Origin: Syntrophomonadaceae bacterium | Lineage (GTDB): Bacteria > Bacillota > Syntrophomonadia > Syntrophomonadales > DTU052 | DNA length: 64,000 nt | Reading direction: 5' to 3' | Assembly (NCBI GenBank): GCA_012729505.1 | Contig: JAAYDA010000048.1 | Coordinates: 70,222-134,221, forward strand | Part shown: one piece after another, positions 1 to 64,000 of the stretch | Position numbering within the stretch: position 1 is the first letter of the stretch | Layout: each line of letters opens with the position of its first letter | Notes under the pieces: generated by a model | Seen by the model: the letters and a program-made list of their open reading frames with translations, nothing else | The model's database searches: none | Told to the model about the DNA's origin: nothing | Position numbers and translations under genes: made by a program

Positions 1-488
1 ATTATTTCATTCCCCTCAGCAGCTGCCTCATCCGCAACGGCCTCCTGGGAAACAGTCTGAGGTGTTCTTATTGAGATTACATACGCCAAATGTATACGTT
101 GATCCCCGGCTACCAGAACAGGCATTCCTTCATGGAATTCCACCCCATCCACCTGAGCCACCAGGATCTGATCACCATCCAGATATTCCACTTCCTTGTC
201 CAGACAAGCTGTCGCCTGTTGGATATAGGTGATGGAGGATAAGCAGTTTTCCAAAAAAGAAGACATACCTTGAAACTGAGTATTCAGATTCGTCATCTGC
301 TCCAGAGAACTGAAGTTAGCCATCTGCGAAACAAACTCCTGATTCTCCATAGGCTCCAGAGGATCCTGGTACTTTAAAGAAGCGATCAGCAGTTTAAAAA
401 AATCATCTTTCCCCAATTCCTTAGTAGTATCAGTGACCGTATTGCCAGTGTTGGAGTAGGAAGTGCCTGAAACACCATAAACGCTCAT
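1..488 (-). CDS. flgD: flagellar hook capping/assembly protein FlgD (3' end cut by window edge)
   Basis: Absent from the ORF track because it runs off the window. The minus-strand ATG at 488 has GGAGGG 6 nt upstream. Translation gives MSVYGVSGTSYSNTG...KDDFFKLLIASLKYQDPLEPMENQEFVSQMANFSSLEQM, the conserved FlgD N-terminal motif. It follows fliK as in the Bacillus fla/che operon. Confidence 0.8.
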   Translation of the reverse strand, partial: MSVYGVSGTSYSNTGNTVTDTTKELGKDDFFKLLIASLKYQDPLEPMENQEFVSQMANFSSLEQMTNLNTQFQGMSSFLENCLSSITYIQQATACLDKEVEYLDGDQILVAQVDGVEFHEGMPVLVAGDQRIHLAYVISIRTPQTVSQEAVADEAAAEGNEI

Positions 489-500
489 ATGTATCCCTCC

Positions 501-1829
501 TTAAATGAGATAATTAACTGTAGCATCACCCGAGTAGTTAACGGGTGCTTCTTCCTCAGTCCACTCATCCATACTCATTTTGGTCATAATAAGATTTGGT
601 TCATAGCCGGCGGCTGAGTGAAATTGATGTCGGCTTTGGTCACTTTCAGACCAGTCAGAACTGGCAAATCCCCACTCATTTCCCAGGTCTACATTGACCT
701 CTGCCCTTTCCAGGCGGATTCCGCTGGACTCCAATTGCATTCTGAGATTGCCCAAGCCACTTTCAAGCAATTGTTTCGCAAGATGGTTCTCAGTACTAAA
801 GGTAGCCACAATCACATCATCTCTGATCTGAAGATGAATGTGCAGCTTCCCCAGAGATTGGGGCTCCAGCTTGATGGTAACATCTGATGACCTGGAAAGC
901 GGCATATGCTCCATGCTTTTAATCACCTGTTCGATCATCTGTTTACTTGAAATCGGCTTTTGGGAAATAGTCTCCCGATTCAGCAATACCGGTTCAGTAC
1001 CTGATTTACCGGTTGCACCCCAGGCAGCCTCACCTTCAGATATTTTGGTATTGCCTTGAAGGTCTTCCGAGTTTTTCGTTCCTCGCATACGCTCAGATTC
1101 CAAAGAGATCAGTTGGTTAACCTCCATAGCCTTCTGATCCTTGCCCGCATGGTTTTCTATTCCTCCATCAGACCCAGCCTCAGTCCTGGCTTGAGAATCA
1201 ACCCCAGCCTTAATGCTCAATTTTTCAACCAAAGCCTGGTTTGACGGGTTTCCAGTGGTCATGGACCGAATAGCCTGCTTTTGCCCTTTAGGATTTCCCT
1301 TGTCTCTTACCTCCGAAATATTGATTGCACCTTGATTGGAGGACAACGGCTCTGAGCTCTGAGGCATCTTATCCAGTGAACTTCTCCCTTCTCCGGCAGC
1401 ATTTGCCTCTCCGGCTATGCCGTAAACCGAAGCATTAATCAGTTGAGTCTGGTCACTGGAATCCGGCTTCGGTAACACTAACCCTGAGTCAAGCTCTGTG
1501 GGTTCAGTCAAAGTCGGCAGTAAACCTTTCGAATCGAATATTTCCGCCGGTACATTTCCCCCCTCCTCACAATGAGTCTTTATATTACCGGCCTCTTCTT
1601 TTTGCTCAGGAATTTGGTTAAGCAAAAACTGCAGCCCCATTTCCGGCTGAAAAACTGTTTCCATAGAGGCATTTTCCTGGGTTTCCGGCTTGTCCGGCAT
1701 ACTGCCAAAGGATTTCAAGCTGTTTTCGAAATCTGAATTCGAGCAGTTGTTATTTTCCATGTCACCTGATTTGCCCGGTGCTAAGCCCGGCATAGTATTA
1801 GATACTGGTAACAAAACAGCTATCGACAC
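501..1829 (-). CDS. fliK: flagellar hook-length control protein FliK
   Basis: The C-terminal LGKLHIHLQIRDDVIVATFSTENHLAKQLLESGLGNLRMQLESSGIRL fits the FliK/Flg_hook C-terminal domain pattern. The N-terminal two-thirds is long, low-complexity and acidic/Ser/Gln-rich. GTG start with GGGAGGTG SD. Sits between the ylxF-like gene and flgD. Confidence 0.75.
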   Translation of the reverse strand: MSIAVLLPVSNTMPGLAPGKSGDMENNNCSNSDFENSLKSFGSMPDKPETQENASMETVFQPEMGLQFLLNQIPEQKEEAGNIKTHCEEGGNVPAEIFDSKGLLPTLTEPTELDSGLVLPKPDSSDQTQLINASVYGIAGEANAAGEGRSSLDKMPQSSEPLSSNQGAINISEVRDKGNPKGQKQAIRSMTTGNPSNQALVEKLSIKAGVDSQARTEAGSDGGIENHAGKDQKAMEVNQLISLESERMRGTKNSEDLQGNTKISEGEAAWGATGKSGTEPVLLNRETISQKPISSKQMIEQVIKSMEHMPLSRSSDVTIKLEPQSLGKLHIHLQIRDDVIVATFSTENHLAKQLLESGLGNLRMQLESSGIRLERAEVNVDLGNEWGFASSDWSESDQSRHQFHSAAGYEPNLIMTKMSMDEWTEEEAPVNYSGDATVNYLI

Positions 1830-2393
1830 TTATTCACCTCCCTTCTCTGCTGCCATTTTCTGCGTAATCCTCGCGGCCTGCTGAGGGTTCAGCTCCCCCA
1901 AAATGCCTGCGGTCGCATTCATCTCCATTTTCGAAAAAATCTTTATTATTGTGGCATCATCCAGCTCCGTCATTATGGCAGCTGCATTTTTGGCTTTCAT
2001 ATTGCCATAATAACCGGCCAGCTTCTTCAGTCGGTCAGCCTCGGAATCACTCTCCGCCCGGGCACTCTCAAGGGTATCCAATTCCTTTGATAAAGCCGCT
2101 ATTTCAGCCAGCAGTTCTACATTTTCATTTTCCAGCTTAGAAGAAATACTATTGGCAAGAGCTACTTGGGCTTTCATTTCTTCAAGGATCCGTTTATCTT
2201 TTTGGCGCTGGGTTTCGCCTTGTTTTTCCGGCTCAACTTCATCGGTCCGGTTCTTTTCCGCCAGTAATGGGCCAACAACAGGAATCCTCTCTACTACATC
2301 AGGCGGCTTTATTAAATCAAAATACATAACGGCAAACCCCAATCCCATAGCCACCAGAAAGATTCCCATTATTTTTAAAATCTTAATAATCAT
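1830..2393 (-). CDS. YlxF/FlbB-like flagellar operon protein (N-terminal membrane anchor, coiled coil, MgtE-N-like C-terminus)
   Basis: N-terminal TM segment IMGIFLVAMGLGFAVMYF, a Glu/Leu-rich coiled coil, and C-terminal AAAIMTELDDATIIKIFSKM..ATAGILGELNPQQAARI (MgtE intracellular N-domain-like). Occupies the ylxF position between fliJ and fliK. Confidence 0.6.
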   Translation of the reverse strand: MIIKILKIMGIFLVAMGLGFAVMYFDLIKPPDVVERIPVVGPLLAEKNRTDEVEPEKQGETQRQKDKRILEEMKAQVALANSISSKLENENVELLAEIAALSKELDTLESARAESDSEADRLKKLAGYYGNMKAKNAAAIMTELDDATIIKIFSKMEMNATAGILGELNPQQAARITQKMAAEKGGE

Positions 2394-2430
2394 ATAAAAA
2401 ATCGCTCCCGTTAAACCATCTCATAGACCG

Positions 2431-2880
2431 CTAAGATTTTGACTCCCGATTAAAGCCTATTACTGCCGCCTCGTCAATTACTATTTGATCCTGGCGCATG
2501 CACTCTTGGAGAAATTGTTCATAACGCTTATCCTTCAGCTTCTCCAGTGTCTTCTTTTCCTTCACCGCCTGGGATAAATGCAGACGGGTTTCTTCCAGCA
2601 TTGAATAAGCCTGATCAACCACAACCTGCTGACACCGAACCCGATTGGACAAAACCTCCTGATAGTCTTTCAATACCACCATATTGTCAATCGACACCCG
2701 GCAGCCCATAAAATCTCTTGCCTGATCACTCAGATCTGACAGATTCTGAGAACTATTGCAAAGAATTTCAACTTCCCGGTCATAAGCGGATTGTTTTTCT
2801 TTAAACTCCTGTTTAGCCAGCTTTTCTTTCCAAGTGATTACATTAAATGGTGTTTGCAGCCTGAAGGCGAAGTTCTTCAT
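2431..2880 (-). CDS. fliJ: flagellar export chaperone FliJ
   Basis: 149-aa predicted coiled-coil protein beginning MKNFAFRLQ, immediately downstream of fliI. Size and position are typical of FliJ. Confidence 0.65.
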   Translation of the reverse strand: MKNFAFRLQTPFNVITWKEKLAKQEFKEKQSAYDREVEILCNSSQNLSDLSDQARDFMGCRVSIDNMVVLKDYQEVLSNRVRCQQVVVDQAYSMLEETRLHLSQAVKEKKTLEKLKDKRYEQFLQECMRQDQIVIDEAAVIGFNRESKS

Positions 2881-2890
2881 TTATTCCTCC

Positions 2891-4228
2891 TCATGCAATC
2901 GAGCCAGCTAATTGCTGGATAGTCTGATCATAAGATACGTTTTCATTGATTTCCTGCCGTAAGAATTGGTTACAGGGTGCAATATATTTCAGAGCCTCAT
3001 CAATGCCGGGATTGGAACCATTTTTATATGCTCCGATATCAACTAAATCCTTCGCATCTTTATACGTTGCCAGGATACTGCGGAACCGGGCCGCCAAACC
3101 CAGATGCTCTTCAGATACTATTTCATTCATAAGCCGGCTGACACTTTGCAAGACATCAATTGCAGGATATCTGTTTAATGCAGCCATTTCGCGACTGAGA
3201 ACAATATGGCCGTCAACAATGCCTCTTACGGCATCAGTTATTGGCTCATTCATGTCGTCCCCTTCCACCAGAACCGCATATAAACCGGTTATGCTTCCAA
3301 GTGATGAAGTGCCCGCCCTTTCCAGCAGTTTGGGGAGCTGAGCAAATACCGACGGAGTAAACCCCCGGGTCGTGGGAGGCTCACCTATGGCCAATCCCAC
3401 TTCTCGCTGTGCCAATGCAAACCGGGTGATGGAATCCATCAGCATCAATACATCAAGGCCCTGATCCCGGAAATACTCCGCAATAGAAGTGGCCAAAAAA
3501 GCCCCTTTTATTCTAATCAAAGCCGGTTGATCCGAAGTCACTACGATTATTACTGATCGCTTTAACCCTTCTTCTCCCAGGTCCTTTTCTAAAAAATCCC
3601 TGACTTCACGGCCACGTTCCCCAATCAGAGCAATTACATTTATATCAGCCGACGTATTGCGGGCAATCATTCCCATCAAAGTGCTCTTTCCCACTCCGCT
3701 GCCAGCCATTATACCCACTCTCTGTCCTTTCCCCAGGGTGATCAGGCCATCGATAGCTTTGACCCCCAGAGATAGAGCATCTACTATTCTGGTTCTATCC
3801 AGCGGATTTGGCGGTGAATTCATAACCGGATACTCTCTTTCGACATGTAAAGGACCCAAATTATCCATTGGGCGGCCTAAGCCATCAAGAACCCGACCTC
3901 TCAAGCCTAAGCCTACCGGCACAGTTAATCTTTTTCCGGTAGCTGTTATCTCACAACCGGGACCGATTCCATCCAGCTCACCCAATGGCATCAGTAAAGT
4001 CCGGTTATCTCTAAAACCGACGATTTCAGCATATAGTTCATAATCACTGTCCGCATCGGGCTTAATGTGACACAATTCACCCAAGCTTGCTCTGGGACCG
4101 ATAGATTCGATCGTCAACCCTACTATCTGAGAGATACGGCCTTTTTGCTGCCAAATTTGGGTTTTGGCCAGTATGTCCTCATACTTTTCCAGAATTGTCC
4201 CCAGCTCATTCACAGATAACCGGATCAC
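2891..4228 (-). CDS. fliI: flagellum-specific ATPase FliI
   Basis: Walker A GSGVGKST, Walker B-like VLMLMDSITRFA, and overall F1-beta/T3SS-ATPase layout. Its 5' end overlaps the fliH 3' end. Confidence 0.95.
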   Translation of the reverse strand: MIRLSVNELGTILEKYEDILAKTQIWQQKGRISQIVGLTIESIGPRASLGELCHIKPDADSDYELYAEIVGFRDNRTLLMPLGELDGIGPGCEITATGKRLTVPVGLGLRGRVLDGLGRPMDNLGPLHVEREYPVMNSPPNPLDRTRIVDALSLGVKAIDGLITLGKGQRVGIMAGSGVGKSTLMGMIARNTSADINVIALIGERGREVRDFLEKDLGEEGLKRSVIIVVTSDQPALIRIKGAFLATSIAEYFRDQGLDVLMLMDSITRFALAQREVGLAIGEPPTTRGFTPSVFAQLPKLLERAGTSSLGSITGLYAVLVEGDDMNEPITDAVRGIVDGHIVLSREMAALNRYPAIDVLQSVSRLMNEIVSEEHLGLAARFRSILATYKDAKDLVDIGAYKNGSNPGIDEALKYIAPCNQFLRQEINENVSYDQTIQQLAGSIA

Positions 4229-5000
4229 GCTCTACCCCTTCCAACAAAGCATTCTCAATTGCCGTAATTCTGGTTTCCAATCTGGCATCGACAATGCCCA
4301 AATCGGAGTCTATTATGCAGCCCCCGTCAGTTATCCTGCTATCACTCTTAATCTGCAGCTTGCCTCCGCTTTGACCCAGCTGATTACGAGCTGATTCTTC
4401 TGCCAGAAACTCGAAATCCCTGGAACTGACAAATATCTTAAATGCTTCACTATCGCCAAGCTGCTCCATAATTTTACTTACAATGTTTTTAGTAATATCG
4501 GGAATTTCCGTTATTTCCTTATCAACAATTTTTTTTGCAATAGCCAATGCCATTTTTACAATGATTTCTTCACTGGTATTAATAATTTTCAGCCTTTCCA
4601 GCTGCGCCTCTTCCAGAATTCTGATATTCTCTTCTCTCATCTGGTCCATCTCGGCTTGTTTCTCCAGTACCGCTTTGGCTATACCTTCCTGATAACCTTG
4701 TTCTAACGCATCCTCTCGAACAGATACAGCTTCTTCCGCTGCTGAAGCTTCAATTAACCCGGCAGCTTCTTTGGCCTCTGTAATTATTTTATGAGCTTCC
4801 TCACGAGCCTTTTCCAATATATCCAGGGCCATTGTTTCAGTATCCTGCAAAATACCATTGGCCTCTTCTCGCGCTCTCAGTAAAATTGCTTCATCGTCTA
4901 TCGGCATATAATCCTTATAAGTAACCTCGAGCTTGGGTGATCTTTTCATCGAGAAAGGTTCGGCAATAACCGTCTGATCGGATTTAACAATGTTAGACAA
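4206..5000 (-). CDS. fliH: flagellar assembly protein FliH
   Basis: Glu/Ala-rich helical N-half and a FliH-type C-terminal domain. Lies between fliG and fliI with overlaps at both ends. Confidence 0.7.
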   Translation of the reverse strand: MSNIVKSDQTVIAEPFSMKRSPKLEVTYKDYMPIDDEAILLRAREEANGILQDTETMALDILEKAREEAHKIITEAKEAAGLIEASAAEEAVSVREDALEQGYQEGIAKAVLEKQAEMDQMREENIRILEEAQLERLKIINTSEEIIVKMALAIAKKIVDKEITEIPDITKNIVSKIMEQLGDSEAFKIFVSSRDFEFLAEESARNQLGQSGGKLQIKSDSRITDGGCIIDSDLGIVDARLETRITAIENALLEGVERDPVICE

Positions 5001-6003
5001 TTATTTCGTCCCCCCCCCCTCTAGCTACCACTATTTCTCCGCTATCTTCAAGCCTTCTTATAATATTCACAATGCGCTGCTGAGCCTCTTGAACATCACG
5101 CAGCCGCACCGGGCCCATAAACTGAATATCCTCCTCCAGCATCTCTGAAGCCCGTTTGGACATATTGGCGAAAACTTTGTTAGAAACATCTTCACTGGCA
5201 CCCTTCAAGGCCAAGCCTAGGTCGTGATTTTCTACTTCACGCAATACTCTTTGAATTGAACGATCGTCCAACTGAATCAAATCTTCAAATACAAACATCA
5301 ACTTCTTGATAGATTCAGCCAGCTCAGGATCTTCCACTTCCAGTGCATCCAGGATCGTCTTTTCAGTACCTCGATCCACCCGGTTAAGGATTTCAACTAC
5401 TGACTTTACTCCGCCGGCAGATGAAACTTCTTGGGGAGTAACCGATGACAGTTTTCTTTCTAATACCCGCTCCACCTCTTTGATCACTTCGGGTGAAGTA
5501 TTATCCATAAGAGCAATTCTTCGCGCTACCTCAACCTGACGCTCCGGAGCGAGAGCGGAAAGAATTATTGAGGACTTATTTGAATCTAAGTACGCCAGAA
5601 TCATTGCTATCGTCTGAGGATGTTCGTTTTGAATAAAGCTCAGCACTTGAGCCGGTTCTGTTTTCCTGACAAAATCAAAGGGCCGGACTTGAAGAGAAGC
5701 CGAAATACGATTAATGATATCCATAGCTTTTTCATGACCCAAGGCTTTTTCCAGGACTTCGGTAGCATAAGCTATCCCACCCTGAGATATATATTGATTT
5801 GCCAGACACATCTGGTAGAACTCCGCCATGATTTCATTGGCATGTTCCGAAGATGTCCGGCGAACATTGGCAATCTCCAAAGTAACCTGTTCAAGCTCCT
5901 CTTCCTGCAAGTGCCTGAATATCTTAGACGAATTCTCAGGGCCAAGTGAAATCAGAAGATGGGCAGCTTTTTGTCGACCTGTCATACGTTTGTTAATAGC
6001 CAT
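4993..6003 (-). CDS. fliG: flagellar motor switch protein FliG
   Basis: 336 aa. N-terminal RKAAHLLISLG and C-terminal torque-helix region (MSKRASEMLEEDI...VRLRDVQEAQQRIV) are typical FliG. Confidence 0.95.
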   Translation of the reverse strand: MAINKRMTGRQKAAHLLISLGPENSSKIFRHLQEEELEQVTLEIANVRRTSSEHANEIMAEFYQMCLANQYISQGGIAYATEVLEKALGHEKAMDIINRISASLQVRPFDFVRKTEPAQVLSFIQNEHPQTIAMILAYLDSNKSSIILSALAPERQVEVARRIALMDNTSPEVIKEVERVLERKLSSVTPQEVSSAGGVKSVVEILNRVDRGTEKTILDALEVEDPELAESIKKLMFVFEDLIQLDDRSIQRVLREVENHDLGLALKGASEDVSNKVFANMSKRASEMLEEDIQFMGPVRLRDVQEAQQRIVNIIRRLEDSGEIVVARGGGDEIIV

Positions 6004-6012
6004 ATTCTTTGA

Positions 6013-7596
6013 TCACTCCTCAAGAAGCCATGTTCTCATTAAGTTGGCCATATCCTCAGGATTGGAATCAATTAGTTTCTCAACTTCCTCACGCATTCTT
6101 CTTCTCTCTTTTTCCTCTTCCGATATTTCCATTTCGCTAATAGCCTGATAATCTATCTCATCATTTACCAGCTTATCAAATCCCGAATTTTCTTCTTTTC
6201 TTCCGGCTAACATTTTCCACACCACAAAAGCCAATACTAAGCCTAATAGTATTACTGCAATCAGCCATACATATTTGGATAACAGGTCCATAATCGAAAC
6301 AGCAGCCACCAACGGCTCTGCCGGCTCATTGAACATCATACTGGTGACAGTAACATTATGATCCAGTGAATCTGCATTGTTGCGATTAATGCCCACCGCC
6401 GTTTCCACTAACTGCTCAATCTCGTCCTTTTGCTGCTGACTTAATTCTTTGTCAATCAGAACAGCCACGGTAATTCTTTTTAGAGTACCCGGAGCAAACC
6501 GCTGTAAGACTTCTTCTTTGTCAATCTCCCAATTAGTTATGCGTTCACTGCGCTGGGATGAGCTAGTTGTACTGCCTTCAGTATTCTCTTGATAAGTTGG
6601 AATGTTGGTCTCTGTTCCAGGCACTCCTCCGGCTGACTGCCCGGTTTCAGTTGAACTTTCTTCAGTCTCTTTTTCACTGCGGGGAAAAGTAACGGGAGTT
6701 TCTTTATCTTGAATCGGTGCGTAGATTTCCATACGACTTTCCCGCTCATCAAAATTCAGAACCGCACTTATTCTGACTACGACTTTGTTTTCTCCTACCA
6801 GGCGTTCAAGCATTGACTGAACAGAAGTCTGCAATTCCCTTTCGTACTGGCGCTGCAGCGCCATTTGGGCCTGGGTCAATTCTATGTATCCTGAATTTGT
6901 TCCCATCTCACCCAAACCTGTAGACAGAAGATTGCCCTTGGTATCAACTACAGTGACATTTTCCACTTCCAAACCTTCGACACTATTGGCCACCAGATGC
7001 ACAATGCCCTGAATCTCTTTTGCAGATAAAGAAGTATTGGCCTTATTCTTAATTAGCACTGAAGCGGTGGCGATCTCTTGATTTGCTGCATAAAGACTGT
7101 CTTCAGGGATTACCAAGTTTACTTTGGCAAACTCGATTTTGTCCATACTTTGAATAGTGTTGGTCAACTCACCCTGGAGTGCAACCTGATATTTAATTCT
7201 TTTATCAGTTTCGGTTTCTCCAAAACTTGTCTCATTAAAAATTTCAAATCCTGCCGCACCTTGAGGCAAGCCGGCCGCTGCCAGCTCTAAGCGGGTGGAG
7301 TACTTTGACTCCGACGGAACCAGGATTGAGGTCCCTCCATCATCTAATTTATATGGAATATTCAATTCTTGAAGCTTAGCCGTCATAGCAGCGGCATCAT
7401 TAACACCCAGATTAGTAAACAATGGTTCATAATCTGTAGTGAATAGGGCTGACAAAGATACAAAAACTGTTGCAACAATTAGTATTGCCGCACCGATCGT
7501 CAATACCTTCTTATTCAGGTTAAGACTTTCCCACGCTTTCGGAATACCAAGTATTCTTTCTTTCAACCCTGCAAGAAACTCCATAATCATCTCCAT
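6013..7596 (-). CDS. fliF: flagellar M-ring protein FliF
   Basis: N-terminal TM (LTIGAAILIVATVFVSL) and C-terminal TM (VWLIAVILLGLVLAFVVW) flank a YscJ/FliF periplasmic region. The exact start among several N-terminal Met codons is uncertain. Confidence 0.9.
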   Translation of the reverse strand: MEMIMEFLAGLKERILGIPKAWESLNLNKKVLTIGAAILIVATVFVSLSALFTTDYEPLFTNLGVNDAAAMTAKLQELNIPYKLDDGGTSILVPSESKYSTRLELAAAGLPQGAAGFEIFNETSFGETETDKRIKYQVALQGELTNTIQSMDKIEFAKVNLVIPEDSLYAANQEIATASVLIKNKANTSLSAKEIQGIVHLVANSVEGLEVENVTVVDTKGNLLSTGLGEMGTNSGYIELTQAQMALQRQYERELQTSVQSMLERLVGENKVVVRISAVLNFDERESRMEIYAPIQDKETPVTFPRSEKETEESSTETGQSAGGVPGTETNIPTYQENTEGSTTSSSQRSERITNWEIDKEEVLQRFAPGTLKRITVAVLIDKELSQQQKDEIEQLVETAVGINRNNADSLDHNVTVTSMMFNEPAEPLVAAVSIMDLLSKYVWLIAVILLGLVLAFVVWKMLAGRKEENSGFDKLVNDEIDYQAISEMEISEEEKERRRMREEVEKLIDSNPEDMANLMRTWLLEE

Positions 7597-7603
7597 AAGC
7601 CAT

Positions 7604-7927
7604 TTAGATTTGAATCCGCATTATTTCCTGATAGGCTTCCACCATTTTATTTCTGATCTGAATAGTAAGGTCAAGTGCCATATAAGCCTTTTCATAAGCT
7701 ATCATTACTTGGTGCATCTGCGCCGAATCTCCCACAGCCATAGACGCGCCGGCTATCCGAGCCTCAGTTTGGGTTGATTCCACTTGGTCCAAGGCATCTT
7801 TCAGAAAACTGGAAAAAGAAATACTATCACTCACCTGGACATCAGGTGCTCCGACATTAAACCAACTTTGATCAACAATGGCATCAATCTTCAAGCTGCT
7901 ATTCCCCCCTTCTTTCGCCGACGACAT
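7604..7927 (-). CDS. fliE: flagellar hook-basal body complex protein FliE
   Basis: 107 aa. The C-terminal MIAYEKAYMALDLTIQIRNKMVEAYQEIMRIQI is FliE-like. Sits between flgC and fliF. Confidence 0.8.
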   Translation of the reverse strand: MSSAKEGGNSSLKIDAIVDQSWFNVGAPDVQVSDSISFSSFLKDALDQVESTQTEARIAGASMAVGDSAQMHQVMIAYEKAYMALDLTIQIRNKMVEAYQEIMRIQI

Positions 7928-7940
7928 TCATTAATACAAT

Positions 7941-8378
7941 TTACTTGCCAATTTCAATTGCCTTCATAGTCATTCGTTTAATGGAATCAAGAGCGGTGAT
8001 ATTGGCCTCGTAAGCACGAGAAGCCGAAATCATATCCGTCATCTCCGCAACTAAATTTACATTTGGATATGAAACATATCCACTTTCGTCGGCATCAGGA
8101 TGAGAGGGCTCATAAACCTGACGCAAAGGGGATTCATCTTGTATTATGGACTTTACACTTACCCCCCCCGAACCTTCAAGCTCCCCCTGAAGAATCTTGG
8201 CAAAATCCCGGGAACTGGAGCGGGATTCAAATACCACTACCTGACGGCGAAAAGGTCCGCCTCCTTCGGATCTGGTAGTATTCACATTGGCCAGGTTATT
8301 GGCGATAACGTCCATCCTGAGACGCTGTGCTGTTAACCCTGATGCACATGCATCAATACCGCTGTTAAGCAATCCCAT
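7941..8378 (-). CDS. flgC: flagellar basal-body rod protein FlgC
   Basis: N-terminal rod motif LTAQRLRMDVIANNLANVNTTR and C-terminal SRAYEANITAL. Confidence 0.9.
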   Translation of the reverse strand: MGLLNSGIDACASGLTAQRLRMDVIANNLANVNTTRSEGGGPFRRQVVVFESRSSSRDFAKILQGELEGSGGVSVKSIIQDESPLRQVYEPSHPDADESGYVSYPNVNLVAEMTDMISASRAYEANITALDSIKRMTMKAIEIGK

Positions 8379-8382
8379 TCAT

Positions 8383-8805
8383 TTAACCCCCTTGTCGTAT
8401 GGCTAATTTAAGCAGATTGAACTCATCATTAAGACTTCTCGCCACTGCATCGAAATAGATCTCATTACTGGCGAGTTTGGCAATTTCTCTGTCAATATCC
8501 ACGTTATTGCCATCATTGCGCAGTGCGGTTGCGGTGTCGGTGAAAACCCGGGGAGTAAATGTATCCGGGCGAACCGATTCAGGAATCTGCATATGACGAG
8601 AATTAGTAGTTCTCAGCTCCAGGGTGGCGCCAACCCCTTTAGAGGCGTTGCGCAGTTCATCAGCAAATGAAACTTCAGAAGCTTTGTATCCGGGAGTACT
8701 TATGTTAGCAATATTGTTAGCGATTGCTTCCTGTCGTAAAACCGCACCATCCATTGCATTCTCAAACAGTCGCATATTAGCATTCGTCAAGATTCTATTG
8801 AACAT
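8383..8805 (-). CDS. flgB: flagellar basal-body rod protein FlgB
   Basis: N-terminal LRQEAIANNIANISTPGYK rod motif. First gene of the operon, with a GGAGG SD upstream. Confidence 0.9.
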   Translation of the reverse strand: MFNRILTNANMRLFENAMDGAVLRQEAIANNIANISTPGYKASEVSFADELRNASKGVGATLELRTTNSRHMQIPESVRPDTFTPRVFTDTATALRNDGNNVDIDREIAKLASNEIYFDAVARSLNDEFNLLKLAIRQGG

Positions 8806-8840
8806 GGTTGATTTTACCTCCTTAGATTCAAATTGATTCT

Positions 8841-8869
8841 ATAATATAAGTCAAAAGTCCTGCTAAGAA
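8841..8869 (-). promoter_or_regulatory. candidate sigma-A-type promoter for flgB operon (TTCTTA-N17-TATTAT)
   Basis: Read by eye on the minus strand in an AT-rich 335-nt intergenic region. The -35 is weak and other alignments are possible. Confidence 0.3.
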
Positions 8870-8893
8870 TTAAAAAAATTTAATAAATAAAAT

Positions 8894-8910
8894 AATTTTC
8901 TTAAAAAATT
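8894..8910. promoter_or_regulatory. CodY-box-like palindrome AATTTTCTTAAAAAATT
   Basis: Resembles the published CodY consensus AATTTTCWGAAAATT with about 3 mismatches. Lies about 90 nt upstream of flgB. In B. subtilis CodY is reported to bind the fla/che promoter region. Confidence 0.25.
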
Positions 8911-9066
8911 AGTAAAAAGAGCTCACAAATAATGATCTTTAGCGGTAAAAAAGGCCTATAATACAGACTTTAGTCAGGGGTCCTATCTTTCGAGCGAATT
9001 GTAAAATAAATTTAAAAGATCAACTTCTTTTTCAGCTTGATTGAGATTAATTGATTTGGGACCAAT

Positions 9067-9092
9067 AAAAAAACCCCCAAATTATTTGGAGG
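9067..9092 (-). terminator. rho-independent terminator after codY
   Basis: Minus-strand RNA CCUCCAAA-UAA-UUUGGGGG followed by U7. The single non-Watson-Crick position is a U-G wobble only on the minus strand. Confidence 0.7.
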
Positions 9093-9140
9093 TTAGTTCA
9101 TTAAGATATCAAATAGATATTAAGTTGGACCGAGCCATTA

Positions 9141-9929
9141 TTATCGCTTTTCGAGTTCTTCGAAAAGGTTTTCATTCAAGACTTTTATATATGTGCCTTT
9201 CATTCCCAAAGATCTGGATTCAATTACTCCGGCACTTTCAAACTTCCTTAGAGCACTAACGATTACCGATCTTGTTATTCCTACTTTGTCGGCAATACGG
9301 CTGGCTACAACAAACCCTTCATTACCCTCCAGCTCGGCCATAATATGATCAATGGCTTCACGTTCGGAGTAGGAAAGAGTTGCTACGGCTACCTGGACAG
9401 AAGCTTTGTTGCGAGCTTCTTCTTCAACCCGTTCGCTTCTGATTCTCATCATCTCGTTAGCAACTACGGTAGCACCATATTCGGCAAGAATAATATCTTC
9501 TTCCTCAAACTGCCCAACAGATTTCACCAAAAGAAATGACCCCATCCGACCGGCCCCACCGAAAATAGGTACAATAGCGGCCAGTCTTTCTTTTTCACTG
9601 CAGCAACCGTTTTCCGCATTGAAAACACACTGGCCCGAAGGAATCGGAATATTTACTTCAGTCTCCTCGGCCTGCAGCAGATTTTGATCAAATGAACTGG
9701 GAAACCGCTCCGTAAAAGAAACTACCGATTCAATATCGTCACATTCCTCACCTGGGACAAATGCCCATCCCAAAAGTTTCCCTCGGCGGCCCAGAATATA
9801 AACGTTACACTCCAGGTTGTCTGTCATCATTTGCGCCGCACCATCATAATCCGGTTTCTTTTCATGGACCGGAATTTGACGCATCATTTTGTTTAACGCT
9901 CTCGACTTTTCCAATAGACTTTTCCCCAT
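9141..9929 (-). CDS. codY: GTP/BCAA-sensing global regulator CodY
   Basis: 262 aa with the C-terminal wHTH signature ASRIADKVGITRSVIVSALRKFESAGVIESRSLGMKGTYIKVLN. Lies downstream of hslVU as in Bacillus. Confidence 0.95.
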   Translation of the reverse strand: MGKSLLEKSRALNKMMRQIPVHEKKPDYDGAAQMMTDNLECNVYILGRRGKLLGWAFVPGEECDDIESVVSFTERFPSSFDQNLLQAEETEVNIPIPSGQCVFNAENGCCSEKERLAAIVPIFGGAGRMGSFLLVKSVGQFEEEDIILAEYGATVVANEMMRIRSERVEEEARNKASVQVAVATLSYSEREAIDHIMAELEGNEGFVVASRIADKVGITRSVIVSALRKFESAGVIESRSLGMKGTYIKVLNENLFEELEKR

Positions 9930-9940
9930 ATTTCTACCCC

Positions 9941-11341
9941 CTATAATATATACCGGCTTACTTCATCATCTTCCACAATTCTAGCCAATCTGGCATCAAC
10001 GTAATTACGGTCTATAATCACTTCCATTACGGAATAATCCGGAGCATCGAAAAGCAAATCTTCCAGCACCTTCTCAAGTATGGTACATAGCCGTCTGGCC
10101 CCGATATTCTCTGTCCGTGAATTAACTTCGTAGGCAATCTCTGCAATGTAACTGATAGAATCATCGCTAAATTTGACCGTCACGTTTTCTACTGAAAGCA
10201 GAGCTATGTACTGCTTAATTAACGAGTTATCAGGTTCAGTCAATATCCTTTCCAGATCGTTTTTTGACAAGTTATCAAGTTCAACTCGAATCGGGAATCT
10301 TCCCTGTAATTCCGGAATCAAATCGGATGGCTTACTGGTATGAAAAGCACCTGCCGCAATAAACAGTATGTGATCTGTTTTTACCGGCCCGTACTTGGTC
10401 ATAATGGTAGATCCTTCAACAATCGGAAGGATATCTCTCTGGACGCCACCTCTTGATACATCAGGTCCCCATGATCCATCGGTACCTGCAATCTTATCAA
10501 TTTCATCAAGGAATATTATTCCTTCATTTTCGGCTATATTCAAAGCTTCTCTTACTACTTCATCCATGTCAATAATCTTTTGAGCTTCTTCGTTAATGAG
10601 GTAACGGCGCGCTTCTGCGACTGACATCTTTCTTTTCTTTTTGTTTTTTGGCAACATGCCGCCAAAAACATCCTGGAAATTGATGCCCATTTCTTCGACT
10701 CCGGATCCGGATACGATTTCCAAAAAAGAAACCGGTTTTTCTACTACTTCAATTTCAATTATCTCGTCTTCTAACTCAAGTCTGGCCAATTTTTGGGCCA
10801 TAATAAGTCTCTTCTCGTGCATTGCCTTGACTTTATTAAGGTATTCCTGGTCTTCATCCTCATCTTCAGAATTCGAACCGAGAAGCAAATCTAAAGGGTT
10901 TTTAGGCAGCTTTGTTTTTCTTCGAGGAGGAGCAACTAAATAGTCTAAAAGCCTCTCCTCCGCTAAAGACTCGGCTTTCTCCTGAACAGTTGCCATGTTG
11001 GCCTGCTTCACCATCCGAATTGATGTTTCCACCAGATCACGAATCATGGATTCAACATCCCGGCCTACATAGCCGACTTCTGTAAATTTGGTGGCTTCTA
11101 TTTTAATAAACGGCGCTTTGACCAAGCGGGCTAAGCGCCTGGCTATCTCAGTTTTTCCTACTCCAGTTGGTCCAATCATAATAATATTTTTCGGGTATAT
11201 CTCTTCCCCCATATCCTCGGGGAGTCGTTTTCTTCTATAACGATTTCGCAATGCAATAGCTACTGCACGCTTGGCTTGGTCCTGACCTACCACATATCGG
11301 TCAAGCTCGGCCACAATCTGACGTGGTGTTGATGTATTCAC
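9941..11341 (-). CDS. hslU: ATP-dependent protease ATPase subunit HslU (ClpY)
   Basis: [33 protein letters not shown], Walker [16 protein letters not shown], and a C-terminal AAA+ lid. Confidence 0.95.
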
Positions 11342-11350
11342 AAATGACTC

Positions 11351-11887
11351 CTATCTACCAAGTTGTTCAACCATAATATTTTGGTTAGTAAATACGCAGA
11401 TGTCTGAAGCAATTTTCAAGGATTCTACCGCGATTTGAGAAGCACTCAAATCAGAATGCAGCAACATGGCCCGAGCCGCCGCCAAAGCATAAGGTCCGCC
11501 CGAACCTATAGCAATAATGTTATCATCCGGTTCAATTACTTCACCATTCCCGGATAAAAGATACATACTTTCGCTGTTCATTACCACCAGCATAGCTTCC
11601 AAGCGTCTCAGGACTTTATCTCCACTCCATTCCCGGGCCACTTCAACCGCAGCCCGCGAAAGATTCCCTCGATATTCCTCCAGCTTCTTTTCAAACTTTC
11701 CATACAATGTAAAGGCATCAGCCACCGAACCTGCAAATCCTGCTAATACCTCACCATTATAAAGCCAGCGAACCTTTTTCGCTCCATGCTTCATAATGGT
11801 ATTTTGCCCCATGGTAACCTGGCCATCACCGGCCATTGCCGACTCCTGGTTACGTTTAACCGCAATAATTGTAGTCCCTCTAAACAA
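11351..11887 (-). CDS. hslV: ATP-dependent protease subunit HslV (ClpQ)
   Basis: The ORF-track ORF extends to 11938. I place the start at TTG 11887 (AAGGAG 8 nt upstream), giving [12 protein letters not shown] with the N-terminal Thr nucleophile region. GDGQVT motif present. Confidence 0.9.
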
Positions 11888-11891
11888 GCAA

Positions 11892-12803
11892 TTATCTCCT
11901 TGGATGTTTTTTATCGTGAACGCTCTTAATGCGCTCATTTGTCACATGAGTATAGATCTGGGTTGTGGATAGTTTCACATGTCCAAGAAACTCCTGCACC
12001 GAGCGCAGGTCTGCTCCCCCATTGAGCAGGTGGGTAGCAAAGGTGTGCCTGAGGGTATGAGGACTCACCTTCTGGTTAATGGCTACCTGTTGAACATATT
12101 TATTAATTATATTGCGAACACTCCGGGCGGTCAACCTCTGCCCAAACTTGTTGAGAAATACCGCCGTTTCATTATCATTGGAGCCTTTCCTCAGATCCTT
12201 GGTTCTCATAGGATAATACATTTTAAGGGATAAAGATGCATTTTTTCCCATAGGTACTATTCTCTCTTTGTTTCCCTTGCCGGTTACCTTAATATAACCT
12301 TCTTCAGTATCCACATTCTGAATATCCAATGAAACCAATTCACTAACCCTTATTCCGGTAGCATACAAAAGCTCCAGAATTGCTTTATCTCGTATTCCCC
12401 CTGCTTTGCTAATATCGGGTGCATCCAGCAATAACTCGATTTCCATCGGATACAAAAACCGGGGCAATTTCTTCTCTTGTTTGGGAGTCGATACTGCAGC
12501 AATGGGATTTCCCTGCAATACTCCTTCCCGGCATAAATACCTGACAAAAGATCTGAGAGTAGCAAGCTTTCTGGCCATGGTAGACCGGCTAAATCCCCGC
12601 AGCTGAAGATAAGACAAATATTCTCTCACTGACTTATGAATTACCATCTCCTCAGTAACTTCGTCGCGGGAAACCGAGTACTTGTCCGAAATAAAATCGA
12701 AAAACTGGATCAAATCAGTGCGATAACTAACTATAGTCATTTCCGAAGCATTTTTTTCGACTTGCAGATGCTCCAGGAACCCCTCCACATGTTGAAATAG
12801 CAA
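11892..12803 (-). CDS. xerC: tyrosine recombinase XerC (CodV-type)
   Basis: Catalytic region [12 protein letters not shown]...[14 protein letters not shown]. Occupies the codV position upstream of hslV. The ORF-track start at 12824 lacks an SD, while TTG 12803 follows GGAGGAGG by 6 nt. Confidence 0.85.
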
Positions 12804-12865
12804 AATAGTCCTCCTCCAAAGCATTCTACGTTATTATCCTAGCATAATGATATAGTTATTACAAC

Positions 12866-14182
12866 TCAGTTAACAAAAATTTCAGAAAATTCCCTAATCT
12901 TCAGTTCGGACCTCTTTGCCAGCTGCAGTTTCCTGTCGGCTCTTTTCCTCACTTTAATACCCAAAGGCGGCAAGAGGCCAAAGTTCGCATTCATAGGTTG
13001 AAATCTCTCCTGCTGCGGATCGCAGACATAATTTATAAGACTTCCTAACATAGTGTCCTCCGGCACAGTGGCCAGTTCTGATCCTAGGCAGCGGCGACCG
13101 GCATTGATGCCGGCAATTATTCCTGTGGCGGCAGATTCCATGTAACCTTCCACCCCAATAATCTGACCGGCAAAGAAAAGGTTGGGGCGATCTTTAAATT
13201 GCAGAGCAGTATTAAGCAGCTGAGGGCTGTTAATATATGTATTGCGATGCATAACTCCCAGCCGCAGGAACTTAGCGTTTTCCAGCCCCGGTATAAGGCG
13301 AAGGACCCTCTCTTGCTCACCCCACTTCATCCGCGTTTGAAAACCTACCGGACTGACCATGGTCCCTTCCCGGTTTTCATTGCGAAGCTGAACCACTGCA
13401 TATGGCACTTTATCATTCCTTGGGTCAGGAAGGCCCACCGGTCTCATAGGACCAAAGCGAAGAGTGTCCCGCCCTTTACGTGCCATTACTTCAATAGGAG
13501 TACATGCGCTGAAGTATAGGCCCTGATCCACCTCAGTAACAGGCAGAGAATCAGCATTGATTAACTCTTGATAAAATCGGTCGTACTCCTCTTCACTAAG
13601 TGGACAGTTCAAATAATCACTTTCACCCTTACCATATCTTGAACCCCAATAGACCTTAGCCATATCAATACTGCCGGCATCCAGGATTGGCGCCACCGCA
13701 TCAAAAAAGAACAGATGCTCTTGTCCGGTTAATTCAATCAAAGATTCAGAAAGAGCGTCAGAAGTAAGGGGGCCGCTGGCCACCACTGTAAGTCTGGAAT
13801 CCGGCAAATCTCGTACTTCTTCATTTATTACCTGGATCAATGGATGATTGCTGATAGTTTCTGTTAAATAACTCCCCAGAAGGTGTCGATCCACTGCCAG
13901 AGCTGATCCGGCCGGAACCCGGCAGCGATCAGCAATCTCGAGAATGATTGATCCAATCCTTCGCATCTCCTGTTTCAGAACTCCCTGTGCAGTCCCAATG
14001 TCTTCAGACTTGAGACTGTTGCTGCATACCAATTCACCCAATAATCCCGTTTTGTGAGCAGGAGTTTGCCGATGTGGCCGCATCTCATACAAATCTACCG
14101 GAATGCCGCAGTTTGCCAATGCAAAGGCGGCTTCGCAACCTGCAAGTCCGCCCCCGATTACCATTACTCTATCCTCTTTCAT
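12866..14182 (-). CDS. trmFO: folate-dependent tRNA (U54) methyltransferase TrmFO (Gid)
   Basis: N-terminal FAD motif VIGGGLAGCEAA, 438 aa, located between topA and xerC as in Bacillus. Confidence 0.95.
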   Translation of the reverse strand: MKEDRVMVIGGGLAGCEAAFALANCGIPVDLYEMRPHRQTPAHKTGLLGELVCSNSLKSEDIGTAQGVLKQEMRRIGSIILEIADRCRVPAGSALAVDRHLLGSYLTETISNHPLIQVINEEVRDLPDSRLTVVASGPLTSDALSESLIELTGQEHLFFFDAVAPILDAGSIDMAKVYWGSRYGKGESDYLNCPLSEEEYDRFYQELINADSLPVTEVDQGLYFSACTPIEVMARKGRDTLRFGPMRPVGLPDPRNDKVPYAVVQLRNENREGTMVSPVGFQTRMKWGEQERVLRLIPGLENAKFLRLGVMHRNTYINSPQLLNTALQFKDRPNLFFAGQIIGVEGYMESAATGIIAGINAGRRCLGSELATVPEDTMLGSLINYVCDPQQERFQPMNANFGLLPPLGIKVRKRADRKLQLAKRSELKIREFSEIFVN

Positions 14183-14205
14183 ATTTCATCTTCCTCCAGG
14201 AAACA

Positions 14206-16248
14206 TCATGAATTATTGGGTTCATTCTCAGATTCAGACGGGGTCCCTTTAGTTTGCTTAGCCGACTTCTCGCCCGGCTTATTCCATGATTTAAATTCAC
14301 ACTGAGGGTAATTTTTACATCCGTAAAATCTTCTCCCCTTTTTTGTCTTGAGGGTTACTATATCTCCTCCACACTCGGGACACGGAACACCAATAGTCTC
14401 ATTGATGGATTCCGTATGACGGCAATCGGGGAATCCGGAGCAAGCCGCAAACTTGCCGAACCTCCCCATCTTTATTAACATCGGTTTCCCACACTCAGGA
14501 CAATCCTTGTCTGCAGGCTGGTCCGGTATAGTAACTTTCTCAATTACCTCTTGAGCATTCTCCAGTCTCTGGGCAAAAGGACCATAAAATTCTTCTACGA
14601 TCTTAACCCAGGATAGATTACCCTCCTCAACCTTGTCCAAATCCTCCTCCATCTCAGCCGTAAATTTAACTTCCATAATCTCCGGGAAGTATTCCTTCAG
14701 CAGATCAACTACTATGAACCCCAATTCAGTCGGATGAAACTGCTTGGTCCTTCTTTCCACATAACCCCGTTTAATAATAGTCTCGACTATAGGGGCATAA
14801 GTGCTGGGCCGCCCAATGTTTTTCTCCTCCAGCAGCTTAATCAAACTGGCATCGGTATAGCGAGGCGGGGGCTGAGTAAAATGCTGTTCGGGAATTACTG
14901 CCTCAATGATAACCTTTTCACCTTCAGCCAGGACCGGAAGACTGGTCTTTGAAGCGCTCTTATCTTTTTCTTCATCAACAACATCATAAATCGCCAGATG
15001 TCCAGGGAAAGTAAGCTGGGAAGCACTGGAACGCAGCAGCAGCCCACTGGCCGATATATCGACGGTTACAGTGTCATAAAGTGCTGTAGCCATCTGACTG
15101 GCCACGAAGCGATTCCAAATCAACTTATATAAACGCATCTGATCTCTGGACAGAACTTGCTTCAGATCCTCCGGCCGGCGATATACAGAGGTGGGCCGAA
15201 TCGACTCATGAGCATCCTGAGCAGATTTTCTTGATTTATAAACATTGGGTTGTCTGGGCACATATTCCGGACCAAATCGTTCCTTAATATAACTGCGGGC
15301 TTCCGTCTGGGCCTCATCTGACACCCGGGTGGAATCAGTCCGGATGTAGGTCAGCAGCCCCACACTGCCTGAAGTGCCCAAATTTATGCCCTCATAAAGC
15401 TCCTGAGCAATTCGCATGGTACGACTGCTGGTAAACCCCAATCTTTTGGCAGCTTCCTGCTGCAAAGTGCTGGTAATAAAAGGAGGGAGAGCTGGGCGCC
15501 GCTTCTTTTTAGAGTCTATTTTGCTGACGGTGAAAGCAGATTTTTTGATTTGCGCGGCCAGCTTATCAGCCGCTTCCTGGTTCTTAATAACCGGTTTTTT
15601 CCCTTTAACTGCATGTAAATGAGCAGTGAAAGGGTCCTGACGTTTCGACAGCAACTCCACATCGATGCTCCAGTATTCTTCAGTCTGGAAGTCTTCTATC
15701 TCTTTTTCTCTTTCACAAATAAGACGAACCGCCACCGACTGAACCCGGCCGGCGCTAAGTCCTTTGCGAACCTTGGACCATAGGAGGGGGCTCAAGGAAT
15801 ACCCCACCAGACGATCCACGACCCGGCGGGTCTGCTGTGCGTTAACCCGATCAAAATCTATGCCGCGGGGTTTTTTTATCGCTTTGCTAACTGCGTCTTT
15901 AGTGATTTCATTAAACTCAATGCGGGAACATTTTGACTCGTCACCAGAGTTTATTACTTTGCTTAAATGCCAGGCGATAGCTTCACCCTCCCGGTCAGGG
16001 TCAGTGGCCAGCAATATTCTATCGGCTTTTTTAGCTTCCTCACGGATCTCTTTTATCAGTGGTCCCTTACCGCGAATGGTGATATATTGAGGCATGAAAC
16101 CATTTTCAACATCAATTCCCATTTTGCTTTTGGGTAAATCACGAACATGGCCTACAGATGCCTTGACCTTATATTTAGGGCCCAGAAATTTTCCAATTGT
16201 CTTGGCCTTAGCTGCTGACTCAACAATTACTAAAGTTTTCTTCGCCAA
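14206..16248 (-). CDS. topA: DNA topoisomerase I
   Basis: Toprim N-terminus (LVIVESAAKAKTIGKFLG, ATDPDREGEAIAWH), active-site region, and C-terminal CPECG/CxxC zinc ribbons. Confidence 0.95.
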   Translation of the reverse strand: MAKKTLVIVESAAKAKTIGKFLGPKYKVKASVGHVRDLPKSKMGIDVENGFMPQYITIRGKGPLIKEIREEAKKADRILLATDPDREGEAIAWHLSKVINSGDESKCSRIEFNEITKDAVSKAIKKPRGIDFDRVNAQQTRRVVDRLVGYSLSPLLWSKVRKGLSAGRVQSVAVRLICEREKEIEDFQTEEYWSIDVELLSKRQDPFTAHLHAVKGKKPVIKNQEAADKLAAQIKKSAFTVSKIDSKKKRRPALPPFITSTLQQEAAKRLGFTSSRTMRIAQELYEGINLGTSGSVGLLTYIRTDSTRVSDEAQTEARSYIKERFGPEYVPRQPNVYKSRKSAQDAHESIRPTSVYRRPEDLKQVLSRDQMRLYKLIWNRFVASQMATALYDTVTVDISASGLLLRSSASQLTFPGHLAIYDVVDEEKDKSASKTSLPVLAEGEKVIIEAVIPEQHFTQPPPRYTDASLIKLLEEKNIGRPSTYAPIVETIIKRGYVERRTKQFHPTELGFIVVDLLKEYFPEIMEVKFTAEMEEDLDKVEEGNLSWVKIVEEFYGPFAQRLENAQEVIEKVTIPDQPADKDCPECGKPMLIKMGRFGKFAACSGFPDCRHTESINETIGVPCPECGGDIVTLKTKKGRRFYGCKNYPQCEFKSWNKPGEKSAKQTKGTPSESENEPNNS

Positions 16249-16275
16249 ATCATCACCTCAAATAAATCTCTACAT

Positions 16276-17355
16276 TTATATTCGAACATATGTGTTTCCT
16301 GGAAGACATTTAATTTTACCCTCTATTTCTAATCGAAGCAACTCCGCGGCAATCTCTCCCACTGATATTTCAGACTTATCCACTATTTGATCTATGTGGA
16401 TGGGTTCAAAGCCAATAAACCGCAAAACTTTGGAGCTCCTCTCATCAGTTTTAGCATTGAGGAGATTTTTTCCCATTTTTTCTATTCCCCATTCATCCAG
16501 GATGTCATCAACTCCCGTTACCAGCCGGGCGCCCTCCTGCAGGAGCTGATGCGGACCCCGGCTGTAACCGCTGGTAATCGGGCCCGGAACCGCAAAAACA
16601 TCCTTGCCTTGCTCCAGCGCAAATCCTACGGTAATCATGGCTCCACTCTTTGCCTGAGCTTCAACAACCACTATCCCTCTGGATAATGCAGAAATCAAAC
16701 GATTCCGGATTGGAAAATGTCCGGGTTCGGGAGTAGTTCCGGGATAGAATTCGGAAAGCAGTAAGCCCTGCTGCCGGACATTCATATACAGACTGCGATT
16801 TTCCCTGGGATAAACAACATCTACTCCATTGCCTAAGACTCCTATAGTTTTCCCTCCTGCATCCAAGCAACCCCGATGGCTTTCGGAATCAATCCCTCTG
16901 GCCATTCCGCTCACCACCACAAAACCAGCTTCAGCCAGCTCACCGGCTAATCGGCGGGCCACCGTCCTCCCGTAGGGAGTAGCCTGCCTGGAGCCAACTA
17001 TGCCTACTGCCGGTATATCCAGGACTTTTATATCTCCCTGGTAAAAGATTAGGGGTGGCGGAGTATGAATGACTCGGAAGCTCTCCGGGTAATCAGATTC
17101 AAAATAAGCCAAAACCCCAATTCCCGCCTGCCGGCATTTTTCCAGCTCCTCAGCAGGACCCTGTTGTTCACGGATCTCATGGAGGCTTGAAGCTAATTTA
17201 TGCCCAATTATTTCGGACAGCATCTCCCGCGGAGTATTCCATATCTCTTCATAAGTATTCAGCCGGTCTTTAAGCTTCGTTAATTTAAGCGGCCCTAGTC
17301 CCTGCACCTTGAGAATAGATAGCAGATAGTTCTTTTCACCAATCATTGCATCCAC
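16276..17355 (-). CDS. dprA: DNA-protecting/processing protein DprA (Smf)
   Basis: DprA Rossmann-like core (VGIVGSRQATPYG...VVSGMARGIDS..H), 359 aa, upstream of topA. Confidence 0.9.
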   Translation of the reverse strand: MDAMIGEKNYLLSILKVQGLGPLKLTKLKDRLNTYEEIWNTPREMLSEIIGHKLASSLHEIREQQGPAEELEKCRQAGIGVLAYFESDYPESFRVIHTPPPLIFYQGDIKVLDIPAVGIVGSRQATPYGRTVARRLAGELAEAGFVVVSGMARGIDSESHRGCLDAGGKTIGVLGNGVDVVYPRENRSLYMNVRQQGLLLSEFYPGTTPEPGHFPIRNRLISALSRGIVVVEAQAKSGAMITVGFALEQGKDVFAVPGPITSGYSRGPHQLLQEGARLVTGVDDILDEWGIEKMGKNLLNAKTDERSSKVLRFIGFEPIHIDQIVDKSEISVGEIAAELLRLEIEGKIKCLPGNTYVRI

Positions 17356-17530
17356 TCCATAGCTTTTTGGATGAAAACCCCAGCATATTTCAAAGTTTAC
17401 TCACCCAATGGCTTCTCGTCAAATCTTTCCGGTAAATATGGAAGGATTTATAATGCTTTTCGCGAATCCATAAGTGGGGTATTGTGGAAAAATAAACCAT
17501 ACCGCTTTGTCGGAAGGAAGGAGATTGCTT

Positions 17531-19057
17531 TTGTTTGCCACCGTTAGAAGCTTGACCTTAAACGGCATTGATGCAATCCCCATTCAAGTGGAGGTAGATG
17601 TACAAAACGGCCTGCCAGCTTTTGATCTGGTCGGACTTGGATCTACCTCTGTCCGGGAATCCAGAGAAAGAGTCCGGGCAGCCATAAAGAATTCCGGCTT
17701 CGAATTCCCTCTGAAGCGGATAACCGTTAACCTGGCTCCGGCAGATTTGCGCAAAGAAGGCAGTCATCTGGACCTGCCCATTGCTCTGGGAATTCTTTTG
17801 GCCAGCGGACAAATTGAGCCTTCTATGGAAATGGTCTGTTGGGTGGGAGAATTGTCGCTGGAGGGCACCATCAAAGGAATTCCCGGGGTACTGCCAATGA
17901 TTCTGGCTCTGAGCCGGGATGAACACGGCCTTCCCCTAGTGATTCCCGCCGCTAATCAGCATGAAGCATCACTTCTGGCCCATCCCTGTTTCCTGGCCGA
18001 TTCTTTGCAGCAGATAGTCTCATTCTTTAGGGGAGAAGATTCTCTGACAAAAGCTTCATTATCAGAGGTAACCGTAACATCCGGCCAATACCCCCACGAT
18101 TTTTCTGATATTAAGGGACAGGCCTCCGCCAAACGGGCCCTGGAAGTAGCCGTAGCCGGAGGACACAACATCCTGCTTATCGGGCCGCCCGGCTCAGGAA
18201 AAACCATGCTGGCCCGTCGAATTCCAACCATAATGCCGGCCATGACCCAACAGGAAATCCTGGAGACCACTCAAATATATTCGGTAGCCGGTCTCCTCTT
18301 AAATAATGAACAGCCCTTAATATCTACCCGGCCCTTCCGTGCCCCTCATCGCAATGCCACCACCAACAGCATCATTGGAGGCGGAAGAATTCCCCGCCCA
18401 GGCGAAGTAAGCCTGGCTCAGCACGGGGTACTGTTTCTGGATGAAGTAACCGAGTTCTCCCGCGATGTCCTGGAAAGCCTGCGGCAACCCCTGGAAGACG
18501 GTGTCGTTACCATTACCCGCACCCAAAAGACTTCAACTTATCCGTGCAGCTTTATGCTGGTTTCTGCTTGTAATCCGTGTTTCTGCGGTTTTTTCGGAGA
18601 TCAGGACCGGGAATGTACCTGCACACCTGTGCAGGTATCCAGGTATCTGAATCGACTTTCCGGTCCCCTTATGGACCGAATCGACTTGCAGGTGGAGGTT
18701 CCCCGGGTCAGCTATGAATCCCTGGCTCATTCCGTGGTTCAGGAGAGTTCGGCCGAGATCAGGGCCCGGGTTGAGAAAGCCCGTCAGATACAGACCCATC
18801 GTTATTCTCGCCGGCGAATAAAAGTAAATGCCCAAATGAGATCCCAGGACTTGCGAGCCTTCTGCAAACTAAATGAGGAAGCCGAACCACTGCTGCGTTC
18901 CGCCTTCCAACGGCTGGGTCTGAGTGCCCGGGGCTATGATCGAATCTTAAAGGTGGCCCGGACTATTGCCGATTTGGAAGGAACAAAAGATATCGGTCCG
19001 TCCCACGTAGCGGAAGCTATCCAGTACCGCAGCCTGGAGAGAAAATACCGCTCTTAG
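17531..19057 (+). CDS. comM: YifB/ComM family Mg-chelatase-like AAA+ ATPase
   Basis: Lon-protease-like N-domain, Walker A GPPGSGKTM, GVLFLDE, and C-terminal ChlI-like region. The ORF-track start is 17474. TTG 17531 follows GGAAGGAGA and gives the typical MFATVRS.. N-terminus. Confidence 0.85.
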   Translation: MFATVRSLTLNGIDAIPIQVEVDVQNGLPAFDLVGLGSTSVRESRERVRAAIKNSGFEFPLKRITVNLAPADLRKEGSHLDLPIALGILLASGQIEPSMEMVCWVGELSLEGTIKGIPGVLPMILALSRDEHGLPLVIPAANQHEASLLAHPCFLADSLQQIVSFFRGEDSLTKASLSEVTVTSGQYPHDFSDIKGQASAKRALEVAVAGGHNILLIGPPGSGKTMLARRIPTIMPAMTQQEILETTQIYSVAGLLLNNEQPLISTRPFRAPHRNATTNSIIGGGRIPRPGEVSLAQHGVLFLDEVTEFSRDVLESLRQPLEDGVVTITRTQKTSTYPCSFMLVSACNPCFCGFFGDQDRECTCTPVQVSRYLNRLSGPLMDRIDLQVEVPRVSYESLAHSVVQESSAEIRARVEKARQIQTHRYSRRRIKVNAQMRSQDLRAFCKLNEEAEPLLRSAFQRLGLSARGYDRILKVARTIADLEGTKDIGPSHVAEAIQYRSLERKYRS

Positions 19058-19116
19058 GATTGTATAACCCCATAATAATGATAATACACAAACTATATTT
19101 CCAAAAACCAAAAGAG

Positions 19117-19155
19117 CTCTGTATCCCTGATTTATTGGGGGTTACAGAGTCTTTT
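19117..19155 (+). terminator. probable terminator after comM
   Basis: CTCTGTATCCC / GGGTTACAGAG stem (10 bp plus one mismatch) followed by TCTTTTG. Confidence 0.55.
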
Positions 19156-19191
19156 GGGCTCAGTTTGCTGTCAAACTCAAAAAAAGCGGTC

Positions 19192-19220
19192 TTGAATCTA
19201 GTCTGCCGGCAAAGTATGTA
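19192..19220 (+). promoter_or_regulatory. candidate sigma-A-type promoter for the sigma-54 activator gene (TTGAAT-N17-TATGTA)
   Basis: Hexamers and 17-nt spacer read by eye, about 50 nt upstream of ATG 19269. Confidence 0.3.
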
Positions 19221-19268
19221 ATAAGATTAAATTAGTCTTGACATCCAGGGAAGGGAGGGATAGGAAGC

Positions 19269-21284
19269 ATGAAAGCTGTTCACCCGCCTTCAGCGATGGA
19301 CGTTGCCTGGAAACGTTTCATATTATATGGCAAGGTAGAGGATTCATCGCCAGTTCGCCCCGAGATTGTGGATTCCTGGTGCAGATGCTATGCGGCGGGA
19401 GTAAATCCTTACGACGGCGCCAGTCATCTGGTTTTGAACGAGAATCAACTTGAGGATCTGCTGAACAAGCATCAGGAGCTGATTGACGTAGCTCGCCCTT
19501 TCATGACGAAATTGTATGAGTTTGTGGCGGGATCGGGTTTTATCGTTCTTTTAGCGGACGAGCGTGGATATATGATAGAAGTGATGGGTGATTACGATAG
19601 CCTGGAGAACGCCGGCAAGGTCAATCTGAGCCGGGGCTACGGCTGGATGGAAGAGGAAGTGGGCACCAACGGCATCGGAACGGCATTGGTCCTGGGACGT
19701 CCTTTTCAGGTATCGGGCCGGGAACACTATTGCCGGAAGATTCATTCCTGGACCTGTTCAGCCGCTCCGATCATTGACGAAAACGGACATATACTGGGCG
19801 CTCTGCAAATGTCTGGACCTTCCAGCGGAGCCCACCTGCATACCCTGGGGATGGTAGTGGCGGCGGTGGAAGCGATTTCCCACCAAATAAGGATAAAAAA
19901 ACAGAACAGCGAATTAACGGTACTGAACAACAGCCTTAATGATATTTTTCAGACCATGTCCGACGGGGCTTTGCTTATCAATATGAAGGGCGTAATAAGT
20001 CAGATTAACCCGGTGGCCGAGCAGATATTGGGGGAGGAGGTACTGGGGAACTCCATATATAAAGCCTTTGGAGGCTCGGAAGAAATCGCGTTGATGCTGT
20101 CGCCGGATAGAACCTTCGCTGACCTGGAAGTGATTATAGATACCGCCAGAGGCCGTTTGCACTGCCTGGCTACCAGCAAGCCCATCAAGGATGAGTACGG
20201 CCGGGTGACCGGCGCGGTTGTCTTCTTCAATCCTATCAACAAAGTCAAAAATCTGGTCAATCGCTTGAACGGCGCCCAGGCCAGCTTCTATTTCAAGGAT
20301 ATCATCGGCGGCAGCCAGAAACTTCAAAAGGCTATCCAGGTGGGCATGCGGGCGGCGTCCAGCACCAGCAACGTGCTCATCCAGGGTGAAAGCGGCACCG
20401 GCAAAGAACTGTTTGCCCAGGCCATCCACAACCAGAGCCGCCGCCGCAAAGGACCGTTTATTGCCTTAAACTGCGCCGCCATTCCCCGGGAGCTGATCGC
20501 CAGCGAGCTGTTTGGGTATGCGGAGGGCGCCTTCACGGGGGCCAGGCGGGGCGGGAGACCCGGCAAATTTGAATTGGCTGCGGGAGGGACTCTTTTCCTG
20601 GATGAGATTGGAGATATGCCCCTTGATCAGCAGGCCTCCCTGCTGCGGGTCCTGCAGGAAAAGAAAATTACCCGGGTGGGGGGAGAAAAGATTATCCCTG
20701 TGGATGTGCGGATAATTTGTGCCACCAACAAGAATCTGCAGACCGAGATTGGGAAGCGTAATTTCCGGCCGGACCTGTATTATCGCCTGAATGTGATAGA
20801 AATTTACGTGCCTCCTTTACGGGAGCGTCGGGAAGATATCGAACCGCTTTTTAATTACCTCCTGGACAAGATCGCCGGGAGAATGGAGATGAAAATCGAA
20901 TACATTGAGCCGGGCGTTTTAGAAAGCCTCCGGCGTTACGATTGGCCGGGCAATGTCCGGGAATTGGAAAACGTAGTGGAGAAAATAATCAATATGGTCA
21001 GGGGATCCGGCATCATGCCTGAACACCTGCCCGCGGAGATCATATCCCTGCATCCAACCTTCAAACCTGGGTATGATCCCGGATCTTCCAATCTCGATAC
21101 GGAGAAAGCGTCCCTGGCGGAAAGCCGGGCGCATACCACGCCGGAGCGGGAGGCGCTGCTGAATTTGCTGGACCGCCACCAGGGCAATATCAGCCGGGTT
21201 GCCCGTGAAATGGGGGTTTGCCGCAACACCGTTTATCGGAAAATGAGACTCTACCATATCGGCAGGGAATCTCACTTCGATTAG
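19269..21284 (+). CDS. sigma-54-dependent transcriptional activator, AcoR-like (N-terminal sensory GAF/PAS region, AAA+ core, C-terminal Fis-type HTH)
   Basis: AAA+ core [21 protein letters not shown] loop ([13 protein letters not shown]), LFLDEIGDM, and C-terminal [24 protein letters not shown]. The N-terminal WKRFILYG...[12 protein letters not shown] is typical of the AcoR family. GGAGGG SD. Confidence 0.9.
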
Positions 21285-21323
21285 CCCCGGACTTACATAA
21301 TACGCTGTACGCGCCTGTGATTG

Positions 21324-21362
21324 AGCACCTGTTACACGAAAAGGAACAGGTGCTTCATTTTG
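21324..21362 (+). terminator. 10-bp perfect hairpin (AGCACCTGTT-N11-AACAGGTGCT) plus TTCATTTT: terminator of the activator gene and/or activator binding site
   Basis: Read directly. Begins 40 nt after the stop codon. Centred roughly 120 nt upstream of the predicted sigma-54 start site, so a UAS role is equally possible. Confidence 0.45.
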
Positions 21363-21433
21363 AGGAGATATTTGATCGGGAAGCTTGGCGTTCCTTGGAG
21401 ATAACCCCTCGAATCGACCAGCCTTAATCCAGT

Positions 21434-21449
21434 TGGCACGTTATTTGCA
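21434..21449 (+). promoter_or_regulatory. sigma-54 (-24/-12) promoter TGGCAC-gttat-TTGCA
   Basis: Exact match to the TGGCAC-N5-TTGCW consensus, 135 nt upstream of the aldehyde dehydrogenase ATG and directly downstream of a sigma-54 activator gene. Confidence 0.8.
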
Positions 21450-21583
21450 TAAGTGAATAGGCAGAAGAATGCTACATGCTGTGGACCGCATTAGGCAAGC
21501 GGAATCAGAACCGTAAAAAGGGGGGGATCTAAAGGGCAGTAAAAGATGTTATCCGGCTTAGTGAGCATAAGGAGGGATTTATA

Positions 21584-23059
21584 ATGGGAAAACCGATCGA
21601 CAAGAGCTACAAATTATATATCAACGGTAAGTGGGTAGACAGCAAAGAAGGACGGACTTTCAAAGCCTACAACCCGGCCAACGGAGAATTGCTGGCCACT
21701 TGCGTCGACGGCGGCCGCGAGGATGTGGATGACGCCGTAAAGGCTGCCTGGAAGGCTTATGAGACCTGGAAAGATGTCAGCCCACAGGAACGGGCTGGCT
21801 ATCTGCTCAAGATCGCGGATAAAATAGAGGAAAATGCGGAAAAACTGGCCCTGATCGAAACCCTGGACAACGGCAAACCGATCCGGGAAACAAGTGACAT
21901 CGATATTCCCCTGGGCGTTGATCATTTCCGTTATTTCGCCGGGGCCATAAGAACCGAAGAAGGCCAGGCCGTCATGATCGACAAAGACCATATGAGCATC
22001 ATTTTAAGGGAGCCTCTCGGGGTGGTGGGCCAGATCATCCCCTGGAACTTCCCCTTCTTAATGGCCTGCTGGAAAATAGCCCCGGCCCTGGCGGCCGGCG
22101 ATACGGTGGTGATCAAGCCTTCTTCCGAAACCTCTCTGAGCCTCTTGGAGCTGGCCAAGATTTTAGGCGAGGTCCTGCCTCCCGGGGTGGTCAACGTGGT
22201 TACGGGAAAAGGCTCCACCACCGGCAATTACCTTCTGGAACACGAAGGTTTCCGGAAATTGGCCTTTACCGGTTCCACGGAAGTAGGCTACCAGATAGCC
22301 GCCGCCGCCGCCAAAAAGCTGATTCCGGCCACTCTGGAACTGGGAGGCAAGTCGGCCAATATATACTTCCCCGACTGCCCCTGGGATAAAGCCGTTGAAG
22401 GTACTATGATGGGCATCCTGTTTAATCAGGGCCAGGTGTGCTGCGCCGGTTCCAGGATCTTCGTACACCGGGACATCTATGACAAGTTCCTGGCGGCCAT
22501 GGCGGAAAAATTTGAGCGGGTCAAAGTCGGTCTGCCCTGGGAAGAGGAGACCCAGATGGGCAGCCAGATCAATAAAGGCCAGGTAAACAAGATCCTGGAC
22601 TATGTGGAAATTGGCCGGCAAGAAGGGGCGAAGCTGGTTACCGGAGGCTATCAGATTACCGAAAACGGCCTGGATAAGGGGAACTTCGTCAAGCCCACCA
22701 TCCTGGCCGACGTAAACAATAAGATGCGGGTGGCCCAGGAAGAGATCTTCGGACCGGCCGCCGTGGTCATCCCCTTTAAGGATGAAGCCGAAGTGATCGC
22801 TCTGGCCAACGACAACGAATACGGTCTGGGCGGCGCCGTATGGACCAAGGATATTAACCGGGCTTTCCGGGTGGCCCGCGGGGTGGAAACCGGGCGCATG
22901 TGGGTGAACACCTACAACCAGCTGCCTGCCCATACGCCCTTTGGCGGCTATAAAAAGTCCGGTATCGGCCGCGAGACCCACAAGATGATGCTGGCTCACT
23001 ACAGCCAGAGCAAGAACCTGTATATCAGCCTGGATGAGAGTCCCTTCGAACTTTATTAG
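21584..23059 (+). CDS. NAD(P)-dependent aldehyde dehydrogenase
   Basis: 491 aa. Catalytic Glu motif LELGGKSANIYF and catalytic Cys motif FNQGQVCCAGSR. AGGAGG SD. Confidence 0.95.
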   Translation: MGKPIDKSYKLYINGKWVDSKEGRTFKAYNPANGELLATCVDGGREDVDDAVKAAWKAYETWKDVSPQERAGYLLKIADKIEENAEKLALIETLDNGKPIRETSDIDIPLGVDHFRYFAGAIRTEEGQAVMIDKDHMSIILREPLGVVGQIIPWNFPFLMACWKIAPALAAGDTVVIKPSSETSLSLLELAKILGEVLPPGVVNVVTGKGSTTGNYLLEHEGFRKLAFTGSTEVGYQIAAAAAKKLIPATLELGGKSANIYFPDCPWDKAVEGTMMGILFNQGQVCCAGSRIFVHRDIYDKFLAAMAEKFERVKVGLPWEEETQMGSQINKGQVNKILDYVEIGRQEGAKLVTGGYQITENGLDKGNFVKPTILADVNNKMRVAQEEIFGPAAVVIPFKDEAEVIALANDNEYGLGGAVWTKDINRAFRVARGVETGRMWVNTYNQLPAHTPFGGYKKSGIGRETHKMMLAHYSQSKNLYISLDESPFELY

Positions 23060-23090
23060 GGTCCGGTCCCCTGAAAAAAAGTAGTGGCCC

Positions 23091-23128
23091 GGGAGCAACA
23101 GGCCGGCCTGTTGCTCCCGTATTTTTTT
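23091..23128 (+). terminator. rho-independent terminator after aldehyde dehydrogenase
   Basis: GGGAGCAACAGG-CCGG-CCTGTTGCTCCC (12-bp perfect stem) followed by GTATTTTTTT. Confidence 0.85.
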
Positions 23129-23320
23129 GATTTAGTCAATTATCGAACTGCATGAGGTGGGAAATAAATTATGCGGGGGCTTACCCACTTAATCTTGACA
23201 CGGACATCAAAGATGGCCCATATGCAATAGCTGGGTATAATGCTATAATATGTTTTAATAACTTAATACAGTAAATTTCATTATATCTATGCCCCGGCAT
23301 AATAATTATGGGGGAGGAAT

Positions 23321-24322
23321 ATGAACAAATCCACTGTAACCCGAATACTTTTCAAGCTCCTGCTGATATTTCTCGTCGTGACCATATACTTTTACTTTCA
23401 AAAACCGATCGAATACAGATGTACCAACCTAAAGGCTGTGATACCCATTGATGATATGACCCTGGTCATCGATGATATCCGTATTTCAGATCGGGACCAG
23501 GAAAAGCTTAACAGTCTGGCCTCATCGGGAATCCCCTGGATCTATGAAAAAATATTGGAAGCAGGTCTTCCCTGGAACTGGACCGTAAAGCTCTTTAACG
23601 TAGTGGCATTCTATACCTACACACCCCGCACTATGGAAAAAGCTGATATTAATATCTCCGGAGCCCTGCTCTATCCAGCAGAAGCCCGGAATTCCATTAA
23701 AAGCAGTGATGCATGGAATAATTTTAAAATGAGTATCTCTCCGGGAAACCTTAGCAGTAATGGCGCTCGCTTCAATTCAAGCAACAACTACTGTTCTGTC
23801 TTTTGCGGAGGCACATTTAACCTTAAAGATTTAAATAAAAAACTGACCTTATCCATTACAGATAAAATCAACAATAAGACCATCTATATCTACATTAGCC
23901 CCCAATGGAAAAAAACTCGGCCCTTAAACCAAGGGGCCTCTGGACTGGAAAAAGACTTAAACAGCCCTGTAAGATCATTTGTCAATCATTTGGCTAACAA
24001 CAACATCCAGGCAGCTATGGAAAACATCATGCCTGTATTAAGAAATGATTTTGAAATTCCTCAACTGGACATTAATTTCCGAAATGATGAAATCAGGTAT
24101 ACTTCCGAATATATAGCCTATTTGATGGGATATAGCGGCGCTTATAAGATAACTGCTGAAGCCGGTAGATTTCTCAATGAAGAGCAGACTGATTTTGAGG
24201 CCACTTCCGATGAGAGGCTGATTTTCTATGTCGCCGGGAATGACAGAGACGGCAAATTCTATATTACCAGGGTCCATCAACCGTATGTCTCCGGGTCAGA
24301 TACCGATCCCGATGTCCCTTAA
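23321..24322 (+). CDS. hypothetical membrane-anchored protein (single N-terminal TM, extracytoplasmic body)
   Basis: GGGGGAGG SD. The N-terminal VTRILFKLLLIFLVVTIYFYF is a signal-anchor-like segment. I recognise no family. Noticeably more AT-rich than the preceding two genes. Confidence 0.6.
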   Translation: MNKSTVTRILFKLLLIFLVVTIYFYFQKPIEYRCTNLKAVIPIDDMTLVIDDIRISDRDQEKLNSLASSGIPWIYEKILEAGLPWNWTVKLFNVVAFYTYTPRTMEKADINISGALLYPAEARNSIKSSDAWNNFKMSISPGNLSSNGARFNSSNNYCSVFCGGTFNLKDLNKKLTLSITDKINNKTIYIYISPQWKKTRPLNQGASGLEKDLNSPVRSFVNHLANNNIQAAMENIMPVLRNDFEIPQLDINFRNDEIRYTSEYIAYLMGYSGAYKITAEAGRFLNEEQTDFEATSDERLIFYVAGNDRDGKFYITRVHQPYVSGSDTDPDVP

Positions 24323-24416
24323 ACCGGTACTATATAATCGTTCCTTAGTAACTGTAAACGTAAAAAATAGCCGCTCTGCCAACACCGCCCCAGCGGACAA
24401 TCTGTGTCATATGCTC

Positions 24417-24452
24417 CTAAAAAGAAGAGGCCATCCTTTTGGGACAGCCTCT
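24417..24452 (-). terminator. rho-independent terminator for the acyl-CoA dehydrogenase transcription unit
   Basis: Minus-strand RNA AGAGGCUGUCC-CAAAA-GGAUGGCCUCU (11 bp including two G-U pairs that become C-A mismatches on the plus strand) followed by UCUUUUU. Confidence 0.75.
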
Positions 24453-24520
24453 ATGATCCTCTACTCTATCACCTAACTTACACATTTTTACGGCTCATCA
24501 AGACCAGTTACATTAACCTG

Positions 24521-24793
24521 TTACTGATTTAAGACCAAAGATGAATTGACGGTGAATTCCACAGCCTGGTCGACATTAACCGCTTCTGGGGCTGTCGTGC
24601 TAATGGTGTAATCGGAGTAGGTTTCCTCTACCGGTGCCGCTTCTAGGCTTACACCTTCACCGATGATCACCTTGAATTCCTGGGTTGAGGCTTCGTTCCA
24701 AACTACGATGGCGGTGAATTTCTGGCCTGCTTCTGTTACCTGCGGATACCACCAGACTGCAATAGGATGATTATGGATTCTGGATATAAACAT
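24521..24793 (-). CDS. possible small protein of unknown function
   Basis: 90-codon ORF filling most of the 318 nt between the acyl-CoA dehydrogenase stop and the terminator. Its ATG overlaps the upstream gene by 23 nt and the only SD-like GGTGG abuts the ATG. No recognisable family. Confidence 0.3.
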   Translation of the reverse strand: MFISRIHNHPIAVWWYPQVTEAGQKFTAIVVWNEASTQEFKVIIGEGVSLEAAPVEETYSDYTISTTAPEAVNVDQAVEFTVNSSLVLNQ

Positions 24794-26486
24794 CCACCAG
24801 ACTGTACACTTCTTCGTTCAGGACCTTTTCAAATTCCTCTTTATTGGGTACCGGGCGCTTGATCATTTTCATGATCTTATCCAGTTGGGCCTCGGTGTTG
24901 ATAGGTTTTCCGTACAGCTCAACGGCATAGGCTGAAAAATCCCTGACAAAGACGTCGAAGATCTGGTTCAAAACCTCATCACTGATACCTTCGATCTTGG
25001 CGCTTTCAATGATTAGCTGACCGTAAACCACCATGGTAAACAGTTCTCCTACCGCCAGCAAGTAATCGAAGTCCATCATCTGCCTAGCAAGGCCTTCCCC
25101 GGATACCATCAAGAATTCCTTATAACCCTCTATCTGGTCCAGAAACACCTTAACATTCGGCAGATGGGCCACAGAATTATATGCAATGTTATAATCATGG
25201 AATTTGGTGCGGGCATATCCGCGGGTACGGCCCTGACGGAACATGAAATCGTCATTGCGGTTGTCGGTAATCCTGCCTATATCCTCAAACTCAGCCGGCA
25301 TAAACATATAGCTGGGAATCAGTTTTATAATCAGGGCCATATTCACATGGCTGGTGCCTTCCAGCTTGGGGAAGCCCACCAGCTCCATCACCGCCTGTTC
25401 AAAATACATATCTTTTTCGAAGCCTTTGGCAGCTATAATATCAAAAAGCAGCTCATGAACCTTTTCCCCTTGCATGGCAACCTTCATTTTCATAATGGGA
25501 TTGAAGAGAAGATACCGTTTATCATTCTCGTTAGCTATCCGCATATAGTCGGTTGCCCGGAGGCCGAACAGCTTCATCGCCATAATTCTCAGCCAGGCAT
25601 CAGAAAAGAGCCTTTTGACATGAGCAAAATCCGTAACCCTGTTGCCATATAACATCCGTTTATAAGCATGATTCAAAGCCTCATAAAAGGAGTGGGTCAC
25701 GATACCGGTGGCACCTGAGCCAATGTTGAATTTGCATATATTAATGGTATTCAGCATATCGTCCCAGGCTTTGGGGCCCCGGGAAAGGATTTCGGCCTCG
25801 GAAATGGGATAGTCGTGAAGCTTTATTTCAGCCACATACTGCTGGTTGGAATCAGTAATGTTTTTGACGCATTCATAATTGGGATGTGCAGAATCAACCA
25901 CAAAAAACACATAATCATCGGTTCCGTCAATCTTACCGAAAACCGTTACCGTACCGGCCACATTACCGTTACCTATATAATACTTGGTGCCCCTGCCCAG
26001 GTATGTCCCATCTGGCTGGGGATATAACTTCATTTCGGTGGAATAGATGTCGGCGCCATGCTCTTTCTCTGAAAGCGCAAAGGCACATAAAGCATTTTCC
26101 TTCAACTTTGCTGCGGCTTTATGCTTGGCTTCCTCGTTGTCGCCCAATAGAACCGGATCCAGACCGAGAGTGGATACATGGAAGGTATACCAGTAGGCTG
26201 CTCCATAAAACCCGCAAATCTCTGAGAATTCATACATCCGATAGGTGCTGTAGTACTGGTTGGGATCCGACCCGTAGCCTTGGGGAAGAAATAGTGTCTC
26301 AAAAAAACCTTCTTCAGTTACGAACTCTTGAAAATCTTGGCAGAACTCATGTTTATGATACTGTTCTTTATGTTTGGTCAAACCTTTTTCCTCGAACCAG
26401 TCGATCATCTTAAGCATAATCTCCTTGGACCATGCATCGGGGTAATTCCTATCCCGATATTTCTTAGGATTCAGTAGTATGCTCAT
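24771..26486 (-). CDS. long-form acyl-CoA dehydrogenase family protein
   Basis: About 571 aa. ACAD-like middle-domain motif FALSEKEHGADIYS and KYYIGNGN, with a helical C-terminal domain. The ORF-track ORF extends to 26537, but ATG 26486 follows AAAGGAG by 7 nt. Confidence 0.8.
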   Translation of the reverse strand: MSILLNPKKYRDRNYPDAWSKEIMLKMIDWFEEKGLTKHKEQYHKHEFCQDFQEFVTEEGFFETLFLPQGYGSDPNQYYSTYRMYEFSEICGFYGAAYWYTFHVSTLGLDPVLLGDNEEAKHKAAAKLKENALCAFALSEKEHGADIYSTEMKLYPQPDGTYLGRGTKYYIGNGNVAGTVTVFGKIDGTDDYVFFVVDSAHPNYECVKNITDSNQQYVAEIKLHDYPISEAEILSRGPKAWDDMLNTINICKFNIGSGATGIVTHSFYEALNHAYKRMLYGNRVTDFAHVKRLFSDAWLRIMAMKLFGLRATDYMRIANENDKRYLLFNPIMKMKVAMQGEKVHELLFDIIAAKGFEKDMYFEQAVMELVGFPKLEGTSHVNMALIIKLIPSYMFMPAEFEDIGRITDNRNDDFMFRQGRTRGYARTKFHDYNIAYNSVAHLPNVKVFLDQIEGYKEFLMVSGEGLARQMMDFDYLLAVGELFTMVVYGQLIIESAKIEGISDEVLNQIFDVFVRDFSAYAVELYGKPINTEAQLDKIMKMIKRPVPNKEEFEKVLNEEVYSLVDVYIQNP

Positions 26487-26710
26487 GGGCGAACTCCTTT
26501 CACTAAACTGATTAGCTCTAAGAATAATATATACCAAACGTATTGTTCTGAATAGTATATTTACGCTTCGTATATTATGTTCGGAAAATCTGCTGCCAGG
26601 AAATTGGATGTATCTCTGTAATTACAAACCAATCCATTAAGACCGCCATATAACCCACGGATATTCATGTTAATAAGGATAAAAAATGAATAGTCGGACG
26701 GTGCGTATTG

Positions 26711-27121
26711 CTATACGCTTTTGAGAAAATCATCAGGGGAAATCGCTTTAACAGGAGAGTCATTGAAGTCCTTCAGGTTCCGGGTAATGATGCAATCGAC
26801 TTTTCCCCGTTTGGCGCAGACAGCAAGCAAAGCGTCTTCGTAATCCGGCATGGGGAGCTCCAGCGCCTTCTCGCAGTCAGCGCCGGTGACATCCAAAATG
26901 TTAAAAAGCGTAAAGAGTTTGAGAAGGGCCTGCCTGCATTGGGTGTCGTCGCGCAGATACTTGTGCAGCAGATAGTGAAGATCGGTTACGCTGTTTGCTG
27001 TAATGCAAGCGCTGATTTTGTCCTCGGCAGCCATGATGAACAGCTTTTGAGCGGGTTCGTCGAAAGGGACGCGAGCAAGCAAGGCGTCCAGTATGACATT
27101 GGTGTCAATCAATACATTCAT
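26711..27121 (-). CDS. vapC: PIN-domain toxin (VapC-like ribonuclease)
   Basis: 136 aa. N-terminal MNVLIDTNVILD (first acidic PIN residue), later acidic residues, and C-terminal IITRNLKDF. The 5' end overlaps the upstream antitoxin by 17 nt. Confidence 0.85.
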   Translation of the reverse strand: MNVLIDTNVILDALLARVPFDEPAQKLFIMAAEDKISACITANSVTDLHYLLHKYLRDDTQCRQALLKLFTLFNILDVTGADCEKALELPMPDYEDALLAVCAKRGKVDCIITRNLKDFNDSPVKAISPDDFLKSV

Positions 27122-27332
27122 GTCGGCTCAAACGTTCCTCTCTTGCCTGCTCCAAGGAAGCATCGGCAGGCAAAATGCCAAACAGCGATTTGGCCATCTC
27201 AACTTTATCTTGGTTGATGCTGATGAGCTTGGCGACACGCTTCCCATTTTTAGTGATATAGATATCCTCTTCGGAAACAAGCGCCAGATACTTCCCAATG
27301 TTGTTTTTAAACTCAGTGGCGGTGATTAACAT
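27105..27332 (-). CDS. Phd/YefM-type antitoxin
   Basis: 75 aa. N-terminal ITATEFKNNIGKYLALV...IYITKNGKRVAKLIS is typical of Phd/YefM antitoxins. GAGGAGG SD. Immediately upstream of the PIN gene. Confidence 0.8.
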   Translation of the reverse strand: MLITATEFKNNIGKYLALVSEEDIYITKNGKRVAKLISINQDKVEMAKSLFGILPADASLEQAREERLSRHECID

Positions 27333-27378
27333 GTAACAACCTCCTCATGTTAAACATAGGGTTTTTTATCCTGATTTT

Positions 27379-27407
27379 ATTATACAAAAATCGTGCGATT
27401 TGATCAA
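27379..27407 (-). promoter_or_regulatory. sigma-A-type promoter of the toxin-antitoxin operon (TTGATC-N17-TATAAT)
   Basis: Read on the minus strand. Consensus -10 and 4/6 -35 with a 17-nt spacer, about 45 nt upstream of the antitoxin ATG. Confidence 0.6.
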
Positions 27408-27635
27408 TATAATTCGAACGAATATTGTTTTGAGGTTTGTTCGGTGGGAAAATGACAATGCCCTATCCTCCAACATGAAGAAGAGCACAATTTTCATTAT
27501 TACCAAATGATTGGTTGATTATTCCATTTACACAGTCTTATTTACACTCCCGTTCAATTAAAACTTAGCTTGCGGTTATGGTGCTGCTTGGTGTTACGTT
27601 TAAGCTTGGGATCAACGGTATACCCCTATCGAACT

Positions 27636-28409
27636 TTATTTGCCTTTATTCATCTTGGCCAGGGAGCCCTTTAACTCATTTATTACGGCCGGATTACTAA
27701 ATGTTTCTACAAAGCTTGAAAAATCACAGGTGTCTATTGCTTCCCGGGCTTGCTGGGCAGCCTGTTTTCTTTGAGCCGCCTTGATTGCAATAAAAGGACG
27801 GCCAGGGGTGTCAATATACTCGCGAACTATGGCTTTGGCCCTCTCCAGCAGCTCCCCTTCTTCTACCAGTTCATCAAGTACTCCCATTTCCAGTGCCACC
27901 GATCCCGGAATTCTTTCACCTTTGTATATTACTTCTTTCCAATTCTTATTGGTTTCAAGTCCGTACTTCATTATTTCACCATGGCATGGGGATAAAGACA
28001 TTCCCAGCTTAATCTCCGGCATTCCTACTTTTGCTTTGGGGTCATCAGTCATGATCCGGTAATCGCAAGCCTGGGTTATGATTAAGCCGGCGGCACTGGC
28101 ATGGCCGTTCAATGCCCCTACGACCGGTTTCGGGCAGGTAAAGAGCTTGTACATAATCTCCTCGTCATCTTTAAACCAGCTTATTATATGCTCCGGCCCT
28201 TCGAAGGTAGTAAAGGTGCCCAGGTCAAATCCACTGGAAAATATGCGGCCGGTACCGGTTAAAACCAAACCCTTCAATTCCTCTTCTGTGCTGACCCGAT
28301 CAATGGCTTTTTCCAGTCCCTTTAACACCTCAGTATTAAGAGAATTTGCCGGCGGATTATCAATAGTAAAAATGACTATGTTATCTTGGATATCGGTTTT
28401 ATATGACAC
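27636..28409 (-). CDS. enoyl-CoA hydratase/isomerase (crotonase) family protein
   Basis: 257 aa. Crotonase-fold motifs (LVLTGTGRIFSSGFDL, ALNGHASAAGLIITQACDYRI). GGAGG SD. Confidence 0.9.
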   Translation of the reverse strand: MSYKTDIQDNIVIFTIDNPPANSLNTEVLKGLEKAIDRVSTEEELKGLVLTGTGRIFSSGFDLGTFTTFEGPEHIISWFKDDEEIMYKLFTCPKPVVGALNGHASAAGLIITQACDYRIMTDDPKAKVGMPEIKLGMSLSPCHGEIMKYGLETNKNWKEVIYKGERIPGSVALEMGVLDELVEEGELLERAKAIVREYIDTPGRPFIAIKAAQRKQAAQQAREAIDTCDFSSFVETFSNPAVINELKGSLAKMNKGK

Positions 28410-28462
28410 AGCACAACCTCCACAATTATTAGTTTTTGGGAATTCTCTGTCTTCATTAAATA

Positions 28463-28491
28463 ATTATACAGAATAATGGAGTACAGGCCAA
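28463..28491 (-). promoter_or_regulatory. candidate sigma-A-type promoter for the enoyl-CoA hydratase gene (TTGGCC-N17-TATAAT)
   Basis: Read on the minus strand about 55 nt upstream of the start codon. Confidence 0.45.
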
Positions 28492-28501
28492 GGCATAGAT
28501 G

Positions 28502-28521
28502 AAATCTCCTAATTGAGATTT
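28502..28521. promoter_or_regulatory. 7-bp inverted repeat AAATCTC-N6-GAGATTT just upstream of the -35 above
   Basis: Read directly. The position (about -45 to -65) would suit an activator/repressor site. No family assigned. Confidence 0.2.
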
Positions 28522-28594
28522 TCATCTCATTACTTTTATAGGAGTGTTACCCATGTCTTGAACCATTTCTGTTACCTATTCCTAACCGAACTGT

Positions 28595-28756
28595 CTTTCG
28601 TCCTCCCCGTCCCCCCGTTCTCACATTCTCCTTTCGCCTTTCGCCTCACCCCTCACGTCCTCCCCTTTCGCCTTTCTCCTTTCGCCTCACCCCTCACCCC
28701 TCACGTCCTCCCCTTTCGCCTTTCTCCTTTCGCCTCACCCCTCACCCCTCACTCCT
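28595..28756. repeat. polypyrimidine heptad tandem array, locus A (two identical 48-bp units plus degenerate flanks)
   Basis: 28654-28701 and 28702-28749 are identical. Each unit reads tcctccc ctttcgc ctttctc ctttcgc ctcaccc ctcaccc ctcacg. The plus strand is almost purine-free. Confidence 0.9.
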
Positions 28757-28853
28757 AATAGAATAGACTAATTTGTTAATTGGAAGTAGACTATAAGAGA
28801 ATTCTAAATTAATAATCATTTATGCAATACTTTCATAAAAAAGGAAGGTTCAA

Positions 28854-29327
28854 ATGGAAAAACAACCGGTTGCCCGTGACTGCTTTATCTGTGGTTGGAA
28901 TAATGAGATCAGTATGAAAGCCGATTATTACAATGATGTTGAAGCCGGCCAGGTATTTACAGAAGTGACCATTCCCTCATACGGTGACGGCTGGCCAGGT
29001 ATTGCCCACGGAGGAATTGTCGCAGCCTTGTTAGATGAAACCTCCTATCGTTCTATTTGGCTGGATGGCAATTACCAACGGGTTATGGCTACAGCCGAAA
29101 TGGATGTGCGCTTCCTTCGCCCCACCCCCACAGGTCAAACTCTGAAAGCGGTGGGATGGACGGTGGAAATGGACGATGTACAGGCCCAAGTAATAGCCGA
29201 AATCAGGCTTCTTGACGGAACTGTAACCGCCCGCTGCAAAGGTCTGCTGCTAAAACCATCAGAAGCTTTCCTGGAAAAGTGCAATTATGAGGCAGAAATA
29301 TCTGTCTGGAAGGTCCGCGAAGACTAA
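28854..29327 (+). CDS. hotdog-fold (PaaI-like) acyl-CoA thioesterase, paralog 1
   Basis: 157 aa. N-terminal CFICG..N motif and GxAHGGIVAALLDE hotdog active-site region. AAGGAAGG SD. Confidence 0.8.
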   Translation: MEKQPVARDCFICGWNNEISMKADYYNDVEAGQVFTEVTIPSYGDGWPGIAHGGIVAALLDETSYRSIWLDGNYQRVMATAEMDVRFLRPTPTGQTLKAVGWTVEMDDVQAQVIAEIRLLDGTVTARCKGLLLKPSEAFLEKCNYEAEISVWKVRED

Positions 29328-29345
29328 TTTCGAGAGAGGTGCATT

Positions 29346-29813
29346 ATGGAAAATCAGCCTAATTCCCAGGTTTGTTTTATATGTGGAAGAGAGAATGAAG
29401 TAGGTCTCCAAGCCCAGTATTATAACGACGCTGTTAACCAGCAAGTGATCGCCCATATTACCATACCCTCACGCTTCAACGGTTGGCCGGGCTATGCGCA
29501 TGGCGGGATTGTCGCTGCTCTGTTGGACGAAGGTTCCTTTCGGGCCATCTGGATTGACGGTAACTTTCAGCGGACAATGGTTACTGCGAATCTAAATATT
29601 CGGCTTCAGCGCCCTACTCCCACTGAACAGCCTGTAAAATCCGTGGGATGGATAATAGATATGAATGAAAGCCGAGCCAGAGTGGGCAGCGAAATACGTC
29701 TTCTTGACGGTACTGTTACCGCCCGTGGCGAGGCAACTCTGGTCAGAGCACCCGATTCCTTTATAGGAGCTAAGGATTGGGAGCAGTTGCAAACCAATTG
29801 GAAAGTGGGATAA
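29346..29813 (+). CDS. hotdog-fold (PaaI-like) acyl-CoA thioesterase, paralog 2
   Basis: 155 aa, colinear with paralog 1 (CFICGRENEVGL, GYAHGGIVAALLDE, RLLDGTVTAR). Starts 18 nt after paralog 1. Confidence 0.8.
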   Translation: MENQPNSQVCFICGRENEVGLQAQYYNDAVNQQVIAHITIPSRFNGWPGYAHGGIVAALLDEGSFRAIWIDGNFQRTMVTANLNIRLQRPTPTEQPVKSVGWIIDMNESRARVGSEIRLLDGTVTARGEATLVRAPDSFIGAKDWEQLQTNWKVG

Positions 29814-29825
29814 TCCCGGTCAGAA

Positions 29826-30707
29826 TTAAGCTAATACCTGCTGCCCGGCTATAGCGGATCGGATCTTCCTTAAAACCCCCAAGTCCTCCATGATAGTATC
29901 CGAAGGGGTTTCCAGGATAAATGGCAGTTCCCGAAGATACTCATTTTTCATCAGATGGGTAAAGCCTTCCACTCCGATATAGCCTGTTCCTATGGGTGCA
30001 TGGCGGTCCAGATGCGATCCCAGTCCTTTCAGACTGTCATTGGCATGAACTACCTTGATCCTGTCCTTGCCGATTATTTCATCTGCTTCAGCCAATACAG
30101 TCCTTATTCCATCCTCAGTAGCTGTATCATAGCCGGCCGCCAAAAGATGACAGGAATCAAAGCAGATTCCGATTTGGCTGCTGTCTTTCATGCCCTGAAG
30201 AACCATCCTCATTTCCTCAAAATTACTGCAGATTTCCTTGCCCATTCCGGCCATGGTTTCCAATAGAATCATGGTCTGCCCGGCAAACCCGTCCAAAACC
30301 CGATCCAACATCTTGCTGAGTCTTTCAATGGCCTCCTCAACCGTTGAATCCCCCCGGGTACCGGGATGAAGAACCAAGTAGGATACTCCAATGGTATCAC
30401 CTCGAACCAGGTCTTCGCTGATCACGCGTTCCGCCAATTGATAAAGATCATCCTTCCCACTGGCCGGATTAACAATATAAGGGATGTGAGCAACTATGGG
30501 AGTAATTCCATTGCTCACGGTTATATCTCGAAATGCTTCGATTTCATTAACACTCCAGGTCCGGGATTTACTGCCCCGGGGATTACGTAAAAAGATTTGG
30601 AAGGTTTCAACCTCCATCTCCACTGCATTCCTGGCAGTGGCCTCCAGTCCTTTGCCAATAGATAAATGGGCCCCCAGCTTAGGGCTGAGAACATGTTTTT
30701 TCATCAT
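29826..30707 (-). CDS. nfo: endonuclease IV (deoxyribonuclease IV)
   Basis: 293 aa TIM-barrel AP endonuclease 2 pattern (GAHLSIGKG, FQIFLRNPRG, VLHPG, LETMAG, CFDSCH, HANDS). Confidence 0.9.
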   Translation of the reverse strand: MMKKHVLSPKLGAHLSIGKGLEATARNAVEMEVETFQIFLRNPRGSKSRTWSVNEIEAFRDITVSNGITPIVAHIPYIVNPASGKDDLYQLAERVISEDLVRGDTIGVSYLVLHPGTRGDSTVEEAIERLSKMLDRVLDGFAGQTMILLETMAGMGKEICSNFEEMRMVLQGMKDSSQIGICFDSCHLLAAGYDTATEDGIRTVLAEADEIIGKDRIKVVHANDSLKGLGSHLDRHAPIGTGYIGVEGFTHLMKNEYLRELPFILETPSDTIMEDLGVLRKIRSAIAGQQVLA

Positions 30708-31055
30708 CTAAAACGCCCCCTCAATATGTTTAATGATTGGTTGCCGGCTTTGAAAGTCGATGCCTATAAAATCGAAGCGGATTTCTTTTATTCGCAGGTT
30801 TCTTTCATTGAGGTATTCAAACGCCGTCTTCCTTATCTTTGACATCTTGTTATAGTTAATGCTCTCCTCCGGACTCCCGAATCTTTCACTCCGCTTTGAT
30901 CTCACCTCAACAAATACCAGCACTCCATCTTTCCGGCAGATAATGTCTATCTCCCCCCAACGGCAACGGAAATTGCGTTCTATAATCACATATCTCTGTC
31001 CGATAAGATGTTCAACTGCCAACTCCTCTGCCCGCCGTCCGATTTCTCTCTTCAT
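30708..31055 (-). CDS. yraN: YraN family (UPF0102) endonuclease-like protein
   Basis: 115 aa. GRRAEELAVEHLIGQRYVIIERNFRCRWGEIDIICRKDGVLVFVEVRSK is the UPF0102 signature. Confidence 0.85.
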   Translation of the reverse strand: MKREIGRRAEELAVEHLIGQRYVIIERNFRCRWGEIDIICRKDGVLVFVEVRSKRSERFGSPEESINYNKMSKIRKTAFEYLNERNLRIKEIRFDFIGIDFQSRQPIIKHIEGAF

Positions 31056-31318
31056 GACTTACGCTTCCGCGAATCCAGATGATAAACAAACACCAGAATT
31101 TCAGCTACAACCGCATACAAATCCGGCGGTATTTCCTGATCAATATCCAGAACACTAAGATACTCAACCAGTTCCGCGTCCTGTTTCACGTATACTCCGG
31201 CCTCGGCAGCGATCTCCTCTATTCTTTCCGCTACAAATCCAAACCCACGGGCCACCACGCGAGGAGCATTATCCTTCTCGTCATATTTTAATGCCACCGC
31301 TTTCTTATCTTTCACCAT
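31052..31318 (-). CDS. FlhB C-terminal-domain-like protein (YlqH-like, no membrane domain)
   Basis: 88 aa. AVALKYDEKDNAPRVVARGFGFVAERIEEIA..GVYV..D..L...L.....IPPDLYAVVAEIL corresponds to the part of FlhB/EscU after the NPTH cleavage site. Confidence 0.8.
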   Translation of the reverse strand: MVKDKKAVALKYDEKDNAPRVVARGFGFVAERIEEIAAEAGVYVKQDAELVEYLSVLDIDQEIPPDLYAVVAEILVFVYHLDSRKRKS

Positions 31319-31327
31319 TTCGGCACC

Positions 31328-33010
31328 TCATACCCTAATATCGATCCCTAATTTTCTGGCCCCTGCCTCTTCGCCGGGCAATACCGGTCTCACTGTTTCC
31401 TGATGAGCAACAACCTTCATTCCCTGAAAGTGCACCTGATAGCCCAAGTCCTGTAATCGCAATTGCAGACCGCCAAATGCCCCCTCGATCAATTCCTTAT
31501 AATCCGGATGGCTTACTGCACCTTGAATTACTATACCCTGATCCTTGCGCCAGTGAAGATGAAACACTACTATACCCAAATTAGTAGTGCTCAAGGAAAT
31601 AGTCAGTTTAATCTCATCCCGTTCATTTAAGGATCTTTTATCCCGCTCCTCCTTGTACAGCTTCAGCTCCACCAAATGATCCCGGCCATTGATTTCCAGG
31701 GGAAAGGCAAAATAATAGGCCCCCATCTGAAGTGTGTTCAGGTTATCAGCTGAATTAAAGGCGGCCTGGCCAATTAATTCTCCCTTGGCGGCTTGCAGGG
31801 ATTTTAACGCACTTTCTATTTCAGTAATTTGGTTTGGATAATTGCTGGCCAGGATAGCTTGAATTAGGGTTAAGACCCTTACCGCTTCTTTCTGACCTTT
31901 AAACATGTTAAGTAAATCCCGGGCCATTACTTCCGGCCTCTCTTCGCCGCGGATAACTAATAAATCCGCAACCTCTTTCAACAGGCTCAATACCTCCCGC
32001 ATTCGGCCTCCATCCAAAGAAAAAGGGCCACCCGCCGGGCTTTTAATGCTATCAGACCAAAGCGGTGCCTCAGTTGACATTCCACCAGTATTCAAAGTGG
32101 ATGACACACCGGTGGATGACGGCATTCCGTCGGTATCAAAAATGGATGACGCACCGGCAGCCGCCATTCCAATATTAACTGACGGAGATAATTCACCAGA
32201 AGGCATACGGCTATTTCCCAGATGGGGAGGCACACCTACCGGTATTTGACTGCTCTCCACAGGAACAGGCTGCCCTGTTTGGACAGCGGCAGCGGTATTG
32301 CTGGCCCTTCCTGCCAAAAGCTGCTCACCGGCATTAGCAGTTAAAGACGAACTCGTAAAAGATCCATCTGCCGGTACAGAAGTATATTTCGTCTGCATCA
32401 CCGCAGAGTCTCGCTGGCCGCTGAAAGCTTGAAGGAATTGGATTGCCTGTTCCAGGGCAATCTTGGGCATAGTGGGACTGGTCATAAAATCGTGAAAAGC
32501 CAAGAGTATCTGTCTGTCGTTTTTGATTCCACCCAGCAGACTCAATCCTGCAGTATCCAGAGTTTGAGAGCTAAAACCGCCCAGCAGACGGATTGTTCCT
32601 TCGATATTTTCCAGGTTCTCCTTGGTAACAGGTAATCCAAGTTGAATCAGTTTGTCTGCTATTAAAACCGATCGTTCATCTGCCCGCAATCCAATCTCCT
32701 GCAAATGATTAGAAACCCGTGCGGAGTAAAGCTCTTCAGGACTGGGGATTTTCAAAACCAAACGCCCATTTTCCGTTCCTGCGGAAATCAAAACTAAATT
32801 CTGCCCGGGAGTCAGCGTCAATTCAGTGCTGGCCTCTATAGTCATTCCTTTTATGCCCAGCATGAACAGACCCTCACCGATGGATTTGTCCACCACAGCC
32901 TGAACTATTTCTCCTTTTTGCAGAAAGAGGACTCCATTGCCGGAGGAAGAAATGTTATTTTGACTTGTGCCTGATGGATTGTCAACTCTGATTTGCATAA
33001 TGGCGTACAT
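31328..33010 (-). CDS. YlqG-like protein with FliK-like C-terminal domain
   Basis: 560 aa with a low-complexity Ser/Gly/Pro/Thr middle. The C-terminal LTISLSTTNLGIVVFHLHWRKDQGIVIQGAVSHPDYKELIEGAFGGLQLRLQDLGYQV follows the same pattern as the FliK C-terminal domain at 501-1829. Paired with the FlhB-C-like gene as ylqG-ylqH in Bacillus. Confidence 0.6.
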   Translation of the reverse strand: MYAIMQIRVDNPSGTSQNNISSSGNGVLFLQKGEIVQAVVDKSIGEGLFMLGIKGMTIEASTELTLTPGQNLVLISAGTENGRLVLKIPSPEELYSARVSNHLQEIGLRADERSVLIADKLIQLGLPVTKENLENIEGTIRLLGGFSSQTLDTAGLSLLGGIKNDRQILLAFHDFMTSPTMPKIALEQAIQFLQAFSGQRDSAVMQTKYTSVPADGSFTSSSLTANAGEQLLAGRASNTAAAVQTGQPVPVESSQIPVGVPPHLGNSRMPSGELSPSVNIGMAAAGASSIFDTDGMPSSTGVSSTLNTGGMSTEAPLWSDSIKSPAGGPFSLDGGRMREVLSLLKEVADLLVIRGEERPEVMARDLLNMFKGQKEAVRVLTLIQAILASNYPNQITEIESALKSLQAAKGELIGQAAFNSADNLNTLQMGAYYFAFPLEINGRDHLVELKLYKEERDKRSLNERDEIKLTISLSTTNLGIVVFHLHWRKDQGIVIQGAVSHPDYKELIEGAFGGLQLRLQDLGYQVHFQGMKVVAHQETVRPVLPGEEAGARKLGIDIRV

Positions 33011-33662
33011 CTCCCGGCCAAGATTTTATCGGTTCAAAGCTGGTTCTATGTATGGGACAGGGGCCAAGTCTAAAGAGCTCCTCCAGGTGCCCCTTAGTTG
33101 GGTAGCCCTTGTGTTTGGCCATACCATAGCCCGGAAAAATAGCATCAAACTCTTCCATTATGGCATCCCGCTCCACTTTGGCAAGAATCGAAGCACAAGC
33201 GATAGATATACTCAAGGAATCCCCTTTTATCAACGAAGTCTGGGGGATTGACAGCTCGGGAAGCTTTACGGCATCTATCAGGAGATGCCGGGGCTTGACA
33301 GCCAAACCTTTCACGGCGTTGATCATAGCAAGCTTGCTTGCTTCCAGAATGTTTATCTGATCTAACAGAGGAGGATAGACAATTCCAATTGCCCAACTCA
33401 TGGCCTGGTGTTTTATAGTCACCGCCAGCTTCTGACGGCGGGATGGACTAAGCTTTTTTGAATCGTTAACCCCGGGTATCAGAAGATTCCGGGGCAAAAT
33501 AACAGCTGCTGCAACAACAGGACCTGCCAATGGCCCGCGTCCTGCTTCATCTATGCCGGCAACAGTATTAAATCCCCGGCCAAATAAACATTCCTCATAA
33601 TAGGACAATTCTCTGAGGCGCTCAACCTCCGTCTCCGGAACAATCTGAATACCCTTTGTCAT
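32982..33662 (-). CDS. rnhB: ribonuclease HII
   Basis: GIDEAGRGPLAGPVV catalytic motif, DSKKL, and KGD...ASILAK. ATG 33662 follows GGGGAGGG by 6 nt (ORF-track start 33668). Confidence 0.95.
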   Translation of the reverse strand: MTKGIQIVPETEVERLRELSYYEECLFGRGFNTVAGIDEAGRGPLAGPVVAAAVILPRNLLIPGVNDSKKLSPSRRQKLAVTIKHQAMSWAIGIVYPPLLDQINILEASKLAMINAVKGLAVKPRHLLIDAVKLPELSIPQTSLIKGDSLSISIACASILAKVERDAIMEEFDAIFPGYGMAKHKGYPTKGHLEELFRLGPCPIHRTSFEPIKSWPGDVRHYANQS

Positions 33663-33746
33663 CAACAACCCTCCCCATGCATTACCAGACAGGTAGAAAT
33701 ACTTCCGGGCTCGGTGGCTTGTACTCGTTCCGAACAGTATAAGTCA

Positions 33747-33755
33747 ATTATAGCA
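33747..33755 (-). promoter_or_regulatory. extended -10 element TGCTATAAT upstream of rnhB
   Basis: Read on the minus strand about 85 nt upstream of the rnhB start. Matches TGnTATAAT. No convincing -35. Confidence 0.35.
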
Positions 33756-33828
33756 AGTTTTCTTATGTTAAAAATTCGGTTAGGTTTTACAAAAAAAATT
33801 TGTACTATAAATTATCGTAAAAATGGGC

Positions 33829-33855
33829 AAAAAAATTAGGCCTCCTCCAGGCCTA
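33829..33855 (-). terminator. rho-independent terminator after rbgA
   Basis: Minus-strand UAGGCC-UGGAGGA-GGCCUA followed by AUUUUUUU. Confidence 0.7.
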
Positions 33856-33858
33856 GTT

Positions 33859-34701
33859 TCATAATTCATCAAGGACTATCCTGGCCATTCGGCCCTTACG
33901 AAACTCACCCAGGATAAACACCGCCGTTTTATTATGATCATAGCCTTTCTGATCAGCAAAGCCACGAAATCGCGCTATTCCCTCCATAACTTGTTCTTCA
34001 TCCAAATCAGCGACTCCGGTTATGCCGAAACGCGCCTCCAAATCCTGGGGTGCAGATTTCTGAAGAACCCTGATAAGATATCGGGCCACTTCTTCATTGG
34101 TGTAAGCTTTTTGCCCCAGAATTGCCAAGGCGGCCAGCTTCAAACCCTGATCCGGTTCACTGATACGCGGCCACATCAGACCGGGAGTATCCAGCAAATC
34201 AAGGCGTCCTTCAACTCGCACCCATTGTTTGCCGCGAGTTACCCCCGGTTGAGACCCTGTACGGGCCATTTTTTTTCCCACCATACTGTTAAGGAAAGTG
34301 GATTTGCCCACATTGGGGATTCCAACCACCATAACCCGCGGAGGCCGAATCCGGCGTTTTTTGGCTTTCATAATCTCAGCAGCCGGCTGATACAGCTTCT
34401 CGATAATTGGAATGATGGATTTTTTTCCTTCCCCTGTGATGGCATTAATCCCTACCGCAGTAAACCCTTCCCGATTCAATTTATTGACCCAACTATTGAG
34501 ATCCTCCGTGCCAACCAGATCAATTTTATTAAGAACCATCAACACCGGCTTGGACCTGCACATATTCTCAAGCTCAAGATTGCGGGTAGATTGTGGTGCT
34601 CGGGCATCTAATATCTCAATTACCACATCCACTAATTTTAAGTTTTCAGAAATCTCCCGGCGGGCCTTGACCATATGTCCGGGGAACCAACTGTCAACCA
34701 A
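33859..34701 (-). CDS. rbgA: ribosome biogenesis GTPase A (YlqF/RbgA)
   Basis: N-terminal WFPGHMVKARREI, circularly permuted GTPase motifs (NKIDL, then GIPNVGKSTFLN, DTPG). Confidence 0.9.
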   Translation of the reverse strand: MVDSWFPGHMVKARREISENLKLVDVVIEILDARAPQSTRNLELENMCRSKPVLMVLNKIDLVGTEDLNSWVNKLNREGFTAVGINAITGEGKKSIIPIIEKLYQPAAEIMKAKKRRIRPPRVMVVGIPNVGKSTFLNSMVGKKMARTGSQPGVTRGKQWVRVEGRLDLLDTPGLMWPRISEPDQGLKLAALAILGQKAYTNEEVARYLIRVLQKSAPQDLEARFGITGVADLDEEQVMEGIARFRGFADQKGYDHNKTAVFILGEFRKGRMARIVLDEL

Positions 34702-34742
34702 TTTGCCGCCCCCTGTTCAGCTTTAATTCTAAGCACAGATCT

Positions 34743-34770
34743 AAAGCAAAGACTGGCTTTTCTGCCAGTC
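34743..34770 (-). terminator. probable terminator/attenuator after rplS
   Basis: GACUGGC-AGAAAA-GCCAGUC followed by UUUGCUUU on the minus strand. A T-run is also present on the plus side. Confidence 0.5.
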
Positions 34771-34778
34771 TCCTTTTT

Positions 34779-35132
34779 TTATCTGGTTTCTCTTTTTTCC
34801 TTGATCTTGGCTTTCTTCCCAAACCTGTCACGCATGTAATTTAGTCGCGCTCTTCTGACTTTACCACGGCGAACCAGTTCAATCTTATCAATTCTCGGAG
34901 AATGAACGGGGAAAGTTCTCTCCACCCCGATTCCTTGGGAAATCCGCCTGACCGTAAATGTCTCTCCCAGACCTCCTCCCCGTCTCCGGAGAACGGTACC
35001 CGCAAATATCTGAATTCTCTCCCGGGCTCCCTCAACAACCTTTACATGAACATTTACAGTATCACCTGGTCTGAAGTCCGGTATATCTTTTTTTATTTGT
35101 TCTTCCTCTATTAAATTGATTATGTCCTGCAC
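34779..35132 (-). CDS. rplS: 50S ribosomal protein L19
   Basis: [45 protein letters not shown] is the L19 signature. GTG 35132 follows GGAAGGGAGG by 8 nt (ORF-track start 35156 lies inside the SD region). Confidence 0.95.
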
Positions 35133-35195
35133 AAATTCAACCTCCCTTCCTTGCATAGAATGCTAATCATAATTATCATTCCAAACTAACTGCCA
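35133..35195 (-). promoter_or_regulatory. rplS 5' leader with hairpin (possible L19-leader-type autoregulatory element)
   Basis: A hairpin at 35158-35181 (GAAUG-A-UAAU / AUUA-G-CAUUC) lies between the promoter below and the SD. An L19 leader family is described for Firmicutes, but I cannot run a covariance model. Confidence 0.3.
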
Positions 35196-35201
35196 GATGG
35201 T

Positions 35202-35230
35202 ATTATATCACAGGGATTATTGATTCACAA
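35202..35230 (-). promoter_or_regulatory. sigma-A-type promoter for rplS (TTGTGA-N17-TATAAT with TGn extension)
   Basis: Read on the minus strand: TTGTGA atcaataatccctgTGa TATAAT. Begins directly after the stop of the upstream gene. Confidence 0.65.
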
Positions 35231-35248
35231 GCCAGGCCCAGCCGTTAA

Positions 35249-35827
35249 TTAAGAAGGCTCCCACCAGGCCTCACCCGCTAAACGATCCATAATAATGGAT
35301 GCCGCACTTCTGACTGAAAGATGATTATAGTCGCCGTTACTTTCCAGCGGAAACAGAATGTGGTCCGCCTTTTCAATTACTTCTCGGGTCAGTCCCCAAC
35401 CCGTTCCAAACATGATCAGAAATGGTGCTGCCGAATCCTGAATTTGTGAACGTAAATCAAGGTAGCTAATACTCTGGGGAAACATACGCGCATCAGTAAC
35501 TATTGTCAGCGGACTGCATCCCTCCATCTGAATAATACGTTCCTTAACCTCTTTCAAGTCAACGGCCAAGTCCAATACCTTCAGAGCTTCCTTACGATCC
35601 GAATTATAGCTGCCTCCAAATCCGCTTCGCCAGTAGCTTAGCATGTCCCGGGCCAATTCCAGCTGACTCTCCTGGGGATGTACCAGGAAATATCTCTTAA
35701 CCCCGTAAGTACGCGCCACCCGGGATATGTCATGCAAATCCAGATTGGTTATGGAAGTAGTAATCATTTCGCCTCGCTTATTGTAAACAGGGGTATGAAG
35801 CAAAGCAATATACAGCCCGGAAGCCAT
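35249..35827 (-). CDS. putative SAM-dependent RNA methyltransferase (SPOUT-like, PF09936-type) of unknown target
   Basis: 192 aa. N-terminal YIALLHTPVYNKRGEMITTSITNLDLHDISRVARTYGV matches my recollection of the Methyltrn_RNA_4 family. Overlaps the trmD stop by 1 nt. Family assignment is from memory only. Confidence 0.5.
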   Translation of the reverse strand: MASGLYIALLHTPVYNKRGEMITTSITNLDLHDISRVARTYGVKRYFLVHPQESQLELARDMLSYWRSGFGGSYNSDRKEALKVLDLAVDLKEVKERIIQMEGCSPLTIVTDARMFPQSISYLDLRSQIQDSAAPFLIMFGTGWGLTREVIEKADHILFPLESNGDYNHLSVRSAASIIMDRLAGEAWWEPS

Positions 35828-36570
35828 TACTCTTCTCCTTCCCTTCCCGCCAGTATAATATCCAGCAAAAACTTCTTTTCTTCATCATTTAATTCCTTGT
35901 TAATCAGCAAGTCGGGTCGGGCGGTCAAAGTCTTTCTGATACTCTCTTTCTTGCGCCATCTCCTGATCTCCTCATGGTTTCCTGAGACAAGCACCGGAGG
36001 AACTTCCATTTCATCAATCTTGCGAGGTCTGGTGAATTGAGGATATTCCAGCAATCCATCCGTAAAGGATTCATCACTCACCGACTCTTCACTGCCCAGG
36101 ACTCCCGGAATCAGTCGAGCCACCACATCAATTACCACCAGAGCTGCCAATTCTCCACCTGTAAGAACATAATCACCGATGGATACTTCTTCATCAACTG
36201 CTGCCAGAATTCTGTTGTCAACCCCTTCGTAATGACCGCAAAACAACACCAAACTCTTAGCTGCAGCCAGCTCGCCAGCCAATTCCTGGCTCAGCATTCG
36301 CCCCCCGGGACTCAACAGGATAGTCCTGGCATCCGGCAACTCCCTCCGGGCATCCTCCAGGGCTCGCAAGGCCACATCAGCCCTGATTACCATACCCGGG
36401 CCACCCCCGAATGGGTAATCATCAACCTGTTTATGTTTATCCTGAGCATAGTCACGGACATTTGCTACCTCAATGCCGATTATTCCTCTCTCCTGAGCTT
36501 TGCCAATCAAGCTGCTCTTAAGAGGAGAATCAAACATTTCCGGAAAAAGAGTAAGTATCCTGAACTTCAT
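35827..36570 (-). CDS. trmD: tRNA (guanine37-N1)-methyltransferase TrmD
   Basis: MKFRILTLFPEMF, DDYPFGGGPGMV, LFCGHYEGVDNR, and SIGDYVLTGGELAA motifs. Confidence 0.95.
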   Translation of the reverse strand: MKFRILTLFPEMFDSPLKSSLIGKAQERGIIGIEVANVRDYAQDKHKQVDDYPFGGGPGMVIRADVALRALEDARRELPDARTILLSPGGRMLSQELAGELAAAKSLVLFCGHYEGVDNRILAAVDEEVSIGDYVLTGGELAALVVIDVVARLIPGVLGSEESVSDESFTDGLLEYPQFTRPRKIDEMEVPPVLVSGNHEEIRRWRKKESIRKTLTARPDLLINKELNDEEKKFLLDIILAGREGEE

Positions 36571-37133
36571 TTCTTATCCTCTTCGATGAGTCCCGGCAGC
36601 AAGTCCACCAATATCCTGCCCTGGTCGGAATCAACCTCCAGAACAACCTCTTTTATAGCCGGTATTAACACTTCACCGTACTTTCCGTCCTGGACTACAT
36701 AAACATCGTTGGCACCAGTGGAGATAATATCCTGAAGCTTACCCAGCAGGCCACGCTGTACATCTACCACATCCAGCCCCACCAGCTGAAAAACATAATA
36801 AACATCCTCAGGCAATGGGAAAACATCCTCTTCGTCAACCTGTAAAAGCCCTTTAACCAAAAGAAGAGCAGAATCCTTGTCATTTATTCCTTCAAACTTA
36901 AACAGTAAAAACTGTTTGTGCCGACGAACAGATTCAATTCCATAGAGGCCCTTTTTCCGCCTGTTCTCCACCCAAATTTCTTTCATCCCGAAAAACCGAT
37001 CCGGAAAATCAGTCAGAGGCAGGACTTTGAGTTCTCCACGCAAACCATAAGCTCCACTGATCTCACCAACATTAACCTTCTCTCCGGCCACTAACCTCAT
37101 CCTTTCCATTAGAAACCGGTGATTATCTTCCAA
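36567..37133 (-). CDS. rimM: 16S rRNA processing protein RimM
   Basis: VGEISGAYGLRGELKV PRC-barrel/RimM N-terminal motif. Sits between the KH protein and trmD. The true start is probably 24-45 nt inside the ORF-track start (several candidate ATG/GTG codons). Confidence 0.9.
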   Translation of the reverse strand: MEDNHRFLMERMRLVAGEKVNVGEISGAYGLRGELKVLPLTDFPDRFFGMKEIWVENRRKKGLYGIESVRRHKQFLLFKFEGINDKDSALLLVKGLLQVDEEDVFPLPEDVYYVFQLVGLDVVDVQRGLLGKLQDIISTGANDVYVVQDGKYGEVLIPAIKEVVLEVDSDQGRILVDLLPGLIEEDKK

Positions 37134-37353
37134 TCTCCACAGTTACCTTAATCCCTTCTTTGGTAGCGGCAGCTTTGGCCAAAGTACGAATAGATTTGGC
37201 TATTTTGCCCTGTTTGCCAATAACCTTGCCCATGTCATCAGGAGCTACTTTGACCTCCAAAATAACCGAGCTATCTACTGTTATCTGGTTAACCTCCACC
37301 TCATCCGGGTTATCGACCAACGATCTGGCGATATATTCAACTAGTTCTTTCAT
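37123..37353 (-). CDS. KH-domain RNA-binding protein (YlqC-like)
   Basis: 76 aa. LVEYIARSLVDNPDEVEV...VAPDDMGKVIGKQGKIAKSIRTL (GxxG KH motif). Lies between rpsP and rimM. Confidence 0.85.
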   Translation of the reverse strand: MKELVEYIARSLVDNPDEVEVNQITVDSSVILEVKVAPDDMGKVIGKQGKIAKSIRTLAKAAATKEGIKVTVEIGR

Positions 37354-37372
37354 AAGGCTAACCCCCTTGCGA

Positions 37373-37642
37373 TTACCCGTTTTTCTTCAGTTGATGCTTT
37401 TCCCAAATGCCGGTTTTCTTCAGGAGTGATTGAGCAGTATCCGTAGGTTTTGCTCCGGTAGCCAGCCACTTGAGAGCCTTTTCTTCATCAATCTTGATAG
37501 TAGCAGGATCAGTCCCCGGATCGTAATAACCCAACTCCTCAATAAAGCGGCCATCCCGGGGTGACCTGGAGTCAGCTACCACCATGCGGTAGAAGGGACT
37601 TTTCTTAGCCCCCATTCTTCTCAGTCTGATTTTTGTTGCCAT
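37373..37642 (-). CDS. rpsP: 30S ribosomal protein S16
   Basis: [42 protein letters not shown] is the S16 signature. Confidence 0.95.
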
Positions 37643-37680
37643 CTTTCCGCCTCCACTTCAATTGTTTCATGCAAAAATTA

Positions 37681-39018
37681 TTAGAAAGGCAGTTTAAAAC
37701 CGCCCTTTTTGCCCTTTTTAACAGCCATTTCTGTCAATTGCTTCATCATACGGCGAGTCTCGTCAAATTGCTTCAGCAATCGGTTGACTTCCTGCACCCT
37801 GGTGCCACTGCCCCGGGCAATCCTTTTCTTGCGACTGCCGTTTAAAATAGCCGGGTCCCGCCTTTCCTGGAGTGTCATAGATTTAATAATAGCTTCAACA
37901 TGAGCGATTTCCTTCTCATCAATTTCCGGTTTCACACCCTTTAATTGCTTGCCCATCCCTGGAATCATCCCGGCCAATTGATCTAAGGGCCCCATTGACT
38001 TAACCTGCTGAAGCTGTTCCAGAAAATCATCCAGAGTATACTCCTGATCACGGATTTTCCGTTCTAACTCCTTGGCTTTCTTTTCATCGAAGGATGCCTG
38101 GGCTTTTTCCACCAGAGTAAGGACATCACCCATCCCCAGTATTCTTGAAGCCATGCGATCAGGGTAAAAAGGCTCCAAGGCATCTAACTTCTCACCGGTT
38201 CCGGTAAATTTAATCGGACAACCTGTTACTGCTTTGACTGACAAGGCTGCCCCGCCGCGGGTATCCCCATCCAGCTTGGTTAAGATCACCCCGGTCAGCC
38301 CCAGGTCCTGGTGAAATGATTCCGCTACATTTACTGCGTCCTGACCGGTCATAGAATCTACCACCAATAGTTTTTCATGAGGCTCCACCTCAGTGCTTAT
38401 ATCCTTTAGCTCCTGCATCAATTCCTCATTAACATGCAGTCTGCCGGCAGTATCGATAATCATAATATCCCGGTTTTGATTGCGGGCATATTCCCGCGCC
38501 CCGCGGACAATACTAACCGGATTTTCCTGTCCCATGGAAAAGACCGGAACTCCTACCTGTTCACCCACAACTTGAATCTGCTTTATGGCCGCGGGACGAT
38601 AGACATCACCCGCTACCAGCATAGGCCTGCGTCCCTGTGATAAGTAATACTGAGCTATCTTTCCACAGGTTGTAGTCTTACCGGCCCCTTGAAGACCAAC
38701 CATCATAATTATCGTCGGAGGCTTGGAACTCAGCACTACTTTGGTCTGATTGCCTCCCATCAGTTCGGTCAGTTCCTCGTAGACGATCTTAACCACCTGC
38801 TGGCCCGGAGTCAGACTGTTCATTACGTCCTGGCCAATAGCTCTCTCCTTGACTTTAGCCACAAAGCCCTTGACAACTTTGAAATTAACGTCAGCTTCCA
38901 ATAGGGCCAGGCGGACTTCGCGCATCACATCATTGACATCATCCTCGGTCAGCTTACCCTTGCCCTTGAGGCGTCGGAAGGTTTCCTGCAACCGAGTGGC
39001 CAATCCCTCAAAAACCAT
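37681..39018 (-). CDS. ffh: signal recognition particle protein Ffh
   Basis: MVFEGLATRLQETF N-domain, GLQGAGKTTT, DTAGR, TKLDGD, and a Met-rich M domain. ATG 39018 follows AAAGGAG (ORF-track TTG at 39027). Confidence 0.95.
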   Translation of the reverse strand: MVFEGLATRLQETFRRLKGKGKLTEDDVNDVMREVRLALLEADVNFKVVKGFVAKVKERAIGQDVMNSLTPGQQVVKIVYEELTELMGGNQTKVVLSSKPPTIIMMVGLQGAGKTTTCGKIAQYYLSQGRRPMLVAGDVYRPAAIKQIQVVGEQVGVPVFSMGQENPVSIVRGAREYARNQNRDIMIIDTAGRLHVNEELMQELKDISTEVEPHEKLLVVDSMTGQDAVNVAESFHQDLGLTGVILTKLDGDTRGGAALSVKAVTGCPIKFTGTGEKLDALEPFYPDRMASRILGMGDVLTLVEKAQASFDEKKAKELERKIRDQEYTLDDFLEQLQQVKSMGPLDQLAGMIPGMGKQLKGVKPEIDEKEIAHVEAIIKSMTLQERRDPAILNGSRKKRIARGSGTRVQEVNRLLKQFDETRRMMKQLTEMAVKKGKKGGFKLPF

Positions 39019-39385
39019 TCCCGTCAACTCCTTTCGGAATGCTGTCTGTATTCAGTACCTGGGCTAATCTATCCGCAGCCTGGGCAATTAAGTCTGTATT
39101 ATTATGGTCCGGCCGGCTCAAGATAAGGTAAGCTTCCTCAATTTTCTTCCTGTCCTCTTGAAATCTGTGAACCAGCATTAATTTTTCTTCATATCTTTCC
39201 AGGGCCTGTTCAGTTCTTTTTAATAAATCAAAGACCCCTTGACGAGTAATAGCCATTTGCTGAGCCACTTCCGAAAGACCAAGGTCGGCCTCATAGTGAA
39301 GCTCAAAAACTTGCTTCTGGCGCTCGGTCAAAAGAGGGCCATAAAAATCAAACAGGATTACCAGCTTATCCAGCTTCTCCAGCAA
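39008..39385 (-). CDS. ylxM: YlxM (UPF0122) putative HTH protein of the ffh operon
   Basis: LFDFYGPLLTERQKQVFELHYEADLGLSEVAQQMAITRQGVFDLLKRTEQAL is the UPF0122 signature. TTG 39385 follows AGAGGTGA by 5 nt (ORF-track GTG at 39394). Confidence 0.85.
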   Translation of the reverse strand: MLEKLDKLVILFDFYGPLLTERQKQVFELHYEADLGLSEVAQQMAITRQGVFDLLKRTEQALERYEEKLMLVHRFQEDRKKIEEAYLILSRPDHNNTDLIAQAADRLAQVLNTDSIPKGVDGNGF

Positions 39386-39425
39386 ATTTATCACCTCTTG
39401 TAAAGCACTAATACTTTACAATAGG

Positions 39426-39454
39426 ATTTTACAGGTCACCAACCCAAAAGTCAA
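39426..39454 (-). promoter_or_regulatory. sigma-A-type promoter for ylxM-ffh (TTGACT-N17-TAAAAT)
   Basis: Read on the minus strand. 5/6 -35 and 4/6 -10 with a 17-nt spacer, about 35 nt upstream of the ylxM start. Lies between the gene and the heptad array. Confidence 0.6.
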
Positions 39455-39497
39455 GCAACTTAGAAACCTATTTGGAAGCGGCAAGCAGGGAGCCTAA

Positions 39498-39763
39498 TCT
39501 CTCGCCTTTCGCCTTCCGCTTTCCGCCTTCCGCCTTTCGCCTCTCACCTATCTCCTCTCACCTCTCACCTTACCCCTCTCGCCTTTCCCCTCTCGCCTCT
39601 CGCCTTTCCCCTCTCACCTCTCACCTTACCCCTCTCACCTATCTCCTCTCCCCTCCCGACTCCTCTCGCCTCTCGCCTCTCGCCTTTCCCCTCTCGCCTC
39701 TCGCCTCTCGCCTTTCCCCTCTCGCCTCTCGCCTTTCCCCTCTCGCCTCTCACCTATCTCCTC
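39498..39763. repeat. polypyrimidine heptad tandem array, locus B (37 heptads, consensus CTYTCRC)
   Basis: 23 in-phase 7-mers from 39499, a 3-nt slip, then 14 more. Contains nested 21/28-bp higher-order units. At most one purine per heptad on the plus strand. Confidence 0.9.
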
Positions 39764-39820
39764 AAATGTTCTATCTTTTCCTCCCCAAAGCATAAACATA
39801 TACATGAAAGGGGGAGCAGT

Positions 39821-40948
39821 ATGGGAACGCTGAGGCAATTCTATCCGGGAGGCAATACCTGTCAGGGGTTTTACTCGTTTTATCACTATATAGTCAACCC
39901 ACGGGCGACCCGTATCTTTGTTTTAAAGGGTGGCCCTGGGGTCGGGAAATCCACCTTTATGAAAAAATTCGCCCGCGAATTTGAGAAGACCGGTTTCAAT
40001 CTGGAGCTGCACTGGTGTTCATCAGATAACGACTCACTGGATGCTTTAGTACTATCCGATTATGAGATCGCTTTATTGGATGGAACCAACCCCCACATAG
40101 TTGACCCCCGGTATCCCGGAGCGGTTGATGAGATCATCAACCTGGGCGAATGCTGGAATGAAGCCCTTTTGATCCATAGCAAGCTGCCAATCATTGACTT
40201 TACTGATTCCATCGCCAGATATTTTCGTATGGCCTACTTGCGCCTCAAAGAAGCCCAGACCGTCTGGAACCAATTACACGAATACTATCTGGAATCAGTA
40301 CCCAAATCCTTCGGTTATCATATCCTCCGTCAATTAAAGCAAGAATTAGCTGATACGAAAGCTTTTCCGGCAGGAGATATGAACAGCACCCGTCATCTGT
40401 TTGCATCTGCCATTACTCCCCTGGGAGTGGCAACCCATGCGGCCAGCCTTATTCAGGATCATAGAATCTTAGCTCTGCAGGGAAATCCCGGCACCGGAAT
40501 GCATGAAATTCTTCAAGACCTTCTCCAGTGGTCGTACCAGAAGTCCATTCCTGTGGAAGTTTATCATAATTGCTTCAATCCGGATTTACTGGAAATACTG
40601 GTCTTCCCACACCACAGAATTGCAGTTGTGGATGCATCCGGCCTAGTGGTTAATTTTGAGAAAACCCTGAGCAAGGTTGCGGAAGGCCGGATTTTTGATT
40701 TCAATGGGGAGATTGATCCCGGAAGAATTATGCGTTTCAGCGGAGAAATCGAGGATGCCAAAGAAAGGTTTAATACTTCTTTGTTAGCCGCCATTGGGTT
40801 CATCAATCTGGCTAAACAGAACCATGACCAATTGGAACAGTACTTCATTCCTGCCATGAACTTTACTCAAGTTGACCAGGTATATCATACTACCCGGGAA
40901 CGGATCCTGGCCTATGTTGCCAACTCCAAAGAAAGCGGGAAGCTCTGA
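39821..40948 (+). CDS. double P-loop NTPase of unknown function (PRK06851-like)
   Basis: 375 aa. First Walker A GGPGVGKST and a second degenerate GNPGTGMH about 190 aa later. AAAGGGGGAG SD. Family name recalled from memory. Confidence 0.7.
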   Translation: MGTLRQFYPGGNTCQGFYSFYHYIVNPRATRIFVLKGGPGVGKSTFMKKFAREFEKTGFNLELHWCSSDNDSLDALVLSDYEIALLDGTNPHIVDPRYPGAVDEIINLGECWNEALLIHSKLPIIDFTDSIARYFRMAYLRLKEAQTVWNQLHEYYLESVPKSFGYHILRQLKQELADTKAFPAGDMNSTRHLFASAITPLGVATHAASLIQDHRILALQGNPGTGMHEILQDLLQWSYQKSIPVEVYHNCFNPDLLEILVFPHHRIAVVDASGLVVNFEKTLSKVAEGRIFDFNGEIDPGRIMRFSGEIEDAKERFNTSLLAAIGFINLAKQNHDQLEQYFIPAMNFTQVDQVYHTTRERILAYVANSKESGKL

Positions 40949-40955
40949 ATCCGAA

Positions 40956-41000
40956 GCGGGACTGTTATCTCCACACTTCCGTCATACCGGGCAGTCCCGC
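40956..41000. terminator. possible bidirectional terminator between convergent genes
   Basis: GCGGGACTG ... CAGTCCCGC 9-bp stem with a 27-nt loop and no clean U-tract. Confidence 0.3.
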
Positions 41001-41013
41001 CCCATGTCTTTAG

Positions 41014-42303
41014 CTATATGGAACTTATCAGCCTGTTTACGATCTGCTCAACCTGGCGGAAGACTTCTTTTTCATCAATAGTTGTTAATTGGCGCCCCTG
41101 CATAAGCACCTTTCCATTAACCAATACCGTATCCACATCAGAGGCCAATGCTGAATAGGCCAGGAGTCCTTCGGTCTGGTAGCGAGGATAAAGATGGGGT
41201 TTTTCAAAATCCACCAGAATGATGTCGGCCAGCATACCCGGTTTTAAAGTGCCGATTCCTTCCCATCGCAAAGCATGAGCACCGTTAACCGTGGCCATCT
41301 CCAAAGCTTGATAAGCCGGAATAAGCTGAGGATCCTTCCGGTTCACCTTATGCAGAAAAGAGCAACTGCGCAGCTCTTGGATCATATCCAGGTTGTTGTT
41401 GCTGGAAGCCCCATCAGTGCCAAGCCCTACAGTTATTCCTGCCTCTAGCATTTCCGGTACCCGGGCGATTCCGCTGGCCAGCTTCATATTGCTTTCGGGA
41501 TTATGGGCCACTCCTACACTATGTTGGGCTAGAATGCCAATATCATCATCGTTAAGAAACACACAGTGGGCGGCCAGAACCGGCCGCGCGAACAGACCAA
41601 CCTCCTGCAAATGGGAAACCGGGCTTTTACCATACTGTTTGAAAATATCTTCATACTCCCCCTGGGTTTCTGCAATATGAATATGAATTCCGATTCCCAG
41701 CTGCTCTGATAGATTGATGACCCTTTTAAGGTACTGGGGAGAGCAGGTATGGGGGGCATGAGGACCCAGCATTACATTGATACGCCCCTGGGCCTGCCCA
41801 TGCCAGTCGCTGAAAAGCTGCTGACTGCGGGTGAAGGCGGCTTCCCCATTGGGTCCATCTATCATTCCCTGGCAGAGGCAAGCGCGCAAACCGCTCTTTT
41901 CCACTGCCGCTGCCACCTGGTCCATGTGAAAATACATATCGGCAAAACAAGTGGTTCCTGATTTAATCATCTCAGCCGCTGCCAGCATAGTGCCCCAATA
42001 ACAATCCTCAGCCGTCAGCTTCTCTTCCATAGGCCAAATTTTCTGCTGAAGCCATTCCATTAAGGGCAGATCATCTGCATACCCGCGTAAAAGGGTCATG
42101 GCCGCATGAGTATGGGTATTTATAAGGCCCGGCATGGCTACCATGCCGCCGGCATTTATGACCTGTCGAAACCTGTTGCCATCGGGGGCCTGGCCTTCGC
42201 TGATTTCGACTATTCTGGCTCCATCAATGATAATATATCCTTTGGCAATAAAGTCCTCCGGTGCCGTCATCGGCAGTATGCTCACATCCTTGATAAGAAT
42301 CAT
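41014..42303 (-). CDS. mtaD: amidohydrolase: 5'-methylthioadenosine/S-adenosylhomocysteine (or 5'-deoxyadenosine) deaminase
   Basis: MPGLINTHTHAAMTLLRGYADDLPLMEWL and the later HxxE/ D metal ligands of the MtaD/DadD group. ATG 42303 follows GAGGAGG by 6 nt. Confidence 0.85.
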   Translation of the reverse strand: MILIKDVSILPMTAPEDFIAKGYIIIDGARIVEISEGQAPDGNRFRQVINAGGMVAMPGLINTHTHAAMTLLRGYADDLPLMEWLQQKIWPMEEKLTAEDCYWGTMLAAAEMIKSGTTCFADMYFHMDQVAAAVEKSGLRACLCQGMIDGPNGEAAFTRSQQLFSDWHGQAQGRINVMLGPHAPHTCSPQYLKRVINLSEQLGIGIHIHIAETQGEYEDIFKQYGKSPVSHLQEVGLFARPVLAAHCVFLNDDDIGILAQHSVGVAHNPESNMKLASGIARVPEMLEAGITVGLGTDGASSNNNLDMIQELRSCSFLHKVNRKDPQLIPAYQALEMATVNGAHALRWEGIGTLKPGMLADIILVDFEKPHLYPRYQTEGLLAYSALASDVDTVLVNGKVLMQGRQLTTIDEKEVFRQVEQIVNRLISSI

Positions 42304-42314
42304 ATCGCGCCTCC

Positions 42315-42962
42315 TCACTGCCCATATTTGTTAAGATAGGTGTCACGCAAAGACAAGACCTCCTTGGGAGTCAGCTCATTATAGCCCCCCAGTATCCTGG
42401 CCATAACAGCAATTTCTGCCGTCTTTTCAGCAATAACACAGGCCAGCAATGCCTCGGACAAGTCTTTGCCCACCCCAACCAACCCATGTTTGGCCAGCAT
42501 AACCGCCCCTCGCCGGCCCAGATAGTTTACTGCCGCCTCAGCCAGCTCCTGAGTTCCACAGGCCGCGTAAGGTGCCACTTCAACAGGCCCGCCGATAACC
42601 TGAGCGATTTCTTCGGTAATGGCCGGAATCGGCCGACCGGCAACCGCAAAAGATGTGGCATATACACTGTGGGTATGTACAATAGCACCCACATCGGAAC
42701 GAGCCTCATATAATGCAGCATGGAGAGGACTCTCAGTAGAAGGTTTCCACTTCCCGGCTGCCAGTTGCCCTTGCCGGTCAATAACCACCAGATCATCCGG
42801 GCCCAGGACCGAATACTCCATTCCACTGGGGGTGATCAAAATAAGCCCCTCTTCACCAGGAATCCGGCAGCTTACATTACCCCAGGTCCCCCGCACCAGG
42901 CCCTGTTCCATCATTGCCCGGGCAGTGCGGAGCGTCTCCCGGCGAAGACTGTCTTCGTTCAT
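42315..42962 (-). CDS. class II aldolase/adducin-family protein (MTRu-1-P aldolase or dehydratase type)
   Basis: GTWGNVSCRI, ILITPSG, and HTHSVYAT metal-binding motif. ATG 42962 follows GGAGGAGG by 8 nt. Located between mtnA and mtaD. Confidence 0.8.
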   Translation of the reverse strand: MNEDSLRRETLRTARAMMEQGLVRGTWGNVSCRIPGEEGLILITPSGMEYSVLGPDDLVVIDRQGQLAAGKWKPSTESPLHAALYEARSDVGAIVHTHSVYATSFAVAGRPIPAITEEIAQVIGGPVEVAPYAACGTQELAEAAVNYLGRRGAVMLAKHGLVGVGKDLSEALLACVIAEKTAEIAVMARILGGYNELTPKEVLSLRDTYLNKYGQ

Positions 42963-42988
42963 GACACGAGCCTCCTCCACATGCAGAT

Positions 42989-44026
42989 TTACCGCTTAAC
43001 GTTATTAATTTCAGCCAAGGTTTCCAGGTAAGGCCCTCGCACTATTCCTTTTTCTGTGACTATAGCTGTTATTAAATGGCTGGGAGTAACATCGAATGCC
43101 GGATTGACTACCGGAATGTCCACAGAGGTGATGCAGCACTCTCCAATTATGCGAACCTCATCAGGATCCCGCTCCTCAATAGGTATCAGACTGCCTTCCT
43201 CCATGCTAATATCAATGGATGAAACCGGTGCCGCCACATAGAAAGGTATATCATGATATCTGGCCAGTACCGCCAAGCTATATGTCCCGATTTTGTTGGC
43301 CGTATCACCATTGGCCGCAATCCTGTCAGCCCCGGTTATTACTGCATCAACTTCACCTCGTTGCATAAGGAAGCCGGCCATATTATCAGTAATAAGGGTA
43401 GCTGGGATCTCGTCCCGGGATAATTCCCAGGCCGTCAGGCGAGCACCCTGCAAAACAGGTCTGGTTTCACTCACCCAGACTTTTTGAATTTTGCCCTGAG
43501 CGAATGCGGAGCGAACTATGCCCAGAGCTGTCCCGTGGCCGCAGGTAGCTAAGGCTCCGGCATTACATATGGTCAATACCTTGGTATCGGGATGCAGCAG
43601 CCGGGCCCCCCATTCACCTATGAGCCGGTTGGTGGAAAGGTCTTCTTCCTGCATGGCCCGGGCTTCTTCTGTCAATCTGTGCCGGATGGAAGATAAATCA
43701 AGGTCCTGAACCTGATCATAAGCTTCCATCATCCGGGATACAGCCCACTGGAGATTGACTGCCGTGGGACGGGTAGCGGTTAGCTGCTGCCGGGCGGCAT
43801 TCATTATCTCCGCCAACTCAGCTGAAGGGCCACTATAGCTCATCACCGCCAAAACCAGACCCCAGGCAGCAACCACCCCAATCAATGGCGCACCTCTCAC
43901 CTGAAGGGATTTGATGGCATGAGCAACCTCATCCACGCTGGAGAGAGTCACATACTCAACCTGTCCCGGCAGTCTGGTTTGATCTAAAATTAATATTTTG
44001 TCATTCTGCCATTCAATGGTTTTCAA
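42989..44026 (-). CDS. mtnA: S-methyl-5-thioribose-1-phosphate isomerase
   Basis: LKTIEWQNDKILILDQTRLP, VRGAPLIG, TICNAGALAT, and GADRIAANGDTANKIGTY are MtnA/eIF-2B-like signatures. TTG 44026 follows AAGGTGA. Confidence 0.9.
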   Translation of the reverse strand: MKTIEWQNDKILILDQTRLPGQVEYVTLSSVDEVAHAIKSLQVRGAPLIGVVAAWGLVLAVMSYSGPSAELAEIMNAARQQLTATRPTAVNLQWAVSRMMEAYDQVQDLDLSSIRHRLTEEARAMQEEDLSTNRLIGEWGARLLHPDTKVLTICNAGALATCGHGTALGIVRSAFAQGKIQKVWVSETRPVLQGARLTAWELSRDEIPATLITDNMAGFLMQRGEVDAVITGADRIAANGDTANKIGTYSLAVLARYHDIPFYVAAPVSSIDISMEEGSLIPIEERDPDEVRIIGECCITSVDIPVVNPAFDVTPSHLITAIVTEKGIVRGPYLETLAEINNVKR

Positions 44027-44028
44027 AG

Positions 44029-44811
44029 CTACTTCACCTTGACCTCTGTGGGCACTATAGCACAATCACATTCGGCTGCGGCCGGCATGTTTGCCACGGC
44101 TCCCATAACAGTCGCCTTGATTCTATCAATATTATTTTGCATGCAATCAACTACTTCCGCATGAGTCAGTTTGCCGGAGCAAAACCCTGCGGCAAAATTG
44201 GTTACAACCGCCACGGTGCCATAACAAATTCCTAATTCCCTGGCCAGAACCGCCTCGGGGACCGTGGTCATCCCAATCACATCTCCACCCAGAGTCTTAA
44301 ACATCTTGATCTCAGCAGCAGTTTCAAAGCGCGGACCTTCGGTACATACATAAACACCCCGGTTAAAAACAGCAGCACCTGTTTCTAAAGCTGCCGAATG
44401 CAAACTTTTTCTTACTTCCGGACAATAAGGTTCAGTCACATCCACATGAATAACTCCCCCTTCCTGCCCGTCAAAAAAGGTTGGAATTCTGCTCTTGGTA
44501 AAATCAATAAATTGGTCTACAACCACAATAGCACCAGGTTTGTAATCGAAGTTCAGAGAGCCGACTGCGGCGGTAGCAATGATTCTCTTAACCCCTAACT
44601 GGCTTAAAGCCATAATATTGGCACGATAATTTATGAGATGGGGTGGAACAGAGTGGTCTCCCCCATGTCTGGGAAGAAAGGCTACCACTTTGCCCTGATA
44701 ACGTCCCAAATTGACTGAGGCCGTCCCATACTTGGTAGTAACCTCCTGACTCCGAACCTCCTCCAGCATGGCCGGGTCATATACTCCGGTTCCTCCAATA
44801 ATACCTATCAT
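44029..44811 (-). CDS. mtnP: S-methyl-5'-thioadenosine (or -inosine) phosphorylase
   Basis: MIGIIGGTGVYDP, FLPRHG..H..PP, and TEGPRFETAAE motifs. ATG 44811 follows GGAGGAGAG by 7 nt and sits 4 nt after the ftsY stop. Confidence 0.9.
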   Translation of the reverse strand: MIGIIGGTGVYDPAMLEEVRSQEVTTKYGTASVNLGRYQGKVVAFLPRHGGDHSVPPHLINYRANIMALSQLGVKRIIATAAVGSLNFDYKPGAIVVVDQFIDFTKSRIPTFFDGQEGGVIHVDVTEPYCPEVRKSLHSAALETGAAVFNRGVYVCTEGPRFETAAEIKMFKTLGGDVIGMTTVPEAVLARELGICYGTVAVVTNFAAGFCSGKLTHAEVVDCMQNNIDRIKATVMGAVANMPAAAECDCAIVPTEVKVK

Positions 44812-44815
44812 TTTT

Positions 44816-45736
44816 TTACTCTCCTCCTTCTTCGGGAAATAACGCCGCCGCAAATTCCCGGCTGGAGAAATCCTCTAGATCATCCATCTTTTCCCCAACC
44901 CCCAGCAGCTTAACCGGTATTTTCAGCTCTCTGCTCAGAGAAATTACTATGCCCCCTTTGGCTGTTCCGTCGAGTTTGGTCAGCACAATCCCCGTTACCC
45001 CGGAAGAATCCATAAAACTGCGGGCCTGACTCACTCCATTCTGTCCGGTGGTGGCATCCAATATCAAAAGTACTTCGTGGGGTCCGTTTTCCACTTCTCT
45101 GCTTATTACTCGCTTGACTTTAGCAATTTCCTCCATGAGATTCGTTTTATTATGCAATCTCCCTGCAGTATCAATAATCAAAAAATCCACATTTCGGGCC
45201 CTGGCCGCCCTGACAGCATCGAACACTACCGCTGCCGGATCAGCTCCGGCATGATGCTTAATCAAATCTACCCCGGCCCGATCTGCCCAAATCTGAAGCT
45301 GATCAATAGCTGCCGCTCTAAAAGTATCCCCTGCCGCCAGCAGAACCTTTTTCCCCTGAGATTTGTAGCGATAAGCCAGCTTGGCAATGGTAGTAGTTTT
45401 ACCCACACCATTGACACCCACAACCAAAAAAATCGTCGGTCCTTTATCCGCCAGTCGAAGACCTTCTGCATTAGTGGCCAGAATCCCTGAGATCAGATTA
45501 CGGAGACATTCTCTGACATCCTCAGGATCTGATAAGCGGTTTTCTTTGATCTGGCGCCGCAACTCCGTCACCAATTCATCAGTAGTGTTTACCCCAATAT
45601 CTGCAGAAATTAATAGCTCTTCCAGTTCCTCAAAAAAATTATCATCCAAGGTCCGCAAACTTTTAATCAATACTTCAACTTTACTGACGATATTCTGCCG
45701 GGTCTTTGCCAGGCCCTGCTTTATCTTGTTAAATAT
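44816..45736 (-). CDS. ftsY: signal recognition particle receptor FtsY (5' end anomalous)
   Basis: NG domain GVNGVGKTTT, DTAGR, TKLDGTAKGG. The ORF track starts at TTG 45670, but clear FtsY N-terminal homology (IFNKIKQGLAKTRQNIVSKVEVL) continues upstream to a stop at 45740-45742. No ATG/GTG/TTG exists in that stretch, so 45736 is an ATA codon. See findings. Confidence 0.85.
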   Translation of the reverse strand: MFNKIKQGLAKTRQNIVSKVEVLIKSLRTLDDNFFEELEELLISADIGVNTTDELVTELRRQIKENRLSDPEDVRECLRNLISGILATNAEGLRLADKGPTIFLVVGVNGVGKTTTIAKLAYRYKSQGKKVLLAAGDTFRAAAIDQLQIWADRAGVDLIKHHAGADPAAVVFDAVRAARARNVDFLIIDTAGRLHNKTNLMEEIAKVKRVISREVENGPHEVLLILDATTGQNGVSQARSFMDSSGVTGIVLTKLDGTAKGGIVISLSRELKIPVKLLGVGEKMDDLEDFSSREFAAALFPEEGGE

Positions 45737-45802
45737 GGCTCATCGCTCCCTTTCTTCATGGTCAAGAACCGGATAATCATTACTCAATACTCAATTCCAG
45801 GA

Positions 45803-48800
45803 CTACCCAGCCAGCTCCTCCGCTTCCCGGGGCGTTATGGAAAAGACCTCCGACATCCCCTGTTCCGGCATAGTGACTCCGTAAATATTATCCCCTATTT
45901 CTATAGTACCCTGTCGATGAGTAATCACCACAAACTGTATAGTCTCTGCCAGCTTCCTGAGAAATCCGGTAAATCTGCCCAGGTTAGCTTCATCCAATGC
46001 GGCATCTATCTCATCTATCAGGCAGAAAGGGGTTGGCTTCAACGCTAACAGTGAAAAAATGAATGCAATGCAAGTCAGAGCACGCTCGCCTCCGGAAAGA
46101 AGATTCAAGGATTGGCGGCGTTTGCCAGGCATTTTAACCATAATATCCACACCCGCCTGCAGAGGATTCTCATGGTTTTCCATCAATAACTCAGCCTCAC
46201 CGCCTTCAAAAATGGTATTGAAGGTCTTATTAAACGAACCATTGGCCAAACGAAGGAACTCCTGAAATCGTTGATTCATGATTAATTCCGTCTCTTCGAT
46301 TATACTGCTCAGAGCTTCGCGGGCCTGTTGTAAATCCTCCATTTGTTCCTGTAAAAAATCATATCTTTCCCTGGTTTGAGATAATTCATCGATGGAGGTC
46401 AAATCCACCGGCCCCAATTCCCCAAGGGATTCTTTGATGTTAACCGCCTCATCCCGCATAATCTTCTGCCGGCGTTTATCCATCTCCTCCAAGTAGTCAC
46501 AGAAAGGTTCATCGCCAAACTTCTCAGTCCATTGATCCTGAAGGTTCTTTTCTTCCATATCCGCCCGCAGCTTTTTCATCTCACCATTTGTTATACGGCC
46601 TTCAAGAGCTGCAATCTGGCCGCGTAATGACTCCACATTAGCCTGTGCTTCCAAGTGCCGCCTGTTTCCTTCATTCAGACTCCCTTCAATATCCAGAATT
46701 ATCTCCTTAATGTCACTTAACTTTTGTTGAGTCTCATCCTTTTCTTCCTCCAGAGACTCAATCCGCTCCTGCTCAACCAAAGCCATCACATCAAACTTTT
46801 TTATCTGGCTTTCATATTCGGTCAGGGTACGGTCATAGGACTCCTTAACCGCTATTTGTTGATTTAAATTATTACGTCTTGCCTCTAATTCTCTCATACG
46901 CAAATCCACCAGATCACAGCAATGAGCATGTCTCTCCCGAAGAAGATCGAGCATTCTGTTATTCTGGTTAATCGAGGCCTCTGTTTCATGCTTGTCTCCC
47001 CGAATATTATCAAGCTGTTCCTTCATTCCTTTAAGACCAACCGCAACTCGCTCCAGGTCTCCTTCCTGACCGGCAATATCCTTCAGCAGCCTGTCCTCTT
47101 CACTATTAAATGCCTTGATTTTGCGAGTCGAGTCATCTAAAAACTGTACGGTTCTTGCCTCTTCTTTGACCAATAGCTCATGCTGGAAAGTCTTTTCATT
47201 GACCTGCAGCATCACTGTGTTCCAATCAGCATCCAGCTCTTCCAAAATACTCTTCTGCATCTCCAGGTCAGATATGAGAGTTTCCAGCTCAGCAGTCACC
47301 GCTGTTGCCAAAGACACGCTTTCCCGGTAGTTAACTTTCATCTGCAGGGGAGTAGGGCCACGCCGATTATTTCGTCCCCCGGTCATGGCTCCGGCAGGAT
47401 TAATAATATCCCCTTCCACCGTTACAATTCGCAAACCCAGATGTTGGCGAAAGACCTTCAGCCCAATCTGTAAATCTTCCACTATTAAAATGCGGCCTAA
47501 GACATATTCCACCGCTTTGCGGTGTTCAGGATCAAACCCGACCAAATCAACCCCCAGCCCTACAACTCCCGGCACCTTGAGAATTGCCTCCACCTGGCGG
47601 CGCTCTGTTCCACTGGGGTGCAGTATGTTAAGGGGCAGCAACGTTACCCGCCCCCATGATTTCTTTTTCAGCAGTGCTATGGCCTTTGAAGCATCTTCCT
47701 CTCTCTGGACGACCACATTTTCCAGGGCCCCTCCAACTGCCGCCTCCACAGCTGTTTCCAAACCTGAAGGGACTTCAAGCAAATCAGCCACCACACCAAT
47801 CAGACCAGGCACCAATCGGTTATCTTTACTAACGGCAGTAACCAGATTCCTTACACCCTCCGATAATCCGGCATGAGAGCGGATATTTTCCTCCAGATGC
47901 AAAATACGGCGATTTATTTCTTCTAATTCAGTCCGCGCCCGGTTCGACTTATCAATCAATTCTTTAATAGACCCCTGAGCCAGTTCCCGCTTGGATTCAA
48001 CCGCCCGTTTTTTCTCCATTAACTCATCCAGGGATTTTTGGCCGTTACGGATTGTGTTTCTCAGGGCAGTCAGATTCTCCCGCTCCCCTTTCATCTTGTC
48101 CATTAAATAAAAACTCTCATTCTGGCTCTGCTCCAGCTTCTCCCGCAGTTTTTTCAGTTCTGCTTCCAGCCTTTGCGCCTGTTCTGCCAGCAAAGACTCC
48201 TCCCGGATCATATCAACTTCTCGTCCCTCAAGCTTTGCCAAAACTACCCGATCATTATTTTCCAAAACCTCAGTCGCCTGAATTTCAGTTAATATCTTCT
48301 CAGCCTCTTCAGTCTTGCCCTTTAGTTCAGTCTCTTTGGCAGCCAGATCATGCGTTGAAAGCTCCAAATCACTGTCTATTTTCTGCATTAATTCCCGATG
48401 CTTAGAAATATCCTTCTCCATCTGATCCAAACGTTCCCGGGCATTATTTATACGTTCTTCTGCCAGCCGGTGCTCACCCTCAATACGGTTAATGACAGCT
48501 GTCAGCTTATATTTCTCTTCCCGGTGAAAAGCAATTGTATCCCGCGCCTTACTTTGCCGGGAGGTTAAATTCTGAAAAGCCAATTCTTCCTTGTGAAACA
48601 GATCCCGGACAACGGCCAGCTGTTGGCCCAGCTCCGTCACCTCTCGCTGCCGAACATCCGCTTCACGCTGTAATCCCATCAACTCAAAAGCCATGACCTT
48701 ACGCTCACGAAAACCCAGCGCCTCAGTTAGTTCCAGATATTTTTGCGCCTGAGCCCCTTTGATTTCCAGTTCCGCCACCCGCTGGCTGACTTCCCCTATA

Positions 48801-49381
48801 ATATCCTCCAGCCTTATAAGATCAAGGGCCGAGGAATTCATGCGATTTTCAGCTTCTTCTTTTTTATAGCGGAATCCGGATATTTCTGCGGCTTCTTCCA
48901 TGAGCAGACGGCGCTCAAAAGGTTTGGCATCCAAAACCTGCTCCAACTCACCCTGGCCAATAATGGAATAGCCCCGCTTGCCTAATCCGGTCCCTGCAAA
49001 CAGGCTGTGAATATCCTTAAGCCTGACCTGATTCATGTTTAACAGGAATTCACTTTCACCATTACGATAGATGCGACGAGCCACAGAAATCTCGGAGTAA
49101 TCGTTACTAATAACACGATCTTGATTATCTACCGTCATGGATACCCAAGCCATTCCCAAGGGCTTCTTTTTGTCCGTGCCGGTAAAAATCACATCTTCTC
49201 CCCTTTGCCCCCGGAGGTTGCGCACATTAGCTTCACCCAGGACCCAGCGAATGGCATCCGCGATATTGCTTTTGCCGCAGCCATTCGGTCCGACAATCAC
49301 ATTTATGCCCGGTCGAAAATCAATCTCTATTCCTTTGGCGAAAGACTTAAATCCTTTCATTTCCAGGTGTTTAAGATACAT
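45803..49381 (-). CDS. smc: chromosome segregation protein SMC
   Basis: MYLKHLEMKGFKSFA, GPNGCGKSN Walker A, long coiled coils, hinge, and C-terminal LSGGERALTCIAF...LDEIDAALD. ATG 49381 follows GAGAGGA (ORF-track start 49420). Confidence 0.95.
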   Translation of the reverse strand: MYLKHLEMKGFKSFAKGIEIDFRPGINVIVGPNGCGKSNIADAIRWVLGEANVRNLRGQRGEDVIFTGTDKKKPLGMAWVSMTVDNQDRVISNDYSEISVARRIYRNGESEFLLNMNQVRLKDIHSLFAGTGLGKRGYSIIGQGELEQVLDAKPFERRLLMEEAAEISGFRYKKEEAENRMNSSALDLIRLEDIIGEVSQRVAELEIKGAQAQKYLELTEALGFRERKVMAFELMGLQREADVRQREVTELGQQLAVVRDLFHKEELAFQNLTSRQSKARDTIAFHREEKYKLTAVINRIEGEHRLAEERINNARERLDQMEKDISKHRELMQKIDSDLELSTHDLAAKETELKGKTEEAEKILTEIQATEVLENNDRVVLAKLEGREVDMIREESLLAEQAQRLEAELKKLREKLEQSQNESFYLMDKMKGERENLTALRNTIRNGQKSLDELMEKKRAVESKRELAQGSIKELIDKSNRARTELEEINRRILHLEENIRSHAGLSEGVRNLVTAVSKDNRLVPGLIGVVADLLEVPSGLETAVEAAVGGALENVVVQREEDASKAIALLKKKSWGRVTLLPLNILHPSGTERRQVEAILKVPGVVGLGVDLVGFDPEHRKAVEYVLGRILIVEDLQIGLKVFRQHLGLRIVTVEGDIINPAGAMTGGRNNRRGPTPLQMKVNYRESVSLATAVTAELETLISDLEMQKSILEELDADWNTVMLQVNEKTFQHELLVKEEARTVQFLDDSTRKIKAFNSEEDRLLKDIAGQEGDLERVAVGLKGMKEQLDNIRGDKHETEASINQNNRMLDLLRERHAHCCDLVDLRMRELEARRNNLNQQIAVKESYDRTLTEYESQIKKFDVMALVEQERIESLEEEKDETQQKLSDIKEIILDIEGSLNEGNRRHLEAQANVESLRGQIAALEGRITNGEMKKLRADMEEKNLQDQWTEKFGDEPFCDYLEEMDKRRQKIMRDEAVNIKESLGELGPVDLTSIDELSQTRERYDFLQEQMEDLQQAREALSSIIEETELIMNQRFQEFLRLANGSFNKTFNTIFEGGEAELLMENHENPLQAGVDIMVKMPGKRRQSLNLLSGGERALTCIAFIFSLLALKPTPFCLIDEIDAALDEANLGRFTGFLRKLAETIQFVVITHRQGTIEIGDNIYGVTMPEQGMSEVFSITPREAEELAG

Positions 49382-49526
49382 ATTTTTTCCTCTCGACCCA
49401 GCCCATGATTTGATCCCCAAAGACAGGCCTCATTAACCCTATGACATCCATTTTACCGGATTCCATTAGGTTTTCCAAATATTTCTCCCCCAACTATGCT
49501 GTTGATCAAATGTCATGATACAAGTT

Positions 49527-49645
49527 ATCAGGGAAAATGTCATCCCACAATCCGGAAACCGGGTGCGGAGACACGAGATGAATTCCGGCGTAGCGACCGT
49601 GGGGATGAGAACCGAGCAAACACCTGTGAATGACATTTCCCTGAT
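49527..49645 (-). other. about 120-nt nested-helix element between the radical-SAM gene and smc
   Basis: Outer helix 49527-49543 / 49630-49645 (16 bp plus 1 bulge: ATCAGGGAAAATGTCAT vs ATGACATTTCCCTGAT). Middle helix 49541-49548 / 49599-49607. Inner helix 49552-49557 / 49583-49588. No U-tract. Confidence 0.4.
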
Positions 49646-50718
49646 CATTGAAAGATGCCTGCAAAAGACTCTCTGGAAAGGAGAACCTCCGGAGCGTCCT
49701 GTCCCGGATGTCCCACTCCGACCTCGTCCATTTCCAAGCTTTCCAGCCCCGCAACTGCCAAGTCGCAAAGCTGAAATTCCCTTTTCAGATCTATTATATT
49801 GCCACGTCCCTGACCCACCATCTTGGAAATACTCCGGCGGTTCACAAACAGCTTTAATCTCTCCGCCGGCCACAATTCCAGATATCGGGTGATCGCCTCC
49901 CTGGCCTGCCATCTGAATACCCGGCTATATACCATTTCTCCGAAGGCCGGATGAAAGGGCCCTGCCAGTATTTCTCCCGGCCCCTCCAGCTCTTGCGTAG
50001 TCTGCAATCCCATTCTGATCACCTTAATACGCGCCTTTTCCAGTTCAATATACATCAGAGCCGTAGTTTCGATGGCTTCATCAAGGGATAGAGGCTGGTA
50101 TTCGCCACGGATGAACAGCCGGGCCAAGCCAGTGCCCCGGATTACCAAAGTCGGATAAATACGAATCAAGGAGGGACCTATTTGGATCACCTGCCGTGTA
50201 GACCGGAGCTCCTTGCTGCGGTCAGACAGGGGCAAGCCAATCATCAGCTGATGTCCCAGAGTAAATCCTTTTTCCTTTATTAGAAGTGAAGCTTCTGCCA
50301 CTTGGGACGGCACATACTCCCGACCGGCAAAAGCTAAAACATCCCGTTCAAGAGACTGGACCCCTAATTCAATAGTCTTAACACCATAATGGGCTAACAA
50401 CTCCAGATTCGGGATATCAATGGCATCTGGACGGGTTGAAACACGAATACCAGTTATCCGCCCTGACTGAATATACGGTTCCACACAACTAAGATATGAT
50501 TCCTGAAGACTGGAGGGTAAAGCTGTAAAGCTTCCTCCATAGAAGGCGACTTCACAGGGAGAAGGCAAGGCAGGCAAATATTCTTCAATGGTCCTGACCA
50601 CATCCTGAACATTCAGGCTTGACCTTTGGCCGGTAATAGTTTTCTGATTACAGAATATACAGTTATAGGTGCAGCCCTGATGAGGAATAAAGAAACTGAT
50701 AATCGAAGGGGTTCTCAC
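49645..50718 (-). CDS. radical SAM protein of unknown function
   Basis: N-terminal CTYNCIFCN (CxxxCxxC) cluster motif, 357 aa. The GTG start overlaps the rnc stop (GTGA). Confidence 0.85.
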   Translation of the reverse strand: MRTPSIISFFIPHQGCTYNCIFCNQKTITGQRSSLNVQDVVRTIEEYLPALPSPCEVAFYGGSFTALPSSLQESYLSCVEPYIQSGRITGIRVSTRPDAIDIPNLELLAHYGVKTIELGVQSLERDVLAFAGREYVPSQVAEASLLIKEKGFTLGHQLMIGLPLSDRSKELRSTRQVIQIGPSLIRIYPTLVIRGTGLARLFIRGEYQPLSLDEAIETTALMYIELEKARIKVIRMGLQTTQELEGPGEILAGPFHPAFGEMVYSRVFRWQAREAITRYLELWPAERLKLFVNRRSISKMVGQGRGNIIDLKREFQLCDLAVAGLESLEMDEVGVGHPGQDAPEVLLSRESFAGIFQ

Positions 50719-51398
50719 TGAGGAATATCCTTAAGAGCCAGTTCAGCAGCTTTCTGTTCAGCCTCTTTTTTTGTTTTGCCCTCCCCGGTGGCTAACAAGC
50801 GAGATTGCAGGAAAACTCCGGCCTCAAAGGTACGATCATGTGCGGGGCCACTTTCTCGCAGTATTTCATAAGATACATTTTCACGGCTGGAACCCTGAAC
50901 AATTTCTTGTAAACGGGATTTAAAATCGTAAAAGCCACCATCAGCAACCGAATCAATATCATCCTTCATATTGCTGATAATGAAGGACTCGGTAGAACCC
51001 AGGCCCTGATCCAAAAAAAGTGCGCCGATTACCGCCTCAAATGCGTCAGCCAGAATCGAACTTCGGTCTCTTCCTCCCGAGTTTTCCTCACCTCGGCCCA
51101 AAATGAGATATTCCCCCATTCGCAAAGCCCGAGCAAATCTGGCCAGATAACGTTCACAGACCACCTTGGCTCGAATCTTGGTTAAAATCCCTTCAGGCTG
51201 TTGAGGGAATCGATGGTATAAGTATTTGGCAACCACCAGATTAAGTACTGCATCTCCCAAAAATTCGAGCCTTTGGTTGTTCTCAATCATCCCCAATTCT
51301 TGAGCGTAAGAAGGATGAGTGAGGGCAGTAACCATCATCTGCACGTTGTTCATTTTCAATCGATTGGTTTTAATAAATCCTAAAGCCCTGTCTTCCAT
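50715..51398 (-). CDS. rnc: ribonuclease III
   Basis: ALTHPSY, NQRLEFLGDAVL signature, and C-terminal dsRBD (GPAHDRTFEAGV...GEGKTKKEAEQKAA). The start could be GTG 51410 or ATG 51398. Confidence 0.95.
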   Translation of the reverse strand: MEDRALGFIKTNRLKMNNVQMMVTALTHPSYAQELGMIENNQRLEFLGDAVLNLVVAKYLYHRFPQQPEGILTKIRAKVVCERYLARFARALRMGEYLILGRGEENSGGRDRSSILADAFEAVIGALFLDQGLGSTESFIISNMKDDIDSVADGGFYDFKSRLQEIVQGSSRENVSYEILRESGPAHDRTFEAGVFLQSRLLATGEGKTKKEAEQKAAELALKDIPQ

Positions 51399-51406
51399 GT
51401 TCTGCC

Positions 51407-51649
51407 TCACTGTTTAGCACTGATAACCTGATAGAGTGCTTTAATAAGAGCACCCATTGTTTTGTAATCCTCCAGATTCTCTTCAGGAAACTCTACATCA
51501 TAAAGATCTTCGATGGCCATCAGCATTTCCACTATATCAATGGAATCAGCATCAATCTCTTCAAAAGTGCTGTCCAAGGTTATCGTTTCCGGTTCGATCC
51601 CTAACTGTTCAGCCATAATTCTCCGAGCCTGGTCAAAGAATTCTTCCAT
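51407..51649 (-). CDS. acpP: acyl carrier protein
   Basis: 80 aa with EIDADSIDIVEMLMAIED (phosphopantetheine Ser motif). ATG 51649 follows GGGAGGTG by 6 nt. Confidence 0.9.
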   Translation of the reverse strand: MEEFFDQARRIMAEQLGIEPETITLDSTFEEIDADSIDIVEMLMAIEDLYDVEFPEENLEDYKTMGALIKALYQVISAKQ

Positions 51650-51720
51650 TCTGTCCACCTCCCTATTTGCCTCAGCAAAAAAACTTATCCCGGCAATCCA
51701 GCAAGACCTGCATCTGCAGA

Positions 51721-52680
51721 TCAGCTTTCATACAATGCCAAGCTGCTATTAAGCTTGCCTACCAACCCAGCAGACACGCATTTTTCCGCCTCCATAATCC
51801 CATTATATACTGCGTTGCTTCTGGAACTGCCATGACAAACGACACTAACTCCATCAACACCCAGCAAGGGAGCGCCACCCACTTGGGAATAATCAAAGTC
51901 CTGCAGCAAATGGCCCGCATCAACTCCATTGGAAACAAGACGCTCCGTTATGGTCGAGGCCAGCCCTTCCAAGACTTTAATAATTGTATTCCCAATAAAG
52001 CCGTCACATACCACCACATCTACCGAACCGCTAAAAAGGTCGCGTCCTTCAACATTCCCAACAAAGTTCAGAGACTCTATACTTTTTAATTGAACAAAAG
52101 CTGCCAGAGTAACCTGGTTGCCCTTAGTCTCCTCTTCACCATTAGCTAATAAACCCACTCGGGGATTTTCACCCCTCAGAAGTATCTCAGCATAAGATTT
52201 TCCCATTAACGCAAATTGAGTTAACTGACCAGGTTTGACATCCACATTAGCACCGGTATCTAACAGAACAGTATGCCCATGGTTTCCAGGAATCAAAACT
52301 CCGATAGCCGGCCGATCGATTCCTTTCATTCTCCCCCACCCAAAAACAGCAGCAGACATTTGAGCACCGGTGTTGCCACAAGATACTACAGCATCTGCCT
52401 GACCTTCCTTTACCAGCAGGGTGGCCACCATAATGGAGGAGTCCTTTTTTTTTCGAAGGGCCAAAGCGGGTGATTCATTCATCTCTACCACTTGACCGGC
52501 ATGGTGAATACTGATCCTGCCCGCAGGCCAGGATAACCCTTGCAATTCCGCTTTAATTGCGTCTTGATCCCCTACCAAAATGACCTCAATATCGTCTCTG
52601 GAATTAACAGCCAGAACAGTCCCACCCACTATCTCTCCAGGAGCATGGTCCCCGCCCATAGCATCAACGGCTATCCTCAC
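51721..52680 (-). CDS. plsX: phosphate acyltransferase PlsX
   Basis: MRIAVDAMGGDHAP N-terminus, 319 aa, downstream of rpmF as in most bacteria. Confidence 0.95.
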   Translation of the reverse strand: MRIAVDAMGGDHAPGEIVGGTVLAVNSRDDIEVILVGDQDAIKAELQGLSWPAGRISIHHAGQVVEMNESPALALRKKKDSSIMVATLLVKEGQADAVVSCGNTGAQMSAAVFGWGRMKGIDRPAIGVLIPGNHGHTVLLDTGANVDVKPGQLTQFALMGKSYAEILLRGENPRVGLLANGEEETKGNQVTLAAFVQLKSIESLNFVGNVEGRDLFSGSVDVVVCDGFIGNTIIKVLEGLASTITERLVSNGVDAGHLLQDFDYSQVGGAPLLGVDGVSVVCHGSSRSNAVYNGIMEAEKCVSAGLVGKLNSSLALYES

Positions 52681-52744
52681 AAGATAACCCCCTTAAATAA
52701 AAAGCAAGCTAAGAGCCTTAACGGCTCCTACTTACTTTCCCTTA

Positions 52745-52918
52745 CTAGTTAGTGACTTCCTTACCTTTGTAATAACCACATTTCAAACATACCCGATGGG
52801 GCATTTTGAGTTCATGACATTGGGGACAAGCCACCAAATTCGGACTCTCTATTTTGGCCCAGATAGAACGCCGCTTGTTTTTACGAGATTTGGATTGTCT
52901 TCTTTGAGGTACTCCCAT
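52745..52918 (-). CDS. rpmF: 50S ribosomal protein L32
   Basis: MGVPQRRQSKSRKNKRRS and CPQCHE..PHRVCLKCGYY zinc ribbon. ATG 52918 follows GGAAGGAGA by 6 nt. Confidence 0.95.
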   Translation of the reverse strand: MGVPQRRQSKSRKNKRRSIWAKIESPNLVACPQCHELKMPHRVCLKCGYYKGKEVTN

Positions 52919-52936
52919 GATCAGTCTCCTTCCCAA

Positions 52937-53437
52937 TTATAACATTTTCTTTAGTGCTTCCCATCTCGGGTCTATTTCTTCATCCCGGCACTGGCACTTG
53001 CCTTGGTTAAAATTCTGTCCGCATTTGGAACAAAGTCCCAAGCATTCGTCAGAACATAACACTCTCAAAGGCAAACTGAGTAAAATATTGCCTTGAACCA
53101 CCGGTTCCAGATTAACCTTCGGATCTTCAAAATAGATAAAGCTTTCTTCATCTTTGAAAAACCTTCGGTTTTCCTCTTCGCAAAATTCCACCGTTATCGG
53201 CATTTGAATCTCTTGACAAAAGATCCCCAGACACCGGTCACAATCCATTTCCAGTCCGGCCTTGATTTCACCTTGCCCCACCATTAATCTGCCGGTATTT
53301 GTAACCGTTAAGGATACTAATACCCGCCCAAACAGCCGAACCCCCTGAATCAATTCCAGACCCGAATAATCCTTTTCAAGGCGGAATTCTTCAGCGGACT
53401 TGGGATGGAGCTTGAGCCATGATAAATCAATCTGCAT
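52937..53437 (-). CDS. yceD: YceD/DUF177 family protein
   Basis: About 166 aa with C-terminal Cys cluster CSDECLGLCSKCGQNFNQGKCQC. Immediately upstream of rpmF. Confidence 0.85.
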   Translation of the reverse strand: MQIDLSWLKLHPKSAEEFRLEKDYSGLELIQGVRLFGRVLVSLTVTNTGRLMVGQGEIKAGLEMDCDRCLGIFCQEIQMPITVEFCEEENRRFFKDEESFIYFEDPKVNLEPVVQGNILLSLPLRVLCSDECLGLCSKCGQNFNQGKCQCRDEEIDPRWEALKKML

Positions 53438-53467
53438 GCCTAACACTCCAGTAAAAATGCCAGATTA

Positions 53468-53497
53468 ATTATAGTCTGGCAAGATATTTATTGTCAA
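53468..53497 (-). promoter_or_regulatory. consensus sigma-A promoter for yceD-rpmF-plsX (TTGACA-N18-TATAAT)
   Basis: Both hexamers are perfect on the minus strand. The 6-bp inverted repeat GCCAGA-N10-TCTGGC (53459-53480) brackets the -10. Confidence 0.7.
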
Positions 53498-53630
53498 GAA
53501 TAGCATATTTAGCTGATCATAGCTAATAGTACAATATGAAAAATCATGCAATTATCTCTCTTAAGCAGCATAACAGACTTGCGCACTCACCCGAGGAGGC
53601 GATTCTATCCCTATCAGTGAATAGATTTAT

Positions 53631-53659
53631 AAAAAATTAAAGGCGGGCCGCAGCCCGCC
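53631..53659 (-). terminator. rho-independent terminator after ackA
   Basis: GGCGGGC-UGCG-GCCCGCC followed by UUUAAUUUUUU on the minus strand. Confidence 0.85.
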
Positions 53660-53673
53660 CCAGATTGTTGCTG

Positions 53674-54867
53674 CTATTTTGCCAGGCCGAAAGTATCTCT
53701 GGCTATAACCAATTCTTCATTGGTAGGAATAATAAATATGCGCACTTTGGAATCAGCGGCGGATACATCAACTTCCTTGCCCCTAACCTTGTTCTTTTCG
53801 TTATCCATTATGATTCCCAGGCTGTCTAAATCTTTACAAATAGCTTCCCGATTTTCAATGCCGTTTTCTCCAACTCCGGCAGTAAAGACTATACAGTCAC
53901 AGCCGTTGAGCTCTGCTATATAGCTTCCAATATAGCTTTTAATCCGATTGTGATAAACATCCAAAGCCAATTGTGCTCTTTCATTACCGGATTTGGCTGC
54001 TTCCATTATGTCTCTCAGGTCGTTAGATACTCCAGACAAGCCCAGCATACCGGACTTTTTATTAAAGTAGCTGTTAGCTTCATCTGAATTCATATTAAGC
54101 TTATCCATGAGGAAAAACACAATGGCCGGGTCAACGTCACCGGAACGAGTTCCCATGACCAAACCTTCCAGCGGAGTAAAGCCCATGGAGGTGTCTACTA
54201 CTCTGCCATCCTTGATAGCAGCCATACTGCCGCCATTGCCAAGGTGAAGGGTAATTATTTTACATTCTTCAAAAGGCTTGCCCATCATTTCGGCGGCCCG
54301 ATGAGATACGTAGAAATGAGAAGTCCCATGGAAACCATATCTCCTTACCTTGTAGTCCCTATATACATCATAGGGAAGTGCATACATAAAATATTCCGGC
54401 TTCATGGTCTGATGAAACGCGGTATCAAATACAGCCACATGAGGAACACTCGGCATCAGTTCCTGACAAGCCTCAATCCCCATAAGGTTGGGAGGATTGT
54501 GTAAAGGAGCAATATCAAAGCATTCACGGATTACCTGCTTCACCTTGCCATCAATAATTGTCGATTTAGCAAACCCTTCGCCGCCATGTACAACCCGGTG
54601 GCCGACAGCGCCGATTTCCGTCATGTCCGCGATTACCCCATACTCTTTATTCACAAGGACTTCCAGAACAAGCTTCATGCCTTCGGTATGATCAGGGAGA
54701 TCCTTTTTAATCACCACTTCATCTTTACCGGTGGGCTCGTGCTTTAGGACTGTTCCGGGAATACCAACCCTATCAACCAATCCCTTGGCAAGAACCGATT
54801 CATCTGTCATGTTAAAGACTTGATACTTAATGGATGAACTTCCGCAGTTAACTACTAGTATCTTCAT
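53674..54867 (-). CDS. ackA: acetate kinase
   Basis: MKILVVNCGSSSIKYQ, HRVVHGG, and FTAGVGEN motifs. 397 aa. Confidence 0.95.
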   Translation of the reverse strand: MKILVVNCGSSSIKYQVFNMTDESVLAKGLVDRVGIPGTVLKHEPTGKDEVVIKKDLPDHTEGMKLVLEVLVNKEYGVIADMTEIGAVGHRVVHGGEGFAKSTIIDGKVKQVIRECFDIAPLHNPPNLMGIEACQELMPSVPHVAVFDTAFHQTMKPEYFMYALPYDVYRDYKVRRYGFHGTSHFYVSHRAAEMMGKPFEECKIITLHLGNGGSMAAIKDGRVVDTSMGFTPLEGLVMGTRSGDVDPAIVFFLMDKLNMNSDEANSYFNKKSGMLGLSGVSNDLRDIMEAAKSGNERAQLALDVYHNRIKSYIGSYIAELNGCDCIVFTAGVGENGIENREAICKDLDSLGIIMDNEKNKVRGKEVDVSAADSKVRIFIIPTNEELVIARDTFGLAK

Positions 54868-54954
54868 TTTAGATCAAAAACCTCCTCAACTATTATACTA
54901 TTGCAACAGGTGGCACCCGGTAAACGTCCACCTACTGAAATTCTTAAACGGGAA

Positions 54955-55947
54955 TTATGCTCTGACCGCTGTCATAGCAACCACATTAACAACATCTTCT
55001 ACACTGCATCCACGAGAAAGATCATTTACGGGTTTATCCATGCCCTGGAGTATCGGTCCGATAGCTTCGGCATTGGCCAGTCTTTGGACAAGTTTGTAGC
55101 CTATGTTCCCAGACTGCAGGTCGGGGAATACCAGTACATTACATTTTCCGGCTGCCGCGCTGCCGGGGGCCTTGGACTGCCCCACCTTGAGAACCAGAGC
55201 CGCATCAGCCTGGAATTCACCATCTATAGGCAATTCAGGCCATCTGGTCTTAGCAATTTCCGCTGCCTGAGCAACTTTGTCAACCATCTCATGGCTGGCA
55301 CTACCCTTGGTTGAAAATGAAAGCATTCCCACTACCGGCTCTTTTATGCCACAAAGTTCGCGAGCTGTCTCAGCGGATGCAAAGGCGAATTCGGCCAACT
55401 GTTCAGCGGTGGGATTGGGGGTAACTGCACAATCGGCAAAAACCATAATACCTTTATCACCATACTCCGAATTGGGAACGATCATTATAAACGCTCCGGA
55501 AACTGCAGATATTCCAGGGGCAGTCTTAATAATCTGTAAGGCCGGACGCAGAACGTTACCGGTGGTATTTATTGCTCCAGCCACTTCACCATCAGCCTTG
55601 CCGAACTTAACCATCATGGAAGCAAAGTACAAAGGATCCAGCATCAACTGTTGAGCTTTTTCGGTAGTCATTCCTTTGGCTTTACGCATTTCCACAAATT
55701 TTTCTACAAAATCATTGTAATAATCCGCCTTGATCGGATCCACAATCTCAGCTCCGGTAATATCTGCCCCTACTTCCTTTGCCTTAGCCTTGACAGCTTC
55801 AACTTCACCAATCAGAATCGGATGGGCAATCTTCTCCCTAATCAGAATTTCTACGGCCTGAAGGGTTCTTTCTTCAGTTCCTTCAGGAAGGACGATAGTC
55901 TTAAATTTTTCTCGAGCTTTTTCCTTGATTTGTTCTAGTAAGGTCAT
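54955..55947 (-). CDS. pta: phosphate acetyltransferase
   Basis: PTA_PTB domain (IVLPEGTEERTLQA...SFSTKGSA...GN.GYK). ATG 55947 follows AAGGAGG (ORF-track start 55983 lacks a usable SD). Confidence 0.95.
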   Translation of the reverse strand: MTLLEQIKEKAREKFKTIVLPEGTEERTLQAVEILIREKIAHPILIGEVEAVKAKAKEVGADITGAEIVDPIKADYYNDFVEKFVEMRKAKGMTTEKAQQLMLDPLYFASMMVKFGKADGEVAGAINTTGNVLRPALQIIKTAPGISAVSGAFIMIVPNSEYGDKGIMVFADCAVTPNPTAEQLAEFAFASAETARELCGIKEPVVGMLSFSTKGSASHEMVDKVAQAAEIAKTRWPELPIDGEFQADAALVLKVGQSKAPGSAAAGKCNVLVFPDLQSGNIGYKLVQRLANAEAIGPILQGMDKPVNDLSRGCSVEDVVNVVAMTAVRA

Positions 55948-56101
55948 TAATCCTTTTGCCTCCTTATTTTTATTGTCTGCCATCCACCGCTGGCATTAAG
56001 CCCTGGATCAATCCGTTGTTAATGTTATCACAAGGTGAACCCAAGTAAAATAATCTTATACAAATATGTTAGAATAGTCTTATTCAATGTTGGAGGTAGC
56101 T

Positions 56102-57352
56102 TTGTCGGTAGTAGGAATAGTCACTGAATATAATCCTCTGCACTACGGACATACCCGTCACATCCAGGCAGCACGCCAATTAACCGGGTCTGAAGCCGTA
56201 ATATGCGTAATGAGCGGCAGCTTTACTCAGCGCGGGGAACCGGCTCTGGTCAACAAGTGGTCTCGAACCGCCATGGCCCTGGAAGCCGGAGTTGACCTGG
56301 TATTTGAGTTGCCCTTTGTTTTTGCGGCCCGAAGTGCTTACCATTTTGCTCGCGGTGCCACTCTTCTTCTGCAGAAAACGGGAGTAGTCACCCATTTATG
56401 TTTTGGCAGTGAACTGGGTCGGCTTTCTCCTTTACAGAATATAGCCCAGGTTATCCACCAGGAGCCTGACCCGTTTAAGCAGCTGCTGAAAAAAGAACTT
56501 CAACAAGGGGCTGCATTTCCTCAAGCCCGTGCCGATGCTCTGCTGCAGTATTTTAAGGACACCCCCTTGGGCAAATCAATGAATTTGCAGCAAATATTAA
56601 TGGCTCCCAACAACATTCTGGCTATAGAATATCTACGCGCCATACTCCGGGAGCAGTTGGATCTGATCCCTATTACCTTGTCTCGTTCCGGTTCCGGGTA
56701 TCATCAACTGGCCAATACTGAACTCGCCAGCGCCACTTCTATTCGTCAGGATATATTCCGTCAACAACCTCTGGAAGAGATTAAAGGAATCCCTCCGTCC
56801 ACTCGACTCATTCTCCAACAAGAATTCGATGAAAACCGCGGCCCGGTAGATCCTGACCGGATGGCAAACCTGCTGAGATTCTGTATCAATCGCATGATCC
56901 CTGAAGAACTCGCCGCCATTTACGATGTAACTGAAGGACTCGAGAACCGCATCCTCAGCGCCTCCAGAAGGGGTACCGACTTGAGGGAGATCATATCCCT
57001 CATTAAAACTCGTCGTTACAATTACACCAGGATTATGCGTGTTTTTTCCTATATTCTATTACAGTTTACAAAACAGAAAGCTGCAGTTTTTGATGAAACC
57101 GGTCCTCTCTATTTCCGTCTTTTAGGTTTTTCGCCACAAGGCCAAAAAATCCTGCAAGAAATGAAAGCTAATTCCCGCCTCCCCGTGATTACTAAAATGG
57201 GTGGTTTTAGCGATTGGAATGGACCCGCCGACCGCGAAATGCTGGCCTTTGACTGGATGGCTACCGATCTGCACGCTTTGCTGCAGCCGAAGCCGGGACC
57301 GGCTGGATTAGACTTTACCTGTTCCCCATTACGGATCGAAGGAAACTCTTAA
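56102..57352 (+). CDS. tmcAL: tRNA(Met) cytidine acetate ligase TmcAL (YlbM/DUF795 nucleotidyltransferase)
   Basis: N-terminal VGIVTEYNPLHYGH HIGH-like motif. TTG 56102 follows GGAGG by 5 nt (ORF-track ATG 56087). Confidence 0.8.
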   Translation: MSVVGIVTEYNPLHYGHTRHIQAARQLTGSEAVICVMSGSFTQRGEPALVNKWSRTAMALEAGVDLVFELPFVFAARSAYHFARGATLLLQKTGVVTHLCFGSELGRLSPLQNIAQVIHQEPDPFKQLLKKELQQGAAFPQARADALLQYFKDTPLGKSMNLQQILMAPNNILAIEYLRAILREQLDLIPITLSRSGSGYHQLANTELASATSIRQDIFRQQPLEEIKGIPPSTRLILQQEFDENRGPVDPDRMANLLRFCINRMIPEELAAIYDVTEGLENRILSASRRGTDLREIISLIKTRRYNYTRIMRVFSYILLQFTKQKAAVFDETGPLYFRLLGFSPQGQKILQEMKANSRLPVITKMGGFSDWNGPADREMLAFDWMATDLHALLQPKPGPAGLDFTCSPLRIEGNS

Positions 57353-57382
57353 TGAGGAAGCCCTCTATCTGGGCAACACTCC

Positions 57383-58204
57383 TTAACTCAACTCCCCAGG
57401 CTTTTTGTTCAATGTCTTTTCACAATCGGCCAAGGCCTTGGTGATTTCGTCCATTTTCTGCAGGGCACATTCTCTTCCTATAATTATACACTCTTCAGCC
57501 CTGGAGAAATCCCTCGAGCTGAAATTACCTAAACGAGGCTGCATCAGAACAGAGGCCCGCGCACGAACCAGGTTTTCGAATATCTGCTTTTCCAGCAGCT
57601 CCACTGCCTGGAACATTACATCCATCATGTTGTTAATCTGGGTATCCTTGTCATCTGAAAAAGTAACATCTACCCCCAATACCAAATTCGCCCCCATATC
57701 CCAGGCCACACCCAAGGGTAATCGATCTCCAACTGCTCCGTCTACAAGTAAACGATCACCTAATTTCAACGGTTCGAAAACTCCCGGAATGGAAATGCTT
57801 GCTCTTACTGCTTTGTAAACCGGCCCTTCTCTTATCACGACTCTTTCCCCGGATTTAATATCGGTGGCCACCACCGCCAAAGGCAGTTCAAGCTCATCAA
57901 AATTCTTTTCTTTGGTTAACATACAAAGGAGTTGTTCAATCCGTTTTCCACGGATCAAGCCCATTCTGGGGACCCCTACATCCCAAAACAGAGAATAATT
58001 AAGTGCAGCGGCCATCCTGCCGGTCATATATATATCTCCTCCAGTTGCAAAAACAGCTCCTACCATAGCACCCATACTGCTTCCTACAATAAAATCAACA
58101 GGAACGTTGTTTTCTTTTAATACCTGCAAAACTCCAATGTGAGCAAAACCGCGGGCACTTCCCGCCCCTAAAACCAAGCCAACCCGACTTTTCCGATCAC
58201 CCAT
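57383..58204 (-). CDS. patatin-like phospholipase (YlbK-like)
   Basis: GAGSARGFAHIGVL oxyanion motif, GSSMGA nucleophile elbow, and DGA catalytic Asp. Confidence 0.85.
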   Translation of the reverse strand: MGDRKSRVGLVLGAGSARGFAHIGVLQVLKENNVPVDFIVGSSMGAMVGAVFATGGDIYMTGRMAAALNYSLFWDVGVPRMGLIRGKRIEQLLCMLTKEKNFDELELPLAVVATDIKSGERVVIREGPVYKAVRASISIPGVFEPLKLGDRLLVDGAVGDRLPLGVAWDMGANLVLGVDVTFSDDKDTQINNMMDVMFQAVELLEKQIFENLVRARASVLMQPRLGNFSSRDFSRAEECIIIGRECALQKMDEITKALADCEKTLNKKPGELS

Positions 58205-58322
58205 TTCTTTTTCCCACCTTTGAATTGATTCGGGTTAATCTTTTCCAAATGCTTCTATATGAATCATACCGTCACTATAATTTTAATGCTATAGGTATTT
58301 GGCATTAGATTATTTGTAGGCG

Positions 58323-59504
58323 GTGATGGTCATAAGGTCTTTCTATTCATTGGTCATAATAATGATAGTTTTGGCCCTGTCCATATTCATGATTAGTAAC
58401 CCATCGGCAGCCTTGCAATCCTCTGCCGCCGGACTCCGGCTTTGGTTCGATACAGTCCTGCCCGCCCTGTTCCCTTTTTTTGTGGTCTGTGATTTAATGG
58501 TCAACATCGGTATTGTGCAATTTATGGGGCGGCTCCTTCAGCCTCTAATGCACAAAGCTTTTCGTCTGCCCGGGGAAGCCGGCTTCGTTATTGCCATGGG
58601 CTTCACATCGGGGTTTCCGGTGGGAGCAGTCCTGGTTCGTCAATTATTCAAAGAAAACCTTTTAAGCCGGGAGCAAGCCGAACACTTAGTGAGTTTCACC
58701 AATAATGCCAGCCCTTTATTCATTATAGGCATAGTTGGGGTTGGTCTCTTTAACAGCCCAGCCTTGGGATATCTTCTGGCCTTCAGTCATTACCTGTCAA
58801 ACATTCTGGTAGGGTTGATTCTGGGTCGCGTTCGTTCAGATACCATCCCCATCAGCTCACAGCCCGGCTCTCTCTCCACTGCTTTCTTCGAGTTAATCGG
58901 CCCCAAACAATCTCCGGGACTCCTCCTGGGAGAGGCGATTAAAAAAGCACTGGTGAACGTTACTATGGTAGGAGGCTTTATTATATCTTTTTCCGTGCTG
59001 ACTTCTGCCCTGTCAGAATGGGGACTGATTGGGGCTGTGGCCGGTATGTTTCAGATGCTGGGAATTTCCTATCACTGCTCCTGGGGCCTTGGGATAGGTT
59101 TATTCGAAATGACACTTGGCGCTCAAACTATCTCCATCTCTGCCGGAGCTTATTGGGAAAAGCTCCTGGCCATAACAGTGATCCTGGCCTGGAGCGGCAT
59201 CTCCGTTCAGGCCCAGGTCATGAGTATGATATCTGACCTGGCGGTTCGCTACTCTTATTATCTCAAGGCTCGCATTTTGCAAGCCGGACTCTCTTTCGGC
59301 CTTACCTTTGCCGGTCTTCAATTAACCTCGGACAAATTGCTGCAAAAGGCTGTCAGCATCTCTCCAAGTCTGGCAGCTTGGCCATCTTCCCTGGATTTTC
59401 TTAAGGTAAGCTTCGCGGGAATCTTCGGGGGTCTTTCATTCCTGCTCATTCTTTGTACAATTTCGTGGCTAAAAAATTTCAATCCTTTTCGTAGTGTTCG
59501 CTAA
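58323..59504 (+). CDS. ylbJ: sporulation integral membrane protein YlbJ
   Basis: 393 aa polytopic membrane protein. N-terminal AAGLRLWFDTVLPALFPFFV is typical of the YlbJ/nucleoside-recognition family. Synteny with ylbK/ylbM. Confidence 0.8.
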   Translation: MMVIRSFYSLVIIMIVLALSIFMISNPSAALQSSAAGLRLWFDTVLPALFPFFVVCDLMVNIGIVQFMGRLLQPLMHKAFRLPGEAGFVIAMGFTSGFPVGAVLVRQLFKENLLSREQAEHLVSFTNNASPLFIIGIVGVGLFNSPALGYLLAFSHYLSNILVGLILGRVRSDTIPISSQPGSLSTAFFELIGPKQSPGLLLGEAIKKALVNVTMVGGFIISFSVLTSALSEWGLIGAVAGMFQMLGISYHCSWGLGIGLFEMTLGAQTISISAGAYWEKLLAITVILAWSGISVQAQVMSMISDLAVRYSYYLKARILQAGLSFGLTFAGLQLTSDKLLQKAVSISPSLAAWPSSLDFLKVSFAGIFGGLSFLLILCTISWLKNFNPFRSVR

Positions 59505-59934
59505 TCTCTTTCAGACCCTGATTAACTGAATTCAGGCTTTCAGTAATGATCGACTGCAGATACTTGAGAAGATTTTCGGCATATTCATCGGCACTTCCCC
59601 TTATTTCTCGGGCTGCTTCGTCAGTACGAAGCAGCATCTCTTCGGCTATCTGGTTGGCATTCCTGGTAATTTCATCATCAGATACCAGCCGGGATGCCTG
59701 ATACTTAGAATCATCAAGAATGTAACGAGCTTCTTTTTTTGCCTCTTCAAAAATCCGTTCTCTTTCGCTGATTACCATTTGAGCCGCCTCAATCTCCTCC
59801 GGTAAGACTGCTCTGATACGATCCAGTCTTTCCAGAATGCCTTCAGGCTCCAACAGGAGCTTGGCGGTCATGGGCATTCTCTTGGCGCCTTTGATCTCTT
59901 CCTCAATTTCGTCTAAAAGCTTTATGATTTCCAT
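59479..59934 (-). CDS. hypothetical coiled-coil protein (ATP-synthase-subunit-b-like helices, no TM)
   Basis: 151 aa, Glu/Arg/Ile-rich helical, with a GGGG SD region. Its 3' end overlaps the ylbJ 3' end by 26 bp (convergent). Confidence 0.55.
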   Translation of the reverse strand: MEIIKLLDEIEEEIKGAKRMPMTAKLLLEPEGILERLDRIRAVLPEEIEAAQMVISERERIFEEAKKEARYILDDSKYQASRLVSDDEITRNANQIAEEMLLRTDEAAREIRGSADEYAENLLKYLQSIITESLNSVNQGLKEISEHYEKD

Positions 59935-59964
59935 TAATAAATACCCCCCAGTCTTTTTTTGTCA

Positions 59965-60510
59965 TTATTTTCGATAGTAATTCAGAACTGAATCACCGTA
60001 GCTTTTGCATCTATATCTGTTTAACCCTCCAATTGTTATGGGCATTTCCAATGATTTAGGACTTCTGATAATAACTATGCCATCCTTGCCCAGCAGGGAT
60101 GCGGCTGAGTCCATTATTTTTGAATAATATGAATCCTGTCGAAATGGAGGATCAATGTAAACTATATCAAATTTTCTTTGTTTACGGATGAACTGATCAA
60201 CAACCACGAACACATCGCCTCGAATAACAGTGGCCCGTGATGCCAGCTGACAGCTATCAAGGTTATCTTTTATTATCTTGACCGCTTGAGGATTGTATTC
60301 TACAAAAACAGCATTTTCAGCCATTCGACTCAATGCTTCTATCCCAACAGCTCCGCTTCCTGCAAAAAGGTCAAGAAAAGCTTGTCCTTCCAGATAAGGC
60401 CCAATAGTATTAAACAGCGCTTCCTTTATTTGATCAGTAATTGGCCTGATGTCAGGACCAACAGGCACTTTAAGCTTCCGGCCCTTGCACTGCCCGGCAA
60501 TCACCCTCAA
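59965..60510 (-). CDS. rsmD: 16S rRNA (guanine966-N2)-methyltransferase RsmD (YlbH)
   Basis: RVIAGQCKGRKLKVP, DLFAGSGAVGIEALSR, and VYIDPPF motifs. TTG 60510 follows GGAGGA by 6 nt (ORF-track start 60624 adds an implausible hydrophobic extension). Confidence 0.9.
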   Translation of the reverse strand: MRVIAGQCKGRKLKVPVGPDIRPITDQIKEALFNTIGPYLEGQAFLDLFAGSGAVGIEALSRMAENAVFVEYNPQAVKIIKDNLDSCQLASRATVIRGDVFVVVDQFIRKQRKFDIVYIDPPFRQDSYYSKIMDSAASLLGKDGIVIIRSPKSLEMPITIGGLNRYRCKSYGDSVLNYYRK

Positions 60511-60555
60511 ATCTATTCCTCCATTTGTTGCCTTAACTGGCTTTAGACTAACAAA

Positions 60556-60564
60556 ATTATAGCA
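60556..60564 (-). promoter_or_regulatory. extended -10 element TGCTATAAT upstream of rsmD
   Basis: Read on the minus strand about 45 nt upstream of TTG 60510. T-rich upstream region with a weak TTGTTT -35. Confidence 0.45.
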
Positions 60565-60694
60565 TAAGAAAAAAAATAAAAAACAATGTATGAATCCTGA
60601 TAACCGGGGGAAAGATATCATCAACCGGGAGATAAAACCCGGAAAAACAAACCCTCCCCAACAACTTTACAAAATTCTCCTCTCCCCAAACAAA

Positions 60695-60725
60695 GGCGGC
60701 TGAACGGTTCAGCCGCCGTTTTATT
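60695..60725. terminator. orphan GC-rich palindrome/hairpin GGCGGCTGAA-CGG-TTCAGCCGCC with T-tracts on both sides
   Basis: 10-bp perfect stem, followed by GTTTTATT on the plus strand and TTTGTTTGG on the minus strand. Lies between divergently transcribed rsmD and gpr, 27 nt before the gpr ATG. Confidence 0.55.
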
Positions 60726-60751
60726 AAACAATGTAATCGGAGGCAAAAAGC

Positions 60752-61711
60752 ATGAACGAACTATTGCGACATTTCTCACTTCAAGTTGATCTGGCCATGG
60801 AAGCTCGCGATCTGGTCAGAGGTGATTCTGATCTTGAAATCCCGGGGGTGATTGAAGAAATCGAAGAATTACGCAATGGCAAGATTACCATAATCAGAAT
60901 TACCGATTCGGCAGCTGAAAAAAGAATGGGTAAGCCCATTGGGACCTATGTTACAATTGAAGCCAAAAACCTGAGAATAAGGGATCCGGAAGTTCACGAA
61001 GAGGTATCTCAAGCTATCGCCGGCAAACTCAAAAATGCTGTAGATAAAATCGATCCGAAGGCACCGGTCCTTTTGGTTGGCCTGGGAAATTGGCGGGCGA
61101 CGCCTGATTCCCTGGGTCCCAAAACAATTGAGTCCAGCCCGGTAACACGCCATTATTATAAATATGCCCCCCAGGCCCTGGTGGAAGGGATGCGGCCAGT
61201 TTGCGCCATTTCTCCAGGAGTATTAGGGACCACCGGCATAGAGACCTTCGAAATCATCAAAGGGATAGTTGAAAAAATCAAGCCGGCCTTGGTGCTGGTA
61301 ATCGATTCTCTTTCGGCTCAAAACACCGAACGAATTGGAAGCACCATACAAATATCCGACACCGGCATTCAACCCGGATCTGCTCTGTCCAGTGTGAATC
61401 GCCAGGTAATAAATCATGAGTCTTTGGGAGTGCCGGTGATCGCCATTGGTTGTCCGATGGTTGTAAATGCTGTGACAATTGCTGATCAAGCGGTTCAAGC
61501 TTTCTGTCAAAAAAGAAACCTGCCCTATGACCGGCAGGAAAGTGTAGAGACAATAAAACCGGTACTCTCGTTTTTTGGAGGAAGTCTGACCGTAACCCCA
61601 AAAGAGGTAGACGATCTGGTTGAAAACGTCTCTAATGTAATATCATACGGAATTGCTTACTCACTATTTCCAGAGATCTCCCGTGAACAACTTGAACTTT
61701 ATGCTCATTAA
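60752..61711 (+). CDS. gpr: spore germination protease GPR
   Basis: VLLVGLGNWRATPDSLGP, SPGVLGTTGIETFEIIKG, TIQISDTGIQPGS, and LGVPVIAIGCPMVV align with B. subtilis Gpr motifs recalled from memory. GGAGG SD. Confidence 0.85.
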   Translation: MNELLRHFSLQVDLAMEARDLVRGDSDLEIPGVIEEIEELRNGKITIIRITDSAAEKRMGKPIGTYVTIEAKNLRIRDPEVHEEVSQAIAGKLKNAVDKIDPKAPVLLVGLGNWRATPDSLGPKTIESSPVTRHYYKYAPQALVEGMRPVCAISPGVLGTTGIETFEIIKGIVEKIKPALVLVIDSLSAQNTERIGSTIQISDTGIQPGSALSSVNRQVINHESLGVPVIAIGCPMVVNAVTIADQAVQAFCQKRNLPYDRQESVETIKPVLSFFGGSLTVTPKEVDDLVENVSNVISYGIAYSLFPEISREQLELYAH

Positions 61712-61767
61712 AAAAATAATCAGTAAAAACCCGGATAAAACCATAAAGACCAGATAAGCCATTCTTA

Positions 61768-63831
61768 TCAGTTATTGGCTATATTGCTTTCACGCGGGAA
61801 TTTTTTCTCCAGAAATGCCAGGACCTTCGGGCTGTTGTGAAGCAGATCGGCAAATTCCTCGGACACATCCCGAGAAATCTCTAATAAGTCTGTATCCCTC
61901 CACAGGTCGGTAAGCTTCAGTTCTGGTAACCCATGCTGCCTGAGACCCAATAAATCCCCTGCTCCTCTAAGCCGCAAATCTTCCCGGGCAATCTCAAAAC
62001 CATCCGTAGTCCGCTCCAGCACCTTTAATCTTTCTCGACCTTCGGCACTACGAGGATCTCCCAATAAAATGCAGTAGCCCTGTTCAGAACTCCTTCCCAC
62101 TCTGCCTCGCAGCTGATGCAGCTGGGAAAGGCCAAATCGCTCTGCCCCCTCCACAATCATAACGGTGGCATCAGGTACATCCACCCCTACTTCGATTACG
62201 GTAGTGCTGACCAGAACCTGGATTTTTCCCTGTCTGAATTCCTCTGTCACCCGGTCTTTTTCATTAGCTTTCAGACGTCCGTGCAAAAGCCCTAAGTTAT
62301 ATTCCCGGAACACCGATTCCTGAAGGCGGGTAAAAAGAGCGACAGCATTGGTAATATCCTGTTTTTCCGATTCTTCAATCAAAGGACACACCACAAACCC
62401 CTGATATCCTGCCTTAACCTGAGCCAGTAAAAATCTGTAGGCCTTTTCCTGACTGGAACTGGGTAAAACTAAAGTCTTTACCGGCCTGCGCCCGGCCGGC
62501 ATCTGGTCAATAGTAGAAATATCCAGGTCCCCATAAAATGTTAATGCCAGTGTACGGGGTATGGGAGTGGCGCTCATAACCAAAACATCAGGGAATTCAG
62601 CTTTCCGTCCTAAAAGAGCACGTTGACTTACTCCAAACCGCTGCTGTTCATCTATGACCACCAGACTCAGACCTTTAAACTCCACTGATTCCTGAATCAA
62701 GGCATGAGTTCCCAGAAGAACATCTGTCTCGCCCACAGCCACTGCCTGGCGGATCTGCTCCTTCAGCTTGGATGGTGTCGAGCCTGTAAGAATGGCCACT
62801 TCAAGTTTTTTAGGAAAAATCCGGCTCAGGGAGGAAAAATGCTGTTGTGCCAAAATCTCGGTTGGGGCCATAAAAGCCGCCTGATAACCGCTGCTGACCA
62901 CTTTAGCTATGGCCAAAGCCGCCACGATAGTCTTGCCGGAGCCAACATCCCCTTGAATCAGACGATTCATGGGGCGATCACTCTCCATATCATCAAATAC
63001 CTGACTCAATGCCCGCTCCTGAGCTTCGGTCAGAGAAAACTCCAGACGGGCTCTAACCTCTTGAACCAGGTCATCCTGTTCCAGATGCCTTATTCCCTTC
63101 CCAGCCAGCTTACTTAATGCAATCTGCTCACCCCTGATGGCCAGTTGGAGGAGTAAAAGCTCTTCCAACGCCAAGCTGCGCCGGGCTAATTCCTGCTCTC
63201 CCCAGTCAGATGGAAAATGAATGCCCCAAAAAGACTGGGCCGGGGACAGCAAACTCATTTTCCCCCTGATTTCAGAAGGGATAATATCAGGATAAGAATC
63301 GGCATAGGTGGACAGTGCATGTCTGATCATTTGCCGCCACGCTTTTTGAGTGATTCCCTCAGTGGAGGGATAAATCGGATCTATTCCCGGATTCCCGGCA
63401 ATCCCATTCTGGTCCAGAACTTCAAAATCATAAACTGCCATTTCAATCGTACCATAAGAGGAATTTGCTTTCCCCCGGACAAACAGATGCCCTCCCTGCT
63501 TCAAAATGCTCTTCAAATAAGGCTGATTAAACCAAACCACACTAATGTGCCCGGAACCATCAAGAAGTACCGCCTTAATTATGGATACCCCCCGGGAGCT
63601 AAACATGGCTCGCACCTGTTGAATCTCTCCCCGAATCGAGGATGTTTCACCTATCCGAACATCTTTAATGGGGATAGTCTGGGTTCGATCAGTGTATGAG
63701 CGGGGAATATGCCACAACAGATCAAAAACGTCTGTAATGTGCAGACGTTTCAAATGCTTCTCTCGCTGAGGTCCTACACCCTTGATATATCGAACGGACT
63801 CGAATAAAGTTCCCAATTGTACCCCCTGCAC
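61768..63831 (-). CDS. recG: ATP-dependent DNA helicase RecG
   Basis: Wedge domain N-terminus, GDVGSGKT Walker A, DEQQRFG (DEQH box), and LHQLRGRVGR motif VI. GTG start. Confidence 0.95.
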   Translation of the reverse strand: MQGVQLGTLFESVRYIKGVGPQREKHLKRLHITDVFDLLWHIPRSYTDRTQTIPIKDVRIGETSSIRGEIQQVRAMFSSRGVSIIKAVLLDGSGHISVVWFNQPYLKSILKQGGHLFVRGKANSSYGTIEMAVYDFEVLDQNGIAGNPGIDPIYPSTEGITQKAWRQMIRHALSTYADSYPDIIPSEIRGKMSLLSPAQSFWGIHFPSDWGEQELARRSLALEELLLLQLAIRGEQIALSKLAGKGIRHLEQDDLVQEVRARLEFSLTEAQERALSQVFDDMESDRPMNRLIQGDVGSGKTIVAALAIAKVVSSGYQAAFMAPTEILAQQHFSSLSRIFPKKLEVAILTGSTPSKLKEQIRQAVAVGETDVLLGTHALIQESVEFKGLSLVVIDEQQRFGVSQRALLGRKAEFPDVLVMSATPIPRTLALTFYGDLDISTIDQMPAGRRPVKTLVLPSSSQEKAYRFLLAQVKAGYQGFVVCPLIEESEKQDITNAVALFTRLQESVFREYNLGLLHGRLKANEKDRVTEEFRQGKIQVLVSTTVIEVGVDVPDATVMIVEGAERFGLSQLHQLRGRVGRSSEQGYCILLGDPRSAEGRERLKVLERTTDGFEIAREDLRLRGAGDLLGLRQHGLPELKLTDLWRDTDLLEISRDVSEEFADLLHNSPKVLAFLEKKFPRESNIANN

Positions 63832-63835
63832 AGTT

Positions 63836-64000
63836 TTATTCTACCGATATCAGGTAAGGGTAAAAGGGCTGCCCACCAAAAGTAAGCTCAACATCGTAAT
63901 CAGGAAACCGTAATTCGATTTCTTTTTTTAGCGGTTCAGCTTCATCTTCCTTGACTTCTTCTCCGTAGTAAATACTGATCAAATCCCCTCCATCAGTTAG
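63836..64000 (-). CDS. DAK2-domain fusion protein YloV-like, C-terminal end (5' part outside window)
   Basis: The minus-strand frame reads ...LTDGGDLISIYYGEEVKEDEAEPLKKEIELRFPDYDVELTFGGQPFYPYLISVE-stop. This is the typical YloV C-terminus, directly upstream of recG as in Bacillus. Confidence 0.75.
   Translation of the reverse strand, partial: LTDGGDLISIYYGEEVKEDEAEPLKKEIELRFPDYDVELTFGGQPFYPYLISVE

Follow-up and report, generated by a model that had tools for sequence, protein, structure and literature searches.

A heptanucleotide repeat array, probably lineage-specific and neutral, between divergent hydratase and thioesterase genes of a Syntrophomonadaceae bacterium

The 64-kb window analyzed here, which is the whole stretch of 64,000 nucleotides from an uncultured, fatty-acid-degrading Syntrophomonadaceae bacterium, contains divergently oriented genes separated by a pyrimidine-rich repeat. 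Based on the ORF list and Pfam, the minus strand carries an enoyl-CoA hydratase gene (ECH_1) at 27636–28409, and the plus strand carries two PaaI/4HBT thioesterase genes in tandem at 28854–29327 and 29346–29813. The spacer between them is 444 nt long and contains a repeat tract at 28595–28756, named array A for easy description. An earlier first-pass annotation had named these neighbors and placed the array between divergent genes, 97 nt before the thioesterase ATG and with its pyrimidine strand on plus, and all of these points were confirmed. Array A therefore has the non-coding location of a heptanucleotide SSR, given the 444-nt spacer and the absence of any Pfam match in the ORF that crosses it.

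Array A is a tract of 162 nt and is 87% pyrimidine on the plus strand (C 89, T 52, G 11, A 10). Its left end is a degenerate, older part of 59 nt (28595–28653) made up of heptad-like units with C4 and C6 runs. Two 48-bp higher-order units follow at 28654–28701 and 28702–28749 on the plus strand, and the tract ends with the 7-nt truncated start of a further unit, cactcct, read directly at 28750–28756. String comparison shows that the two 48-mers are identical (CACGTCCTCCCCTTTCGCCTTTCTCCTTTCGCCTCACCCCTCACCCCT), and direct reading resolves each of them into six heptads and one hexad: tcctccc/ctttcgc/ctttctc/ctttcgc/ctcaccc/ctcaccc/ctcacg. The earlier description of two perfect 48-mers flanked by a degenerate and a truncated copy is thus borne out, and the perfect pair supports the recent duplication that had been read from it. 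Tandem Repeats Finder (TRF) reports period 48 with 2.8 copies, 95% matches, and a score of 234, and an underlying period of 7 with 16 copies and 72% matches, in which the copies are imperfect and the unit sequence is mixed. In self-comparison, lag 7 (0.65) and lag 48 (0.82) stand out from a level of around 0.4 at other lags. Both analyses identify the head-to-tail 7-nt iteration that characterizes a heptanucleotide SSR. The nine runs of four or more C claimed for the plus strand were all recovered where they had been placed. The minus strand of 28595–28756 is indeed rich in GGA, as had been proposed, but it carries 11 GGA motifs rather than about 8, together with 7 AGGA and 7 GGAG.

Predicted promoters flank the array on both sides. 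The thioesterase promoter is predicted on the plus strand with a -35 element TAGACT at 28764–28769, a 17-nt spacer, and a -10 element TAGACT at 28787–28792, and its -35 begins 7 nt past the end of array A. In an alignment, three other species show the motif AATrGACT-N17-GTAnAnT ahead of their thioesterase orthologues, approximately 50–60 nt before the ATG, and we infer the promoter position from consensus matching and this conservation across four species. On the opposite side, a putative hydratase promoter, TTGGCC-17-TATAAT, was placed by consensus match (10/12) at 28463–28491 on the minus strand. Its -35 lies 104 nt from array A, and it fires away from the array. A weaker promoter-like site on the plus strand at 28436–28464 could in principle transcribe array A. 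Furthermore, both divergent genes have the same 25-nt motif (AGAGAATTC..AAA..TAATAAT) shortly after their predicted -10. One arm (AGAGAATTCCCAAAAACTAATAATT) is at 28424–28448 on the minus strand and pairs with the other arm (AGAGAATTCTAAATTAATAATCATT) at 28796–28820 on the plus strand, forming a 25-nt inverted repeat with 76% complementarity. The occurrence of the same motif in both leaders supports the assignment of two outward-facing promoters, and the motif may represent a common operator through which the hydratase and the thioesterases are co-regulated. Two relatives (L134 and L137) carry the element AGAATTATTG in a comparable position. Directly upstream of the predicted hydratase -35, at 28498–28535, is a near-perfect palindrome, GATGAAATCTC-ctaatt-GAGATTTTCATC, that could be a regulator site; a weak Rfam chance match falls within it.

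A sister array, named array B, was identified at 39499–39763 on the plus strand between ylxM and a P-loop NTPase gene, with period 7 and around 37 copies. The pattern (CTYWCNC)x4 has 24 matches in the 64-kb window, all of them within arrays A and B and all on the plus strand, and it has no match in 100 dinucleotide-preserving shuffles of the window. The heptad ctttcgc of array A also occurs in array B, at 39506 and 39534. The shared heptad and the pattern search support the proposal that array A is the second member of the heptad family of array B. No further heptad array was found in the 64-kb window, where the remaining pyrimidine-rich stretches are ordinary coding sequence of minus-strand genes, and TRF found none in the 10 kb beyond its left end, which is a packed flagellar operon. 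Both arrays are located in a divergent spacer, directly upstream of the promoter of the plus-strand gene and with pyrimidines on plus. This shared placement hints at a positional rule, which with two arrays is not significant. Plus is the C-rich strand in both arrays and in the window as a whole, which has a strong strand asymmetry (GC skew -0.14 on plus). This skew and the location of most genes on minus make minus the probable leading strand. The G-rich strand of both arrays is also the minus strand, on which most genes of the window are encoded.

Comparison with related species allows the age of the arrays to be bracketed. No heptad array is present upstream of the thioesterase orthologues of three species (76–80% identity), whose gene neighborhoods differ from that of the window. 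Array B is absent from three relatives with 83–87% identical Ffh, in which the ylxM spacer measures 186–195 nt versus 426 nt in the window. The ylxM promoter TTGACT-17-TAAAAT and the leader palindrome GTAAAGCA..TGCTTTAC are conserved in these three relatives (L145–L147), and TRF found no period-7 array in approximately 95 kb of relatives' DNA. Since both arrays are absent from the relatives, we take them to be young and specific to this species. A pyrimidine-rich patch is found at the place of array B in two relatives (ctttccggttctctcccc in L147 and cttcccctgttcttctcc in L146), and it may be the seed from which array B grew. Compared with the closest relative, L145, the window contains an extra block of around 10.7 kb (approximately 19100–29820) between the Mg-chelatase-like and endonuclease IV genes, which are directly adjacent in L145. 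The block carries a sigma-54 activator, an aldehyde dehydrogenase, an acyl-CoA dehydrogenase, and a PIN/Phd toxin-antitoxin pair in addition to the hydratase, array A, and the two thioesterases, and it looks like an accessory beta-oxidation island.

Within the species, the tract is constant. The flanking thioesterase protein was found in NCBI, JGI, ENA, and Logan assemblies of Syntrophomonadaceae bacterium. The 444-nt spacer is identical in four of them (L001, L002, L004, and L148), and a fifth (L005) is identical over the 333 nt that it covers, the whole of array A included; the five comprise JGI, metaSPAdes, and MEGAHIT assemblies. The variable unit number suggested by the first-pass annotation was therefore not observed: the same two units are present in all five spanning assemblies, which come from few, probably related samples and are consensus sequences that hide minority copy-number variants. 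The three assemblies spanning array B also agree fully over it. The sole differences at array A are a C6-to-C5 change, which falls in the degenerate part (28595–28653) of one assembly, and one small scramble, each near a contig end in a low-coverage assembly. Several short contigs stop in or beside array A, as is usual for short-read assemblies. DNA-pattern scans of a metagenome contig collection gave no matches, and this collection evidently lacks the organism.

Based on these observations, we consider it fairly probable, at somewhat better than even confidence, that array A is a lineage-specific heptanucleotide SSR, a small minisatellite that is most likely untranscribed and has no sequence-specific function. 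The nesting of period 7 in period 48, with two perfect copies and more degenerate copies on the left, supports growth by slippage. Replication slippage on 7-nt units would have seeded and extended a pyrimidine-rich tract in the promoter-upstream spacer. A more recent out-of-register duplication, by slippage or by unequal exchange between heptads, would then have copied the 48-bp block, and the tract would persist since a promoter-upstream position tolerates it. With the promoters placed as predicted, array A would span roughly positions -40 to -205 relative to the thioesterase promoter and would stay more than 100 bp clear of the hydratase -35, on its upstream side. Because it is located between two outward-firing predicted promoters, it is most likely not transcribed. 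Any effect would presumably be passive at most, in that the tract lengthens the divergent spacer and in that a GC-rich, rigid tract replaces the usual A/T-rich UP-element region. The agreement between the C-rich strand of the arrays and that of the window fits a mutational origin over a functional orientation. A neutral perfect 48-mer repeat might be expected to vary in copy number, and none of the few, probably related samples shows variation.

A non-B DNA switch represents a different view of the same tract. In this model, negative supercoiling generated by the divergent promoters would extrude a G-quadruplex (G4) from the minus strand and an i-motif from the plus strand, thereby tuning one or both promoters. 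According to the twin-domain model, negative supercoils accumulate between divergent promoters, and array A is located at precisely such a site. The composition is also suggestive: the minus strand has nine tracts of four or more G, its G4Hunter maximum of 2.16 marks the strongest cluster of the window, and 32% of 25-nt windows score 1.5 or more. Related G-rich heptamers of Xanthomonas and Nostoc form G4s in vitro (PMC4692102). The arrangement of the tracts argues against the switch, however. They are spaced by 3, 24, 9, 3, 24, 9, 32, and 2 nt, so no canonical G4 motif is present in array A with loops of up to 7 or up to 12 nt, and a three-layer G4 would need a loop of 24–32 nt. The sole quadruplex that ViennaRNA predicts with G4 energies is a two-layer one in the degenerate part, and the native array receives -8.2 kcal/mol versus -43 ± 15 kcal/mol for shuffles of the same composition. 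A canonical G4 was rejected on these grounds, and the G-quadruplex and i-motif put forward by the first-pass annotation are weakened: the native order is less G4-prone than its shuffles and does not look selected for G4 formation. Given the G4Hunter maximum, a G4 with a single long loop may still form. In addition, array B has a lower G4Hunter maximum (1.76), and the G4-forming heptamers of Xanthomonas and Nostoc are under-represented between divergent ORFs (PMC4692102), which is where array A lies. H-DNA is unlikely as well, given that purines break up the pyrimidine strand at intervals of about 7 nt. Overall, we regard the non-B switch as unlikely.

If the plus strand of array A were transcribed, its RNA could instead act in cis, either as a rut site or as an anti-Shine-Dalgarno leader that pairs with the AAGGAAGG ribosome-binding site. 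In the rut version, Rho loading would stop antisense or read-through transcription short of the thioesterase promoter. RNA that is C-rich, G-poor, and unstructured has the textbook rut composition. The plus strand of array A, with 55% C and 7% G over 162 nt and an MFE of 0 kcal/mol, agrees with the rut profile (C-rich, G-poor, unstructured, at least around 70 nt) as far as composition goes. The promoter-like site at 28436–28464 would offer a weak start for such a transcript, direct reading shows Shine-Dalgarno complementarity in the CCUUUC and CCUCC units, and the (ATCTTTC)n repeat of H. influenzae hmw forms part of the 5'-UTR transcript and functions as RNA (PMC12721329). The conserved predicted thioesterase promoter lies downstream of array A, though, which would leave the array outside the leader. 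The array folded with the leader forms no stable array–SD pairing and is weaker than its shuffles (z = +1.83), and no G-rich partner for an hmw-like hairpin was found. We consider a cis-acting plus-strand RNA decidedly unlikely.

A structured RNA was a separate candidate and was rejected. Neither strand, alone or with its flanks, folds better than shuffles: the minus strand of array A has an MFE of -7.3 kcal/mol with z = +0.67, and the folds including flanks give z = +1.83 on plus and -1.21 on minus. At gathering thresholds no Rfam family was found in the whole window, and at E values up to 1 the only hit around the locus was one chance match outside array A.

Parts of these two views can be combined, with arrays A and B as insulators that act through Rho loading on antisense or read-through polymerases, or through supercoil absorption as non-B DNA. 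In both arrays the C-rich strand is the sense strand of the following gene, and slippage would tune the effect by array length. We think this insulator role very unlikely; if it were true, a repeat class that has lacked a function for nearly twenty years would acquire one.

Phase variation would make array A a contingency locus, in which the gain or loss of units switches the expression of the flanking genes. Perfect tandem copies are slippage-prone, and hmw (ATCTTTC)n provides a precedent (PMC12721329). The unit number, however, is the same in all spanning assemblies for both arrays, and array A is located outside the -35/-10 spacer, the leader, and the ORF, so that neither core promoter geometry nor reading frame would be affected. 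The neighbors, moreover, are beta-oxidation and thioesterase enzymes rather than surface antigens, and we find a contingency locus highly improbable here.

We give hardly any weight to a minus-strand small RNA whose GGA motifs sponge CsrA or another RNA-binding protein. The motif counts (11 GGA, 7 AGGA, and 7 GGAG) would suit it, and CsrA, S1, or Csp binding was proposed by MacGregor for other heptamer repeats (PMC4679880). The GGA-bearing RNA envisaged by the first-pass annotation nevertheless finds no frame at array A: there is no promoter-like site to its right that reads through it and no terminator on either side, both predicted promoters fire outward, no hairpins present the GGA motifs (MFE -7.3 kcal/mol, z = +0.67), no Rfam family matches, and the array is absent from close relatives. 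A repetitive protein encoded by the ORF at 28513–28758 (81 aa, TTG start), which spans array A and whose frame the 48-bp period keeps as a multiple of 3, deserves next to no credence, since pyrimidine tracts cannot contain stop codons and such ORFs arise automatically, the same artefact (107 aa) spans array B with a 7-nt period that breaks the frame, Pfam gives no match for the ORFs crossing either array, and direct reading finds no Shine-Dalgarno sequence before the TTG.

Similar arrays are widespread. Scanning one genome per species with one four-heptad pattern gave at least 120 loci in at least 120 species of many phyla, counts that show occurrence of this pattern and not enrichment over other heptads. 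The matches listed include Bacteroidota, Planctomycetota, Cyanobacteria, Proteobacteria, Acidobacteriota, Chloroflexota, Verrucomicrobiota, Gemmatimonadota, and Bacillota, as well as another Syntrophomonadaceae MAG. The units that recur among them are CTCACTC, CTTTCAC, CTCACGC, CTCACCC, CTTTCGC, and CTCTCGC. The orientation of neighboring ORFs was counted after masking the arrays, since pyrimidine tracts without stop codons confound ORF counts. An orientation bias relative to neighboring genes was rejected overall for the matches listed (++ 22, -- 28, -+ 23, +- 20). In 48 cases among them, the purine-rich strand is the sense strand of a neighbor that ends toward the array, and in around 30 of the 48 the array starts within approximately 12 nt of the neighbor's stop codon. 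The C-termini in these listed cases look genuine (MreB, aldehyde dehydrogenase, response regulator, and histidine kinase), and the arrays themselves supply TGA/TAA stops in all frames. This stop-codon-adjacent configuration matches the preference reported by Rehm et al. (PMC4692102), and neither array of the window has it.

One locus of Syntrophomonadaceae MAG-67 (L057, 3700–4403) contains a four-helix-bundle (23S rRNA intervening-sequence/Avd-like) gene at 3950–4303. The gene is flanked by inverted heptad arrays, with GGGTGAG/GAGTAAG upstream and CCCTCAC downstream, and its 5' part together with the upstream array is duplicated around 184 nt away. The idea that heptad arrays are scars of four-helix-bundle cassettes was rejected as a general explanation, since such a gene lies within 8 kb in 4 of the 120 matches listed and none is present in the window.

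Over-represented heptameric intergenic repeats have been known since 2007 and are still without an accepted function. Array A provides a clean Firmicute example of them. Its age is bracketed by its absence from species with 76–87% identical flanking proteins, and its position relative to a conserved predicted promoter is defined to a few bases. Together with the recent 48-bp duplication, these properties make it a convenient test case. The arrays also hold lessons for annotation: ORFs across such tracts are artefacts, and short-read contigs often break there.

Collectively, array A belongs to the described class of bacterial heptamer repeats, and nothing found points to a specific function. 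According to Rehm 2015 (PMC4692102), which cites Mrazek 2007, heptameric repeats are over-represented in bacterial intergenic DNA, and slippage is their proposed origin. The best-studied heptamers are GGGAATC in Xanthomonas and GGGGA(C/T)T in Nostoc; the G4-forming heptamers of these genera prefer the strand antisense to the next downstream ORF (PMC4692102). Like them, array A has a 7-nt unit iterated head-to-tail in intergenic DNA with one G-rich and one C-rich strand, lies near ordinary metabolic genes, and has its G-rich strand antisense to the ORF just downstream. Those heptamers differ strongly between related species; array A is present in this species and absent from its relatives, with an identical unit number in the few, probably related conspecific assemblies that span it. 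Unlike these single-heptad repeats, it mixes units (ctttcgc, ctttctc, ctcaccc, and tcctccc) within a 48-bp higher-order repeat. It also contains no canonical four-tract G4, lies between divergent ORFs, and resides in a Firmicute genome of around 47% GC.

The hmw repeat of H. influenzae offers a second comparison. It is phase-variable, with a copy number that varies, and base pairing of the transcribed array with a G-rich region creates an RNase III hairpin (PMC12721329). Array A shares with it a pyrimidine-rich heptad array upstream of a gene. In contrast to hmw, array A is located upstream of the predicted -35, has no hairpin partner (z = +1.83 and -1.21), and has an identical unit number in five spanning consensus assemblies. 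Accordingly, none of the hmw-type features (a promoter-spacer, 5'-UTR, or ORF position, copy-number polymorphism, and a long hairpin) was found at array A.

The third comparison is with the TAACTGA direct repeats of Beggiatoaceae, Cyanobacteria, and Bacteroidetes (MacGregor 2015, PMC4679880). In the Maribeggiatoa genome these occur mostly a few nt from start codons in short sets of 2–6 (PMC4679880). Array A differs from them in its unit sequence and in its position 97 nt from the ATG, upstream of the predicted promoter. It resembles them, and the cyanobacterial STRR heptamers, as an intergenic heptamer array with a patchy phylogenetic distribution.

Follow-up and report, generated by a model that had tools for sequence, protein, structure and literature searches.

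A long pyrimidine-rich heptanucleotide array in the spacer between divergent ylxM and ATPase genes of an uncultured Syntrophomonadaceae bacterium

PMC4692102 and PMC4679880 describe heptamers as the most over-represented class of long SSRs in many bacteria and invoke polymerase slippage for them. The heptamer families that have been described include the cyanobacterial STRR, GGGAATC in Xanthomonas, GGGGA(C/T)T in Nostoc, TAACTGA in the Beggiatoaceae and repeats in Geobacter (PMC4692102, PMC4679880, PMC2670836, PMC2700814). The genes that flank heptamer repeats are constant in related species, and it is the length and sequence of the repeat that vary (PMC4692102). In the TAACTGA case, relatives have shorter spacers that are free of repeats, and contigs break inside the repeats (PMC4679880).

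Our search of the literature on tandem repeats in Syntrophomonadaceae found nothing relevant. Here we describe a heptad array, array 2 (39499-39763), in a 64-kb stretch of DNA (the whole of which we refer to as the window) from an uncultured Syntrophomonadaceae bacterium from anaerobic digesters. The array occupies the spacer between ylxM and the gene for a PRK06851-family P-loop ATPase, whose identical sequence recurs in anaerobic-digester metagenomes.

Array 2 is 265 bp long and, on the plus strand, consists of 23 in-phase heptads, a 3-nt CTC slip (39660-39662), 14 further heptads and a trailing CTC. This is exactly the parse into 23 heptads, CTC and 14 heptads given in an earlier note on this DNA, with the trailing CTC in addition. 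Tandem Repeats Finder reported a period of 7 and 37.4 copies (score 223). The plus strand contains 147 C, 86 T, 19 G and 13 A, so that it is 88% pyrimidine. There are ten variants of the unit, the most frequent being CTCTCGC (13 copies), CTCTCAC (7), CTTTCCC (5) and CTATCTC (3). The earlier description of the array as 37 copies of CTYTCRC was right in its number of units, but only 22 of the 37 fit CTYTCRC strictly. Similarly, the rule that every heptad starts with CT, ends with C and carries at most one purine holds for 36 of the 37 units, with TTTCCGC and CTCCCGA as the exceptions. A two-unit pattern with one mismatch allowed had 28 matches in the 64-kb window, where 0.39 would be expected, and in 100 shuffles a count of 28 was never attained. 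All 28 matches fall within array 2 or within a second array (array 1, 28595-28756); elsewhere in the window, pyrimidine-rich sequence is confined to short stretches that lack heptad periodicity.

The units of array 2 are arranged in nested higher-order blocks, all of which were present as had been claimed: CTCACCTATCTCCTC occurs three times (39543, 39634 and 39749), the 22-mer CACCTCTCACCTTACCCCTCTC twice (39559 and 39615), and a 28-bp block, CTCTCGC x3 + CTTTCCC, is duplicated at 39663-39718 (copies starting at 39663 and 39691). Exact internal repeats reach 45 nt at most, the longest having an offset of 28 and a start at 39662. If the letters a, b, c, g and f stand for CTCTCAC, CTATCTC, CTTACCC, CTCTCGC and CTTTCCC, respectively, the order of units 7-21 is (a b)(a a c)(g f g g f)(a a c)(a b); two degenerate units come next, then the CTC slip and finally (g g g f)(g g g f)(g g f) g (a b). 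To the left of the slip, the sub-array (39499-39659) is heterogeneous and reads as the older one, and the more homogeneous sub-array to its right (39663-39763) reads as the younger. These nested blocks of 2-6 units point to stepwise block duplication and back the earlier note's proposal of growth through slippage or unequal exchange. We consider an origin by slippage close to certain.

An identical 426-nt intergenic region containing array 2 was found in three independent metagenome assemblies, and three other metagenome contigs end inside the array. Since the longest exact internal repeat is only 45 nt and three independent assemblies agree, the assembled length is credible, and array 2 is not an assembly artefact. 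Array 1 is spanned by two independent assemblies, both of them identical to the window. The sole difference seen among the assemblies was a 1-nt change in a C run in a partial contig (L137). This comparison of array lengths, which had been recommended as a check, thus returned identity in three assemblies for array 2 and two for array 1; it is a weak test of length variation, as the contigs are from short-read assemblies and were retrieved by exact protein identity, which biases them toward a single clone. Identity in every spanning assembly is unlike the behavior of a highly unstable neutral repeat, as far as contigs biased to a single clone can indicate.

To the left of array 2, ylxM (UPF0122; 39008-39394, minus strand) comes first in the operon ylxM-ffh-rpsP-KH-rimM-trmD. 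To its right, the ATPase gene (39821-40948, plus strand) has its ATG at 39821, 57 nt beyond the end of the array, as previously stated. The ylxM-ffh promoter that had been predicted was also located: a sigma-70-like site, TTGACT-17-TAAAAT, lies at 39426-39454 on the minus strand and is conserved in two relatives (L128 and L132). A GTAAAG...CTTTAC palindrome in the ylxM leader is conserved in relatives as well. Since this promoter-like site is to the left of array 2, the ylxM transcript would exclude the array.

The earlier note had found no convincing promoter for the ATPase gene downstream of the array. However, an alignment of five species (the window, a relative with 84% ATPase identity and three relatives with 58-59% ATPase identity) revealed a common block, GTTCT...(17-18 nt)...GCATA.A, 20-40 nt upstream of the ATPase start codon. 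In the window, the corresponding candidate promoter (39769-39798, plus strand) has a -35-like TTCTAT (39769-39774) and a -10-like TAAACA inside the GCATAAACA block (39790-39798). From this conservation we infer that the block is the ATPase promoter. Based on its position downstream of the array, array 2 is probably situated between the two -35 boxes and in neither flanking transcript.

Array 2 has three open frames running across it (62, 83 and 107 aa), and a 62-aa gene inside it has been called in three metagenome contigs, which raises the question of a repetitive peptide product, either (LSPLASR)n from the plus strand or (ERREARG)n from the minus strand. The frames are trivially open, however, because C/T heptads cannot encode stop codons. 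None of the three array 2 ORFs of at least 60 aa matched a family in Pfam or NCBIfam, nor did the ORF of array 1; in addition, relatives lack the array, and in the 84% relative another unit takes the place of its own. We therefore agree with the earlier reading of the region as non-coding and consider a peptide product to be extremely improbable.

The array could alternatively act as RNA, either as a purine-rich minus-strand sponge for ribosomes or CsrA or as a CU-rich plus-strand leader of the ATPase gene, for example one bound by a cold-shock protein that recognizes pyrimidine heptamers. Both ideas, the cold-shock protein aside, are in the earlier note, and there are several features to recommend them. 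The minus strand carries 14 GGA and 4 AGGAG motifs (rather than the approximately eight GGA/AGGAG motifs counted previously), flagellar genes are nearby, and Bacillus CspB has been reported on heptamer repeats, one protein per heptamer (PMC4679880). There is also a candidate minus-strand promoter pointing into the array, at 39865-39838, with a 10/12 match to consensus. This site is at chance level, however, as two promoter-like sites of that quality were found where 0.9 were expected; it lies within codons 6-15 of the ATPase gene, inside a conserved coding motif, and while it is present in the 84% relative it is absent from the 58% relatives. The RNA itself is essentially unstructured: over 265 nt, the plus strand has an MFE of -3.6 kcal/mol (z-score versus shuffles, 1.23) and the minus strand one of -18.8 kcal/mol (z-score, 0.36), and array 1 is likewise non-folding. 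CsrB/RsmZ-type sponges have a promoter, a terminator and GGA/ANGGA motifs in hairpin loops. For array 2 we found no terminator, no hairpins presenting GGA and no instance of ANGGA, the CsrA-type core, and searches against Rfam, in gathering and permissive E-value modes, returned only noise. The conserved promoter-like block downstream of array 2 argues against a leader in particular. A role as RNA is thus very unlikely, in our estimation.

Non-B DNA (triplex, i-motif or G-rich structures) responding to the negative supercoiling of divergent transcription had also been put forward, and slipped-strand DNA is a further candidate of this type. The array is between divergent promoters and one of its strands is 88% pyrimidine, there are nine C3-4 runs in array 2 and units of the (CCCCTCA) type in array 1, and the G-rich heptamers of Xanthomonas and Nostoc have been studied as G4 formers (PMC4692102). 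However, almost every heptad of array 2 has one purine and, as a result, its pure pyrimidine runs are short, mostly 6-13 nt and at most 16 nt. An H-DNA tract would be a homopurine/homopyrimidine mirror repeat that is long and free of interruptions, and in array 2 perfect mirror arms do not exceed 14 nt. Neither array matched a G3+ quadruplex, whether as (G3+ N1-7)x3 G3+ or with loops of up to 12 nt. Consequently, we regard a non-B structure as quite unlikely to explain the array. All of our tests of function were computational, and each lowers the hypothesis to which it applies.

Some further likenesses were tried and set aside. A CRISPR-like reading was rejected as the array has no spacers, and an iteron reading was rejected because the period is wrong. 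The Spo0A box is TGNCGAA, which GGCGAAA resembles, but the majority unit, GCGAGAG, fits it poorly.

The divergent ylxM/ATPase pair is kept in relatives with ATPases 58% identical to that of the window (L128-L132), in which the spacer is 177-183 nt and has no array, and another relative (59-64%) has a 329-nt spacer that is also without an array. In the 84% relative (L127 and L166), there is an array upstream of the ATPase gene, but it is (CCTCACG)x6.3, about 45 nt. This array ends directly before AAAATGGTCTAT, for which the corresponding window sequence is AAATGTTCTAT, so that the right-hand junction is identical in position in the two species. Comparison of these sequences suggests that the position of the array is inherited and that its unit sequence and length turn over fast, with both unit sequence and copy number having been wholly replaced between the window species and the 84% relative. 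The junction may already have held a heptad array in the ancestor of the two species, or it may be a hot spot. Differences in length and unit at one site among close relatives, along with the absence of the array farther out, are what rapid turnover would produce. In the window lineage, about 265 bp have been added to an inter-promoter gap of about 50 bp, the length of which varies across the family. Other than that of the 84% relative (L127), no period-7 arrays were found in approximately 160 kb of flanks and related Syntrophomonadaceae DNA, and there were none in the approximately 10 kb beyond each end of the window. Across the 64-kb window and its flanks (about 20 kb), two heptad arrays were found.

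Array 1 (28595-28756), which the earlier note had correctly recognized as a second array, is 162 nt long, has the same polarity as array 2 and is likewise in a divergent intergenic region, between genes for an enoyl-CoA hydratase and a thioesterase. Its units include CTTTCGC, CTTTCTC, CTCACCC, CTCACGT and CCTCCC, and these form a 48-nt higher-order repeat (Tandem Repeats Finder: period 48 x 2.8, 95% match, score 234). It is flanked by promoter-like sites at 28491-28463 (minus strand, enoyl-CoA hydratase) and 28787-28816 (plus strand, thioesterase), so that both arrays are located between the -35 boxes of divergent promoter-like sites. Two arrays of the same polarity in such spacers within 11 kb are more than would casually be expected, with n = 2, and sit uneasily with repeats that are simply tolerated. 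We sought an orthologue of array 1 through enoyl-CoA hydratase homologues in relatives: the 82% homologues are in a different gene neighborhood, and at an 89% homologue (L266) there is only a heptad-like tract of about 35 nt with a polarity opposite to that of array 1.

This common layout bears on the possibility that array 2 is a cis-regulatory spacer or insulator that separates or tunes the divergent promoters, for instance by decoupling supercoiling, with its length acting as a phase switch or rheostat. Both arrays fill exactly the inter-promoter gap of a divergent pair, and the 84% relative has kept an array at this junction. That array is only about 45 nt long and of a different unit, however, and for the more distant relatives a gap of about 50 bp suffices. 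Moreover, array 2 is outside the -35/-10 spacers that are the usual place for switching by unit number, and there were no length variants in the three (array 2) and two (array 1) full-length assemblies. The phase variation envisaged in the earlier note is therefore disfavored, with the reservation that the assemblies to hand test it weakly, and we view a cis-regulatory role in general as doubtful.

Directly to the left of array 1 is a 24-nt sequence, TCTGTTACCTATTCCTAACCGAAC (28568-28591, plus strand), which we refer to as the head; a degenerate second copy is at 28545-28564. In the 84% relative, TCTGTTACCTATGTCCTGACTGAAC is situated directly to the left of the array upstream of the ATPase gene. 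These two sequences are identical at 21 of 24 positions with one 1-nt gap, and their alignment score was reached by none of 20,000 shuffles. Hence two arrays at non-homologous loci, one in each species, appear to have left junctions that are homologous over the head. Two independent records of the 84% relative's contig (L127 and L166) both end no more than 2 nt from the head. In L271, which probably comes from that organism too, the spacer runs on, on its ylxM side, into about 190 nt of unrelated sequence that looks like a gene start. The head is absent beside array 2, no more copies of it were found in the 64-kb window, all fetched loci or the viral collection, and no further copies of the approximately 190-nt L271 insert were found in plasmids. 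The shared head is either an assembly chimera formed via common CCTCACS units or a repeated element that ends in the head. That arrays at non-homologous loci of two species have the 24-nt head in common hints at more than local slippage.

Accordingly, the arrays might be the footprint or appendage of a repeated element, mobile or dispersed in kind, whose end is the head (TCTGTTACCTAT.TCCTRACYGAAC), possibly together with the nearby hairpin (28498-28526); heptads would then form beside that end or be carried there. The match between the two heads, the ends of the two contig records beside the head and the unrelated insert in the putative same relative are all compatible with such an element. 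Against it are the lack of a head at array 2, the failure of the searches just described to return another head, the absence of a transposase nearby and the possibility of a chimera via the shared units. On balance, we think a mobile element unlikely. A bolder version, which we hold to be slightly less likely still, is that the arrays are the variable tails of an undescribed dispersed element of this Syntrophomonadaceae lineage, with the head, possibly including the hairpin, marking an end or recombination site that seeds pyrimidine heptads upstream of promoters. It might then pass from one locus to another, such as from the spacer of the enoyl-CoA hydratase and thioesterase genes to that of ylxM and the ATPase gene.

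The explanation that we favor, and judge to be moderately probable, is that array 2 is a non-coding, lineage-specific heptanucleotide minisatellite that arose by slippage and unequal exchange and is tolerated without having a sequence-specific function. We infer the absence of a specific function from negative evidence. Under this explanation, a founder unit would have been amplified in this species-level lineage by replication slippage together with unequal exchange of multi-unit blocks, within a spacer of about 50 bp between the -35 boxes of ylxM-ffh and the ATPase gene. The expansion would be tolerated owing to the place of the spacer, which is between divergent promoters and in neither transcript; since its length is variable in relatives, growth to 265 bp would be expected to harm no gene or leader. 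The sole likely effect of array 2 would be to push the two promoters approximately 25 helical turns apart. If there is no specific function, then the pyrimidine bias of one strand would merely reflect whichever founder unit happened to be amplified.

For the present, array 2 is of consequence chiefly for annotation and assembly. It yields spurious ORFs, including the 62-aa "gene" in public metagenome annotations, and breaks short-read contigs of this digester syntroph. It also adds the Syntrophomonadaceae to the groups known to have long heptanucleotide repeats and provides a clear case of fast turnover, with one junction having a different unit and length in a relative with 84% ATPase identity. 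If the head-linked or regulatory reading were true, the locus would be a tractable case for determining why heptamers are so over-represented in bacteria.

To place the arrays in a wider context, we scanned one genome per species for (CTYTCNC)x4 and JGI metagenomes for CCTCACSCCTCACSCCTCAC, representing (CCTCACS)-type triplets, with at least 120 matches in each scan. The CT-rich heptad matches listed were from cyanobacteria (several genomes), Bacteroidota, Gemmatimonadota, Acidobacteriota, Latescibacterota, methanotrophs and others. The Firmicute novelty implied in the earlier note was thus overstated, with CT-rich arrays in many phyla and heptamers being, according to PMC4692102 and PMC4679880, the most over-represented long SSR class. 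Both patterns were too permissive for mapping the family in the source genome, and of the matches listed the relevant one was L166, which duplicates L127. Segments rich in pyrimidine and 100 nt or longer numbered 33 among the matches listed, the longest being 320 nt. Only two of 328 segments among the matches listed reached 200 nt, both of them CTTTCAC arrays (320 and 201 nt; Methylotuvimicrobium and Methylomicrobium), and several of the loci listed hold more than one array. For 79 arrays of other phyla, there was no significant bias in orientation relative to local GC skew (46 vs. 31, p = 0.18).

The contingency SSRs of Haemophilus and Neisseria are located between -35 and -10 boxes, in a 5'-UTR or in an ORF, and are polymorphic within populations. 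Like these, array 2 is a tandem simple repeat in a promoter region for which length change by slippage is possible in principle. Unlike them, it is upstream of both -35 boxes, given the promoters inferred here, rather than in a -35/-10 spacer, 5'-UTR or ORF, and it is invariant in all assemblies that span it.

The heptamer units of STRR are of the CCCCAGT, TTGGTCA and CAACAGT types, to which the units of array 2 (CTCTCGC, CTCTCAC, CTTTCCC and similar) do not belong. The comparison with cyanobacterial STRR made in the earlier note is nevertheless apt as to kind, in that both consist of tandem 7-bp non-coding units, and the function of STRR is itself unsettled (PMC2670836). STRR have many dispersed copies per genome, some of which form transcript hairpins (PMC2670836), whereas arrays 1 and 2 have other units in another phylum, are non-folding and apparently outside transcripts, and number two in about 84 kb.

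The GGGAATC repeats of Xanthomonas and GGGGA(C/T)T repeats of Nostoc (Rehm et al., 2015; PMC4692102) resemble both arrays in being strand-asymmetric G-rich/C-rich heptamers that are mostly intergenic. Those repeats have canonical G4 motifs and only 7-8% of them are between divergent ORFs (PMC4692102); in contrast, arrays 1 and 2 lack a canonical G4 and are both between divergent genes. The TAACTGA repeats of Beggiatoaceae and cyanobacteria (MacGregor, 2015; PMC4679880) are, like array 2, intergenic direct repeats of a heptamer, and are sometimes mixed with other heptamers; in both cases, too, there are relatives with shorter spacers free of repeats, and contigs that stop within the repeat. However, a TAACTGA set comprises 2-6 copies and is found directly upstream of a start codon, with a proposed translational role (PMC4679880), while array 2 has 37 copies upstream of a promoter.

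The closest match is to the heptanucleotide long SSRs of bacteria (Mrazek et al., 2007, as cited in PMC4692102 and PMC4679880). With these, array 2 has in common head-to-tail 7-nt units iterated in tandem beyond chance, a non-coding intergenic site and a presumed origin in slippage, and, again according to those papers, a site that is kept while length and sequence vary and assemblies that break inside the repeat. It differs in being far longer (37 units, 265 bp) than most such repeats, in being heterogeneous (ten variants in higher-order blocks) where the others are mostly monotonous, in being almost purely pyrimidine on one strand, and in occurring in the Syntrophomonadaceae, for which our literature search returned no report. 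Array 2 is, therefore, of a known kind: a bacterial heptanucleotide long SSR, STRR-like and unusually long.

The 24 nt directly left of array 1 (window 28568-28591), which we refer to as the head, are nearly identical to the left flank of the array upstream of the ATPase gene in the relative with 84% ATPase identity (L127, positions 1-25; end of L166, reverse strand), and the two loci carrying these heads are non-homologous. L127 and L166, both records of the relative's contig, end at the head. Beside array 1 there is also a second, degenerate copy of the head, at window 28545-28564.

Approximately 40 nt left of the head lies a hairpin of 11-12 bp (GATGAAATCTC ctaatt GAGATTTTCATC, window 28498-28526). 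It falls in a stretch of ~100 nt that has no counterpart ahead of the hydratase gene in the relative whose enoyl-CoA hydratase is an 89% homologue (L266), and it may be what is left of the end of an element. The L266 locus has a short heptad-like tract of its own (~35 nt, GCCTCCGCTTTCTCGCCTGCCCGCCTCC, L266 70-110), situated just upstream of the hydratase -35 and opposite in polarity to array 1. The array 1 locus is adjoined by a gene pair for a PIN-domain toxin and a PhdYeFM antitoxin (window 26711-27332), which is flanked by an acyl-CoA dehydrogenase-like gene and the enoyl-CoA hydratase gene.

On the ylxM side of array 2, the ylxM leader contains a palindrome, GTAAAGCACTAATACTTTAC (window 39399-39418), between the -10 box and the ribosome-binding site. 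Because its arms are kept in relatives with 58% ATPase identity, this palindrome may serve the ylxM-ffh operon as an operator or as a leader hairpin. Right of the ylxM promoter, the spacer of the 84% YlxM relative (L271) diverges into ~190 nt of unrelated sequence (L271 1-200, reverse strand). Based on the presence of TTGACG-17-TATCAT and an AAGGAG ribosome-binding site, this sequence resembles the beginning of a gene that has been inserted there; a search of it against plasmids gave no match.

Inside codons 6-15 of the ATPase gene, a promoter-like site on the minus strand (CTGACA-16-TAGAAT, window 39838-39865) is directed back into array 2. This site is common to the window and the 84% relative and is absent from the 58% relatives. 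It lies within the conserved coding motif FYPGGNTCQG and probably resembles a promoter by chance.

Elsewhere in the window, one metagenome contig (start of L265) ends at ~60563, and the gene for the germination protease (Peptidase_A25) at 60752 lies 188 nt further downstream; no repeat was detected at that contig end.

Among the matches listed from the genome scan, the longest pyrimidine heptad arrays are the near-perfect (CTTTCAC)n arrays of Methylotuvimicrobium sp. KM1 (320 nt, L023 3917-4236) and Methylomicrobium sp. wino1 (201 nt, L048 1711-1911). At least two separate pyrimidine heptad arrays of heterogeneous composition within 5-15 kb were found at each of a further set of loci (L038, L061, L085, L103, L160, and L232) from Acidobacteriota, Latescibacterota, cyanobacterial and other genomes, and the occurrence of several arrays over such distances suggests that these genomes harbor dense families of dispersed heptad arrays.

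Follow-up and report, generated by a model that had tools for sequence, protein, structure and literature searches.

Results

Gene organization and a perfect hairpin between rsmD and gpr

The 64-kb stretch of DNA analysed here, henceforth referred to as the window, contains two divergent genes whose intergenic spacer is the subject of this work. On the minus strand, rsmD, the orthologue of ylbH, occupies positions 59965–60510 and begins with a TTG codon served by a GGAGG site (TIGR00095, 166 bits; cut-off, 117.5). On the plus strand, gpr, encoding the germination protease, runs from its ATG at 60752 to 61711 (TIGR01441, 334 bits, above the curated cut-off). Reading of the sequence places an extended −10 element of rsmD, TGCTATAAT (TGnTATAAT), at 60564–60556 on the minus strand, and ATTATAGCA-like elements were present at the matching place in three other loci (L026, L033 and L001). 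These assignments confirmed the starts of rsmD (60510) and gpr (60752) and the element at 60556–60564 that were given in a preliminary description of the locus. The window derives from a Syntrophomonadaceae metagenome-assembled genome, and its Gpr is 100% identical to a protein recorded under that name. Five contigs of five further samples carry the 241-nt spacer between the two genes without a single difference, and it is therefore not an assembly artefact.

A perfect hairpin, GGCGGCTGAA-CGG-TTCAGCCGCC, is located in the spacer at 60695–60717, with the 3' flank GTTTTATT on the plus strand and TTTGTTTGG on the minus strand. Both strands of the hairpin were called terminator-like by a consensus scan, in agreement with the earlier observation of a perfect hairpin bearing T-tracts on either side. 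Three distinct perfect hairpins (stem of at least 10 bp, loop of 3–8 nt) occur in the window compared to 0.35 expected, the latter being the mean over 20 first-order Markov simulations; the hairpin at 60695–60717 is thus real and non-random. On the plus strand it displays the elements of an intrinsic terminator (60695–60725), namely a 10-bp stem with 7 GC, a CGG loop and GTTTTATT directly after, at the end of a conserved sRNA unit, and it has the look of a terminator on the minus strand as well. The T-tract of the terminator, GUUUUAUU (G-UUUU-A-UU), is imperfect. The preliminary description had regarded the hairpin as an orphan at which no gene ends. The second point holds for protein-coding genes only; the analyses presented below place at the hairpin the 3' end of a predicted plus-strand RNA gene of ~100 nt, and the hairpin is accordingly no orphan.

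A conserved forespore-type promoter and a predicted small RNA

A forespore-type promoter was identified on the plus strand at 60588–60617, back to back with the rsmD promoter. It comprises a −35 box, GTATG (60588–60592), a 15-nt spacer and a −10 box, GGGAAAGATA (60608–60617). The promoter, GTATG-N15-GGGAAAGATA, is compatible with both sigma-F-like and sigma-G-like regular expressions, which we take to represent the consensus patterns of the B. subtilis literature and which were applied to the Syntrophomonadaceae loci (background in the window: 0.04 matches per kb for sigma-F and 0.2 for sigma-G). A match to these expressions was found at the same relative position in 9/9 Syntrophomonadaceae loci, with the conserved form GTAT(A/T/G)-N15-GGnAATGATA at a fixed distance upstream of the element. 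The stretch GTATG...GGGAAAGATAT had previously been judged only loosely similar to forespore promoters, an assessment that underrates it considering that both its position and its sequence are conserved in all nine loci. We infer that an sRNA would be transcribed in the forespore from this promoter.

The predicted transcript is ~100 nt long and extends from about 60624 to 60727 on the plus strand, its 5' end being predicted from the promoter and its 3' end from the T-tract; the whole gene including the promoter spans ~60588–60725. The transcript opens with a stem-loop, CCGGG-AGATAAAA-CCCGG (60625–60642), which is probably the 5'-terminal hairpin of the sRNA. Its stem varies among relatives with pairing kept, the variants being CCGGG/CCCGG, GTCGGT/ACCGGC, CCAGA/TCTGG and CCAGG/CCTGG. 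An unpaired, invariant core of 45 nt, AACAAACCCTCCCCAACAACTTTACAAAATTCTCCTCTCCCCAAA, follows at 60646–60690 and contains two C-rich regions, CCCTCCCC at 60652–60659 and TTCTCCTCTCCCC at 60675–60687. The CCGGG-N8-CCCGG hairpin and the CU-rich tracts, both of which had been pointed out earlier, were verified in the sequence.

The minimum-free-energy fold of the window RNA (−27.8 kcal/mol, z −3.7) consists of the 5' hairpin, 52 unpaired nucleotides and the terminator. Each relative's RNA, folded separately, adopts the same shape, with ~50 unpaired nucleotides including the core between the 5' hairpin and the terminator. Folding energies are slightly lower for the antisense than for the sense strand (sum of −356 vs −316 kcal/mol for 12 sequences). 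Thermodynamics therefore lends no support to the sense strand, and the strand call rests on promoter conservation and on the literature.

Conservation and covariation in Syntrophomonadaceae

The loci of relatives were collected via their Gpr homologues. The gene order rsmD(−), element(+), gpr(+), SASP(−), recG(−) was found in Syntrophocurvum alkaliphilum, Syntrophothermus lipocalidus and Syntrophomonas erecta, and also on several metagenomic contigs. The window and seven full-length relatives (L028, L030, L032, L033, L034, L035 and L084) have the 45-nt core in identical form, and the eight other Syntrophomonadaceae loci with this core include those of Syntrophocurvum alkaliphilum, Syntrophothermus lipocalidus, Syntrophomonas zehnderi and Syntrophomonas erecta. 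Gpr of the core-carrying relatives is ~56–73% identical to that of the window, despite the identity of the core. Two cut contigs also carry the core, one intact (L027) and one with all but the first base (L038); the low-coverage copy in L026, which is of the same species as L027, deviates.

A covariance model was derived from the window and eight Syntrophomonadaceae relatives, and its one significant match in the whole window lies at 60618–60731 with 94 bits. A GC hairpin followed by a T-tract stands at the terminator position in every relative, with a sequence that differs by lineage. The preliminary description had proposed that relatives be aligned and searched for covariation; in a model-fitted alignment of 12 sequences, 8 of the 14 pairs are altered on both sides, comprising 3/6 modelled pairs in the 5' hairpin and 5/8 in the terminator stem, where 89.5% of the cells are paired. 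Across both hairpins, 85.9% of alignment cells are paired compared to 19–60% when the partners are slid, and the observed score was reached in 0/500 shuffles. Since the model-fitted alignment mis-registers some of the 5' hairpins, these figures probably understate the covariation support. Both hairpins are maintained through compensatory changes.

The Rfam ylbH leader match and its relation to CsfG

Rfam models applied at gathering thresholds gave no match in the whole window. A permissive Rfam scan of 60300–60950 returned the RF00516 ylbH leader as the best and only relevant match, on the minus strand at 60727–60639, with 17.9 bits against a family threshold of 50 and an E-value of 0.23 over 4227 families; RsaE had no significant match in the same region. 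The ylbH leader on the minus strand had been suspected in the preliminary description, which also proposed the scan with Rfam covariance models, and the suspicion was borne out by a match that lies below threshold. When just this one named family is considered, we estimate an E-value of ~5e-5. The match spans the hairpin and, in the minus-strand reading, AGAGGAGAA and UGGGGA, and the window shares TCCCCA...TTCTCCTCTC with the reversed Rfam ylbH consensus. Taken as a reversed model of the family, RF00516 thus places the window element short of its curated threshold.

The ylbH leader family, annotated as a cis-regulatory leader of ylbH, reportedly goes back to work by Barrick et al. in 2004, and the CsfG sRNA of B. 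subtilis and other endospore formers was reportedly described by Marchais et al. in 2011, in RNA Biol 8:358. In B. subtilis, CsfG is controlled by sigma-F/sigma-G and is divergent from ylbH (rsmD). Forespore-specific expression as a discrete RNA of ~100–140 nt and association with Hfq are traits of the family. On Northern blots of B. subtilis RNA, the "ylbH leader" was silent and the reverse strand gave the signal that corresponds to CsfG (Dambach et al. 2013, PMC3574147), so the minus-strand match in the window is to the antisense of CsfG. CsfG is encoded between ylbG and ylbH and measures 136 nt; its loops and interhelical segments hold highly conserved CU-rich stretches, and it carries three C-rich regions, as RoxS and FsrA do (PMC3574147). 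It has been grouped with RoxS/RsaE and FsrA by motif and structure (PMC4409812; PMC8216469), and no target of CsfG is known according to this literature (PMC3574147; PMC4409812; PMC8216469).

Metagenomic intermediates between the window element and CsfG

Metagenomes were scanned with the pattern TCCCCA-N12-18-TTCTCCTCTC, which yielded at least 120 loci. Some 100 of them represented low-complexity CT-rich DNA and a repeated element and were set aside as noise, and 16 were clear elements. Among the matches listed, seven long forms (L117, L078, L055, L121, L114, L042 and L059) scored 64–103 bits with Rfam ylbH, at or above threshold, while seven short forms devoid of the internal hairpin (L157, L064, L049, L101, L155, L100 and L108) scored 27–40 bits. 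Two further elements among the matches listed, one long form (L039) and one of the Syntrophomonadaceae type (L084), stood outside the Rfam scoring. With the window at ~18 bits, the ylbH scores of the listed matches form a graded series, and 14/14 of these ylbH matches fall on the strand opposite to the CU-rich sense.

The layout of the elements differs between the forms. Among the matches listed, the long form contains a 5' hairpin, a stem-loop presenting UUUCCCCA, single-stranded UUUCUCCUCUCC, a further hairpin and the terminator, and the short form reads UCCCCA-UAAGCUCUUCCUCCGG-UUUCUCCUCUCCC with the terminator directly after. The Syntrophomonadaceae form retains UCCCCA and UUCUCCUCUCCCC, has ACAACUUUACAAAA as its middle segment and has added a 5' hairpin of its own. 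The two CU-rich tracts are present and unpaired in the window RNA, and the CUUCCUCC of the long and short forms is absent. The altered middle segment and the added 5' hairpin account for the low Rfam score, and it is on the basis of this altered architecture that the element was filed as a divergent rather than a textbook member of the family.

The gene rsmD is adjacent and divergent in 15/16 elements among the matches listed, as determined by tblastn, and the contig of the sixteenth stops before the rsmD position. This synteny provides independent support because the search pattern held no rsmD information. By eye, most of the 16 elements among the matches listed are preceded by a forespore-type promoter, composed of GTATA or GCATA, ~17 nt and a CAnAATA-like or GGnAnnATA-like box. 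Also among the matches listed, the terminator is met directly by a converging recG in at least L157, and recG is nearby in L100, L155 and L055. The two-sided terminator look of the window hairpin fits this arrangement. Since the consensus scan found no terminator-like site between recG and gpr in the window, the hairpin there may also block minus-strand read-through from recG, short of the rsmD promoter.

The Syntrophomonadaceae model recognized the short forms among the matches listed with 25–39 bits (E 1e-6 to 4e-3). A second model, built solely from the seven short forms listed, matched all long forms listed (28–58 bits) and all Syntrophomonadaceae elements tested (15–38 bits), and its top match in the window was 60640–60726 with 20.3 bits (E 0.0015); these cross-model scores are partly built in, as the search pattern fixes 16 nt that are shared with the window. 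This reservation does not apply to the synteny, the promoters, the terminators or the independent Rfam scores. At the level of sequence, the metagenomic intermediates link the window element to bona fide CsfG. The short-form model also gave a weaker match at 19980–20063 on the minus strand, inside a 671-aa ORF, which was considered noise.

Association of the element with rsmD and gpr

Divergent adjacency to rsmD holds in the window and in its Syntrophomonadaceae relatives. Two genes separate rsmD from gpr in Syntrophomonas zehnderi (L034), and there the element, its promoter and its terminator stay beside rsmD. In L024/25, whose Gpr is the nearest to that of the window (81% identical), gpr is preceded by neither rsmD nor the element. 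An RsmD search of genome contigs gave one close relative (L001), in which recG runs straight into rsmD with neither element nor gpr; the motif was absent from the other 22 loci obtained in that search, which belong to distant Clostridia and other lineages, and a Bacillales MAG (L023) had no ylbH match. Among the matches listed from metagenomes, rsmD adjoins the element with gpr absent in 14/16 loci, and gpr follows the element on the same strand in L084 and the distant L101. Since the element stays with rsmD in Syntrophomonas zehnderi and is absent upstream of gpr in L024/25, it behaves as an independent gene anchored to rsmD, as in Bacillus.

These distributions bear directly on a different reading of the hairpin, in which it would be a regulated terminator in the 5' UTR of gpr, that is, a leader or attenuator whose CU tracts sequester the gpr ribosome-binding site. 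The reading draws on the spacing in the window. Only 34 nt lie between the end of the stem and the ATG (spacer 60726–60751), and they contain the GGAGG ribosome-binding site at 60739–60743. A promoter of the form GnATA-N17/18-CAnnnTA is present between the terminator and gpr in 8/10 relatives, with its −10 box ending 20–26 nt before the ATG in seven of them. No such promoter was found before gpr in the window, and a −10 box between stem and ATG would put the start inside GGAGG, which leaves no room for a gpr promoter. In B. subtilis, gpr is forespore-specific and controlled by sigma-F/sigma-G, and the sRNA and gpr would both be expected to be forespore-specific here. The same-strand gpr after the element in L084 and L101 also agrees with a leader.

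As a general explanation, however, the leader reading conflicts with the position of the element beside rsmD and two genes away from gpr in Syntrophomonas zehnderi, with the absence of gpr beside most of the listed metagenomic elements, with the lack of the element upstream of the closest gpr relative, and with the gpr promoter that most relatives have past the terminator. With a core that is invariant and unpaired, no alternative antiterminator pairing is evident. When the read-through RNA is folded, neither the minimum-free-energy nor the centroid structure pairs the gpr ribosome-binding site with the CU tracts, and the site is therefore not masked by them. A gpr leader as the primary identity of the element is thus of low likelihood, and a regulated leader-terminator in particular is considered improbable. 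What survives of the leader-terminator proposed in the preliminary description is a local read-through effect.

The identity favoured here, a CsfG-type sRNA gene, accommodates such an effect. Because gpr lacks a promoter of its own in the window, it may be transcribed in this species from the sRNA promoter via read-through of the terminator, and we put the chances of this at about even. A more extended proposal, which is tentative and somewhat doubtful, is that CsfG has been cut in Syntrophomonadaceae to a minimal form, made up of a 5' hairpin, the invariant 45-nt single strand and a terminator, and has here become the 5' part of the gpr unit, gpr having lost its sigma-G promoter and a leaky terminator setting the ratio of free sRNA to gpr mRNA. 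If true, CsfG would in effect be a 5'-UTR-derived sRNA of a germination gene, and the lineage-specific ACAACUUUACAAAA between the C-rich tracts might point to a partner of CsfG.

Assessment of the minus strand, a protein operator and a small ORF

If the minus strand carried a true cis-acting ylbH leader controlling rsmD, this would account for an Rfam match on that strand upstream of rsmD and for the somewhat more stable folding of the minus strand. Such a leader is very unlikely in view of the sub-threshold Rfam score and of the B. subtilis Northern blots, which detect the opposite strand only (PMC3574147). The extended −10 element of rsmD (60564–60556) lies between the element and rsmD, so that the element should fall outside the rsmD mRNA, judging from the sequence. 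The region to the right of the hairpin has no conserved minus-strand promoter and is variable in sequence and in length (34 to ~240 nt) among relatives, while the plus-strand promoter is conserved in 9/9.

The preliminary description had also raised the possibility that the 23-bp palindrome, a perfect dyad near the start of gpr, acts as an operator bound by a protein and overlaps a weak gpr promoter with a −10 box at 60722–60727. We give this hardly any credence. The stems and the loop lengths (3 to ~10 nt) differ among relatives with pairing kept, and conservation of the pairing but not of the dyad sequence marks an RNA or terminator hairpin rather than a protein-binding site. Moreover, a −10 box at 60722–60727 or 60729–60735 would start transcription inside the ribosome-binding site.

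A small protein gene is equally remote: the 37-aa ORF at 60590–60703 is ATG-initiated, ends inside the hairpin and was called by the gene caller in L162 (JGI annotation), but it lacks a ribosome-binding site, its ATG falls within the −35 box and is missing in relatives, a start codon is absent from all frames in 3/8 relatives and lies in a different frame in the rest, and 45 invariant nucleotides without synonymous variation do not suit protein-coding constraint. The ORF call over the sRNA locus, present in at least one public assembly, was rejected as spurious on account of the missing ribosome-binding site and the unconserved start codon.

Discussion

The feature in the rsmD–gpr spacer is very probably a divergent member of the known CsfG family that is missed at the current Rfam threshold, and the hairpin at 60695–60717 is very probably the rho-independent terminator of the plus-strand Syntrophomonadaceae version of csfG, which encodes a forespore-specific sRNA in B. 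subtilis. Of the readings put forward in the preliminary description, it is the independent small plus-strand RNA ending at the hairpin that gained support, from the promoter, the covariation, the invariant core and the synteny with rsmD.

In the proposed mechanism, a CsfG-type sRNA would be made in the forespore from the promoter at 60588–60617 and would end at the terminator at 60695–60717. Its exposed CU-rich tracts, CCCUCCCC and UUCUCCUCUCCCC, resemble the anti-Shine-Dalgarno sequence and could pair with the purine-rich ribosome-binding sites of target mRNAs, thereby lowering their translation or stability. This mode of action is proposed by analogy to the pairing of the C-rich tracts of RoxS and FsrA with ribosome-binding sites (PMC4409812; PMC8216469), and we infer it for the window sRNA on that basis. 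A duplex-energy scan of the unpaired tract against the ribosome-binding regions of 68 window ORFs and of the relatives' SASP genes singled out no target. The energies for gpr, rsmD and SASP genes were unremarkable (−9 to −18 kcal/mol compared to a mean of −13 and s.d. of 4.9), and the best scorers, rnhB and a gene beside trmD, have no obvious link to sporulation. In the window species, gpr would be fed by partial read-through of the terminator with its imperfect T-tract, and the sRNA and gpr would then share sigma-F/sigma-G control.

Assignment of the hairpin to csfG removes an apparent anomaly, as a terminator between diverging genes would now end an unannotated sRNA gene. It also indicates that a whole clade of CsfG-like RNAs in Syntrophomonadaceae escapes the Rfam ylbH model, which describes the wrong strand, when the curated threshold is applied. 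No target or phenotype of CsfG is known to have been described since 2011. A variant reduced to two C-rich tracts, both on an invariant single strand of 45 nt, narrows down the essential parts of CsfG. The recurrent association with gpr and SASP genes and the apparent dependence of gpr on the csfG promoter narrow them further, and together with the reduced variant they suggest forespore germination functions as a place to look.

Among known systems, RoxS/RsaE and FsrA resemble the window RNA in having unpaired C-rich motifs able to pair with ribosome-binding sites. They differ from it in their regulators (ResDE/NO and Fur, respectively) and their sequences, and in that targets are known for RoxS and FsrA but not for CsfG. 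The RF00516 ylbH leader occupies the same position relative to rsmD and shares the minus-strand motifs AGAGGAGAA and UGGGGA; it is annotated as cis-regulatory, its transcript comes from the other strand on published Northern blots (PMC3574147), and the window element scores below the family threshold.

Compared to CsfG itself, the window RNA is shorter (~100 vs 136 nt) and has two C-rich tracts rather than three, the middle CUUCCUCC being replaced by ACAACUUUACAAAA. It is devoid of the internal hairpin, CRR1 is located in a long single strand and not in a hairpin loop, and the element is directly upstream of a gpr gene that apparently has no promoter of its own. These differences are set against a likeness in organization and content. 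The window element is, like csfG, a small independent RNA gene divergent from rsmD/ylbH with a rho-independent terminator and a putative promoter of the sigma-F/sigma-G type, and its genome bears sporulation genes (gpr and a ylbJ-like gene). Its CU-rich tracts, in which UCCCCA is followed after 14–16 nt by UUCUCCUCUCC, are extremely conserved as well.

Genomic context of the predicted sRNA gene

The rsmD-csfG-gpr block is rearranged or lost even in near relatives, because recG leads directly into rsmD in the Syntrophothermus MAG that carries the closest RsmD relative (L001, 2190-2345), where the sRNA and gpr are both absent, and because the region upstream of gpr in the locus of the closest Gpr relative (L024, 2396-3001; 81% identical) contains neither rsmD nor the sRNA. 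On the other side of gpr, an alpha/beta-type SASP gene (PF00269) separates gpr from recG in relatives. These two genes converge in the window and are separated by a gap of just 56 nt (61712-61767), in which neither a SASP gene nor a terminator-like site was found.

Immediately 3' of rsmD, a minus-strand gene encoding a 151-aa protein (59479-59934) occupies the position of coaD in B. subtilis. No curated family matched this protein, the sole match being DivIVA_Wag31 at 20 bits, far under the cut-off. The gene is also linked to rsmD in the distant metagenomic loci L100, L101, L108, L155 and L157.

Terminators and annotation of the sRNA

Besides the sRNA terminator, only two further perfect hairpins with stems of 10 bp or more were observed in the window. 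The hairpin at 23091-23118 is followed by a T-run and is terminator-like in appearance, and that at 59612-59635 lies within the ORF of the 151-aa protein. In one relative with an identical core (L028, 2840-2914), the 3' end of the sRNA has a double-terminator form, in which the core is followed by two hairpins in tandem, the first weak and AT-rich and the second a strong terminator with TTTTTTATTT.

Many metagenome and Logan contigs (L027, L029, L031, L036-L038 and L163) break off within the invariant 45-nt core, 126-281 nt upstream of gpr. Assembly graphs are probably broken at the core, where the sequence is identical across co-occurring Syntrophomonadaceae species, a situation comparable to that of rRNA.

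One public JGI annotation places a 37-aa gene across the sRNA (1039-1152 of contig L162, equivalent to window 60590-60703). The ORF lacks conservation, and the call is almost certainly spurious.

In Rfam 15, RF00516 (ylbH) is still listed among the cis-regulatory leaders and placed on the strand of rsmD; its sub-threshold hit in the window lies at 60727-60639 on the minus strand. In computed folds, the antisense strand, which is rich in G and U, is more stable than the sense strand, and this probably explains the original cis-leader assignment. Northern blots showed that the transcript at the ylbH leader originates from the opposite strand and is CsfG (PMC3574147).
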